Part shown: one piece after another, positions 1 through 64,000 of the stretch
Layout of the letters: every line of letters starts with the position of its first letter
How positions within the stretch are numbered: position 1 is the first letter of the stretch
Source of the DNA: Botryllus schlosseri
Lineage: Eukaryota
DNA: 64,000 nucleotides
Direction: 5' to 3'
NCBI GenBank assembly: GCA_051294905.1
Contig: CM119384.1
Location: forward strand, 9,920,001-9,984,000
Program-made: the position numbers and the translations under genes
Notes under the pieces: generated by a model
Told to the model about the DNA's origin: nothing
The model's input: only the letters and a program-made list of their open reading frames with translations
Database searches by the model: none

Positions 1-436
1 TGGAGATATATGGCAGAGGGTTCTGTTTCCGCGTACCACCCTAAGAAGGAGCGAAAAGGTGGTAAGCAGCACTCACTATACACCGCTGCCATATATATAT
101 ATCCATACCGATTAATGTATTCAACTATTTGCTTTGGGATGGACGTGGGAGCAAAATCTTATACCACAAAGTGCCAATTACTGGATTTGACCCATACGCC
201 ATAGTGGAAACCGATGAAAGACACGATTTTCGTCTACAGAGCACGGTCTACATCACCCTGCTTTCATGACAATTTCAACCGACAAAAGCGCTGGAGAAAG
301 TAGCGGAACTAGGTAAAACATACCTTGGCACTCTGCTATACTGACCACTTCTGTCAGCTGCAGTAGTGCTATAGGCAATAGACAAGCATGTCAATGTACG
401 CCGATTTCGTAAACCACGCCACTCAAAATACTTTAC

Positions 437-579
437 CTGCAACGGTCCGAACCTGCGCTCCGCTCGTAACAATTCCAGGATACGAAGATGAATGAGGATA
501 TAGGCGATAGAAATACACACGTCCGAAAGCGGGATCGGAGATAAAACTGGTATCGGCCACTTATAGTCCGGGTTGCTAC
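437..579 (-). CDS. TRPC: TRPC-like exon: S3-S4 loop and S4
   Basis: tag|GT AGC...CAG|gtaaag; SNPDYKWPIPVLSPIPLSDVCISIAYILIHLRILELLRAERRFGPLQ. Confidence 0.9.
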
Positions 580-3500
580 CTACACGTAAAATAAGTTTGA
601 CTGCAACGCCAGTTACGGTCGCATATAATCGCAGGGAGGTTACAGCGGTTATACGATGCTCCCGAATTCAATAAGTCAACCAAAGGCAGGCAAAGTAATC
701 AGCGTGGTAAATTCATACTGCCACTGAGGCAACAAATAGGCACAATCTTCGAAAACATATCAAGCAGTTATGTGATGAGTAGGGTTGCATTTAAAACAAA
801 CAGTGTTTTAAACAAAGGCCGTTTAAAAAAATTGTGATTTGTTTAAGTTGTAAAATTATGCCATAATTGTGTAAATACTTACAGAAAACATGTTGTACGA
901 GCCTACGGACAATTTCCAGCCGATATAGTCGACGTACATTGATATGGGATGGTTGGAATCCTCAAAATAGTTGGTTCAACAGCAATAGTGCAGATATTTC
1001 GTCAAAGGATCTACATTTACCCTACATTTTCAATTGCCAATGTCAATCCATCATGTCCATCATACCGTCATAATTGAATATTCGGTTTGAAAAAACACAT
1101 GTTTTAAACGAGGGCCGTTGTTTTAAACACATTTGTTTTGAATCGATTTCTGTTTTATATGCAACCCTAGTGATGAGTGTTTCACGCGGTACCTATGACG
1201 ATTTAACACATTAAATTGTTTCTATTTAAAAATATCGCAAATATATCTTATATAAGTATTGTTTAGATCAGTGGGGGCCAATCTTTTTGCTATTCACGAC
1301 CGCATTTCGACTATGCTCGTATAGTCTACGACCGCATTCCAGGGCATAGTCGTAATGAACTATAGCTGGACGCAAAATAGCCTGCCCATGCTAAGCTGTC
1401 CATAGTGGCCATATCCATTTCCGGTGAACTCTGGACTGATCTGCTTAATCATATCGGCTCACTATATACGCACCGAAATCGCGAGTGGTCATGTTATGAT
1501 AGGAGCGGGCACATTACGGCCCGCCACAACGCTTTGTGCGTTTTGAAAACCCCTGGTTCAAAACGAGAGAAGTCTCACCGTCACGAATTTCACGCGACTA
1601 AACACCAGCTTAACCTTATCGCAATTGGCCGCATACCTTTGACGGTCTTGTTTATAATACGCAGCAGCATATACCCGGTGAAGAGAGTGATGGTGGCCAT
1701 GTCGTTGTGATTCCAAATATCGGACAGGTACTCGCGGAGACCCTGAAAACGAAACCCGGTTAGCCTTGCACCACGGCCAGCCAAAAACTGCCTTCTCGCT
1801 CACCTGGTGCATCACCTCTCGGATTTCCTGCGCGAATTTTCCCACCACCCAAAAATAACCTACGATCAGAAGCGGCGGAATCTGGAAGGCGGCAGTAACG
1901 GAAAACATTACAGGTGTTGCGACAATAGGAACGTTATAAATGTGCAGTGTAGTGTAAAATTTCACTCGAGTACCAACCAGGGTTGTGGAGTCCGTCCGCT
2001 TTACCACGGACTCCGACTCCCAATATTCTCTTCACGGGCCTACAATTCCACCAGTCCTGTATATACATCTCCTCAGAAAATTATGCGATTATTACATTTT
2101 TAGTTACTAGTATGACTACCAAATGAATCAACCTACGAAACGAAGTACTCCTACTTTTTCGAAGTACTCGTGCAGTTTTCCTCTACTTCTGGTACTTACT
2201 CAAGTAGAGAGAGTATTCGCTACTTCTACTTCATAATATTTTGTGATCTTCTTACTTACTTTTCGCTATTTTTCGCTATTTTCAGTTTATCAAGTAGAAG
2301 TGGTGTAACCCCCCCCCAATTGAAAGAAAAACTGGGGAATTCTCGGGCTGTTTTCACGGAGTTCTTACTTTCAGTTTGAAGAAAATGCATAAGTCAAACC
2401 CTGTCTGCTTCTGGACTCTGCAAACCTTGCGTATCAGTCTTGCATTCAATCAAAATCAAGAAGCCCAAATCGAATTTGAGAATACTAAGATGCTAATGCA
2501 AGCGAGATTCGCCACAATCGCCCGTCCGTCCTCGTCCGTTGCTCGGTGGAATGAAGAGCGAGACAACAGTAGCGAGAGCAATTTATAGAAATAGCGAATA
2601 TACAATTTAACGGTAATCAACCAATCAAATCGACTATAAGCGTACCATTACAATGATACGAAAAAGCGAATACAAAAATTACGAACCGATTCCTTCAAAA
2701 ACGTCATCAAATAAAGGATAGAAAAAACATGCAGTATCGTAACAAAGTAGTATTGATATTTCTCGTTCAATTCGCTGTATCATTACTTATAGTCATAATT
2801 AGTTTCAGTTATTTTGTCTGTAGAACATACATGTTGAAGTATAAAAGCAAGTGTAGTAATGCTTTTAATTTCCGGGAATAAAGCTAAACAATACGGCCGT
2901 TTTACGATCCATCATTTTTTTTATTAGTGTTTAGTAATCGCGCAAAAGGTTTACACCGCATATGATACTACTTCTTCGTATTGCCCTTCGACTAAACTAC
3001 AGGCCTTATAATATGGGGGCGGGCACCATATCCATGATAATTTCTAAACAGAGGCTTAGTGTCGCATTTTCATATCAATACTATCATTTTCATCCCATGA
3101 TGTGGACGAATGCTTATGCTGTCGAGAATTGGATACCTTCTGGTGTGCATCAATATGAATCAAGCTCTGCACCTTTCGCATAGCTCAATTAGCAGCTTTT
3201 GACAATCCATGCGAACGAATTACGATCGTTTTCACAACTACTTACTTACTTGAGTAGATTTAATGTCACTCAATTCTACTTGTACTTCAAGTAGTTTTAG
3301 GTTGCTAATGAAATAAGTACTTCTAATCGTACTTGAGTATATTTTTTCATCGCTGCTTGAGTAGCTTTCTTGACTACTTTGACCATCTCTGCTTATTGTG
3401 CTCGCAGTAAGAGATTAAGTTTGTGAAGGCTCTCATATACAAGACATCGTTATGGCCGAGAGTCCGGCTTCTTGATCGGTAGGTCGTGGGTTCAATACCC

Positions 3501-6500
3501 GGCTGGGTCAGACCACAGACTTGGTCAGTAAGACTGCGGTGTCCGTGGCTTCCCCTCTTGGTGCTCAGCAACACGGAGGGGTGGTGCAAGACTTAGAAAG
3601 ACCAACAGCGACATATGCACATCAAGCGCTCATGGTGTGCATATGCGCACAGAGCGTATGTCTGTTTATTATGAGTCGGTGTGGATGCCGCAAAATCATC
3701 ACGGACTAAAATTTAAAACGTCCTATCCCTATATACGGGAAAAACTAAATAACTTACGCAACTACACAGCAAGACTTTTGACAAAATTTGAGAACTTTGA
3801 TTCGCATTTGAAGTGGTCAAGTCGGAGTCGGAGCATTTTATCCAGGATAGGAAGATAACCCTGATTTGAACAAACTCGGACTCCAGCCAATATGTTCTTC
3901 TCGAACTCCGACACCAAAGAGCGTTACAAGGTTTCTGTGACTTCAACTCCGCCAAGAGGAAATTTGACGAAACTATACGATCTCGACTATAGAGAGAGTC
4001 TTTATTTTCATCCAACCAAAATACATAACACACGGCAGTGACGGTGGTACAGAAAAAATGCTTGCACAGTATTCGGTATTAGATAGGAATGCTCGATAAG
4101 ACCGCGAAGGTCATCTAGTCTGATCACACCAGCGTCAAACAGGTACACTTGACTCTAAACAGTACTACACAACCCTCGTAAATGGTATACCCACGATGAC
4201 TACTTTCACTACATTTGGATTCGACACAGGTCGCGCACGAAATCTCAAATTCAATCTCGCATATAGAGTCAACCCGTACGAAACACGTCCACAATAAAAC
4301 GGTAGAAACAAACCGGAATGAACCGAAAAATACCGGAAACCGCCCACTGACATTTTCTCGATTCGCCTGCGTCTGCGAGTTCTGCGTCTGAATCGTGTTG
4401 ATCAGCAACAAGAACACGAACACCAGTTCGGACACGACCGAACACGCGAACTTCACGGTGGGATTGCGCATGAGCCGGCCTAATTTCGACTCGGGAGCGG
4501 CGATGAAGAAGATCGACAGCAGAGGAAACATGAAGCCCAGGAACGCCTGGAAGAGGAGCAGGGTTGGCCGATCAGAAAATGTTCCGATTTTTTAAATTAG
4601 ATTATAATTCGAATTCTGGTTCGTTTTGCACTATACAGTTCTCCTGTCGCATTTTCTGGGACACCAGAAATTTGAATCGAATTTAAATTCGCGCGCGGAA
4701 AAATTTCACTGATTCGATAAGAATTATAGATTGCCGGCATCTCACTATGATCAGCCTAAATTTTGGTTGGCCTTGCAAGTTCACAGTCTGGGCAATCCAT
4801 TTTTGATAATATAGCTAATTTCGAAAATTACCTCGCGAGCCACGGGCTGGTCGTTTCTGTTCTAAGTAGTCATGCGCAGAGGTGGTCAGTAACGAAGTAC
4901 TTCTACTTTTTGGAAGTACTCAAGTAGTTTTCCTCTACTTTTGGTACTTACTCAAGTAGATCTGATTTTCTCTACTACTACTTCGTAATATTTTGTGATC
5001 TACTTACTTACTTTTCGCTATTTTCAGCTTGTCAAGTAGAAGTAGTTTAATCCCCCAATACGAAATTGACCGGAGGAATTTCGGGGCTGTTTTCACGGAG
5101 TACCAACATTGAATATTCATAAACGTCAATTAAAGCTAAAAAAATTTGTTGCGCTTGGCGCACAGTAGTTATGGAGTGACAAATATGTTTTCACGAAAGT
5201 ATCAGTGAATATAATTTAGGTACTGGATTGCTTGGTTCCGCTCACACCGCATTCTCGCCCATATCAAATATTTCATCACAGTAAATATGGCCCACCATAA
5301 CATCTGGAAATACCGTTTCGCAATAGCAATTACCTATCATATTGCAATTTAGCAGCCCATGACGTGTCCTGCTATTCTGGAAATCCGGCTTTTTTGAACG
5401 TTACACCTGTTTTAGCAGATCACCTTTGAAGCTTCATAGACAAAAGACATGAAACATATTTTTCGCTTTCTAGAATTCCGAGTATTATACTTTGAGTTCA
5501 GGGATATCTAGATATCCCTGTTTGAGTTCTAATTATTTTCGGTTCTTTTGTCTGCAGTAGATACATGTTGAAGCATTTGTAGTAATGCCTCTATTTTCCG
5601 AAAATAAAGCTACACTAAATATAAATTTTACGATCCACAATATTTGTTATTAACGTATACTAATCACGCAAAGTGTTGAAACCGTATCCGATACAACTTC
5701 TAAGTATTGCTCTTCGCCTAAATTTGGGACCTTATATATAGGGGTAGGGCGCCATGCCATGATATTCTCTAAAACGGGGTCTTCTAGTAAATAAAGGGTT
5801 GGTATCGCATTTCATATCAATACTATAATTTGCATCCCATGATATGCGAAAGAATGCCTATTCTGGCTGAAATTGATACCTCCTGGGATGCATCAATACG
5901 AATCAAGCTCTCTGCATATTCCGCATAGCTCAATTTGCAGCTTTTGACAGTCCATGCGTACGAACGGTTTTCAAAACTACTTACTTACTTGAGTAGATTT
6001 AAAGTCAGTCAATTCTACTTCTACTTCAAGCAGTTTTAGGTAGCTTGTGGAAGAAGTACTTCTACTCGTACTTGAGTAGATTTTTTCGTCGCTACTTCTA
6101 CTCCTACTTGAGTAGCTTTCTGGACTACTTTGACCACCTCTGTCCACTATGACGTCTAAATTGAATATCCGTGACTTCATGACTTGAAAAAAGAACTAAA
6201 AATCATGGTTTCATCAAGGGCCATGTTTTAAACATGTTTGTTTTAAATTGATTTTTGTATGCTTTTTGCAGTTATTCATGGGTGCATGGCTATTCTCGAA
6301 ATTGCATGATGTACTTTCGCGGACAATGCGAAATGATTTATGACACTACAATCCGGTGGAATCTTCGTAAATATATTTAATTACCGTGGTATAGGGGCTA
6401 CATCTACAGCGTTACTTCTATTTCTACTCTTGAGTACTACCGATGGATTTTTTGACCTGAGCCTTCAAAATAAAAGGCGGAGTCCTTGTGGGCCCCTTCC

Positions 6501-9500
6501 TGTCTATATACGCAGTTGATAAGTCTTCAGTATTCTAAGTACAGGCGACTCTTCTACCACGCGACAGTAGCTGATTCCGTGACAGATTATCAAATTAACG
6601 GCAAGGTATAATACTATATGAACGGATACTGATATAATGACGGGCAACGTATAGTTGACGAAATATATGCTGTCATTTACCAACAAACGTTCGCCGCTGA
6701 CGCCTACATTTTCGTTAAACCAAACGATATAAATAAACATCGGAAATTGCAGGTTTTGTAAGACTTCGTCCCGTTTGTGAGTTTCGGTGACGTAGAGTGC
6801 GCGGTTCATTCAACGACTAACCGCGTTCTTTCTTACCTGTGCGCCAAAAGCTTTGATCCCTTGCAATTTCCTAAATAGACTTCCTTTTTGAATATAAATA
6901 AGAGCCAGCTGAGAGTTGTCAGACGTAACGAAGTCCTTCATTTTATACTTGATAGCCTGCAAACATTGTCATTTGTGAATATGCGTGGGATGGTTGCAAC
7001 AATGCAACATGGATGCAATAATAGGTACGAATTGGGTTTAAACTGCTTTTGATCAAGGATTGAGTGGTGCGAATATGCGATAGAAAACACGTAACAACAC
7101 TAAAACATGCTAGTTTGGCAGAACAGGATGTCAGATTTCGCGACAATTCGTCGTATCGTCTCGGGCCGAGGGCATAATCGCTACGTAGATGTGTGTAATT
7201 ATCCAACCAAAATCGCTCCTACGAAAATACGCGCCGACGGTGAGATTACAAGCGATTCACTGTGCATACATTTGTACCACACTATCACAGTTGCATTCTA
7301 GGGGATTCGGCTTTACATCAATATTACCGGAGCCTATATCGGTGACAGTGTTAATCGTATGCACCATTGAGATGGTCGGTTACGTAGTACTTATAATTTC
7401 GAAAGTAGCCATCTCCGAATAACTATGCTTCGCGGTTCACGCTTCAGCCGAATGAATATATACTATGTGTGCTGCTGTGTACGCTCATTAGTTGGTACAT
7501 TGCATCCCTCAGAGCCCAAAAGACCTATCTCTCATATTAAGCCTGTCGACGAAACCATTACTTATCATAAACCCCCGCCCTTATCAGTACGGTACCTCAT
7601 AATGACAACGATATGTCAGTGGTTGGGAAATGTCGTGTGCGTTCGTGTCCACTGAGGATTTTCCCTAATCTTTCCTACACTCGTGAAGTGGTGATGGATG
7701 CGGTATTCGCCATCCCTTGTCATCGTATGTCGATTACATTTGTCATCGAGCATAAAGTCGTAACCATTAATCTAACAGTTCAGTTCTTTCGGAGTCCCTT
7801 GCCGTGTAATCCAGTTTGTTATTCTAGATTAGTATAATAACGGCGTAACCTCACAACCTCGTGCGGTATCGATTCAGCCTGAACGATATTTGATGTTTAT
7901 CGCATTCGAAGCAGCCTGAGCTATAGCGGAGGGTACGGCATGAATTGTTTTAACAACGGACCATATACGGGCCAATTAGGCTATATAGGTTTAGTGGGAT
8001 CGAATTCGGGCACGGTTACATTGATTTCAACATAATCGCCATAAAACGGTAGCTTGTCATAAAAACAGATAAATTTTACATGCGAAGGTAGACTATTACG
8101 CATATTTTTTCTTCGTATCCAATCCATACTGGTCGCTGATAGCGTAATGTTGTTTAGTCTACTCGCGCGCGTTAAATCGGGAGGTCGGCAACCTGTTTGG
8201 TTCGCGGGCCCTGACCAATATTGAGGATTCTCAAGGATGTCGTATTCGCATCAACGTGCTGCCCTCTTTGGCCTTCGCTAACAGTTTATATTTACAAGGT
8301 GTCGCAAAAATTTATTATATTGGGATTATGATAGCGGTTGGAATTATGATAGCGAAGTAACATTTAGCAACGAAGTAACATTTCGCAAATCAACTAGATA
8401 TTTCTTACTGGCACTATGTACTCAAGTGGCTCTGAATTTGGAGCATTTCTACATCTATACTTACAGTTGTTTCGAGTACAACTACATACTTTTTCCGCTT
8501 TGTATTTTGTAGAGCAGACTGTAGTTCTGGGACATGTTTGCATCAGTTTTAAAAGTGAAATTGTCATAATTGAACGAAATAGCCTACGTATTACGGAAAT
8601 CAAACATATTTGTCAAAATTGCAAATTTGTGGACACGTAACTGCATTCTGCAATTTTAAAAGACGCCACCTCAGATTAAATGCCAAAAGTATGCGACCCC
8701 TCGACTATATAAATACGCGTTTAGAAGCTTCACTTTGTCAATGAAAAAAGTGGTTTTAATGCAGTATTCACACCGTTCGAGCCTCGGAATCGCAACAGGG
8801 GTTAACCCCGCTCAGAGGCCAAACGCCAGACGCCAGACGCCCCGCGGCGGCCGAATGTCTATACGGCGTTTGGCGTCTGGTTTTCTGAGACGCCGAGTAG
8901 CTATACGGCGTTTGGCGTCTGTTGTGTTCAGACGCCGAATAGCTATACGCACGAGCACGCACGAGCACTGTTGCCCGGGACAGCAGATACCTGATCCTGA
9001 TTTTTATTGCATGCTATATACCCAGATGTAAATTCTGATGTTTATATATTTATTGGCGACATTTTACTGTGGTTTTGTTGCGTATTTACTAATGACTTTT
9101 ACTGTGGTTTCGTTGCTTGTTTCATAGTGATTTTTACTGTGGTTCCACTGCTGATTTCTCAATGACGTTTACTGTGGTTCCATTGCTTATTTCTCTGTGA
9201 CTTCTACTGTGGTTCCACTGCTTATTTCTTTGTGACTTTTTCTGTGGTTTCGTTGCTTGTTTCTTAATGACCTTTACTGTGGTATTCGTTGCATATTTCT
9301 TATTGTGGTTTCATTACATACTGTATCTACAGACTTGGGTCTGAAATTCATTGTGAGTGTACAATTATAGTGTTGTGTTCAAGTCACTACCTTCGAGTCA
9401 CGAGTCATTGCACATTTTGACTCACTCGAGTCAAGTCATTTTAGCAAAGTGACTTGAGTCAAGTCATGACTCGAGTCATCCCAACACTGATATGGGGTGG

Positions 9501-12500
9501 TGACAGGGTTGTAACCAAGTCAATTTGACTCGAGTCATTTTCAATTCACACCGTGTCAAGTCCGAGAGCAATGGGCTGAGTCCAAGTCATGGTGTTTAAT
9601 GTTCCCCCATCCAGTTCAGCTTTAGGTCACTTCTGTGGAACTCTCGGGGGTGATATCGAAGGCCTCGGATATTTCATATGTTCATTTTTCCCACTCTGAA
9701 CATGTTTATTGTAACAGATAAAAGGCAGGTTTAGGGCCTATTTTTCATTTATTAGTCGTGATATACCATTCTTGAATAAGCCATAGAATGAGTAAATCCA
9801 TTTGTAAGAAAATAACTCGGGTCAGCAAAAAAATTGTGAGTCGAGTTAGTAGTATAACGACAGGAGGTGATCAAATAGGTCTTTTTTTAATCTGAACAGT
9901 GAACATACAATCATTTGGGATTCTGCCAACGCTTATTATGAAAAAATGTAACAATATGCAATCTTCGGTATCATATAGTTGCGGGAGCTTAATAGTCGCG
10001 CCATGAAAGGATTTAGCCTCTGCTCAGTTTACCGAGACACCAGACGCCAAACGCCGTATAGCTACTCGGCGTCTCAACATACCAGACGCCGAACGCCGTA
10101 TAGCTACTCGGCGTCTGAACATAGCAGACGCCAAACGCCGTATAGCTACTCGGCGTCTCACCATATCAGACGCCAAACGCCGTATAGCTACTTGGCGTCT
10201 CAGAAAACCAGACGCCAAACGCCGTATAGACATTCGGCCGCCGCTCGGCGTTTGGCGTCTGGCATTTGGCCTCTGAGCGGGTTTAACCCCTACTCCGGAA
10301 TCGCGGCTAACCGCAGTTTAGCATCGAAAGACATGTTCGACAAGGCTACTAATATTGCAGAACGACATTTCGGCCCCCACAATGGCTGCAAAGCGCTACG
10401 AAATAGTCGTGGTCCAGAAATACGAAATTATTTTGGATGAGGTGTGCCTGGCATCTGATTCCTTGCGCCACAAAAACATTATGCTGATATGACAGAAAAA
10501 CTCGACTTGACTCAATCGAATCACCCAAGCACTCCATTTTGAACAACCCAACAACTGTGACACTGGAGCCGCATGGCGCATTTGGGCACGTTATGTATTA
10601 AAAGCTAATCATACGAAAATCAGTTGAAAATGGAACGATTTATGATCATCAAGTGCGTTATGGTCCCGACCTCCTTATGATCGAAATTCAGTAACAAAAC
10701 TTCAAGATCCCCGAAAAATAACTGTCAAGTCTTCACTGTTCTTCTATCAAGTGCGCCCAATCTTCCCGTGCTCAGGTGTGCACTCGAAGTAAAAAGAGTC
10801 ACCGGGCGCACGCAACTAAACGGCGCAGCGCTGGATTTTAAGATCTTGCCTTTTCGATGGGCTTCAGGTAGTTCCGCATCTTCTCGCGCTTTTTGATAAT
10901 GATCCGGTCGGTTTCGCCGGGGTCGTCGTCTTCGTCGGGGTCGTCGTCGAGATCGTATCGCATCAAGTCGGCGAGCTCACTGGCCGACCTTACCTCCTGG
11001 AATGCATGGTGACATTCTTGTTAGCGTAGCCTATTCTACGTCAAGTCTGTAACGTTATTGAATGCTCACTGCTATATTATATTCTAAGGTAAATACACGC
11101 CGCATATACAGTGGGTATAATGCAGTGGTTCCCGACCTGTGGTACGCGTACCACTAGTGATACGCGAAGGTCTTTCAGGTGGTACGCGAGTAGATTCTAT
11201 TTTTTTTCAACCGAAAGGAGTTATTTTCAGGTGGGGTTGATTTTGAGAAGATTGTTCTCCAATAAACTTCTGGCTTAGCATGGCCTCATCGTACTCGACG
11301 CTAGCTTCTCGCGCTATTCCCCATCTGCTGATTTTCCCTTCTACGTAAGAGTGCGAGCAAGGATTTTCATCCCCGATGACTGCCAAGTCGAAGAAACAAA
11401 ACCCACTTGTTGCGCTCATGCTGCATGAATTTCGATGCGCTGTGAGCAAACGTATGCCGCGCATCGACCAGCTAGTGGAAAATAAACAAATGCAGCCATC
11501 CCATTAAATATATCGACTTTTGTTGGTATTTCATTATGTTGTCATCTTGTGACCGGTGGTGAAAAAACAATTCCATGCATCCCATCAACCCTGGCTGATA
11601 TTGCCTAATGCAGGAGTGGTCAACCTGCGGCCGTAGAGGGAAATTTGTGCGGCCGTGGACACGTAATTCAATTAGTATGTGTTGGCGGCCGTCGACATGC
11701 AATTTGAATTTACGAATTGACTTCCGATTTCTTGAAAGTTTTTGATTCATCTTGTTAATGTGACTTCATTTTTAGATTTTAATATAGTATAGCGCCCTTT
11801 GCAATCAGAGCCCCACAATACAGATGCGAACAGCTGAGGAAAATGATGTGCCTCATATAGAAATATCAACTCGGAATCGTGTGCTCCTCACTATACCGAC
11901 AATCCTGATGGGAGGTCAAGAAATAACAGCATGCAACAAAATCATAATTTATAACAGGCCCTAAAGTTTTGGAAACACCCCCTGCATCAACTCTATACCG
12001 GTGAATCTGATCACATTGGCTAAGAAAGGATAAATGTTTGATAGTAATATGTAAAACTACTAATATCAATGACGAAATTCATTGGTGAATATGGAAAAAT
12101 TTTCGCGCTTGGCGCGGCTCTGACCAGTCCCTTGCCATTACCAGTGACCACTCACGATTTCGGTGCGTATAGTAAGCCTATATCATTAAAGAGATTAGTC
12201 CGCAGTTCACCAGAAATGGGCATATACACTTTGACCTGGGTATTTGGCGTCCAGCTCGTTCATTACGACTATTATGTTCCGGAATGCGGCCGTGGGCTAC
12301 ATGAGTGGTCGAAATGCGGTCGTGAAACGCAAAAAGGTTGGCCACCCCTGATGTAATAGAATTTGTTATTTTATTACACCTCGCATACGTCAAATACGTG
12401 ATTATTACGTCATAAATGGTGAAAATTTTGTTTTACCGCCTTTGGTGCGCGTAACTTATGTAGGTGGTACGCGAGCACTGTATAAAACCTCGAAATGGTA

Positions 12501-15500
12501 CGTGGCTGTTAAAAGGTTGGGAACCACTGGTATAATGTAATATATAACATGTGTCGATGTAAGCTGGTGTGGTGTGGTATGCCCGGATCGCAATCCACGG
12601 ATACAATCGTGGGTCAAAACATTCGTGACACTAAATGGTTCAAAAATCGCAGCCGACAGCCGTTTGAGAAAAATATCCGAATACATTTGAATAGTATATT
12701 CATTATTCATATTGAAATGAACGCAAATATTTTTTGACACTTGTCAAGGGTAATCGTCAGCAACTAGTAGTGAATTGGCAAGCAAATTATATATCAACAA
12801 TCGTATTACAAAATACGACGTCACCGCATGAAATTTCAAATAATCGGAGCGAAGAGAGCGTTAAATACGAACAGTTGAACCTATGGTATAATCGTTACTG
12901 ATCCGCAAGCGGCATCTAGCGGAGGTCTCCCGCTTGTATATTCGATACCAGGTCCGATGGTTTTTACCACGTAGAATCTATGAATGAATACCACTATGCT
13001 ATATTTATCGACCCCATAGAGAGGGTGCTGAAATTCCGAGCGGCCTAGCGCGCGAATTTAAGCGCACGCTCAAGAATTGAGTCAATAGAGCCCATTACGT
13101 AATTTTGAAGTACCGGGGTGAGACGTTCAATGCCTTGGTTCGCCACCTGCCGTTGCATATTTGTACAGTGATCGAATATAGCAATTTCAAGGTGTTAGTT
13201 ACCAATCGTCAGCCTGAACTGTCTGCAACAGCCAACCAGTGGCTGTTATATCTCAAGGCGCACTTTACATCGAGTCCCCACGAATCTAATCATCAATACC
13301 AACGGGTTTATGCTTCGCACGTGATGACTTCACAATTGAAGTGCCTACCTAACGATAACCACAAAAAACCTTCAACACTTTTAGGCTTACTATGAAACTT
13401 CAACTCAAATCGAGTGCTCTCGGTTGGAGTTTATTAATAAACTGTGGAAATTTATCAACATCCCAAATTATATGAAGAGAAATGCACGATAACCTCATTT
13501 TTATGGTATAGATTTACTGAAACTTATGTAGAGGCCTTTGTCCAATATGGAGGTTTATTCAGCACACAAAATACACCGCAACCCGACAGACGATACAGAT
13601 CCCAGAACCAAGTATCCGACCACAAATACCGTCGACCGCCCAACACGGCCGACGCAGCCCAAGAGAGCGAACCAAGCTTATGCTCTTCCCGAATATACAA
13701 AGCATGACCGAAAGCGGACCCGAATAGGGGGCGCACGAGGGCTGCTACATCACCCTCCTCTAATTCTGAGAGGTACTATACAAAGTACTCTCACTAACCC
13801 ACAAAATAGCAACATAATATCAGCATAAACAATCAAGGCACTGTAATCACAATAAAACATATGCAATTTCCAGTCGTCAGTCCATACTATCATTCACACG
13901 GCGGTTCCCAAATTCCCCATAGTAGATGTACGACTTCAGCCAATTCGGAAGATCTGAGACAGGTGAAACGTATCCATTCGAATTCAGTTCCAACAAGCTT
14001 CCCGCGATTGCTGCAATAAATCCTGTGTCATTCGGAATCTTCTCCCGGTTATTAGGCTTGCTTCTGTAGCCGCATTCTGATTGTTCTTCATCACATCGCT
14101 TACATGGCAGCTGCACTATGAAATCTGAATCCTCAGTCGAGACTTCCACTTCGTATTCAAGCACAGGATCGTCACCCAAACTGACATCAGTTGCTACACT
14201 GCAAGTCTCTGGCAAGGCGACGGAGGATGTAGTATCTGAGCACGAGACAAGTACCGGTACACCACTGCTGGACACTTTCCCGATTCCAACACCTTCACCG
14301 ATAGAAGCACCAGAACCTTCAACGCCCATAACAATTTCAGAATCAGCATCGTCACCTTGTAGTATTGCCTTGAGCACCGAAATCATTCTATCCTCAGATG
14401 TCTGAAACTTGCGTTCAACGATCTCTTCGATAGCTTTCACGCAGTTTGCAGACGTACCGTCGATTCGAGAAATCCATGTACTTTCCATGTCCTCAAATCG
14501 TCGTTGCAGACAATCAATTTCGGCCTCCAGCATAACCAACTGTTGTGCTTCAATTTCTCTCTCCAATCTTCTGACTTCACCAACTAGCCAGACCCGCGAG
14601 TTGATGGACTGCGACGAATTCTCCATACTGCTCCAGGCGTGCTCGCCAATGTAGAGGCCTTTGTCCAATATGGAGGTTTATTCAGCACACAAAATACACC
14701 GCAACCCGACAGACGATACAGATCCCAGAACCAAGTATCCGACCACAAATACCGTCGACCGCCCAACACGGCCGACGCAGCCCAAGAGAGCGAACCAAGC
14801 TTATGCTCTTCCCGAATATACAAAGCATGACCGAAAGCGGACCCGAATAGGGGGCGCACGAGGGCTGCTACACTTATATCGCAAAACTATGATTTCAGCG
14901 CTACCAGCGACCTAATCTGAAGTCTTACACAATTCATTGTCCACGCAGTTTAGCTGGGCCTTTCGAGCCCCAAGCACACAGAGGCCGGATTAAGAGCTGA
15001 GCATTGTGAGCAAGGCAGCATACTCGACGCTACCATCCTAGTTGCGGTAGAATTAGTCACTAGCCACCTCTGAAAACCATGTCAGCTAAGATCTCTAATC
15101 CTGCAAATCAAACGCCGGTCCCATTAGTTGATTAGTACGTAACGCGCGTAACGAATAGAGAAAACCAAATCGTGTTCGGCTCACCTGTAATAACTGCAGA
15201 GCAAAAGTTTCGCATTGATCCGCCATTGAAAGATAAGCTTCGTCTACCTCCCGCTCTCTCTTCGCGAGCATTTGAAGCTCGCCGAACAAATCCATCGCTC
15301 TATTCAGCGGATCCCAAGTTAATCCTTTGTCGCTGAAATCGCGAATGCAAAATGTGGGCGTTTAGATCTTCGAAGGTGTTGTCAGTATAGCCTACAATTT
15401 GTAAAACAGAATTGTAGACACGACATACCTATTAGTTATGACTAGGGTTGCATTTAAAACAAACGGTGTTTCAATGAATGCCTCGAAAAAAAATAGTGTT

Positions 15501-18500
15501 TTTAGAAAAAAATTGTTTTTTTTTTTCAAATTGTAAAATTGTGCTATAATTGTGTAAATACTTTCCAAAAAACATGTTGTATGAGCCTACGGACAATTAT
15601 CACCCGATATAGCCGACGTATATTGATATGGGATGGTTGGAACCCGCAAAATAGTCGGTTCGACATTAATAGTACAGATATCTCGTCAAAGAAGCTATAT
15701 TTACCCTATATTTTCAATTGTCAATGCCAATCCACTATCACGACAGAATTGAAAATTGGTGACGTCATGGCTAGAATTACAAATTAAAAAAAAAAGTTTT
15801 AAATAAGGGCCTTGTTTTAAACATGTTTGTTTTAAATTGATTTTTGTTTTAAATGCAACCCTAGTTATGACGCACACCGCATAGCCATCACACATGCCTG
15901 CGTTGAGCAATTTATAAACTCGAGAATCTATTCTATAGCAATGTTGGAGAAAATTTTCAGGGATAAAGTCATGGCGTACCAAAATCGCATATAAATGAAC
16001 TACTATATGGTGTACTGGTAGTAAGCACTTCTGAAGTTTTATCGTAATATGGCGATCGTTTGCCGACTTTGCCTTTAGCAAGCTGAAGCTGAATGCTTTT
16101 TCTGGTCACACCGAATTCACTGATGCTATTGTAATCGTAACCCTGTGAAATTAACTCAATGGTGCCAGCATAAGTCTAGTAGACCTACATGTAAAAAATG
16201 GAAGTGTGAAAAACCATACAGGTCGATTTAAAATCTGTTTCGGGCACAAGAGCTTTAGAACTGATTTCTCATTGCTAGCCCGCGAGGACATTCAAAATTA
16301 CAACATACGTAACCCAGGTTGATGCAAAATGGGTAATGGCGCTACGATGCGTTCAAAGGTTACGCCATGACCGTAATACAAGGGCTGTATTGTCGGGCCG
16401 CGAATATATTTCATGTATAACAGGGGCGAGCAACTTCTCCAGCCGGCGGGCCGGAAACAAGAAAATCAAGTACTTGGCGGGCCGGATTGCTGAATCGATG
16501 CACTATTCGCCCATTTATCCACTATACACGGAATAAATCGTATTTAATGAATGTATTTTAACGACAGCAATGTCACTTCAAAGCCAATTCTCGTCGATAA
16601 GGACGAAGACGATGTAGATTTGAGAACAGCATTGTCACACCGGCGACGCCCTGTCTGCTTCTCACTGATCAATTAACACACGTGCCATCATAGTGACCTA
16701 TAGTGGCCGGCTTGCCGATCGCGAAATTTGATAAAACGGGTGCCAATCGAAAGCTACCGCGGCACTGCTTGCGAAAATATAAATTTTATTCTGCTGGTAG
16801 CTCCGAAACCCCCGAAATCAGCCTCGAATGTTGCATTGTAACGGTATTTGGTATTGTGACGCAATCATGCCCTCTGGGAGCAAGTGAAAGCAGCGCAAAC
16901 CGCAAGCGTCTTGACCATTGTTGGGCAACCAATTGAGCATTCACAGTTCACACTCTCACTCTTATCTCGTGCGCACTTGCTCATGAGCTGCTCAGACGGC
17001 ATGGATGAGTCACAATACCAAACACCGTTACAATGCAACATTCGAGGGTGATTTTGGGGTTCCAGGGCCACTAGCAGAATAAAATTTATATATTTTTTGC
17101 AATCACTACCTCGGTAGCTTTCTATTGATACTAGTTTTATCTAAATTAATATTCGGCAAGCCGGTCAAAAAATGCCGTCAAATTGCCTTTAGCCAAATGT
17201 AAAGTGTGACGTAGACCAATTTCACTAAGCCGTGAGATTTGCTGATGTGCACACCATATAGGACACTATGGTGCAAATGGTGTAATCCTTACTTAGGATT
17301 TCATGGCGTTCGATAAGCCCGGTATCCCAATTTACCAAGACATCAATTCATTAGGGTTGAGTACATGGTTAATGCCAATAATGCAAGTCTTCTCGCTTCG
17401 ACAAACTTACCCGTAAGCTATACTTGCGTACGCTGCGCACGCACGTATATAATAACATACAGTCACTAAAATTTGACGTTGAAGCAAGTAGTGGGGAATC
17501 TCTGCAGACTGAGGCCGCGGCCGGATCCGGCCCGCGGGCCGTATGTAGCCCGGCACTGACGTATAAGTATGACGCTAGATCACTTTCCACTGAACAAAAT
17601 TTATAATTAATAAGTACCAATATCGGTTTCAACAACGATAGTGGGAGTATGAAAACAGTACGATCAGTATTAGAAGTAGCCAGGATAATGATTTGGGAGG
17701 GGTTAATGCAAGATTGGTGGTGTATGGGGAAAATATTTAAATAGTGAATTGCTAGACGAGGTGAACACCAATGGCGTCATATAGTGCCAGAATCGAAAAT
17801 TGGTGGCGGGCCAAACCATCTTATAGCTACGCCAGTGCATATATAGCGTCATAAGGTATTCGCTCATATCAAAAAACACACAGATCATGAAATACCGCAT
17901 CTAATTGCTTATGATATAGCATTATGGCTACAATCGTATCACAAAGCGGATAAGAACATCAACGATCGATTGTCCAATTCTTTATAGTTGCGTCATTTCC
18001 AGGTTCCAGATTTTCGTTTTCTGAACTGTGATGACTAATATCTTCACTATATTGAAGTCAACGACATTGAATATCCTACTTCATGGACCGGTCATACATA
18101 GCACACAACGCGGAAACTCCAACTCTTCCTCGAGCAGGACAACAAGTCGCTAATTTGAATACGCACTTGTACATCAACAGCATAAAAGCTGGACTCGAGC
18201 GAGCTCGGAAATTGAGTAATCTCGCGGTGACAGCGTCCCAAGAATAGGCGTCGAAGGATTCTTCGAGAACATCATTGTCGCATATGGCAAGACGGTGATT
18301 ATATCTGAACAAAACGGTACGGAATGTTCAACATCCGAGATGATGTCTCGTGACGTAATAATTACGTTTTCGCAACGTTCTGACTGCGAAATTCGGAGCT
18401 TAAAAGCCACTTGCTCGTTTTCTCGATCCGCAATTTGCGGATCATAACAACACAGACCAGTTTTCTACGCTTCAATGTATAAACCCAATATAGGCCTACT

Positions 18501-21500
18501 CTTTCTCTCTGTCAAACACACACACAGAGAGAGAGCTATGAGAGAGAGTGAAAGAGAAACATGAAGTTGTGGATGTAATATTCTGACATCATGGAAGCAT
18601 CCACGATACTATCAGAAGTAGAGCTCCCTTTGCGTAAGAACTGCACATCTATTTCAAAACCAGGTGGCGAAATGTGCCTATATGCGAATTAGGCATTATG
18701 ACGGCACAAGTGTTCACAACGTCACAATCGATCTGCGACTACGCGAAATCGTTTAAAACAGCGGTTCCCAACCTTTTTCGACTCATCGCCCCCTTTTCAA
18801 GCTCCACATCGATCATCGCCCCAACCAAATATTGGGTACCAAAAAATGAGCATACAAAGTGTAATCACCAGTGAGCTAAATTTTCGTGAGTTGACTAAAA
18901 AAATGAATAAAAAAAGGTCATTTCTCCGACTTGACTCCAATATTGCTGTCTTAACGCGCCATCTCCCCCTATAGCCACCTTCGTTATCTTCGCCCCTTTG
19001 AACCGCCAAATCGCCGCACCCTGGGGGGGAGGGGGATATTGCCCACGTTGGGAACCACTGGTTTAAAATCTTCGCCCTACCCACCTACACATCCACAAAT
19101 ACAACTTAAGCCTACTTCAATTGTTGATGACTGACGTTGAAAATCAATGCATAGACAATATTCGTTCGATTCAAATCAGGGGGGCCAACCTTTACGGGCA
19201 AGGGGACACTCGAGATTTACTAACCATCGCGCGAACCGCATTAGCCAGCGGTAAAAAGAGGATCTATATCACTACGTATCAAAATCGATAAGAATTATGT
19301 CATGAAATGACTGTCTACATGACCTAGCCCCGCGAAATTTTTTTCAAAGATGATGAATGAATTCAGTCAATAATAATGTTAGTTGCATACATTGCGCGTC
19401 ACCTCTGTATACCGTTGGGCTCATGTGGCCAGGACATGATGAATCGGCGCTTGGTCATATCAATATCGAAGATTTAAGTGAACATGCCTCTGTCACTTTG
19501 TGCAAAGGTTTCATCGCCGACTATCTTTCTGCGAGTGCAGACTCAAAGTCGCATGCTGGACGACACATTATCTCGTAATTGCGAATATAGTTAGACTCAA
19601 TTCTCTAAATTCGACGTATATTTTAAATTTTTAATTTTCAGGAGGATGCACCAATACTAAAATCAAGAAATCGAGTGACAATAATCGCGCGAGGTGCTCA
19701 GAAAGACATCAACTCAAATAAATCTGCAAAGAAATATGTACGAAGATCTACGAAAATGTAGATGGCCCCTGGCTACGCCAATACGTCGGAACTGATATTT
19801 TAGTCATCAACATCCCAAAGTTGCCGGTCAGGCTAATCAAATTTTCGGCTATTCTGGCAAGTTCACAATAAATTTGGGTAATTTTTTGTTGTTGATATTA
19901 TAACTCAGTGGTTCCCAACTTTTTTCGCCTCATCGCCCCCTTTTCGAGCTCCACACCGATCATCGCACCCCCCCCCCAAAATTTTGTGAATCGAATAACG
20001 AGCATACAAACTGTAATTACCGGTTGGTTGACTAAAAAAAAAGGTCAACTTTTCGGCTCGATGTCGAACTTTTACACTTTTGCAGCTAAATTTTCGTGGG
20101 TTGACTAAAAAAAGGGTCATTTCTCCGAATTGGTTCCAATTAAGCCGTTTTAACGCGCCATCGCCCCCCTATCGCCCCCTTCGCTATTTTCGCCCCCTGT
20201 CGCCCCTTCGTCCATTTTCGCCCCCTATCGCCCCCTTGGTCATTTTCGCCCCCCTAGACCGCCAAATCGCCCCCTGGGGGGGCGATATCGCCCACGTTGG
20301 GAACCACAGTTATAATATAACTGGTTCGTGGTACAGAACCGTACCACGAACCAGCTATTTAAGTACTTCCGAAAAAAATTGATATTATAACTAATTCGAG
20401 AATTACCTCGCGGGTCATTCAAAACCTTCTCGCGGGCCACGGGTTGGCCGACCCCGATTTAAATCATACGAGAGTACAAGGTTGGTTATATGAGCTCTGG
20501 GCACTGTGCGCAGTATAGTGAACAGAGATTCACTGCTATCATATTACTTTACTACTATTTTACGACAACGTAGGCTGCAAGCACTGATCACTGCGTTTGC
20601 TATCAATTTAATTGTGATATAACAATCGAGGCTCGGTAAATTGCACAATCGTTGACTGATTGGCTGCTCTCACAGGTCACACCAGCGTATCCATACAATC
20701 CGAACTATACAAGATACAGCAATTTAGTCCACACCGATTATATGACTTGAAATCGACTCGTCAATTTTTCTTCGAGTCACGAGCCAATCCGCATTTTTGA
20801 AACGGCTACCCAAGTCAAGTCAAGTCATTTTTGCAAAGTGACTCGAGTCAAGTCAAGTCATACGAAAACGCTGACTCGAGTCCGGCCGACATACTGATGT
20901 CAAGTATCGTATGATTCTAAAGCCAATTCTATCGAAGCCTTTGAAAGACAGCATCCTCGAATATCAACACGAATGAGAATACCCAACAAGGGAACAATAA
21001 TTTCTAGCTATCCCCTAACATAGCTATGACAACTGCCCATAAATTAGGACCAGCCCGGAATAACTTACATCGACGCGTATGAACTCACTTGTAAAGCATA
21101 GATAATATTTTGTAGTTGTTCTTGTTAGCGGATAACATGAATGGAGTCAAGCCTGGCTCGAAAGGTGACGTGGTTCCGGGTACAATCTGCAGTGTGGTTT
21201 GCGAGTCTTTTTCGAGGAGCATTTCGATTGCCTCGTAAAACTCGCACTCCACGGCGTAGAAGAGCGCGTCGCGAAGCTCCAGACCCACTGAAATAACAGC
21301 GACACGGCTTTACAGCTCGCCAAATTGCCAAGACATGTATTTTGCATGATTATTTATAGGCGCTATATAAGTCAAAACTGCAGGCGAACCGGCAGTGACC
21401 TTATGACTACATTTACTTCTACTTAACAGGTTTTATGCAAAACTACTTGCGAAAATTTGTATTTTGAAAAGTAGAAAGTAGGACAAGTTTGCAACACTTA

Positions 21501-24500
21501 CATCAGAGAAATAGTCATAAGAACTGGGTGAAATAGCCCCCGCATCACGGTAACTGATACGAATTGGTGTGATAGCGCCGTGTAGTATAATTCGCGACTG
21601 CAACTATCATGGGTTGCGGGTTCGATTCCGACCGAGGTCGACTTCAGAATTCCTATGTAAGTGACGGTTTATCTAGGTTCCTCCTCGCCACCTCATCCGC
21701 GCAAGCGGTGTCTTTCAAGGAGCCTAGATAAGTGGGCCGTGCTATAAAAGTCGCTGGTCACGGAATAACAATGAAAAATATCGGCCCGGTGTAAATGACC
21801 ATGACCATAGTAGTCTTCAAACACCATGAATACCACAAAAAAAAAAAAAAGAAAACAAATAGTACGGTAACTGAATATGGACATATTTCTGTAGATTCTA
21901 CCTATCTGTAGCGTCATTAGTCATTTCGCGTTAGTTTCAATTTCGAAAAGTAGCCAGCCCCGATTACTTGCTCGACCAAATCTTTATTTTGAAACTACCT
22001 ACTTGATTACTTTTCAACCTTTTCTTCTTTTACTTTCGCTTGAAACATTTTCGACTTATCTCGGAAGTATATACTTCTACTTGTAATGAAGTAGACACTA
22101 CCGGCGTTACTTCTACATTTACTTGGGTAGCAACGCCAACTACTTTTACCTGTGGCAGTAGTTCGTAGTTTGTCATTCACACCGTCATTGGATTCAGCAT
22201 TTCAAATTTTCAATAGCCTGAATAAGGTGCCTCGATGTATATATATCATTGGGTGACCCAGTGAAAATGTAATTTTCGGCGGTCTCGTCTGGGCGTTCGT
22301 GAAATAAGAAACTTATCTCAAATTTAAGCGACAGAATTTATAAAGCGATCTATATTTACTAATTTACATATTTTCCGGACACAGAGTGTTTGGCGCGGGT
22401 AGTTGAACTTCTTGCTTGCAAGCCATTGTGTCACAGATAACAGTGAGATGCAGCTAACCTATCACGTAGCTCTTTGTTATGCAAATTAATGAGAATAGAA
22501 CCATACTAAGAATAGTTTATAGCATGGTTTTAAATCACTACTTAACATTTTTGCGCAATATTTGATCAAAGTAGCAGTAAAAATCGGTATGAAAAATATG
22601 GAAAAGTTGCAAACAATTGCACTATATAATCCCTTCAAACAGCTTGAAGCATCATAGTACATAGATTCTGAGTAATCTAGGAAGCGGTCGGAAGCTGTAA
22701 AAAAATGTTGCAAAAACTTGCCCTGATAATTACTATTAAAAATACAGGGTTAAAATGGCGCCTTGGCCGAAAAATATTTCCGACCTCCGTCGTAAATGGA
22801 TCAAAAATATCTTTGAGCGGGACTACATTGTCATGCAGCATTTTACGGTCGGCGGTCATCATCATCATCAGAACAACCATTCCCATTCAACTTTTAAAAC
22901 ACCGCCTGTTTTAAATGGAAGTTTAAAACACCATGTGTTTTAAATGCAACTGTAGCTGTAACTGTTGCACCGATGATGATTTCGCGGGTTTCCCAGCCAT
23001 TCCATATCGTATACGTTGACGATATCTAGTGCGAGTGCGAGTCGTCCTAAGGCGCATACTACATGCTTTTTCGAAAGCATTTATACAATTATGACATAAT
23101 TATGCAACTTTCGAGAAAAAATTTTTGAAGGACACGTATCTAAACACATTCTGTTTTAAATGCAACCCTATCTGCAACCATCAGAGATACGGGCATTATC
23201 ACATTCCCGCATTGCAAACGAGCATAAACCCGGTCATCAAATCTATCAACGATTTAACGACCTCAACGACTGGGAATTTTTAATGTGTTGAGTTTCCCGG
23301 TTTCGCGTTCTGCACATTGAGAAATTCCGAGGGTGACGATGGTCATGGAACAGGCAATTAAACGCAAACCCCTATATACAGTGCGCGAGGAGATATTATC
23401 ACAGTCGAGATGTCATTGGAGCTTCAAATATAAGCAAACTGACACGATTGCTCCACCAAACAGACATTCTCGCGGGCACAATGCGCGATTCATTGACCAT
23501 TTGGTAAGAGTTTCACGCAGATATGCTCGGATAGAGTAAAGTGACATCGAAATAAGCGCGGCCTTCTCGAACGGAATTGCACGGATTAGCACACCAGATA
23601 ACACGCGTTTGAAGCAGAAGTATATTAGAGGGCGGGGAAGATGCTGAGATTACTTGAATTATTGATGCAGCAAGCGTTGAAATTATACGGTCCTCTAAAC
23701 CTAGAAATAAATTCCGGACCACTTACCTACTTCGTCGCTCAAAAGAAATCTGACTACATCCAAATGTCTGTTCAGCAGCGCCAGACTCAGCGCCGTGCGG
23801 TCGAGCGAATCGACACAATTAACGTCCAAGTGAAACAGGTAGTAGGTCTGTTCGACGAAAATATTGCGCAGCTCGTCCAAGTTACCCTCGGCGGAGTACC
23901 GTAAGAAATTCAATTCGTACGTGTTCAGGCTACCTGTCGCCAAAACAATAAAATATTAAACAATTGAAACCAGAGAAAGGTATACATGTTACGCAAACAC
24001 CGACACTTCAGTCGCGGCATAAATAATGCAACCAATCATTTTTCATTCCGTTCCAGCGGATGCGGCACCGATTCCCGATAAACCAAGATGAACGCGTAAT
24101 TACGCTTTCTGCTTCTGACGATGCGTCAGCCGTAACCTGGCCGACCGGGACATTATTCATGGTCCGAGGGTCACCGCGTCACGGCGGTTTTGTGTTGCGA
24201 CTAGTGGTATCTGACATCGTGGCTTACAAGAGCCCAATTAGTGCGATCCGATTCCGATTTTGTATTCTATTCGATGAATAATTCTGCCGGTATGGGATCC
24301 TCATCAATATTTAAAGCGGTGTCTCAAACAGAAATTGGGCGCGTTGAAGATGAAATGCGAATCTGGATAGAGGAAGGCGCATTTCACTCAGGAATGCGAG
24401 GTTGAGGGAATCGAGCCGCTTGGAAATGGTACCGTTACGGTGGTGATGACGATGTAGCCTATATACACGAGGCACAAACATAGCGATTCGATCACATGGG

Positions 24501-27500
24501 CTATGCAACGTCAAGCCGTGGGAAAAGTTGACACGCAATCGCAGGCGATTTAACACCGACGCAATGACATATTGAGTCAAAATGACTGCAAATTTGAAGT
24601 GTCCGGGCCCTGCATAAAACGAATTACGTATAGAGTAGCAGGGATTTTCCGGACCCTGTATTATCTTGCGGATGTCCAATGCGTTTTTGTTAAGCTTCGA
24701 AAATTAAGTGGGAACGAATGATTTTCGGATAAAAAACATCGATGTAAGTATATCCGTCTGTACAATACCCACAATGTACCACGCGATACGCAAGACAAAA
24801 TGCCATGTCGAAACGAGCATGTGCGGTCCTGCAAGCTAATATTTCAGTGATCTGTGACGACTAGAATTGGCGGTTCCGTTCTGTCCATACACATGAATGA
24901 AAAGTGTGCGCATGTTTTTCCAAATTCCGAGACAAACATAGCATTGAATGGCCGCATATCGCTTACGATACATTTCTCCCGAAAGTGAGTGTGCTTCCAT
25001 AGATAAATTACGCGGATCTGATGATTTCACAGTCGACTCAAAAACAGCGAGGACAAAAATGTATGGCGACCTTTTCCAATCGAACTCACCCTCGTCTTCG
25101 AAATGTGGGATGCTGACGGTTCCGATGTAGGGATTGTCTTCACTCACTCCCGTTATAGTCGGTCCCGGCATTCTGCGACGGTTTCGCTGGGAATTACCCC
25201 GCATTCTGAAAATGAGAAGACGATAGTATAGCTATAGAGGACCTTTCCAAAGGCATAGGAACTTCGCAGTGCGAAGATACAAGCAACGTCAGTTCCCCAT
25301 ACCCAGTCGAACTTTGCGACAAATTCCCACGCGAGGCATGAGTTACACCTGCTAATTCTCTAGGAGCATTTCCGACTTCCCACAATAACGAAACACGCAT
25401 TCTACAATTTACATACTATACGCATGAGCATGAGTAAGCACTAAGCAGGCGCATATAGACAAGATTCAGTGGCTCTGCCTGAAAGTTTTGGGAAGTCGGC
25501 CAACCATAAGGGAAAGGTTCGAGAGACCCAGTGTATATTCCGGATATATCTGATAGAGATGTGATCAAAGTAGTCATCGCTGGTACTTAAGTAGAAGTAG
25601 AAGTAGCGATTACCAAGTAATTATTATAGGCCTTGGTTTTCCTATAACAGAAAACAGTAAAGTAGAATTACAAGTACAAGTTAGCCTAAATCATAATCAC
25701 GTGAGTAAGGATAGTGTTAGCAGTCACAAACTGCTTGATTAACCCGAAAAGTGGAAGTAATTCGTTACTGACCACCTTTGGCTATTGGACAATGTGCAAC
25801 TTCAGATTAACGCAAACAGAAACGTAAACTATATCTCTGCGCGAACTTGACAATGCTCCCGATGCGCCTATACACATAATGTAGTTATCAATTACTGATG
25901 ATGATCGTTATTGTTCATCAAACTATCATGGAAAGCGGTAACGCCATGGTAAACTCGAAAATAGCGAATGAAAAATTGCGGAAGCACTCGCCTGTATCTG
26001 TTGTCCTGAGACATCGATAATTCCCTTGGAATCGAAGTGGACCGCGAACGCGTAAAGAATTTCTGCCAATCGTGTTTGGTGTGGCCGTTACCACCGGCGA
26101 CGGGAATATTTCCGGCTGACGCGGAGATCGGTACATATGTTCCGCTCTTTGGCTGGTCTCTTTCGCTCAGTGCTGCGCATTCGAAAAGTTCATCTCAATA
26201 CAAGTCCATGTAGTCGCGTAACGAGGCATCGCAAAAAGTGCGTGGGCTAAGTGTTAAGCAAGCAAGCAATCGCTGTGGTTACTTCCTGCTACGAATTCCG
26301 GGATATTGAGATTATATAATAAGTATCTATCGTTCTTTCACTATGCAACTTATAGCCCACGTTCTTAGAAAGCTAATTGGTGCTTGTATAATTTGACTAC
26401 AATAATGAAACGCGAGGGTGTTTCAATATGACGTCACAAAATCGTTACGTTGCTTTTGGTGCATTTCGTTTGCACGTCGGAAATTGGCACCACGGGCGAT
26501 ATACAGAGCCAAATTGGTATAAATTCACCAGCAAATCTTACATTGCATTTGTGGAGATGCGTAATTTCATTGCTTTACAGAAATCAATGCAAAAATAACA
26601 TCACAATACTAATATAAAGTGGGAATATGATGCAGACAAGATGAACCAACACAACAATGCTTACCATCAGACGCTGACTCGTGTAAAGTCCTCCTTACTT
26701 TCCCCGCTTTTCTGCTGACTGCCGTTGCAACTATTGCCCCCACTTTAAAAGATGTCTTCCCCTGGCCCTGGTTGGCGTTGTCCAACGAGTTTGATGATGT
26801 CGTTGAGTCAGTCGGGCGAAAAGTTGGCAATCTCGTGAAAGATGGCGACTAGAAGTATTTTACAGAATGTATGACCCCATTATCACTATATACAGCATGC
26901 AAAATAGACGAGGGAATTTGTCACGGTCGGCTTTTCAATGGTTTCGTGGAGGTCAACCATGATTGCTGCTGCTCAAACGTGTGGCACATATCAGAACAAA
27001 TGATAACAAGACAGATTATACCAGTGATTCCCAGCCTGCGGGGTACCCGCAAACCCCGGAATGACGTCTGGCGGTCCCCTGATCGATGTTATCGGTGAAA
27101 CTGGACCAAAAAAGGTCAACAAAGATAAGGTATGTTTAAAAAAATCATCGGCTCACGTCTTAGAAGAAAGCAACATCCAACCCGAAATCGGACAACTACG
27201 CTCACGCTCATCCAAAAGACAATCATCTTAACTTTCTAAAGCAGTGGTTCTCAACATCTTTCTTACTGCATAGTGCATACCACCTCGAGATTATATGATT
27301 TTGTTGCGCATTATTCACAAATTAACGAAAAACTCAACTGTACTCGAAATATATATAGGATTATTTCACGCGAGAGTATTGGCAAATAAGTCGGCCCGGA
27401 AATTTTACAACAAATGCGGCGCACGAGCTAATCCATCCCTGATTACTAATAACACACTTTTGATGAAGACATTTCTTAGAGAAGAGACGATTACGTTAAC

Positions 27501-30500
27501 TGTAGAAAACTGTAATCTTACTTAAAACAAGAAATGCATTTATTGCGTACCATTTGAAATAACTCCGCGTATCCCTAATGGTACGCGAACTAAGGGTAGA
27601 TAACCACTATGTCCTAAAGCAAGTATAGCCTACCACTTCATACACAATAACGAAATCAGGCTAACACTAACGGCCTCGTTCATTGTTTGCCTACATGGCA
27701 TCGTGACCTTCCTCAGTAAGGGTTGGCGACCGCTGTTCCATACCCAACGTACGTTGGACGCAGGTTGGTCTTGAAATCCTGGCGAGTCTTCTTGGTGTAT
27801 AGTGTAGGCCTACGTCTCAACTAATACACTTCTAGTCTGGAACCTACCTACCAAATACGCACGCTCCACGGTACAACCCTCGTGTATCTAAGTATAATGA
27901 ATACGGCAGTCATATTGCTGTCAAGAAAATGTACATTGTACAAATTCAACAATAGTCCCTAGTCAATCATTTTCTTCATCTACTCACTAGCCATGATTGC
28001 AATAAACGAGACTACGCAGGTAGAAGACTACAAACGCTCGCACCGATAGCCGTAATATAATCAACTCTCGCGTTCCTTGGGGGAAGAAAGCACCCACGTA
28101 ATTAAAAGAATCTGATGCGGAGAGTAGGCATTCCGAGAAATATCTGTCACCGGAGAGGACCGTAAGATTCAAAGACATGTTATCGTGAATTATGCCTCCA
28201 TAATAATATGCTCATTGATACAGCGAAAGAATCGCCTATATTCCACGGCTCTTTGTCATGACGTATTGAAGCCCTATAGTGATTGCAAGCTGCCGCAATT
28301 GCAAAAATTAAAGCGAATGCCAGTGTCACAATGAACGCATAAATTTAAACCAATTTTGTGTAAAAATCCGCCTTATAACAATCCGTATCGTGCGACCATA
28401 CTTGCTGGGAAGGCCACGATTCAAATGACTTCTATGTCGCTGTTGTATACGAACAGTATCTGGTTCCGACTGTAAACCCCTTGACGATGTGGAAATTGGC
28501 ATGATGAGTAATTTACACAGGTAATTTACATATTTTGTAGCGAAAAGATGGTTTGCATTTTAGTGCAGATCACAATCACGGATTAATCTGTAGTGATTCA
28601 TGAGTCAACAAGGCCGTCGATTGCATGGTTGCTACTAGTGAGTGAATTCGCAAAAGGACGCCATGTATGCAGGAAAATAATCGGGAACATGAAAGATAGC
28701 AATTCTGAACAGTCGAAAAATTATTATGGGCGACAACACTGACCCTCGCTAAGCCCCATGCCCCATTGTTTTGTAGCAGCTAAAAATATCGATATAATGT
28801 CGCGATAACTGAACAAAATTTAATTTTTAAATAACTTTTCAAAGTCAAATTATTGCATGTCACAGTTAGGCTACATGTACTAATTCACTGAGTATCAACT
28901 GAGAGAACGTCACGTGATCAGAAAATGTAGAATGCACATCTTTAAAGAAATTTTGCCAACTTTAAAGGTTCAACCAGAATTGACAAAATTTTCACAATTA
29001 ATATCAAGGCTATTGGGACGCTCAGAGTACCCACATCCACACATGCGCCAAGAGCTTTATATGAAAGCTATATGAAACCCGAAGCTTCGGCGACGAAAAA
29101 TGACACACATACCAAGAATATTAAAATACACTGGGCAACAATTTTGAACGAAAAATTTGTTGACTTTAATTTTGCACTAGATTTAGACTAAATTTGGTGT
29201 GCTAATTCCAAAAATGCCGTTGGTTTTCTTCCATCACGTCAAGTTTTTGCTCCATGCCATATGCCCAAAATATGCACATTTTCACGAATTTAACCATATT
29301 ACTTTTGGATACCATATAAAAATCCACACTTTTACCACATAATAAGTTATTTAGCCAAGGACTCAATTGAATTATCAAGAAAAAGGGTCCTGGTATCGAC
29401 CTAGGCCAATGCTTTCAACCAATTTTGGTTAGAGGATGCAATCATCCGATGATATTCCACACACATATTTGATACAAACTGCAGGATATAGCAAGAAAAA
29501 TTTATATTACATTTACTATCAGCTATAGGTCCAATGCCCCACTGACCCATTCAGCTTATCCAGTGTAACTTGAAACTCCTATGCGCTTGATAATTTGGAT
29601 AAAGATGAAGATCTTATGGGTAGTAGGCTGATGATGAAGATTTTGAAATCGAAGATGATTTAGAACGTATAGAGTAGTTCGTCAACACAAGTTATTGATC
29701 TGACATAAGCTTTGGGACGTGGAATAGAAATCTTCGGAACCTTTAACATCCTTACGAAGTGAGAAAAGATTACTTGGCAAGGTATAGAAAGTATCTCACT
29801 TCCAATCAGGAGCACAGCATTTTCTTCGTAGGCTTACTTTCGGTAGCTTTGTGTATTGCCGTGATATTTTCATTGCCGTGATACTGTTACCTTGGATTAC
29901 TGGAGGAGTTAGGAATCCCGATTTACAACTCAAGTGACTGGCAGATGCCTATAGGTAGCTCAACAAGAATCCTAAAGTGTGGCATTCTCCAAAATACCAA
30001 CGTCTTAGGAGCGGTAACAATTGCACACTCAGTTAGTCTTCGTGAATTATACAAAACATTAAGAATAATACAGAAACGTTGAATTGATGCAATATCAAGA
30101 GCACGATTGGATCACATATGTCAGCTTTGAAATATTGTATTTTCTTAGTGGTCAGACAACAAGGAGTCACTGTAACCCTGATACACATGTGTCACGGCCA
30201 TATGATTATGTCGGACAGCAGACATTAAAAAAAGCTAAAATATCTAAATAATTTCCCTGAAAACCTTGACATATAGTCAGAGATGGGTACGGAGAATATG
30301 TCCCCGAACATCTGAAGATGGTGGGAGTAAGGTCCCAGAGTAAATTGGAACTTACATATGTTAGCTGACTATTGCTCCAGTATCAAACTAGACAACCAAT
30401 AGAATTGGTTATTAGCGTAAATTTGGACCTTGGAACTCGCACTACATTTGTCCTGCAGAAGCAATATCAGTTTAAATCAACCAAACAAAGCAGTGCAAAT

Positions 30501-31285
30501 GTTTATTTGAAGGGTATTGATTTACTTTCGACAACTTGTGGTTTTTGAAATGATTTATACAATAAACCCAAAATATCAAAAGTATAGTGCTATTATGTGG
30601 TTATGAGACAATGTGGTTGGTGCCTAACCCAAAAACTTGACGTGATCGAGAAAAACGGAAGCCATTTTTTAATTCAGCGCCCAAAAGTTAGTCAGAATCA
30701 ATTGTCTGATCAAAGTCAACAAAAATTGTGTTGACCAGTGATAATTCATCACTTTATCAACATATATTGATTTTGAAGTGTTACTGTAATAATCAGAAGG
30801 CCACCAACCCATCATATTGATAATATCATTCTCTTTGCCATTCTCCCCTTTTTACTCCAAGAAGAAGATCACAACTACCGTATTTTAAACTCCTCACCAA
30901 TTAATTAAAGATTTCTGTTCGATCTTATCCTTGAAAATCTTACCCGCTGCTCTAATTCTGAATAATTGTACAGCATGTACCGTTGTTGTTGTTCAGATCG
31001 AATTTCCATTATATTATAGTCTAAATATGCAGCCACAACCACAACCCGAAATACGAACTCAGAAGCAATTTCTGTCAGCAAGTCACCCAGCATGTTGCAG
31101 TCAACACTTTGCGTGTGAAAATGAAGCGAATTCTCCACATTAACTCATTAGGCGCGCAAGTTTTAGTTAAAGCGGAAACACCGGAAACACCTTACCTCCA
31201 TCGCGGAATTTGAAGCAGCAAATAAATGGCTGTTGGACTCGTTGGAAGCCTGGCGCGGAAGCTGCATGTTACCCGGACTTCTCAT
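437..31285 (-). CDS. TRPC: TRPC-like transient receptor potential channel, spliced, 3' end outside window
   Basis: Exons 31196-31285, 26665-26848, 25992-26172, 25090-25205, 23727-23933, 21089-21287, 18167-18304, 15185-15332, 10850-10996, 6837-6956, 4352-4546, 1804-1881, 1637-1742, 437-579 join in phase (2052 nt, no stop). Order ankyrin repeats, linker helices, AIKY..FV, pre-S1, S1-S4, GPLQ matches TRPC channels. The three most 5' exons rest on splice signals and phase only. Confidence 0.85.
780..1169. mobile_element. hAT MITE, TAGGGTTGCA family
   Basis: Terminal inverted repeats (TIRs) TAGGGTTGCA/TGCAACCCTA; perfect 8-bp target-site duplication (TSD) GTGATGAG. Confidence 0.9.
1637..1742 (-). 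CDS. TRPC: TRPC-like exon: S3
   Basis: tttcag|...G|gtatgc; GLREYLSDIWNHNDMATITLFTGYMLLRII. Confidence 0.9.
1804..1881 (-). CDS. TRPC: TRPC-like exon: S2
   Basis: ttccag|...CAG|gtgagc; IPPLLIVGYFWVVGKFAQEIREVMHQ. Confidence 0.88.
2139..3391 (+). mobile_element. AGTAC-rich MITE (CAGAGGTGGTCA family), left end missing
   Basis: Colinear with 4877-6142; ends TGACCATCTCTG. Confidence 0.75.
3443..3590 (+). mobile_element. tRNA-derived SINE fragment
   Basis: B-box-like GGTTCAATACC followed by SINE-type core (gcttcccctcttggtgctcagca). Confidence 0.5.
4352..4546 (-). CDS. TRPC: TRPC-like exon: pre-S1 and S1
   Basis: Pyrimidine tract ccctgctcctcttccag; AFLGFMFPLLSIFFIAAPESKLGRLMRNPTVKF; donor AAT|gtcagt less certain. 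Confidence 0.85.
4877..6142 (+). mobile_element. AGTAC-rich MITE, full length
   Basis: TIRs CAGAGGTGGTCA/TGACCACCTCTG; subterminal aagtag/ctactt microrepeats; no TSD seen. Confidence 0.8.
6837..6956 (-). CDS. TRPC: TRPC-like exon: linker domain
   Basis: tttgcag|...CAG|gtaaga; AIKYKMKDFVTSDNSQLAL resembles TRPC AIKYxQKxFVAxPNCQ. Confidence 0.88.
9056..9315 (+). repeat. Tandem repeat, about 35-bp unit, about 7 diverged copies
   Basis: Recurring tttactgtggtt(t/c)c..tgctt.tttc with 35-nt period. Confidence 0.85.
9368..9489. mobile_element. GACTCGAGTC-rich MITE
   Basis: AGTGTTG/CAACACT ends; repeated gactcgagtc and caagtca; related copy at 20745-20897. Confidence 0.6.
10040..10282 (+). repeat. 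Subterminal array of 42-bp palindromic units
   Basis: Five copies of cagacgccaaacgccgtatagctactcggcgtct plus 8 variable nt; mirrored at 8806-8948. Confidence 0.9.
10850..10996 (-). CDS. TRPC: TRPC-like exon: linker with acidic insertion, GC donor
   Basis: ttccag|GAG GTA; EVRSASELADLMRYDLDDDPDEDDD...LKPIEK|gcaaga. Confidence 0.85.
11123..12529 (+). mobile_element. Buster/Charlie-type hAT deletion derivative
   Basis: TIRs CAGTGGTTCCC/GGGAACCACTG; perfect TSD GTATAATG; transposase remnant inside. Confidence 0.9.
11268..11507 (+). pseudogene. hAT transposase C-terminal dimerisation-domain remnant
   Basis: FWLSMASSYSTLASRAIPHLLIFPST*ECEQGFS...KRMPRIDQLVENKQMQPSH*; in-frame TAA at 11346. Confidence 0.85.
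12700..12890 (-). mobile_element. Degenerate Penelope-like 3' terminal repeat
   Basis: Similar to 49215-49410 (taatcgtcagcaactagtag; gagagcgtt); hammerhead core mutated. Confidence 0.6.
13527..13749 (-). repeat. 3' LTR
   Basis: Direct repeat of 14650-14872; AATAAA on minus strand near its end. Confidence 0.95.
13750..13761 (-). other. Polypurine tract
   Basis: AGAGGAGGGTGA directly before the 3' LTR. Confidence 0.8.
13877..14626 (-). CDS. 249-aa orphan ORF of the mini LTR element (coiled-coil N-terminus, acidic centre)
   Basis: Uninterrupted frame starting at ATG just after the PBS; no recognisable RT, integrase or CCHC motif. Confidence 0.7.
   Translation of the reverse strand: MENSSQSINSRVWLVGEVRRLEREIEAQQLVMLEAEIDCLQRRFEDMESTWISRIDGTSANCVKAIEEIVERKFQTSEDRMISVLKAILQGDDADSEIVMGVEGSGASIGEGVGIGKVSSSGVPVLVSCSDTTSSVALPETCSVATDVSLGDDPVLEYEVEVSTEDSDFIVQLPCKRCDEEQSECGYRSKPNNREKIPNDTGFIAAIAGSLLELNSNGYVSPVSDLPNWLKSYIYYGEFGNRRVNDSMD
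14631..14648 (-). other. Primer-binding site, probably tRNA-Arg
   Basis: TGGCGAGCACGCCTGGAG 1 nt after the 5' LTR; 15/18 to the recalled Arg(ACG) complement TGGCGAGCCAGCCAGGAG. Confidence 0.75.
14650..14872 (-). repeat. 5' LTR
   Basis: Direct repeat of 13527-13749. Confidence 0.95.
15185..15332 (-). CDS. TRPC: TRPC-like exon: linker helices
   Basis: tttcag|...CAG|gtgagc; WDPLNRAMDLFGELQMLAKREREVDEAYLSMADQCETFALQLLQ. Confidence 0.9.
15443..15863. mobile_element. hAT MITE, TAGGGTTGCA family
   Basis: TIRs intact; perfect TSD GTTATGAC; colinear with 780-1169. Confidence 0.9.
16705..17166. mobile_element. MITE with long imperfect TIRs (CCGGCTTGCCGA family)
   Basis: ggccggcttgccga...tcggcaagccggtc; related copy 40737-41209. 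Confidence 0.7.
18167..18304 (-). CDS. TRPC: TRPC-like exon: TRP_2-region equivalent
   Basis: gttcag|...AA|gtgcgt; ARLLNFRARSSPAFMLL resembles SRLNxYKALASPSLIAL. Confidence 0.85.
18759..19060. mobile_element. Buster/Charlie-type hAT MITE with tcgcccc repeats
   Basis: CAGCGGTTCCCAAC/GTTGGGAACCACTG; perfect TSD GTTTAAAA. Confidence 0.9.
19906..20309. mobile_element. Buster/Charlie-type hAT MITE, expanded tcgcccc array
   Basis: Same family as 18759-19060; TSD TTATAACT/TTATAATA imperfect. Confidence 0.85.
20745..20897. mobile_element. GACTCGAGTC-rich MITE fragment
   Basis: Shares caagtcatttt.gcaaagtgact.gagtcaagtca with 9368-9489. Confidence 0.55.
21089..21287 (-). CDS. TRPC: TRPC-like exon: ankyrin repeats
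   Basis: tttcag|...AA|gtgagt; DALFYAVECEFYEAIEMLL, GLTPFMLSANKNNYKILSML. Confidence 0.92.
22710..23170. mobile_element. Partial long-form TAGGGTTGCA MITE
   Basis: Ends AAATGCAACCCTA; internal (CAT)n block shared with 37448-38000 and 62900-63463. Confidence 0.65.
23727..23933 (-). CDS. TRPC: TRPC-like exon: first ankyrin repeats
   Basis: acag|...G|gtaagt; FLRYSAEGNLDELRNIF..VNCVDSLDRTALSLALLNRHLDVVRFLL. Confidence 0.92.
25090..25205 (-). CDS. TRPC: TRPC-like N-terminal exon (contains possible start ATG at 25204)
   Basis: ttttcag|A ATG CGG...GAG G|gtgagt; phase 1 fits the next exon. Confidence 0.75.
25992..26172 (-). CDS. Putative TRPC-like N-terminal exon with GC donor
   Basis: Open frame LSERDQPKSG...SQDNRY; AG|gcgagt; phases fit both neighbours; no homology support. 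Confidence 0.55.
26665..26848 (-). CDS. Putative TRPC-like N-terminal exon
   Basis: cttctag|TCG...GAT G|gtaagc; open frame SPSFTRLPTF...HESASD; phases fit. Confidence 0.55.
29129..30740 (+). mobile_element. Chapaev3-like (CMC superfamily) DNA transposon relic
   Basis: TIRs CACTGGGCAACA/TGTTGACCAGTG; 3-bp TSD ATA; transposase remnants. Confidence 0.8.
30011..30393 (+). pseudogene. Decayed Chapaev3 transposase fragments
   Basis: IAHSVSLRELY, QYQEHDWI..FLSGQ, NNFPENL, WNLHMLADYC with stops and frameshifts; match recalled Chapaev3 motifs (FFPENLG, MLADYCW). Confidence 0.75.
31196..31285 (-). CDS. Putative first coding exon of the TRPC-like gene (frame open up to 31411)
   Basis: Strong donor GAG|gtaagg in phase 0; start ATG uncertain (31285 or 31411). 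Confidence 0.45.
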
Positions 31286-32221
31286 CGAATCACGGGAAAA
31301 TAGTGACCGAACTTTAGAAAATTTCTGACGGCTCACGTTTCCGAGAGTTTGAATGTTTAGGAGACCACGGAATATATCAATAACGATGAGGTGATAATTC
31401 AGTTCCATCACAGTAGAGAATCGGATGAAAAAATCTCGAGTTCAACACTTTTTCAATTACATCACACGGACTAACATTTATATACATCCATATATTTACA
31501 ATGTGCCAGAACGTTGTTTGCGAGAGAATAAGTTTAGTTCAAAAGAAGGCAAGCATTTGAGCAAGTAATCCTGTACAGTGTAAAGGTACACTAGTGATCC
31601 ATTCAGCTGTTGCCTGAAATCACATGGCGTAGGGACCTACCAAGTTATATTGATTCAATCTGTGATCGTATCGAATTTGGACAGCAGCAATATAATGTGA
31701 AAGGATACTATAAAACACCTCAGCCCTTACCGCCTCTTGGAACAATCACAATGAGTATGAGTATTCATTATTCTCGACATTTTCCCCCTTGTGTGAACGG
31801 AAGGCTCGCGTTCTGTCAACGCACTAAACGTGCATGCACCTTGCCCTTTTGAAAAATTTAATTTGCTCCGATAGAAATGTTTGCTTGAAATATGCAGTGT
31901 TCCGCTTGTGAATAGTGGCTCTATGCTGTGGTCCTCAAATAATTTATTATTTATTCATGATTGTCATCAACGAATTTGATATAAAGAATGCATCGTTGTC
32001 TGATGTAAGAACATAGCAGGCGTACGGGATCTATCTTGATTGGTTTATTGTCTCCTGGAAACCAAATCCGTTCGTTCGGGGTGTTAGCTACTATGCAACT
32101 TAATTTTGAGGTATTATCTGAAGCAAGTTTCGCTCTGATCAATATCAATGTAGCAACAATAGGACTCCTTCAGAATACATTGTCCGGTCCAGCCTAGACC
32201 GTTAAGGCGTAAGGTTATGTT

Positions 32222-34433
32222 CAGAGGTGGTCAAAGTAGTCAGGAAAGCTACTCAAGTAGAAGTAGAAGTAGCGACGAAAAAAATCTACTCAAGTACAAG
32301 TAGAAGTACTTCTTCCATGAGCAACCTAAAACCACTTGAAGTAGAAGTAGAATTGACTGACTTTGAAAGTACTCAAGTAAGTAAGTAGCTGTGAAAACGA
32401 TCCTAATTCGTTCACATGGATTGTAAAAAGGTGCAAATTGCGCTATGCGATAGGCGACGTGCTTGATTCATGTTGATGCATACCAGCAGGTATCCAATTT
32501 TCAATAGCATTTAAGCATTCGTCCAAATCATGGGATGAAAATGATAGTATTGATAAGGAAATGCGATGCTAATCCTCTGTTTTCTCGAACAGCACGTTTT
32601 AGAAAATAGCATGGTATGGCGCCATCCCCCATATTATAAGGCCCGTAGTTTAGTCGAAGATCAATACAGAGAAGTAGTATGGGATACGGTGTAAACCAGT
32701 GGTCGGAAACCTATGGCTCGCGAGTCATATATGGCTCTTTTGGGTGTAAAATATGGCTCTTTGGGAAATTTTTAATTTTGTGCCTAATTTATCAATATTG
32801 CAGCAACTTGTTAGTAACTTTTCATGACGGCCAGGATAATTATTCTCGTGGCAGCATAAACATGTCTTTGAGAGGTCAAGAGAGTGAGATATCCACTATC
32901 CAGGGTCAGGGGCTCGTACCGCCCTTTTCAAAATCCCCAAATTGAAGTTACTGTCGCGCCTGCGACCAACTACACTTGAGAATTCGATCAGTCCGCCATC
33001 GCGCGCCTCGCAATTTAGGATTGCACGATATCTCGATTGATCAAAGAGAATAGCAGATATGGCCACGCCTGTAGGAGTAGGACAACGCAGTTTTCTAATA
33101 TACATTTACATTGTCTTCCTGATCTACGCCGAGCAATAAACTGCCTTAGAAGTAACATTCACAATTACAAATTCAAATGAAAAACAACGCAATAGCTATT
33201 TATAAGTAGCTTTCTGGCACTGCTGTAAAAATGTAGGTGTGTAGTGCAGCGTTACTACTTAGATTTTTGGAATCAGCGCGACAATTACATTTAATTATTT
33301 TATCAGTGATTATAAATTCCAAGCTATTTCCGATGCGTTGCGCTATCACAGTAGAGGGCTTGGCCCTCCTGCGCCTCATCTGTGCCTTACCTCTCCTTTT
33401 GCGCTTTATATTCGAACAATAAATACGAATATTCCGTGATTATGGAAATAAAAATATTCAAAATCTAGTCATTCATAAACATCGATAAAAAATACTAATA
33501 TTCATTGAAGATTTCACAATTTTCCTTCACTCATCCCTGGCGACATCTAAGGTATTGCCTCACTTGCCGCCCTAACCCCACGTCACGTCACGGTGTAAAC
33601 ACTTTGCGCGATTAGTAAACGTTAATAAAAAATATGTTGGACCGTAAAAACCCCATATTGTGTAGCTTTATGTCCAGAAATTAAAGGCATTGCTACACTT
33701 GCTTTTATACTTCAACATGTATGTTATCCAGACAAAAGAACTGATATTAATTATAACTCAAAGTATATGACACTGGGAATTGAAAGTGAAATATAAATAC
33801 TACTTCTAAAAGCAGAATATGTATTTCATGTTTTTAATCCAGAAAGTTTCAAAGGTGGTATGCTATAACAGCCCAAGACTAAAAAAAGTCAGAGTCCACT
33901 TTTCCAGATTAGGACACGCCTGGACTGCTAGATTACGATATGACAAGTAAAAGCTAGATTGCGAAACATCAGTTTCAAACGTTATGATGAGCCATATATC
34001 CTGTGATGAATTATTTCATATGGGCGAAGGGCGACAATGTGGCGTGAACGGAACCACGTCAACCCTCTACCTAAATTATATTCACCGATACTTTCGTGAA
34101 ATCATACCGGTAACACCCTATCCACTGCGCGCGAAACGCGACAAAAATTCTGAGCTTTACTAAACTTTTATGAAAATTAAATGTTGATACTCCGTGAAAA
34201 CAGCCCCGAAATTCCTCAGGCTATCTTCCTGATTGGGAGATTGAACTACTTCTACTTGACAAACTGAAACTAGCGAAAATTAAGTAAGTAGATCACAAAA
34301 TATTACGAAGTAGAAGTAGAAACAGCGAAAATCAGATCTACTTGAGTAAGTACCAGAAGTAGAGGAAAACTACTTGAGTACTTCGAAAAAGTAGAAGTAC
34401 TTCATTACTGACCACATCTGCTGACCACCTCTG
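32222..34433 (-). mobile_element. AGTAC-rich MITE, inverted, expanded by nested insertions
   Basis: Both TIRs present; reverse complement of the 4877-6142 family; nested cagtggtcgg MITE end near 32697. Confidence 0.8.
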
Positions 34434-35420
34434 TAGTTTACTATAAACCAAGCGCATCGAGCCTATTATTCGGCTTCACGTCTAGGTACAAACCAAAGGA
34501 AAATATTCTCTGTGCATGTGCACTGTGCAGTGCAATCCATACGGGATCATGGCAGAGTATAGGCTACATCAACCTGGATTTGCTTTGGCTTGACCAGACC
34601 ATGCTGTGTCTCGCAAAGCGATGGCATTGTGATTGAAGCTGCGAATAAGACTAAAGTAATAATTTTACGAGTTCAATTGTAGATTATATTATCGAATAAA
34701 TCAGTGGTTCCCAAAGTAGGCGCCAGCGCCCCCATGGAGCGTTCAAGAGCGTGAAGTGGCGCTCGCAATGAAATGGGCGGTAGGGGACGATGTAGGTTTA
34801 GAAGGAAACTGCTGCATAGTTTTGAAACGATTGATGAATAGAGCAGCAAAATACGAAGAAACAATTAACAAATGCAAAATCGACTCAGTAAAATCAATTT
34901 CATGGTCGATCCAGGCGTCAGTCATCTGTACCAGAAAAGTTCATTGTTACTTGACAATGTTGATCCTACCCATGAATGGACTTATTCAGTAGTCGTCATA
35001 ATCACTAGAAAGCGTGGTTCCTTATGTGTTGTGAGAACTGCGAAGTATTTGAACACTTATAGCTGCACAGCATGACTTTCGGAAGCTGGCTCGCGCGAAT
35101 TCACTCTCCGTTTAAAACGATCGTCGAATATCCACACATTGCGAGAAACGATATCGCTTATACTTGCCGGACATATTCCCCAAATTTTACGAGTCGAATT
35201 TATTCGATGATAAATTCTGAGAAAGGTGAAACTGGCACTGTCCGGATTCAGTAATAAGCGCATGATATATCATAAAAATTTATTGAGACTTGAACTTTTT
35301 CAATTCTGAAGCTTCCCTGAGCTTGATACTGGTCCCGCTCTCAGATCAGATGTAAATAACAATCCTCCCGAAAACTGAACATGGATACGGTAATTTGGTT
35401 TCAGGATATATTCCGATTAG

Positions 35421-35747
35421 CAGTGGTTCTCAAACTTTTTTGGACACGCCCCCTATTATGATAACGAAAAATTCCGTAGCCACCTTATCGTGTTGATATG
35501 TTGATATCACAACATATTAAAGAGAGCAATCAGAATGCTAGCAATCCTAACGGATAGTTTGATGGCTGTTGATGAGAGAATTCTCAAATACGATATTCGG
35601 GCAATAGTTAGACCAATAATAACCATGAGCTGAAGGTAAATCGCGCCTCTCGCGAAAAAAGACATTTCAGTTAACTGCGGCTTCGCGTACCCCTTCAGAT
35701 GCTTTCACGCCCCCAAGAGGGGCGCGCCGCCAGTTTGAGAACCACTG
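35421..35747. mobile_element. hAT MITE (CAGTGGTTCTCAAAC TIRs)
   Basis: Matching TIRs; left part shared with 49411 onward; no TSD seen. Confidence 0.75.
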
Positions 35748-36301
35748 GATATAAATCCCCTATTTAATGAATTAATCCATTTTGTTTCCGAGCATGAAAG
35801 GAGTGAGGAGCTGATACAGTGTTGGACAATTTTTACTTCAGATCAAAGTTCAATATCTACTAGCTATCAATGGGTTTGGTTACACAACAAAATCAAATTG
35901 AAATACTCTCCCTGGAGTCAGGTTTATTTTCCCTCATTGCCTTCCTGTTCATATTTGATATAACTTGCTTTTAGAACCGTAAGACAAAGCTTCTGGCTCA
36001 GACCAGAAACCGACTTAACTTCGAGATTTTGTTCTTATTAAATCTGAAACCCGATATAAGAGGATGATGACAATACACCAGTTTCCTCCGTCTCATTATT
36101 ACAATTGTAATTCATGCAGAGCAACTTTGATTTTATCATTTAGGCGTGGTGAGGTGGATCGGGGGGCTGATAGTTTATTCGTTGTCCATACGGCGGTAGC
36201 TCGAAAAATTTTAGGAAACACTGGAATAAACGATCTTAGTGTTTGTGGATTACTTGCGGTTTTAATCCTATCTCTATTTCTGTGTAGCTCAACGATCCCA
36301 T

Positions 36302-36591
36302 ACCTCGTGGCGCAGTTGGTTAAACGCTGCAGTCTAAACATCGACGGTGGATGGTTCGAGCCTCGGCTCTGCCATGTTTCTATGTGTCGGAGATTTATCT
36401 GGGCTCCTCATCGCCCAGCGCATTGAAAAGCTCATACGAAGAGAGAGCCGAACTCTTGAAAGGAGGCAGCGAATGAGTCGGAAATAGACTCAAGTCAAGT
36501 GGACAAAAAGACATTATGAAATTTACTGTGCGGGCGCAAATAACCAAGTTGTTGAAAGCGCCAATTATATGTGTCAATTAAACAAACAAAC
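36302..36591 (+). mobile_element. tRNA-derived SINE with (AAAC)n tail
   Basis: A box TGGCGCAGTTGG, B box GGTTCGAGCC; head and tail shared with 54304-54685. Confidence 0.8.
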
Positions 36592-37447
36592 CCATGCTTT
36601 TGAGTCCATACCCTACTGGAGTGTAGTGCTGGCTCTGTTTACGTGTACTGGCTTTTACATCTGCTTGGTGTGATAAACGAAAATAGATCCCACCACAGAT
36701 CTGGGATATGTCTCCATATGAAATGGAGAATTTGGCTGAATTACGCCTAACGGAACGTGAAAGCAAAATTTTGTAAAGGAAAGAGCTGGTGACAATATTT
36801 ACATCGTACAGAAGAGTGGAAATCTATATATAATACGATATTAGCTGCGAGTGTACAGTATTCAATTAAAGATTCAGACAAATACACTTAATATCCACGA
36901 ATATGCCAGTTACCTAATGTGATAACCATAACATCACATGACCAGAAAATTCGCGAGAACTTCAAAATCAAACCCCTAGTTTTCTCGTTTCTGTTTTCAT
37001 ATTGCAACGAACATTCCCCAACAGAGCATGACGCGCTCGTTTTAGCAAACCTAATAATATATAGCATATAACCACGCGTATAAATTGATATTTGGAAAAT
37101 AGTGCAGTATATTTTTTGTCGCTCGATTGCGTATAATACCTTTGAATTGTAAACTCATTCTTAAAGACAGCTAAGCCATGATACCTTCGCTTTCTATTGT
37201 TGTGTTTAGCATATTATATACTCGCAGGAGCAAACCAGTAATCTCCAATCAACGTGCAAACAAACGCTAATGTTATGTTCTCGACATCGTGTGTTTTACA
37301 ATCCGAAATCCATTTCAAGAAATAGCTGAATTTGGTAGATACAAATGGGTCGAGCTGAACAGAGTTATATACCATTTACTATAATCCCATTCACAAATAT
37401 AAATCTGGAAGTTGCCGTAGAACCGGAGTTGAAAGATTACCTCCACC

Positions 37448-38000
37448 TAGGGTTGCATTTAAAGCAAAAATCAATTTAAAACAAACAAGTTTAAAACGAG
37501 GCCCTAGTTCAAAACATGTTTTTTTTTCAATTTATTTTTTGAATCACAAATATTCAATTGTGACTTCATAGTGTATTGACATACACAACTGAAAATATAG
37601 GGCAAATTACCTCCTTTGACGAAAAAGGCTCCCATTCCCTGTCACATACGGACCTAAAATATCTTTAACCATGACTATACATCGTCAAGTAGCATTTTTA
37701 CGGCCGGCGATCATCATCATCATTCATTCCGTACCAATGATCTATACGCACTATAGCTGTTGGACCGACTATATTTCGAGGGTTCCAACCATCCCATATT
37801 GTATACGTCTGAGATATCGTGTGGTAATCGTCCGTAGGCTCAAACAACATGTCTTTTGGAAAGTATTTACACAATTATGGCATAATTATACCACTTAAAA
37901 ACATATTTTGTTTTTTGAAAAATCCTCTGTTTAAAACACTGTCTAAAACATATTTTAAACGAAGTGTTTTAAACAACCATTTGTTTTAAATGCAACCCTA
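37448..38000. mobile_element. Long-form TAGGGTTGCA hAT MITE, inverted
   Basis: Both TIRs; TSD CCTCCACC/CCTCCGCG imperfect. Confidence 0.85.
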
Positions 38001-39868
38001 CCTCCGCGAGTAATACAAAACAGTATCGCCTTGACCATTGACCGCTTTTCTCGCGATAACGGATTCTATAGCCTACTAATAACTCTTACACATCATATCC
38101 ACCGCGATTCCCATGCATCGTATAGTGCTTCTATATACTTCTACAAATCAACTTTAGAAGCCATGACCATCAAACACAGATGCTGAAACCTGTTGTCATC
38201 CATAGTCAGCGCCGATATTACGGAAGAGCATGAGACAGATCACGCGCAAGTTATTAATCTGCCAGGCGAGGTCATTCATGAAACCTTATTGAAAGAGCAA
38301 TCGACATTATTTCGCAACCACATTACACGTCACAATCATGCGATTACAAATGCATTCCATTATGCAATTACGGTCTCTATACTACAATCATCACCTTGCT
38401 TTCCAAACAGAAATAGTTATCAATAATAGAAACTAGAATAACGTCAATATTTTTGTTATCAACATTATTAATCAAAATAATTTATTATACGTTATTCGAA
38501 ATGTCTACCATCCGACAAGCCTGTATTCTGTACCGTGTCGATCTCTGGCTAATTGGCATGTTCGCATTATACCCCAGTAATTATTTGCAGTAATAATTGC
38601 AGAAATTAATTACCGTAATTATTCCCTTATATGGTCATTGTCTGTGAAATACGAGAGATTTAAATCCATCCACGTGGTGTGGTATTGAGCTTATTGCACT
38701 ACTGCAATTCCGTCGATCGTAAAGCAATATTTTCGGTCTCAAGTTGATATAGCCTTGTCACGGATACATAGTTATATATATCCCTGAGCCTTGTACACCG
38801 ACCTGCCCTTTTAAATTGCCACATTCAAGACCAGTGGATCTTCGAATTTTCAAATCTTTTCACGTCTGTTTCCTTGTCCGCTAAAATAGCGCTATTTACA
38901 TGAATCTCGAAAGCCCCTTCACGCCACCTGAAGTTTCCGCAAAAGCGTTTCTTACAGATATAAAGGATCAGCAAAGCACGACAAGCATATGCTTTTGGAT
39001 CAGGAAGACTGCTGCAGCGATCCTCGCGGCTCCATTATTTTGATGCGTGTCATTTCCTTCAAGCCGGGCGGAAATAATTAATATTCTAATAGTAGTCAAA
39101 AGCGTAACGTTGGGTGCCGATTTTACTCGAGAATGAGCATCAGTCTGAGAAATGATTGATTGACGTGACGTATAAATGCACCACGTACCGGTATAAGTAT
39201 ATATACAAGGGGAAGTATACGGCAAATGTGTATTTGTAGGTATTTCAAATCCGCACTTACCACGTGATGCTCTGAGATACGTAATAAACATAGTTTTCTA
39301 TACTGCAGAGTGCACAACGCCGTTTCTGCGTAGTGTATAACGGTGTAAGCGCAATGACACATTCATCGATACCTCAAGCTGCAATGGTTTGTAGCCTATA
39401 TCGTCTCTATCAGAGATGTAAGCGAATACATACGATTATCATGACTGTGGTTCGTCCATATTTGTGTAATAAGATTAATGTACGTAATGTATGTACTTTC
39501 AATGCGCCATAGTTTCATCCCAATCCTGCACGATGAAGGTTTGTCTGTGGCGATAATTTGTTACGCACGAAATGCAAAAACACTGGAGCATTGCGGCTTG
39601 CCGATTGCAAAGCTGCAATTCCATCAATATCGACCACGCGAGTAATAAATATCACTACACTTGTCATGTCGTCTGATGGGCTTATTCGCAATGCTTTTTA
39701 CTCGATGTCGTATGAAGGAAATTCCATTGAACAATAGCACTGAGTTGTACTTAAAGTAATTTACTAATAAATAATTTTTCGAGATGTCGTATGTTTCGTA
39801 CTTCGAAGAGCTTCTTCGAGGTACAGAACTTCAATATACAATTGAATAGTGTATTCATATTGAAATGA

Positions 39869-39902
39869 ACCCGAATATTTCCGGCTGACACTCGTCAGGG
39901 GT
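39869..39902 (-). ncRNA. Minimal hammerhead-ribozyme-like motif (Penelope-type), one core substitution
   Basis: accc CTGACGA G tgtcagc C GGA AATATT C gggt; GAA core reads GGA. Confidence 0.45.
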
Positions 39903-40017
39903 AATCGTCAGTGGGCGTTTCCTACTTCCTGCAAAACATCTGCTCGAGTTTTTATACACATGTTGGCGATACCAAACCACATCATTAGTTCGACCACAGT
40001 GTCCTATAATGATGTAG

Positions 40018-40640
40018 CAGTGTTTCTCAATTTTTTTTCTGACCTCGCGGACCGTTAAAATTTCAAAAGATCAAAATTAACCCTAAATTTAAAAACGACA
40101 GATGTATGCAACTGAAATGCGATATTGTAAACTTCATTTAATGCTGCCTTTTTGGTAGTACATATTTACGCGTGATTCTGTTGAAGTTTAAACAAAGGGA
40201 ACCTTGCGAATTCCTGTTAAGGACCATTAACTAGAATGTTCGGTATCTTTTTGAAGGAATGAGATGCTGTTTGCCATACCCTAGGACACTGCTAGTATCG
40301 CCTAATTGCAATGTCGGAATTTAAACGGCTATTGTTCGAAAGTCTTGCGCAGCTTTCACATATAACTTGTCCGCAACGAGTCGTACGCTACTTTAAAACA
40401 ATTTCACCGTTGTGCCATTTGTGACATACGCCCAAAGTAGACCATGAAATCTCGACTACGATTCAATGCAGCTATATACATTCCAACCTTCTCACTCGGT
40501 TTATATTTTGAAGTTTTATTTCTCTAATAATTATTCGACAACCGTCCATCTTCCCCCATTTTGAAATTGAGTTATAAAATTGTGATGCATGTCGCGGACC
40601 GGCCGGAAACTTGCCATGGACCGACGGTTCAAAACCACTG
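40018..40640. mobile_element. Diverged hAT MITE
   Basis: CAGTGTTTCTCAA...TTCAAAACCACTG; no TSD seen. Confidence 0.5.
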
Positions 40641-40736
40641 AGAGACAGTAGACACAGTCAAATCGCACGGCTCACTGCGATGGGATTATACGTCGCATTT
40701 TCCATTTGGCCAAAGGCAATTTTACGGTAATTTTTC

Positions 40737-41209
40737 ACCGGCTTGCCGAGCGCTAGATTTGACAAAACGGGTGTCAATCGAAAGCTACCGCTGTAATGAT
40801 CACTAAAATATCAATTTGATTTCCGCTCATGGCCCTGTAACCCCCCTCCCCCCAAAAAAATGCATTGTAACGGAGTTTTGCATTATGGCGAAACAATGCC
40901 GTCTGGAATAGAAAGGCGCAAAGCAGGAGCAAATACGCAGTGAGAGTGAGAGTGTGAATGCTCAGCTCATGTTCAATCGCTTGCGCAACGACGGCCAATA
41001 CACTTGCGGTTTGCGCTGCTCTTCACTTCCTTCCAGACGGCGGCAGTATTGCGCTACAATACCGAACTCAGTTACAATTCAAAATTTGAGGCTAATTTTG
41101 GGAGGCACCAGGACCACAAGCAGAATAACATATATGTATTCGTAATCAGTACCGCGGTCGCTTTCGATTGATACCAATTTAGACGAATTTCGCGCTCGGC
41201 AAGCCAGTC
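40737..41209. mobile_element. MITE, CCGGCTTGCCGA family
   Basis: Colinear with 16705-17166. Confidence 0.7.
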
Positions 41210-41620
41210 TAATAGTGCCGTAAATTGCCTTTGGTCAAATGGAAATAATGACGTAACCCAATCGCAGTGAGCGGTGAGATTTGCTTGTGTCACCACCATT
41301 GTAGGACACTATGGTTCGACACTTGAGAAAGGAGTGGCGCCGTCATCACGACACCAATAATTTCTGGTTAAGTTTCGGCAATGTCATGTTTCTATGTCCA
41401 AAGTTGGCAGCAGAGCCCTGAAGTAAAAGAGAATGAAGAGTGGGAGTGCGCAACTGCGCATACAAGAAAACGTCATCTCGATGCCCATTGCCCAAAGCAA
41501 ATATACTGAACTTTAAGAAATGCACTGTCGTAGCGCACAAGGCCTGAACAGGCGACTAGCGCCACCGTCGTTGTGTAGTAAAATTCTAATAATAGCACAA
41601 GAAGTCAGCTTACCAGCCCC

Positions 41621-41956
41621 ATGTATATAGATGAGCTTTCATGGACCTGGCTGTCGAGCTCTGGCTTGAAACCGGCAAGAGAAAGATTCATTTTTGCAGC
41701 ACCAGACCAATCGCTCAACTACAAAGTACTATCGCAAAAGAAATCTGAAACAAAACAGACGGCAAATTCAGAGTTTCAAAACCTAAATGAAACTTTAGCA
41801 CATTTCATGTCCGACTGTGGCGCACTTGCACTTGCAGTCACCGAATACACATGGAGACACATCAGGATCAGCCACTACATTCATCTTGCATTATGCAAAC
41901 ATTTTAACACCACCACCTCGACAGAAAATGGTACGATCACACTCCAGCATCAGTGA
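41621..41956 (+). pseudogene. R4/Dong-type non-LTR retrotransposon remnant
   Basis: DELSWTWLSSSGLKPARERFIFAAPDQSL...ETLAHFMSDC..EYTWRH...IHLALCKHF resembles the decayed CCHC region before the REL endonuclease. Confidence 0.7.
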
Positions 41957-42019
41957 CAGTAAACGTCCAAGTAAAAATTCTGTGGGATGTACCAGTTATA
42001 CCTGACCGCGAAATCAGGA

Positions 42020-42990
42020 GCAACCGCTTTCGTCCCATAATATAGCCTTCGTTTTGACGCCGCGAACTCCCAGATATTGTTCGTGAACTCCCGGGACAAC
42101 CTAACCGTTGTTATCGCTGGCCAATTAATTTCCAACGCCAAAAATGCCAAATACCTTGGTGTTTTATTGGATTCGGACATGTCTTGGAAGAGTCACATGC
42201 AATCGCTAAAACCTCATTTATCGAAGTGACCCGTTCCGCCGTCTTAGTCACTCCCTGACGATTCGGTTTCTGTTTATACTCTTCAACTCTTCATTTCAAT
42301 CCAAGTTACAATACGGAATTCTTTGCTGGGTTGCTGCCTGCACGAATACGATTGACCCATTGCAAAAACTACAACATCGGATTCTCCGTATCATTTTCAA
42401 GGCTCCAAGTGCTGGGCTTGGATGTGCAGCTTATAAATCACTACCCACAAGATTTGGTGATCTAAACATAAAAGGCATGAGGAAGCTAGAAATTTTGCCG
42501 TTCCGTTGTGGTTACAGTCGAACAAATTTCAACTATACTTGACCTCGGAATCAAAAGCCCACGCCTACCGCACACGCGCGTCCGAAGTCGAAGAACAACT
42601 ATGCCATATGATCAGGACGCAACACAAGAAAACGCAGCGCTCTATCAATTATGCCGTACCTGTGGTGTGGAACAGCATCTCGCCGGTTATCGGATATCCG
42701 CTATTCTATAGTCGTGGAGCATGTCCAATTGTCCATGTCCTCCACATTAAAATCGAAATACAAGCAGTTTCTACTTGCATGCCCTCAAGATTACCGAACC
42801 ACAATATGACATATCGACCTCGCCTACCGACACATGCAGAATTCATTTTTGTCGGTTACTTTTATGTTATACTTTCTTTTATCCAGTGTGCTGTGCATGC
42901 TCCGAATTTACATGCTGTAGGATAAGGTGAGTGTCTGATTAAAAGACCACTCCAAGTCGTTTCGGCACCCTCCTATTTCAATTTCAATTT
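42020..42990 (+). pseudogene. 5'-truncated LINE (L2/CR1-group) RT C-terminal remnant
   Basis: KYLGVLLDSDMSWKSHM...KLQYGILCW...LQKLQHRILRIIF with stops; ttcaatttcaattt tail. Confidence 0.8.
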
Positions 42991-44350
42991 TATCGAAATC
43001 ATGCGGTCTATTGATTTGACAAAAATTTTAATGAAATGATGATGACCGGCCAGACGATAATCAAACTAAAAGAAGAGTGAATGCTTATTCATTGAATTTG
43101 CCAGCTGATCAAAACACACAACAAAAGGAAACAGAAAAAAAATCAGAATACGCAGAACTCAGAATGGAAAGTGAAAAATGCGGCGATGCAAAATTAACAT
43201 TGTATCGATAGTCATTCGCACTGCAGTGGTCGGAAGCAGAAAAGCCACGAGACATATCCAACAGATTACGGAAAACGTTTGATTCGACATGGTCCAAAAG
43301 ATCACGTTTTTAGGCACTGTGCATATTCTTGGGAAGACCTTAAATGCACCACTGGACTAACATTACACTTTTACGCGAAAATCACAGCGTAATTTGTGTA
43401 ATTTCGATTCTTCATTTTGAATCATCTCTACCTCTGCAACCCTTGCCAATTCTTTATCCACCGCAATTCTGTAATCTGACCTCTTTATGTATTGCATAGA
43501 AACAACAATGTGACTGTATTACTTAAAAAAAAATTTAAATACTTCAATCTCGCCATTTTACTTCGGGGTCAGGTTGCTTCCGGAATTAAGAGTGCATTAA
43601 CCAGTTTTACAGTGGATAAAGAATATAATAATAATTAGTTCGACACTATAGTGGATTCAGATAGTCAATCGATATTATTGGTGCTGTCGGACTTGCTTAA
43701 GCTGTCGTTCTCCAACTAGGGGAAGTTAGGCGCGAAGAACGGATAACATGCCACATACCTCACGAAAACGAATCCACGAGAAAGAGATTAAGGTAGCGCC
43801 CCGATTATTTTGTCAAATGTCAGATGTTGGGGATTTGTTTGTAACTTTGTATACACGACCGATTCTTCGTGAACGCTGGAATTCTCGCAACCTCGTGGTA
43901 CCGCTCTTGGGAATATTCCCCCTATCGCAATAACGGCGAATTCGTTCATTATAATATTATTAACATATTTAATTCGATTAACATTAGGTATCGACCCCTG
44001 AAAATAAGTGAAGGCAATGAATTTATACATAATATATACACTTGGGCGGCTAGATGAATTTAATGAGAGAAAGCATTGGATCGTCTGGGTATGCCATTCC
44101 ATCATTTCGTCTCGAAAGTAGGGAAAATGATATGAAGTATAATTTTGATGCCAACTCTCTTTCCTCCTTTAAACAATGCTAAATATAGCACACGCGCATC
44201 TGGTACAACACTACATTGTTCTGTCAGAATTATACGACTCCCAATTCCACCTCTGTTGACAAGGACATCAGCAGTTTGATGTATAGGCTAACTGTACAGT
44301 GTGCAGCACAGAAAAGCGAAGTCGGGAATTGGTGCTCAATCAGTAATGAG

Positions 44351-45195
44351 TAGGGCGATTTTTTTTTGAAATGTCAAAATAAGTCACAATTTTGTCAAAA
44401 TTGTCAAAAAATTGTAAAATTTGTTTAAAAAGACAGAATTTTTTGCAACCTGCATATCTTTTGTATCGTAGATGTTTGCACTGTCGGTGATCTTGTCATT
44501 TGACACTTTGCAGCATGTAGCCTACTTTACAGGCTTACCGTTGTAGACGGCCCATTGTCTGATGCTCATTGTGAATCATAAACGGTCTAATGAATCAAAT
44601 AGGTTGACATGGCGTTATGCTCAACCGCAATATCTAACTGAAGCAAGACTGCGTGGGCACTGGGCATTGGTTCTTATACCAAGAAGCGCATGATAAAAAA
44701 TTGTGATATAGACAACATTGTCAGAGTGAAGCAACACGGTGTGGCACCAGCAGTGCACGCACAACTTCAGTGTTGCCAGCCAACAATTGCTGCGGTTGAA
44801 CGTTCTTTCTCCATTCATGGCAAGCTACTTAGTGGTTCTAGCCGAGAATGTAGGAAAGTATTTTTCGTTGTACTGCAACAATTTTCTATTATTTTTACCA
44901 TAATGCATGATGTAACTACTGGAATTCTTCATTGGTCCAGCTTTCGTTAAAATAATTTTTTTTTCATGTAAAAATTTGTCAGTTTTTACCTCAAAAAAGT
45001 TTTTTCAGGCCAAACTACTTCTTACGGACAGACAGTTCAAACCAGAAATAAAGATAAGTAGTACAAATATAAAATTATGTGCGAAAACACGTAATTTGCA
45101 CACATAAGGTGAAATTCATTTTTTTAGGGTAAAAAATGCAACAATTTCGATTTTTTCGTCAAAATCTTCCGTTTTAGGTCAAAACAGTCGCCCTA
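44351..45195 (+). mobile_element. hAT deletion derivative with TAGGGCGA TIRs and transposase remnant
   Basis: Perfect TSD GTAATGAG; ORF 44690-44950 contains QCCQPTIAAVERSFS (hAT dimerisation motif). Confidence 0.85.
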
Positions 45196-45974
45196 GTAAT
45201 GAGCATGTCTCGTAATTCAAAATCTCCTGATATCTCTTCCCCATTAATGTTTTAGCGTATCCTACGATGTCCCGTTGAAAGAAAATTGCTCGCCCACGTT
45301 CTATGTGCATTGTGCAATTCCTCACTTGCGTTTAGCAGCCTCCTGCAGAACATTGAAACACCAACTCTACAAATATAGACAGAGACGGGCGGGTGATTAT
45401 TAACTTCACTAAGCCGTTATGGGTATTTTCTGTCTTTTCATATCGATTTGTTGTATGATCCTTTGAAACCGATCAATGAAGAAATGAAAGAGAACCGCTG
45501 TTAGTTCAATTATAGTAGGGACTGTCACGAGAGGTACAGATGCGCACCTGTCTATGTTAAGGCGATCTATTTTCGGTTAGTAGAACCTCCAGAATCACAC
45601 CGACGCGACTTGATACCCACTGTCCCCCCTAATGACACGTATGTCAATGACATAATATGCCATCAGTTGCCCAAAATGTCAGGAGATGTGAGAACATAAT
45701 GCGCGCGGCTGTCATGGGTGAGAGAGCATCGTTTTACATTTTACTTTCTACACCACATTCTTCTTTCGTTCACAACGGGATTTGAGAAACCGAAATCATA
45801 CCGACGAGAGTCCGCGTCGGGAATTGTCTTTAGGTATTCCGATACTTTCGATGAAGATAACTTGCAGGACTTTCCATGTTAATCACCAGTGTCGTTGGTA
45901 GTACCGCGCTCGGCGTAACTAATTATATGTTTGCAGACTTAGCGTGAAGTTAATGTGTGAAGACTGTTTCGATC

Positions 45975-46056
45975 ATGAGTGGGATTCAGAGGACGTTGAT
46001 GCTTTTCGTGGCGCTAAATTGCTTCTTCGTCAGTGGAAAAAGCTTCGATATTAAAG
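45975..46056 (+). CDS. SCUBE: SCUBE exon 1, signal peptide
   Basis: [28 protein letters not shown]|gtaaca. Confidence 0.75.
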
Positions 46057-49000
46057 GTAACAGTACATTAGAATATTCCAGATATAGAACTGTGAGTTGG
46101 AGTCAATCCGAATTTAGTGAAAATATTCCTACGTCTCGTGAAATGCAATACATCGCCAGGACAAATGAGACGCACTTTCGTCTTTTATCAGTCCCGGTAG
46201 CGGCTATGGAGCTAAATCTAGGGGTATTCAATACAATATGGCTCAAGTATATAAATCAATAGATAAGGACTCTTTCTCCTCTCTCGCTAATCGCCATGAC
46301 TCACTCAATCAGTTTGAATGTTTACAAAGTAGGCTAACACTACTTGCGATGTATTCTGGCAGCTCTCACTGGCTGTATTACCCCAAACCAGACAAGCGTG
46401 TCTCCTTGAGTTCAGATGAATCATTGTTCATGAGAACCTTGACAAAACATCTGTCATTTATCCAGTGGGATGTGGATAGCTTCTGTCAGACAAAGGAGCG
46501 TGATTCGGATTGAAATGTACTGGCGGAGTATATATTGATAGATATTTGATAAGTCTCAGAAAAGTGTACGCAAGCTCTTCCGGAAAACATCAAATCTAAT
46601 TGACCTCAAGCTTGAAACGAGTGATGAGATACATTGTTTGCAAGTTAATCTTTTACGAAATTCCCACGATGTGCGCGTTCTTAATTATGAACGCAATTAT
46701 ATCTACTTTACCGGCATACATTGCTGATTGCTAAGTCCCGATTTGTCATGACAAATAATGATGTATGTGGAATGTGAAGCCATGAATTCGCAAATCATGT
46801 TTTGTAATTGCTGCTAAATTGTATCAGTGGCCTCGGTTAAGTTTGATCCGGGATGCATATTGTAAATTATCGCTGTTATATCACTATATTTCAGATTTAT
46901 TCCAAAAAGCTGGCTTGAAACGAGTAAAAAGAAGTAAGTATTTAATTTTTGTTACTCGAGTTGATATTTCCACTGTTCTTTGAGACTAAATTAAATTAAA
47001 TGAACTATAGTCACGTCTGCTGCATTAAGGTAAGCGTATCTGTCCAACAGGTGATCAATCTAACTTACGGCGTACATACCATCACTTTAAGTTTCGGATA
47101 CAGTATCTTAGTGAATTTTAAGTACACTTCGAGTTCGACATGTGTTCGAACATTCTCCATCGACGAATAAGATCGATCGGACATCGCAACATCAATCTAA
47201 CTGTCACAGTGCCCGTGACGTGCACACCTGAGGTGAAAACTATTCCGTAATGTCCTTGATCTCAACAGCATACCTAGGTATATCGCTCCTGGAAATCGTT
47301 AAACCAAGATTACTAAAATGCACGCATAAAGTGCATGATCTCCAACTCCAAGTATCGGGTGTCGGTTAATTAAGGTTCCCCTAACAATCAAGGTTAAAAA
47401 TTGGTGTGAATATATGGGAGATTGTGATGACCCGACCGCCGTGTCGATACACTGGGCTATCGACCATTCGCATCAATTCAGCGCTAGGAGCTGTCACTAA
47501 GTCACCTATTTGGACCATTTCGCGCTGAATATCGAAGGGCTAAATATTTTTTGAATCCTGTAGCTGCGAGTTGCTCAATAGACAACGGAGGCTGTGATAT
47601 CGATTGTGAAGACACGCCTGTTGGAGCGCAGTGCTCTTGTCCGGAAGGGTTTAATCCAAGGTTGGATGGACGGTCATGTGAAGGTAGAGCTATGAATGGT
47701 GATTGATGCCTTTTTGTGTGTTATTTTATGAACTTTATAAAATATGAGTACTATAACTGAGTCAATCCCATCTAATACTGATCACGTCGATGCCTGCTAA
47801 TTTTGTGTTGAATACTTAATCGTGATAGGCCTATATATGCGTTATCCCGTTCTAGAGAATTGATCTAGATTATGTGTATCGTTGATGATTGTACTATTTG
47901 GACAACTTTCGTGGGTATGGTTGATTTCTATGCACTTAGTTCGTGTTAAATACATGGCTATTTCCGGTTCCGAGAAATGTGTAAGAAAAATCGTAATTCC
48001 TATTTACTATAAACACCGTTACGCTTCGGTGGATTCTTAAGTGGCACCCAGACTTCTGTGGGTTTCCGCATAATATATCTTGTTGCAAGATAAATGTGAG
48101 ACTCACTCTCTCTATATATACATTCTATACATATATAAATAGAAATGTAGAAATTGAGAAAACGCTGCCTCGTTATCGGAATATATTTATATTGAAGCTC
48201 GTGAAGTTTAATGTGAAGCAGAACTTATTGACCCCGTTGTCAAGTCAAGTGCTGGAAACCATGAGGAAAAATCTAATATGTTTACATACCTCAATCGTGT
48301 TTAGACATAAACGAATGTGAAACCAATAATGGAGGGTGTGAGTCAAATTGCCACAACAGCCATAGCAGTTATCGCTGCAGTTGTGAAGCGGGTTTCAAGT
48401 TGAATACGGACGAAAAGACCTGTAGTGGTAAGCTGTTTTTTATCATGGGCCGGGGATGATTCTCAGGGCTCGTTCGTGATGCTGTAAGGAGAAATAGTGT
48501 ACGGCAAGCCCGTTCGGACTGGGAACTAATTCTGGAAATTAGTGATGGGACTGTATGAACTCGTTTAGACACTTCTCGGATGCGACAGAGTGAATCGCAC
48601 CGAGGCAACTGAGAATATAATAGGATTGGGATCCTTTCTCGTGGTATAATAGGGACGACATGCTATCTGGTTCTATACCATTACCAAGAAAACCATTACC
48701 GAGAATCGGCATTACCAAGAATGCCATTACCAAGAACTGGCATTACTGAGAATGGTCACTACCGAGAATGGACACTACCGAGAATTGACATTACCGAGAA
48801 TGGCCAATGCCAAGAATTTCACTTACTGAGACGGCGTTGTCGAGAAATTTATATCTGAGAATCGACACCGAATGCGGCAAAGCCATAATGCACATACAGA
48901 CGACTGGTGCATATGCATAACATGCCTGCATTGCATACATTGCATTCTCGGTAATGGCCATTCGAGGTGGTGTCCATTCTCGGTAATGTCCATTCTCTGT

Positions 49001-52000
49001 GGTGTCCATTCTCGGTAATGTCCATTCTCGGTGGTGTCCGTTCTCGGTAATGGCATTCCCGGCAATGGTTTTCTCGGTATTGACCGGACACCATATCTAC
49101 AGGGATATATTGACAATATATCAAACACATTGACCGATTTGTTTGTCTGTCTACTAATTATGAATTTCTTAAATTTAAAACGCACATTATTCCAAACAAT
49201 CTTATAATTCAACAATCAGTAATATATACAATTGAAGGGTATATGCATATTGAAATGAACCTGAATATTTTCGGCTGACACTCGTCAGGGGCAATCGTCA
49301 GCAACTAGTAGAGAATTGGAAAGAACATTGTATATTAACGATCGTATCACAAGATATTACGTCACCAGCATGAAGTTTCGAGAGAGCGTTCAATGTACTA
49401 TTCTTTAGATCAGTGGTTCTCAACCTTTTTTTAGACACGCCCCCCTTTATGATAATGAAAAATTTCGCGCGCCCCTTATCGTCATATCACAAATCCAACC
49501 GGGATGCTAGCAACCCCAACAGATTGTTTGATGGCATGGAAGGTTATGACTGTTGATGAGAGAATTCAAAAGTATGAAATTCGGTCTATATATCGAGAAA
49601 CACGCATGAATTGGAGGTGAATCAGGCAGAGCACGTAATCTTGTCTTAAGGTTTAGGGACTCGGACCGTATGTCTTCAAAATCACCAAATTTAAGTTACT
49701 GTCACGCTCTCGGCCAATATCACTCGCGAATTATATGCCCTAGTATTGTTTGTGTTATGGAACCGAACCTTGGCTCCTGTTGATTGGCATGCTAATGCTG
49801 ATTTGTTCGCTAATTGCGCCGTTTATTTAGTTGCCGTATATAACTACTAACTCGTGCTGTAAAGATGTCTTTGCTGTAATAACCGTTTATCATGTGTCGC
49901 CATCGTTTCGTGGTGCCACAGGGAGTACAGGCTCTGTATCCTGGCGTGGTGGCAGCGATGGGATTCGAACCCCCCCCCCCCCCATCGAAATGACTGGCGA
50001 CTCAAAACTGCTGGCGATGTATCCGAATCGAAATCTTGAATTGTGCGATACGTTGAATCAAAGAACATAGCAGACATGGCGACGCCCATTTTAAAAGGCA
50101 GTTTTCAAATACACATTGTCTTCCTGGTCTACGGCGCGAACTGAGCTGTTTTGGATGTGACATTCACAATTAAAAACTTGAATTACGAATAACGCTGATA
50201 GCTATCCACGTTCTCCCCGCTCTATGTGTAGTACCCGCGATATGTGTGCGTGTAGCGCAACATTATGTTACCGTCGGATACTTTGAGAATTGAGAAGTAT
50301 TTAGATTTTCAGAATCAGTGTGACAGTTTTATTCGATTAATATCCGTTCTAAGCTACTTACGATAAATTGCGTTATTTATCATTGGTGCACCTGGCCTCT
50401 CGTTTCGAGCTTGATTTTCAAACAATAAATACAGGTTTTTACATAGAAAATGTGTCGCACACGAGGAATCCCATGTAGTGAGTTCGAATTAGTCCTACCA
50501 TGACGTCACGAATTTCCAATTGTGACGTAACAGTTGATTGACATGTATGGCTCTTTGAGAGTTGAGATGGAAAATATTGGGCCAATATGGCTCTTCCGAC
50601 AAAAAAGGTTGCCGACCACTGGCTTAGATGGTACACGAACTCTTTTTTGTTGACACAACCTTGGCTGGTGTATTTGGATAAAAGTCAACTCCAACCCACA
50701 TAAAAGAAAGTGTCAACGGCCCCTCCAAACGACGCGAAATCCATCGTCTCGATAATTTTTTTCGGAAAAGCGGGATTATCCAACAGATGTTTGCCAATGG
50801 CAGAATCTATGGTCTTTGATTGCTCCGCAACAAATTCAAGATCATTAAGTAGAGCAAATATAATCCACAATGATATGCAGTGATCTACGCGAAATTAAAA
50901 TTAGTTTCAAACCACCTGGTTATTCGATAATGAGCAGTATAATCCACTGTGTTCTGCATTCGAATATACTAAACATAATTCTGATGCTCGCTAACAACGC
51001 GTTGAAAGGTTCTTGGCGTTCTTCGAAGCTTATGTAGTCTCAAGTTCAATTTTAGACCCGCTGGTGATTAATTCTATAATACCTAAAACATATTCTATTT
51101 AGATTTCAACGAATGTGGCATGAACGATACATGCGCCCACGTTTGCAGGAATACAATCGGAAGTTACGTGTGCAGTTGTCATGAAGGTTATAAACAGTAC
51201 GCGACCGGACGGTGCGGAGGTCAGTCACGGTACACAACTACCTTACTGCAGATTCACCAAGTTTACAATTGCGTGCTAACAAGTTATTGCCAACGCCTAT
51301 GTTGGAAGTACAAAAGGCCCGCTATAATCTTTATACGTCCCATCGCGTCGCGTCGATTCGTGATGGGACTGGAAACCAGGAGTGAACTTTGCCAGCCCCC
51401 TCCTCCAAACGCCCAGACCCCCTTTCTTATACAGTCATTTCATACCCTTCATACATACGAATCAAAACGCGAAAACTCTTTACGCAGCGTGCTAAGTCCT
51501 GTATCTACTACGCGATTAACGAACAAGTCAATTTCTTCGATGATTTTAGATTACGCACCTGTTTTCTAGTCGCGCCTTGAACTTGAAAAGCCTGGCTACA
51601 GCTAATTAATTACTTTTAGTATGTTGTTATTTCGTGACTTCTGTTATTTCGAAAAACCTCTCTCGTGAGACGCAAGCTATTCCAAATTCGTGTTTCTTCG
51701 CTATTTTCCAATGCGCGCCGCATTTTACCGGCGGACTTCGATTGCGTGCACAGAACTATTCGCCTCCGATCATTTCGGCACCTGGGCATATCAATATCGA
51801 AGGTATATCGGCCAGCATGAGGCGGCCGATTTGGTAAATATTTTATCGCCGTCGATCTTCTTGGTACCTCCCTTTGCCGATTCGCATGTTGGTCGAAACT
51901 TCAGATGCATTCGTGTGTCCTGGGCGGAACTGGGCGGCGCAGAAATGACGGCGTCTAATATAGTACCGCATCAGCAGGATGCACACCCCTAAACTAAATC

Positions 52001-55000
52001 ATCCCACGGCCCCAACGGTTTCAAGCGCTTGGGCAGGAATACGCAGTTCTCTCATAATTACTGATACACTTCGACTCTTTTCTGCAAATTATGAATGCTC
52101 ATAGCAAAATCAAGAAATGTAGTGGCAATAAATCGCGAACAGCGCGAAGTAAAACTTTAAGTTGAAAAACATGACTACCTCCATATTCAGATATCGATGA
52201 ATGCGCGGAAAACAACGGCGGATGCGACCATTTTTGCAAGAACACGGAGGGAAGCCACGAGTGCTCGTGTCGCGAAGGATACTCATTACATTGGAACGGG
52301 AAAGACTGTATTCGTAGGTGGCGCCGAGTAGAAATTTAACGAAAAGTTTGACTCGCCGATTGATGTCTTGCAGGCGCAGATAGGTGTTCCACAATACCAA
52401 GTTTACGACATGGACGACTTATCGCCAAACAGAGGAAGATGTTTCGATTCGAATGTTACCGTCTGCATAATTTCACATTGACGGATTCATCGTTTTTCTA
52501 TTCGTGTGGTGACGATTCCCAGCTCTCAATCAGCAGAACACCATTCTCTTATCCCTGGACAACTCGGTATTCCCATCGCAACACATCGTCATCTTGCGGT
52601 ATGTGCAATATATTAGATATATTTCTGTTTTCATTCATAAGAACGAAAAATTCATGTTCCTCGTTCTATTTATTGCGAATTCCAGAATATAGCTCGGTCT
52701 TGGGCGTTTACATTCACCAGTTCGGTCCCTCATCATACACTTTCACATGAGTGCATGGAGAAACTTCGCGATTAGCTTTGAGGTCCATTGGGTCTTTTAC
52801 CGCATCTTCGGGATTTACTGTCAACTCCCTTTAGCCTATACACTTGTTGGAACGCAGTTGGTCATTTATCTTGGCAGTAGTGGACACACTTTACAATTGA
52901 TGAATTCTGGTGCTTATTCCATCGGATAGCCTCGCCTCGAATAGCCTCGCAATAACGAGAGTGAGGAGCAGGCACTCAAATCACAGGACCGAGTTGGCAT
53001 GAGTAAATGAATTTTTTTACCTTTTGCCAGACGAACATTTAATAATAAAGAAGGAATTCACTATCCCATTGAAGAGATGCTCTGCGTCAATTTCCGGACT
53101 GCAAAATTATGTAATCCGAGGCGGAAGTAAGAAACTGGAACACTAATATCATCTTACGATTATAAATGTTACCGTATTTCGCAGACGTTGAAGAATTGGA
53201 TTTGCTAAGTTTCAGGGTGAGCTGTATAAAAATTAGCGCGAGGGGAAGGGGGAGATCCAGCAGAAGAAAGAAACCGTACACACTACAAGTTCAAATAAGC
53301 GTATTGGCCGAGCCCGGCTGCTGCAGTAAGAATCATATTCAATTGTTGGCACACTACAGTTAGCTTTACGACGGCTTCATAGCTTCGCGATGTTGATGGA
53401 ACGTACGTATATAATGGAGCGTATATACTGCTCTGAATTTAACTGAAAGCGCGTTTGGACAATACGGCAGCAACTTTGTGACCCCCCGCAATCTACAGTA
53501 CTAACAAAACAGATAAATACTGATATGCTATACACAGATTATCACGCGAGTGTTCCGAAGCCAGCTAATAACAGCAAACGGATTTGCAGCCCAAACCCAT
53601 AGCGTCGAGGTTGGGTTCGGGTCCGACCGAGGTCGACTCCTCATAGCCAACCGATCCGCATACGTCTTACAAGGGCCTAGCTAGAATGAAATTGGCCGTA
53701 TGCTATAAGTTTGCAGCCCAGGAATCGTTGTAAATAACATCGGCCAGAGAGTCAGGTAGCACTGTCAACTCATGTATCATTGCTATATCCTATCGCGCAA
53801 AGGAGATGATTAACATCATCCTATCCTATGTAGAAGTCTTGCCAACTCGGTCGAACTCCTACCTTGCTTGTATTCACACTTACTACACATCCAGGAGAAC
53901 CCTTATGACCCTGTTATTGTAGACACCGGTGACGTAAATAGGAATATAATTTAATGGCTTAGTAAGGTTCAATGCATTAATCACAGCAAGATATTGTTTT
54001 GGTATTAATGGTGCTTCGACTGCATCGGTCGTTTACATCAGGCCGATAGTCTTTTTCGTGATTCCGTATTTGCCGACTTGTAGCACGGCGCACGCCCAGA
54101 TTTTTTTTAAAAACACCGCTTTCGCGGATCAAATAGCGATGATCATAACATCACATTCTCTAGGCTAATCTTATATTTAAATACAATGGCCTAATAATAC
54201 GGTCAAAATTATTATGTCGCATTACATCATATTCTCCCTAATTCTTTCGGTTAGACAATGCACAAATGAAACTCAAAACAAACTCAATGAATCACATAAG
54301 TATGTTTTGTTTGTTTGTTTGTTTGTTTTTATTGAATAGTTTTTGGCGCTTATCGCCTATTCGGTCATTTGCGCCCCGATCATGAATATTGTATCGTTCA
54401 GGTGTTTTAACTCTTGGTCCGCTTTTCCGGGTGACTTCCAGTCACGTATGCATCCACCATTTTCACTCTCTCTTCCATACGTTCTCGTCAGTGTCCGTTG
54501 CTGTCGAAATCCGAAGTCTAGACTTCACTTGTTCTATATGGGCTTTTCGTACGACACCGCGTATGCAGTGAGGTAGGCCATGAGGAGCCCAGATGAACCT
54601 CCGACACGTAGAAACTAGGCAGAGCCTGGGCTCGAGCCAGCAACCATTGGTGTCGTGACTGTGTCGCTTAGCCCACTGTAACAAACTGTAAGGAAAATGT
54701 GTATGAGATCACTCGGACACTATCGCCACTAAGGCCACCAGCGGGCTCGATGCTCAATTACAATTCGAACAACTTCTCGTGACACAGTCTTCATATAGTA
54801 ATACGTTTAATACAGTGGTTCCCAACCTTTTTCGTCTCGTGTCGCGAACCCCTTGGCCCTATGAAAAAGGTGCCTGTGACTAAAAGGGGGCTTTTTAACG
54901 CACAACCATTTGTTGATTGAGCAATATATGGCCAACATATTCAGATATGTCCGAACTATGTTGAATGCGGACCGCACTGGACTTCGGTAATGTACAGCTA

Positions 55001-58000
55001 AATTTGACCTGCTTTTTAACCGGTCGGTTAGCCGCTGATGAAAAATAAATCACCAAGTCCGCTTGCTATGGCCTTGAGTTGAATCGATGAATTTGGTATG
55101 TTTTTCACGCTAGCTCATATGTTGGCTTAAAATGGTAAACATTTTCACCAGCGGCCTTGTGCTGAATTCGGCTCGATTTTTTCCTGCTTTGTAGCAATTC
55201 GGTCGAGATGCTGTCACGGGCCCAAAAAAATCGTCTCGCGAGCCTCACTTTATCAGGGGGTGTAATATCCACGGAAAGCAACTAAACATATACCTAGCTT
55301 AAAATCCGCCAAAGAAACATACGATTACAAAGAACTAGTTCCTACTTGACAGTTCTACCATAAAAATCTAGAAACCTTGTGAGCCCAGTGTGTCTTCCGA
55401 TACAACCCTAAATCCGGACTCCCCCTAAAAATTTCAAAATTTACCCAAGGGGGAGTTCCCCCGGTTGGGAAGCACTGGTTTAATACCATACTTAGTTATA
55501 TATGTAGACTGTAGAGTGAAATACGACCACCATATTAGAGGTTATCATTTTACAAAATTGCCAGGTTGCCTGCAACTATGCTGTTTTTGCCGTACTGCCC
55601 TGATGTTTGAAGTGAGTTATCATTCACATAAGACAAAGCAGCCGGAAAGGACTAGAGATAATAATCTAAATTACAAAAGCAAAATTGATTGCGGCGATAC
55701 ACCGACAAAATATTCCATATCGCTATACTTGCCTATCTAATCTATACTACGGTACCGCGTTAAATGGATGATCTCCTTGTGCAGGGAGAACCGCCAAAGG
55801 GAAGTGTAAGAGATCTCGAAGCAAATGCATCAACAAGGTACTGAGCGGGATAAAAAGGATGCGAAAAGGGAAATCTCAGCTACTACTGGGCTTCCCTACT
55901 TTTGAAGTCGAAGTAGGGAAGAAAAACGGGCCAACTATGTTGAAAAGAAAAACTTACAGTAGGCATGCGTTGATGAAGCGATGTCTTTTACGAGCTAATA
56001 CTGCGAATTGATCAACAGCAATGTGCAGTAAAGGAAGCGTATTCGACCCCGAAAGAGGATCGTGCGTCAACTGTTCGCAAGGATACTATCAGGATCGAGT
56101 TGGTCAAATGCAGTGCATAGAGTGCCCCTTACATACAGGGGAACCTGAAAATGAGATCGTCTTCGACAATGTGTATCAATCGTTATTTTCGTGTCCTGGT
56201 AAGATTAAATTCATTCTTCGAAATGTCAATAGCATACAGTGGACGTTACTGCCGATCTGCAATGCGTGACGACAGTAAACAAAAAATATTAATAATGATC
56301 TCACAAATTCCCCGTCACCGCCAACGGTTCGTCGTTATACGGCGGAGGGGTTGTATTTGTACTATTCGAAAATAGAGCGGAATGGAAGACATTGAACAGA
56401 CAGGCAGATGTCGAGGATATGAAATATTGCATTTATCAGTGCACGAAAGCATTCGCATTCGCAATTCCGTAGTAACGACCGCATCTGATGATCTCCATTG
56501 CAAATGCAAGATTGTTGCACATTCAAAATGGAAATACAGCCGATCAAGGATGGAGTCTTAACCGAATCTATAGGCTAAAATAGGAACCCAGAGATTATCA
56601 ACATAAAGTATACTCAAATATACGATACGTCCCGCTTCATGAAACTGTTAGATACTTACTTGTCGGCACAATACCTCTTAAAATACCTTTCGCAGATAAG
56701 CAACAACATTTTGCGGTGATAATTATAGATTATGGCCTAATCATTAGGTTATCATGTTTGGTACATGTATTTCAATCGCAGGATAACTTTGATTCAGGTG
56801 TTTGTATGCCTGGCTATTATTCAAGCACCGGTATGGAGCCTTGTCAACCATGTCCAATCAATACATATCAACCATATCATGGCCGAATCGGATGTTTTCG
56901 GTGTGGAACTGGTTATACAAATATGCGTTTGGCTTCGACTTCTTTCAGCACCTGTTCGGCGCGAGGAACCTGCTCTGCTGGTAAGGGTTGGCACTGGTAA
57001 CGCCCAATTTCTATCAGTTAGGCAATAGCTCAGTGTGTTACGTTTCATAAGTAAATAGTTACGAGTTAATTAGCGAAGGTAATATCACACTAATCACATA
57101 ATTGTCAAAATATTCCGCTCCCTTACATTTTAATCCGCCTCTCCCAAATTATCATCCTGGCTACGCCTATGCTCAAACCCATAATCACATCGGGTAGAAA
57201 TAGCCACACATACGAATGAATGCAGTCTCGAAGCGGAATGTTTCGCGCCATTATGCACACCAATCAAGGAAATGTAGAATCGCAATTTTGACCTATGAAG
57301 CGAATAAAATAGACCGGTATTCTGGTGTTTCAGGTCATTACTACGACGTTCGATTGTCCTCGTGCAAGCGTTGCCCAAAACACTATTACCAAGACAAACG
57401 AGGAATGAACTTCTGCCATCGGTGTCCGGGAGACACAAAAACCGACATGGACGCTTCAACCGCGATAGAAGCGTGCAAAAGTAAAACTTTACTTGCATGT
57501 AATCAGGTAAAACTTGCTGAACTCGACACGGGTTATATCACAGGTCACGACTGCGGTCAGATCACATCGAACATTCAAGGTTACATTCAATCGCCTAATT
57601 ACCCGGGGGATTATCCCATAAACACGGTATGCAGGTGGGAAATCACGCCACCAGACAGGCGAAAACTCCTGCTGGTGATTCCCGAGATGCATTTGCGCGG
57701 TGAAGACGGGTGTGGAGATCGACTTGCAATATTGCGTGTCAAAGGCAAGGAACTGTGTAACTAGATAATTGTAGCATTCTATTTAGACTAATTGGGGCAA
57801 AATGCCGGTAATTTAATTTAAATCTAATTTAAATCTAATTTGTGAAATGTTTCTATGCTCAAATTTTAATTATAATCCAAGTGGTCTTCCAGAAAATACT
57901 ACAGAAGAAATGGATATTGCCAAACGAGCCAAGCTTGGCGTACAGGCATTTGTCATTCTCCTGCGAGAATGACCTCTGAAATGTTTAGCTAAATTCTAGT

Positions 58001-59483
58001 TCTAATCTCTTTTGGAAAAGCGTAAAATATTCTATAATTGTCCAACTCTGGCCCCGATGACCCACATTATACCTATGTCCAGTTATTGTGTCGTTCTTCC
58101 CCTCGCAATAATAACCATTCCAAACTTTTTCAGGCACAAAAATTATTACGACGACCGAATCGTGTCAGAGCTTCTCTGTCCCGAAAATCGAGAATATGCG
58201 AGCGAAAAAGCTAATCATCGAGTTTCGGTCCGATGGTTGGAATAATTCTAAAGGTTTCAAGATTCCATATGTAACATATGATGGTAGGTGGCGATTTATT
58301 ATTACAAAAATGCTAACGTAAACCGACTATGCTCGCGTTTGAATCGTATTTCTTTCGTCCGCACTTGCGCAATTGTAACCTTTCTTGTTGCATCGTCACC
58401 ACGATGTACTCCTAAAGTATCCGACAAGCAGTCATCTGGCAACTGTGATTTCGAGAAGGTTTGGAACCGTAGCGCGAACCTAAACAGTGAGCAATAAACG
58501 TGCTGTCAGAATCTAGCAATCAACTAAACGTTGCAAAGCGCAATCAGTTAATCACCCGTTCAAAAGCGTTCAAGAGCATGAAAAGTACCGGAGATTAGTT
58601 TTAACGCATACGTTTCGCGCTATCAGTTGCCAAGATCTGAGAGAAAGACGTCACCGACGCTGATTGTTTACACATGGAGTCTTGGAATGCTCGATCGATC
58701 TCTTTATCTCTACATCAACTCCAAACTTTTTCGTAATTCCTTGATTTTATTTTGACCTTTTCCACTTTTACATTCACAGAAGACTACGAAGCCGTTATCA
58801 GTGATATCGTTAGCGACAGTCGCCTATTTTCAATCAACTATCATCAAGATATTCTGAAGGTAACAAAAGATTGTCTACTTTGGATACGAAAGATAATAAC
58901 CTATGGAGATAACCTCAAGAACTAATAATTGCAATAGATATATGGGGACGTGTTTCATGTTTTACATAACAATTCCCTTCGTGTGGAATCAGTTTGATAT
59001 ATCTGAACTCCCTGTCTCTGGATGCCCTTGAACTTGAAGTTATAGAAGAAGTACTGGTATTTTCGAGCTAAAAGTGGTACTGTCCGGTCTTGGTTGTAAC
59101 AATTCGTCCCATTGCCATATGAGGCGGCAAAAACGTAAGTAATCCTTTCGCAACACGCATTCTGGATATTTTTTATCGGACTCTGTGTTTTGACATATAT
59201 TGTCCTCGCATTGTCATTTGGAGCTGCAGCGGTCCCATTGCTTTGCAATAATTCGTTTCGATTTACATCTATTGATGAAACCTTAAACCCTATGGTTTAC
59301 TTTCGACTCAGACGCATCTTCCATTTTCAGTCTACGGAGTCACGGCGTACTCTTCTAAACGTTTTGGCGGACCCAAAGAACTATTTCGTCATGCTTAAAC
59401 AGCACTCCTTCGGCTTGTTTCGGAAATCTTTCATAGAATTTTTACAAAATAAGGTTATAACTTTTCTCCATTCTCCATCTTGA
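45975..59483 (+). CDS. SCUBE: SCUBE (signal peptide, EGF, spacer, Cys-rich repeats, CUB), complete, 704 aa
   Basis: Exons 45975-46056, 46895-46933, 47564-47683, 48305-48427, 51103-51219, 52374-52598, 53185-53325, 55785-55958, 56019-56198, 56798-56980, 57334-57480, 57544-57744, 58134-58283, 58780-58859, 59331-59483 sum to 2115 nt in phase; C-terminus matches the SCUBE signature EDY..I.DIV.D.RL. Confidence 0.93.
46895..46933 (+). CDS. SCUBE: SCUBE exon 2, pro-segment ending RVKR
   Basis: tttcag|AT TTA...AGA A|gtaagt; phases fit. Confidence 0.7.
47564..47683 (+). CDS. SCUBE: SCUBE exon 3, EGF
   Basis: [32 protein letters not shown]. Confidence 0.92.
48305..48427 (+). CDS. SCUBE: SCUBE exon 4, Ca-binding EGF
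   Basis: [40 protein letters not shown]. Confidence 0.93.
48669..49085. mobile_element. Foldback MITE built of inverted 16-bp tandem arrays
   Basis: Left (cattaccgagaatgg)n, right (tccattctcggtaatg/tccattctcggtggtg)n. Confidence 0.8.
49259..49292 (-). ncRNA. Minimal hammerhead-ribozyme-like motif (Penelope-type)
   Basis: gccc CTGACGA G tgtcagc C GAA AATATT C aggt; core intact, first helix I pair mismatched. Confidence 0.5.
49411..50621. mobile_element. Composite hAT insertion (with SINE fragment) inside the Penelope relic
   Basis: CAGTGGTTCTCAACC and GGTTGCCGACCACTG ends; flanks CTTTAGAT/GCTTAGAT. Confidence 0.55.
51103..51219 (+). CDS. SCUBE: SCUBE exon 5, Ca-binding EGF
   Basis: [30 protein letters not shown]. 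Confidence 0.93.
52374..52598 (+). CDS. SCUBE: SCUBE exon 6, spacer (four Cys)
   Basis: ttgcag|...G|gtatgt; [23 protein letters not shown]. Confidence 0.8.
53185..53325 (+). CDS. SCUBE: SCUBE exon 7, spacer with basic cluster
   Basis: tcgcag|...A|gtaaga; [19 protein letters not shown]. Confidence 0.8.
54304..54685 (-). mobile_element. tRNA-derived SINE with (AAAC)n tail
   Basis: (GTTT)n on plus strand; core gtgtcggagg/atttatctgggctcctcat shared with 36302-36591. Confidence 0.8.
54813..55477. mobile_element. Buster/Charlie-type hAT MITE
   Basis: CAGTGGTTCCCAACC/GGTTGGGAAGCACTG; perfect TSD GTTTAATA. Confidence 0.9.
55785..55958 (+). CDS. SCUBE: SCUBE exon 8, spacer
   Basis: gtgcag|...A|gtaggc; [14 protein letters not shown] resembles SCUBE LRKAIRTLRK. 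Confidence 0.8.
56019..56198 (+). CDS. SCUBE: SCUBE exon 9, Cys-rich repeat 1
   Basis: [32 protein letters not shown]. Confidence 0.92.
56798..56980 (+). CDS. SCUBE: SCUBE exon 10, Cys-rich repeat 2
   Basis: [33 protein letters not shown]. Confidence 0.93.
57334..57480 (+). CDS. SCUBE: SCUBE exon 11, Cys-rich repeat 3
   Basis: [32 protein letters not shown]. Confidence 0.93.
57544..57744 (+). CDS. SCUBE: SCUBE exon 12, CUB first half
   Basis: CG...[25 protein letters not shown]; donor probably G|gcaagg. Confidence 0.93.
58134..58283 (+). CDS. SCUBE: SCUBE exon 13, CUB second half
   Basis: TESCQSF...[26 protein letters not shown]. Confidence 0.92.
58780..58859 (+). CDS. SCUBE: SCUBE exon 14
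   Basis: [27 protein letters not shown]. Confidence 0.92.
59331..59483 (+). CDS. SCUBE: SCUBE exon 15, terminal
   Basis: [12 protein letters not shown]...[17 protein letters not shown] then TGA; AATAAA at 59512 and 59836. Confidence 0.92.
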   Translation, partial: STESRRTLLNVLADPKNYFVMLKQHSFGLFRKSFIEFLQNKVITFLHSPS

Positions 59484-61205
59484 ACACCACGGATTCGAAG
59501 AAGAAGAAGAAAATAAAACAGATCAGGGATCATGAATCCAAGATGACGAATGAAGCGACTCATAATAACGCACATAAAGCATCGCTGGTGTAGTCACCTG
59601 CGTCGGTTACTGATTCCGTCTGTAACATAATTATGAGACCTGGAAATCAAGCTATGAGCCTGGGACCGATAGGCGAATGTGTTCGGAAAGGTGGCAAGCT
59701 TATCTACTATATGTAGGGCTCATGATAATCAATTATAAGTTGGTGCCTGGAAGCGCGTTCTACGATAGCTACATAAAATTCAGTAAAATGCTTTATGTCG
59801 TTAGCATTGAATTATATTTTTTACCTTTTTATTTGAATAAAAGTCAAACTTCGATATATATATTCATTCACTGTAAAGAATATATTTATCTGCGTGATAG
59901 GTGCGATGCTAACTGCTAAGGGACTATAGAGCGCATGACCACAATGACGGAGTTGCGAACGATCTTAGAGTTTGAACAGATATTTTGCTTCATCGCAGCA
60001 TAATTAGCTTTTGGTATAGTTTGAAAATCCACTGCAGTCGGTAGATTTAGATAAACCTTTCGACTCGTAAAGTTGGAGTTCGGCATCCGTACTCTAGGGC
60101 CACTGAACCTCTCACACTTTAAACTGAAAATTGCACAAAAATAATATCTTCCAAAATGGGGCTTTTGCCTAACCTAGCAGTATGTATAAAACAGCCAACT
60201 TTTGGCTGCAAATACGTTATTACGATGCTAGCAAAACTGGTGTCGCGATGTCAAGGATTGTATGAATTAAAGGCGGTATAAAAACTACTTACGGGCCCCT
60301 GGCTAAGCCGGTGGCGCTTGCGCTGTCTCTGTTCGTTATCGAGCGATCAATTTAGATATTTTCGGCATTTTTAAATATTAATACTCATAGAATGCTTTTA
60401 ATTCAAATATTTACCCATCCTGATTACGGTGGTCGTCGCATATGGTAGGCAAGGCATATAATAGCTTATTCTGGTAACTTAACCGACAGCTATATAACCA
60501 TTTGAAAAGACGGTACAAGGTCTTAACTCCAATTCGCTTGTGATTTGACAATGAGCGCTTCAAAAAAATAAAGTAACAGGAATTAAATCGAATTTATTAA
60601 ACCGCTGGAAAGTCGCGACGCAAAACATATAAAAATCATGAAAAAATCATTTCGAGTCTTCTTTCTCCGAATTGGGGAAAGTGTGGCACAGTAGGCTATG
60701 GTGTTGCTGCTGGAGACATGACGACTTGTATGACTTCATATTAGTGTCAGAAGACATTGAAGAGAACATTATAGTAAATAGGCATATAGGCACAAGCACG
60801 TGATAGAACCAAAATATATCAATCATTGGAATAACTTTACGAACGAAGTCTAGAAAGACCAGGCAGTTTATTTCGGATCGCATGTTCTCAGCGTTGCTTA
60901 TAAGCCGAACCCGGACAATTGCAAAAAATGGTTCATCTGATTGATGACGTCACACTGGAGATTATTACGTCATCACAATCGAGATTGCCTAGACGCCACA
61001 TTTGCCACCCGGGAACATCTACTCTTGTGTCGCAAGCAACATTTTGCAATTCCACATAAATTTCAGCCGGTACAACTGCGGTTACTGATTAACAAATCTG
61101 TGTTTGCCTAAAATGCAGGCCTAATTGGTACTCTATGTAGTTTAAGTTCCCCGATGCCGACATATTCGTATTTCTACTGCAGTGAGTCAATTCCCATCTA
61201 CAAAT

Positions 61206-61311
61206 ATGATCTGGAATTTCGTTCACGTATTAGCGGTTGTAGTGTATCTCCCATTAGAAGTGAATACGCAGTGTAGCGGATACACCTATGAATTGGAATC
61301 CACCGCAATAG
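61206..61311 (+). CDS. GH31 exon 1, signal-peptide-like
   Basis: MIWNFVHVLAVVVYLPLEVNTQCSG...AI G|gtaagt; link to the downstream exons by phase only. Confidence 0.6.
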
Positions 61312-63806
61312 GTAAGTGCCACTTCAGCTACTGAGTGTAGGTAGGCGAGAGGTTGATTGATCTTACCCGCAGACTGACACAATATACGATTATTTTAGCG
61401 GTAGATGTATCAGTACAGTAGTGCGCAGTTTATTTGAACCGTTACAAAGTCGCATTGAATCATGTGGAAAGCACTTCAGATCAAAAACTCACTCTTTCGG
61501 TCCTTAATTTGTTCGTGCAGCGGTTTAGGTAACATGTACTGTAGTCCTTTTTTGAGAAATTTACTGGACACGCGAGAAAGTATTTATTTTTCATCCAACG
61601 GAAATAGGCCTACATGACGAACAGACAGCATCAAAAATGATGCAGAAGAAAACCGCATACACAGTATTCCGTATCGGATAGGAGTGATCGATACACAGTA
61701 GGCCTAACACCCACATTAAACAAGTGTGTCGGTGCTGGATAAAACTGAATGATTTCAGACAACAACATTTTACGATGCGCTGCTGTCATGCGGATTTGAA
61801 TTGTTTAATTAGTACTACAAGTAAATTAGGATGATCGGATTTATTAGTATAGGGGTGGGATGTAAGCGGAGTCGAATACAGTGAAACGGCTTCTAGTTGA
61901 TGTCGAGGAAACTGTCAAGATTCGTAGACCTCTCGCCAGGAGTTCAGTCAAGTGAACAAAATAAAATCACAACTTACTCTATTGCGACACCAGCGGTCTT
62001 TGCATCCTTGCACCAAGAGAATGCTTCAGAAGAGAATCCCATTGAAAGACAGTCAGTTTCTACTACTCGCGTGTATTTTGAGATTACCGAAACGATATTT
62101 GACATATCTACTTTACTGTAACGCGCCTCTTCGTCGATTCCTCATTTCTTTTTATAATTCTGTTGGCTATTTATGATTGAGTGTGTAAGGTGCCCTGCCC
62201 ACCTCTCGTTATAATAAGCTTTTTCAATTGTGTGCAAATACAACTTATTTGTATACCAAAGGACCGAGATGGGAGATTGATTGATTTCACCAAGTCGTTT
62301 CGACTTCTTTTTTTCTTTTCGTTGCATTACCATTCTTGTCGTATCTTGAATCGATTAAAATGATGTTGATAATGATACTGCGAACTCAAGGTTTGCACCA
62401 CCGAAGAACGATTTATAGAAAAGCTGATGTTACGTTTCAGAAATTCGCGTGGGAAAAGTCACGATTTTCCGTCACTCACATGAGTTGACATCATTGGAAG
62501 TTGGAATCGGCACGTCGTCATTCCAATTCGACCACGGAAACTTTCACGTCAGCGAAGCTGTTCAAAGGAGAACAAATTTGAAGTATTTCGAACTGGTCCT
62601 GCCTACGGACGCCGAAGCGATTCAAGACAGAAGCGGGGAAAGCAGCGAGCTTAACGTACTCTTTTTCGAAAATAAACATGATAAAATACCAACGGTGAGT
62701 TTACAGGGTGTGGAATGTGGTTGTGGCTGTTGTTTGGTTTTCATGATGGTTCGGCGTCCTTGGCGATTTTACACCAATATGATACTCTTATTTCGGGTGC
62801 CTGATCTGTCGACTTATAGTATATAATAGCAGGCCTATATATTCATACAAAGTAGCTGCTCCCACATAATATAAAGCACTCAGTGCGTACGTATAAATTA
62901 TGCTTGCATTGAAAAAAAATTTAAAACATGTTTTATATATATACAGATATATTTTTGTTTTCAAGCCAGGACGTCACGGATATTCAATTGTGACGTCATA
63001 GTATATTGACATTGAGAATTAAAAATATAGGGTAAGCTCTTTTGGCGAAATAGGCTTCTAACCCCTGTCCTATACGGGCCGAAGATATTCTTAACCAGGA
63101 CTACATCGTCATGTAGCATTTTTACGGTCGGCGGTCATTATCATCATCATCATCATCATCAGACCATTCATTCTGTACCAATTACATATATCTACGTACT
63201 ATAGCTGTTGAGCCGACTATTTCGAGGATTCCAACCATTCCATATAGTATACGTCGGCTATATCGGGTGTAAATCGACCGTAGGACCATGCTACAGGTTT
63301 TTGGTATGTAATTACAAAATTATGCCATAACTATGCAACTAAAAAGACGCAATTTTCTGTTTAAAATCGTTGTAATCTATCACCTCTCGTTGAGCTCGTC
63401 TTGGGCAGCAATGCAGTAATTTAACCCATTTATAGTCACCCATTTGTTCTAAATGCATCCCTAGGTATAACACGTGATCTAACAACTAGATTTTTCGACG
63501 CAGGCAATAGTAGCGTTCAAATGCGGGATTTATGGGAACAGTCGTATTCACGTGCGAGTACCAGATCACGATGGCAAGCTTCGTTATAACAGACTGTGGT
63601 TGAAATTGCCCGGTTCGGCCGACGAGTTTCTTTATGGCGGTAAAGTGATTAGACTCGGCTCGAATTCTTAATAATCAATCGTCTGCAACAAATATATGCA
63701 GGAGGGGAGCAATACTCGCATTTTAATCTGAAAGGACATGCTTTTCCGATGTGGAGCAGAGAACAAGGGGTTGGGAGGCATCCTACCGTAGTCCGATATC
63801 TGGCAG
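61206..63806 (+). CDS. yihQ: GH31 glycoside hydrolase, YihQ/sulfoquinovosidase-like, spliced, 3' part outside window
   Basis: Exons 61206-61311, 62441-62694, 63504-63639, 63702-63806 join in phase. HS..G.G..GNF and NRLWLKL..YGGGEQYSHFNLKG..FPMWSREQGVGR match the recalled YihQ N-terminal region. Confidence 0.85.
62441..62694 (+). CDS. GH31 exon, N-terminal domain
   Basis: gtttcag|...ACG|gtgagt; IFRHSHELTSLEVGIGTSSFQFDHGNFHV. Confidence 0.85.
62900..63463. mobile_element. Long-form TAGGGTTGCA MITE, diverged
   Basis: Ends AAATGCATCCCTA; (CAT)n block; colinear with 37448-38000. Confidence 0.75.
63504..63639 (+). CDS. GH31 exon
   Basis: acgcag|GCA...GGC G|gtaaag; ...RYNRLWLKLPGSADEFLYG. Confidence 0.88.
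63702..63806 (+). CDS. GH31 exon
   Basis: atgcag|GA...GCA G|gtaggt; GEQYSHFNLKGHAFPMWSREQGVGR. Confidence 0.9.
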
Positions 63807-64000
63807 GTAGGTACGTAGGCTACTCATTATCGCATATGGTTATGTCGTAGCAATCTATCACCTCTCGTTGAGCTCGTCTTGGGCAGCAATGCAGTAATTT
63901 AACCCATTTATAGACAAATGTCTTTTGATACTATATGATTACCGTGGTATACCAGGCCGATAAAGTGATGAGCACAACATTGTTTCATTTTCGAAAAGTA

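What the first reader, a model, noticed from the sequence alone, without database searches (positions are those of the whole stretch)
61206..63806. Intron-containing, apparently secreted sulfoquinovosidase-like (YihQ/GH31) gene in an animal genome
Seen: four in-phase exons, mostly absent from the ORF track, encode IFRHSHELTSLEVGIG..DHGNFHV and YNRLWLKLPGSADEFLYGGGEQYSHFNLKGHAFPMWSREQGVGR. These align motif for motif with E. coli YihQ as I recall it (ILTHS..WIGSG..RGNFSI; HNRIWLRL..HIYGCGEQFSYFDLRGKPFPLWTSEQGVGR). Established: YihQ cleaves sulfoquinovose from the algal and plant sulfolipid SQDG, a process studied mainly in bacteria; some eukaryotic homologues have been noted by sequence. Spliceosomal introns, host MITEs and linkage to SCUBE exclude contamination. 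Inference: the animal secretes its own sulfolipid-digesting enzyme, perhaps feeding gut sulfoglycolytic microbes; origin by horizontal transfer or ancient retention. The catalytic Asp residues and sulfonate pocket lie beyond the window, so substrate is unproven.
Basis: partly seen in the sequence, partly recalled or inferred. Interest (0 to 1): 0.88.

Follow-up and report, generated by a model that had tools for sequence, protein, structure and literature searches.

The report
Tunicate sulfoquinovosidase gene, already a known kind
This is a real, spliced and transcribed animal gene for a probably secreted enzyme that should cut the sulfur sugar off algal sulfolipids, but such animal enzymes were described in a 2026 preprint and are already named in RefSeq, so it is a new (probably tunicate) member of a known kind.

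Summary
Window 61206-63806 carries the first four GT..AG exons of a 14-exon gene that runs 3.3 kb past the window, to G000:C14:9987339. RNA-derived contigs from two studies and raw RNA reads confirm all 13 splice junctions.

The 728-aa product is a GH31 sulfoquinovosidase of the YihQ family:
- Every exon scores best against E. coli YihQ and other solved sulfoquinovosidases.
- All eight diagnostic residues are kept (Q262, Q288, R301, W304, D405, D472, Y508, H537).
- It sits inside a 100/100-supported clade of animal 'sulfoquinovosidase-like' proteins.
- It has a hydrophobic N-terminal leader and no C-terminal anchor.

Uchida et al. (bioRxiv, Feb 2026) describe secreted, gut-expressed animal SQases in 65 aquatic invertebrates, and RefSeq already uses the name.

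New here:
- The host looks like a tunicate, a group the preprint does not mention.
- A second, 44%-identical SQase-like gene lies on contig C10.
- This copy is divergent, with one residue inserted after the nucleophile motif and G539C.
- The reference assembly has a 2-nt CG insertion in exon 9 that no transcript carries. It stops the frame at residue 430, before the nucleophile. It is either a null allele or an assembly error.

Enzyme activity is untested.

The parts
61206..61311 (+). Exon 1: start codon, hydrophobic leader (aa 1-21, nt 61206-61268) and first mature residues
   Evidence: ATG with an in-frame TAA 63 nt upstream. GT donor after 61311. The junction 61311>62441 is seen in spliced contigs of X1, X3 and X4. 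The strongest hydrophobic 11-mer of the whole protein is at aa 5-15.
62441..62694 (+). Exon 2: N-terminal beta-sandwich domain
   Evidence: AG/GT borders. Junctions on both sides appear in RNA contigs. Weak match to YihQ model NF007746 positions 24-94.
63504..63639 (+). Exon 3: N-terminal domain, ends in the ...LYGG motif
   Evidence: AG/GT borders. The junctions 62694>63504 and 63639>63702 appear in RNA contigs, the latter also in 4 raw reads of X17.
63702..63806 (+). Exon 4: GEQ...EQGVGR motif block
   Evidence: 36 bits to NF007746 positions 134-161. It is joined to exon 5 at L004:3056, which is 56 nt past the window end.
63807..64000 (+). Start of intron 4, with a copy of a dispersed ~140-nt repeat. 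Exons 5-14 lie beyond the window at L004 (= window minus 61000): 3056-3176, 3235-3418, 3676-3846, 3912-4029, 4352-4448, 5032-5233, 5311-5430, 5492-5643, 5815-6007, 6110-6339 (stop TGA; G000:C14:9987339)
   Evidence: All downstream junctions are GT..AG and present in RNA contigs. The repeat has at least 19 further copies in the genome. The extra CG of the reference lies at L004:4438-4439 (C14:9985438-9985439).
63373..63437 (.). Second copy of the same dispersed repeat, in intron 2 (approximate ends)
   Evidence: The same ~60-nt core recurs at about 63850-63913. The family is spread over many contigs.

Best explanation
The window holds the 5' third of a 14-exon, 6.1-kb nuclear gene of a probable tunicate. 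It encodes a 728-residue GH31 retaining glycosidase of the YihQ/SmoI sulfoquinovosidase family.

Shown: the gene is transcribed and correctly spliced. The product keeps the nucleophile (D405 equivalent, residue 443 here), the acid/base (D472), the sulfonate-binding triad R301/W304/Y508, and Q262/Q288/H537. It belongs to the monophyletic animal SQase clade.

Inferred: an N-terminal signal peptide sends it into the secretory pathway, and with no C-terminal anchor it is soluble. In the gut lumen, or in lysosomes of digestive cells of this filter feeder, it would hydrolyse the alpha-sulfoquinovosyl bond of SQDG or SQ-glycerol from ingested phytoplankton. That would release sulfoquinovose, which the animal apparently cannot degrade further and which would pass to microbes.

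The assembled reference copy carries a 2-nt insertion in exon 9 that truncates the protein before the nucleophile. Other individuals' transcripts do not carry it.
For: Gene model and splicing: (13 GT..AG joints in contigs of X1, X3 and X4 from two studies; raw-read support in X17).

Family: each of exons 7, 10, 11 and 12 hits YihQ 5AED best, then 6PNR, 8R56 and 5OHS (E 1e-5 to 1e-15). Other GH31 chains appear only for exons 10 and 12, at E about 0.3 or worse. NCBIfam NF007746 (YihQ equivalog) is the top model for 13 of 14 exons tested and is collinear over profile positions 24-676.

Residues: all eight are conserved, and 121 of 129 near-invariant family columns are kept.

Phylogeny: animal clade including this gene has SH-aLRT 99-100 in the quick trees and 100/100 in the careful tree.

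Constraint: 13 synonymous against 9 mostly conservative replacement differences between the reference and the RNA contigs.

Leader, five N-X-S/T sequons and no hydrophobic tail.

Precedent: animal SQases with signal peptides and digestive expression, bioRxiv 10.64898/2026.02.11.705467.
Against: No enzyme assay exists for any animal SQase. This copy is on a long branch (about 1.1-1.6 substitutions per site). It has a one-residue insertion right after the nucleophile motif (ADFGGEY against ADFGEY in YihQ, in four animal SQases and one unnamed relative aligned, and in the C10 paralogue). It also has G539C next to H537. The summed exon scores (about 526 bits) fall just short of the 553-bit equivalog cut-off. 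The reference allele is frameshifted. The signal peptide was judged by eye and hydropathy only. The tissue of expression was not determined, and bulk run X17 gave only a few reads.
Confidence: 0.75

Rival explanations
1. This C14 copy is a divergent paralogue that has changed substrate or is under relaxed constraint and being lost. The more canonical C10 gene would then be the working sulfoquinovosidase of this animal.
For: A second multi-exon SQase-like gene lies at C10:10980422-10991742(-). It has the canonical ADFGEY motif and higher identity to other animal SQases (up to 48.5% against 43.7%). The C14 copy has the G insertion after the nucleophile motif and G539C. It sits on a long branch outside all other animal sequences (97/96). 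The reference carries a frameshift allele.
Against: All eight diagnostic residues and 121 of 129 near-invariant columns are kept, no worse than the C10 copy, which has 7 deviations. Allele differences are mostly synonymous. It is transcribed and fully spliced in three runs. The C10 copy has Y508F, so if anything it departs more from the sulfonate pocket.
Confidence: 0.15
2. In the sequenced individual the gene is a genuine null allele (polymorphic pseudogene), not an assembly error.
For: The reference has ACGCGG where all transcripts have ACGG. This gives TAA two codons later and a 429-residue product lacking the nucleophile. All 3 sampled 31-mers of the 78-nt reference stretch around the site are held by four runs of the probable source sample and by no other run.
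Against: It is not known whether the three sampled words span the CG. Other individuals may miss the words because of nearby SNPs. Small indels are a common error of long-read consensus.
Confidence: 0.5
3. It is an ordinary GH31 alpha-glucosidase or alpha-xylosidase with no preference for the sulfosugar.
For: Many database entries for the family are still named 'alpha-glucosidase'.
Against: Other GH31 structures and models score far lower: E about 0.3 in the PDB search, and the alpha-xylosidase model gives 26 bits against 62 for YihQ. The R301/W304/Y508 triad that YicI and the genome's own GAA-like protein lack is present.
Confidence: 0.05
4. It is bacterial contamination or a recent horizontal transfer into this genome.
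For: Identity to Bacillota and Clostridia SQases (42-43%) is about the same as to other animals (43-44%).
Against: Thirteen spliceosomal introns are removed in RNA. Host repeats lie in the introns. The gene is linked to SCUBE-like exons on a 25.7-Mb contig. It falls within the animal clade at 100/100.
Confidence: 0.01

Closest known systems
Animal sulfoquinovosidases (Uchida et al., bioRxiv 10.64898/2026.02.11.705467; RefSeq 'sulfoquinovosidase-like', e.g. Ptychodera flava, Branchiostoma, Asterias rubens)
   Same: Same clade (100/100), a single GH31 catalytic domain, the same conserved key residues, an N-terminal leader and a multi-exon nuclear gene. [quoted passage not shown]
   Different: Only 43-44% identical to the nearest of them and on a long branch. 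It has no GPI or transmembrane tail. It has HSDIGGY as in bacteria, where the four animal guides aligned have HFDIGG(Y/F). It has one extra Gly after the nucleophile motif. The host appears to be a tunicate, a group absent from the preprint's text and supplements, and two profile searches listed no named tunicate SQase.
E. coli YihQ (PDB 5AED; NCBIfam NF007746) and Agrobacterium SmoI (5OHS), the characterised bacterial SQases
   Same: Collinear over almost the whole length. Q262, Q288, R301, W304, D405, D472, Y508 and H537 are identical. A retaining GH31 mechanism is inferred.
   Different: The bacterial enzymes are cytosolic, intronless and sit in sulfoglycolysis operons. This one has a leader peptide and 13 introns, and no YihS or YihT homologue was found in the genome with E. 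coli queries.
The second SQase-like gene of the same genome (G000:C10:10980422-10991742, minus strand)
   Same: Same family, same animal clade, multi-exon. Q288, R301, W304, D405, D472 and H537 are kept.
   Different: 44% identity over 566 aligned residues. It has the canonical ADFGEY motif and Y508F, and a LINE reverse-transcriptase ORF lies in its last intron. A sister relation of the two genes is not favoured but not rejected (AU p = 0.059).

Membership tests
GH31 sulfoquinovosidase (YihQ/SmoI family) | GH31 TIM-barrel catalytic domain (PF01055) | tested here: met
   For exon 12 PF01055 is over its cut-off (24.3 bits against 23.5); exon 10 is just under (23.0). The genome scan with PF01055 hits C14:9986026-9986637.
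GH31 sulfoquinovosidase (YihQ/SmoI family) | Catalytic nucleophile D405 and acid/base D472 | tested here: met
   WMAD(443)FG aligns to YihQ 402-407. WAGDQ aligns to YihQ 469-473. Both columns are D in the multiple alignment.
GH31 sulfoquinovosidase (YihQ/SmoI family) | Sulfonate pocket R301, W304, Y508 | tested here: met
   GKRVHW aligns to YihQ 299-304. SDIGGY aligns to 503-508. Confirmed in the 72-sequence alignment. The outgroups YicI and the own GAA-like protein lack R301 and Y508; YicI keeps W at the 304 column.
GH31 sulfoquinovosidase (YihQ/SmoI family) | Q288 (with Q262) and H537 substrate contacts | tested here: met
   Q, Q and H are found at the three columns. The neighbour G539 is C here.
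GH31 sulfoquinovosidase (YihQ/SmoI family) | Falls in the clade that holds YihQ, apart from other GH31 subfamilies | tested here: met
   The core clade with YihQ, Bacillota SQases and the animal sequences has SH-aLRT 97-99. The animal subclade with this gene is at 100/100.
GH31 sulfoquinovosidase (YihQ/SmoI family) | Whole-protein score over the NCBIfam NF007746 equivalog cut-off (553 bits) | tested here: inconclusive
   Only exon pieces could be submitted. Their scores sum to about 526 bits, a rough sum that pays an entry cost per piece.
GH31 sulfoquinovosidase (YihQ/SmoI family) | Hydrolysis of alpha-sulfoquinovosides (SQDG, SQGro, pNP-SQ) | not testable with these tools
   This needs recombinant protein and an assay.
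Animal SQase (Uchida et al. 2026) | N-terminal signal peptide / secretory targeting | tested here: inconclusive
   There is an uncharged 4-residue start, a 13-residue hydrophobic core (Kyte-Doolittle 2.6, the protein's maximum) and V-N-T before Q22, plus five sequons. No SignalP run was possible.
Animal SQase (Uchida et al. 2026) | Expression mainly in digestive organs | not tested
   Transcription and splicing are shown, but the tissues of runs X1, X3, X4 and X17 are not known to me.

The most novel reading that the evidence does not exclude
Tunicates carry two old, fast-evolving SQase paralogues. The C14 copy, with an extra residue beside the nucleophile, G539C and a segregating frameshift allele, would have shifted to a different anionic alpha-glycoside or be caught in the act of being lost. 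That would give a natural presence/absence polymorphism for sulfolipid digestion in a filter-feeding chordate.
Probability: 0.15. Interest if true: 0.45.

Novelty: new member of a known kind. Interest (0 to 1): 0.3.

Why it matters
[quoted passage not shown] Animal SQases change that picture, but this has already been argued in print. This locus adds three things. It is a probable tunicate example, extending the family to the closest invertebrate relatives of vertebrates, which themselves seem to lack it. It shows that the lineage keeps two divergent copies. And it offers a possible natural null allele that could be used to test what the enzyme does for the animal and its gut microbes. It also warns that the reference gene model here will be annotated as truncated or 'low quality' unless the 2-nt difference is resolved.

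Tried and rejected
- Before the RNA data I built three exon 9/10 models that rescued the reference frame: a weak GTGCTA donor with acceptors at L004:4959 or 5007, adding 8-26 residues. The transcripts use the consensus donor at 4448 and the acceptor at 5032 and simply lack the CG, so these models were dropped.
- Amphioxus was my first guess from the genome size. It was rejected because the Branchiostoma SQase is only 44% identical and the genome's GAA-like protein is nearest to Styela, Clavelina and Ciona.
- An alignment of one guide protein plus exon pieces (A2) misplaced most exons and was not used.
- A 60-nt query around the CG held too few indexed words.
- The look-up of encoding contigs on the 79%-identical fragment P0001 returned no DNA, so no relative's exon 9 could be read.
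No structure was predicted and no whole-protein NCBIfam score obtained.
- E. coli YihS and YihT queries found nothing in the genome. This means 'not found with this query', not proof of absence.
- Two profile searches listed no named tunicate SQase. Only the best 120 hits are shown, so this is not proof either.

Full report
**Observation.** An ATG at window 61206 opens a 106-nt exon. Three further exons follow at 62441-62694, 63504-63639 and 63702-63806. All have AG/GT borders and join in one frame to give the quoted peptides. An in-frame TAA lies 63 nt upstream of the ATG with no ATG between.

**Extending the gene.** The window is G000:C14:9920001-9984000 of a 495.5-Mb assembly in 219 contigs. 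I fetched the next 27 kb (L004 coordinate = window coordinate minus 61000). Open frames downstream carry the remaining GH31 motifs. From these I built a 14-exon model ending at a TGA at L004:6337-6339, which is C14:9987339.

**Transcription and splicing.** One read-laying run on L004:200-6199 used three contig runs from two studies (X1, X3, X4) and one raw-read RNA run (X17). It showed 13 joints, 12 of them with GT..AG ends at exactly the modelled borders. Single contigs of 1.4-2.2 kb run through most exons. These contigs lack all introns, so they derive from mRNA. This excludes contamination and shows the gene is expressed.

**The frameshift in the reference.** The exon 9/10 joint was reported with seven extra letters between its sides. 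Read out, the transcripts are ...AAG ACG GTG CTA AAG | AAC ATG... . They use the perfect donor at L004:4448 and the acceptor at 5032.
- The reference has ACGCGG where they have ACGG, that is, two extra letters at L004:4438-4439.
- With those letters the reference frame reads ...K T R C stop and ends at residue 430. That is upstream of the nucleophile at residue 443.
- Without them the product is 728 residues.
- All four runs agree on the shorter form.
- A k-mer look-up of the 78 reference letters around the site found all three sampled words only in four runs of one sample, which is flagged as the likely source of the assembly.
- This leans towards a real allele of that individual but does not prove it.

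**Family.** Translated exons 7, 10, 11 and 12 were searched against all PDB chains.
- Each hit E. coli YihQ (5AED) best, followed by 6PNR, 8R56 and Agrobacterium SmoI (5OHS/5OHY), with E from 1e-5 to 1e-15.
- The next GH31 structures appear only for exons 10 and 12, at E about 0.3-0.7.
- The printed alignments place Q288, R301 and W304 in exon 7, D405 in exon 10, D472 in exon 11, and Y508 and H537 in exon 12.
- I took YihQ and YicI from the annotated K-12 record. A 72-sequence alignment confirmed Q262, Q288, R301, W304, D405, D472, Y508 and H537 in this protein.
- YicI and the genome's own GAA-like GH31 lack the arginine and the tyrosine of the sulfonate pocket.
- NCBIfam's YihQ equivalog NF007746 is the top model for 13 of the 14 exons. 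They are collinear over profile positions 24-676 and sum to about 526 bits, against a whole-protein cut-off of 553.
- 121 of 129 near-invariant family columns are kept. The eight departures include G539C, and there is a one-residue insertion directly after the nucleophile motif.

**Relatives and phylogeny.** A phmmer search of 1.84 billion representatives with exon 10 gave full-length relatives. A profile search returned named ones. Many animal RefSeq proteins are already called 'sulfoquinovosidase-like', from Patella, Argopecten, Pecten, Lytechinus, Diadema, Antedon, Asterias, Patiria, Ptychodera, Glandiceps and Branchiostoma. Bacillota, Clostridia, Fusobacteria and Spirochaetia enzymes appear next to them.
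- The best full-length matches to this protein are only 43-44% identical (Ptychodera, Branchiostoma), about the same as the best bacteria.
- Trees nevertheless place it firmly with the animals: SH-aLRT 100 and 99 in two quick trees and 100/100 in a careful tree of 36 rows.
- It branches outside all other animal sequences on a long branch, a position that may be a long-branch effect.
- The gene therefore belongs to one old animal lineage of SQases. The direction and date of any transfer between bacteria and animals cannot be read from these trees.

**Host.** An intronless 892-codon GH31 ORF elsewhere in the genome (C10:26135628-26138306, minus strand) is a lysosomal alpha-glucosidase-like protein. 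Its best named hits are Styela clava (59%), Clavelina (55%), then Ciona and Phallusia (54%), ahead of echinoderms and vertebrates. The genome also has GH6-domain hits, as expected for the tunicate cellulose synthase; that link is my own knowledge. I take the host to be a tunicate. This would explain the long branch.

**A second copy.** Searching the genome with exon 12 found a second locus on C10. tblastn with animal SQases recovers collinear exons over C10:10980422-10991742 on the minus strand, covering about 590 residues.
- It has the canonical ADFGEY motif and Y508F, and a LINE reverse-transcriptase ORF in its last intron.
- It is 44% identical to the C14 gene and also lies in the animal clade.
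- Holding the two genes together costs 12.4 log-likelihood units, AU p = 0.059. A tunicate-specific duplication is therefore neither favoured nor excluded.

**Constraint and targeting.**
- The RNA contigs differ from the reference at 22 exonic sites, 13 synonymous and 9 replacement (mostly conservative). This suggests purifying selection.
- The first 21 residues have an uncharged start, a 13-residue hydrophobic core that is the most hydrophobic stretch of the protein, and V-N-T before Q22.
- There are five N-X-S/T sequons and no hydrophobic C-terminal tail.
- This fits a soluble secretory or lysosomal protein, but it is an inference without a dedicated predictor.
- E. coli YihS and YihT queries found nothing in the genome. 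That is weakly consistent with the animal not catabolising sulfoquinovose itself.

**What is known.** Uchida et al. (bioRxiv 10.64898/2026.02.11.705467, Feb 2026) report the following:
- SQase homologues in 65 animals across nine phyla, including Chordata.
- Conservation of the same seven residues.
- Signal peptides in most of them, with GPI or transmembrane tails in some.
- Digestive-organ expression, including in Branchiostoma lanceolatum.
- The same idea of feeding SQ to associated bacteria.
- They credit Speciale et al. 2016 with first noting animal homologues.

Their text and supplements do not mention tunicates, and no paper in the library links the enzyme to tunicates.

**Verdict.** This is a new, divergent and probably tunicate member of a described family, with a paralogue and a possible null allele as modest additions.

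Noticed in passing
G000:C10:10980422-10991742 (minus strand; L011:9422 to L012:742): A second, multi-exon sulfoquinovosidase-like gene, 44% identical to the C14 gene. It has the canonical ADFGEY motif and Y508F, and lies in the same animal clade.
   Followed up: partly
L010:1282-3006 (+), i.e. C10:10982282-10984006: A 574-codon reverse-transcriptase (LINE-like) ORF sits inside the last intron of the C10 SQase-like gene.
   Followed up: no
G000:C10:26135628-26138306 (minus strand; L009:1628-4306): A single uninterrupted 892-codon ORF for a lysosomal alpha-glucosidase-like GH31 protein with a trefoil domain. Its best named hits are tunicates (Styela clava 59%). Being intronless in an intron-rich genome, it may be a retrogene or a case of tunicate intron loss.
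   Followed up: partly
L004:4438-4439 (G000:C14:9985438-9985439, 1.4 kb past the window end): The reference has an extra CG in exon 9 that is absent from all transcripts examined. It gives a stop at residue 430. It is either a null allele of the sequenced animal or an assembly error.
   Followed up: partly
window 62800-63400 (intron 2): This stretch has RNA-contig depth of 800-900 against about 10-20 on the exons, with many variant letters and loose ends. It looks like a high-copy, transcribed repeat.
   Followed up: no
window 63850-63992 and about 63373-63437: A dispersed ~140-nt repeat (MITE- or SINE-like) occurs in two introns. At least 19 further copies at 68-88% identity lie on other contigs.
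   Followed up: partly
   Followed up: partly
G000:C9:15025585-15025875 and 15068570-15068854 (minus strand): Two GH6-domain hits lie in long open frames (531 and 545 aa). They may be the GH6 part of tunicate cellulose synthase genes, present as a tandem pair.
   Followed up: no
proteins P0007, P0017, P0023, P0025, P0026, P0048, P0065, P0087, P0089, P0105, P0109, P0132: These unnamed YihQ-like proteins keep Q288, W304, both Asp and H537 but have Gln in place of the sulfonate-binding R301. In the trees they lie outside the core SQase clade. They may have a different substrate.
   Followed up: no
protein P0406: A Paramecium sonneborni protein scores as high as the bacterial SQases in the profile search, so ciliates may also carry the family.
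   Followed up: no
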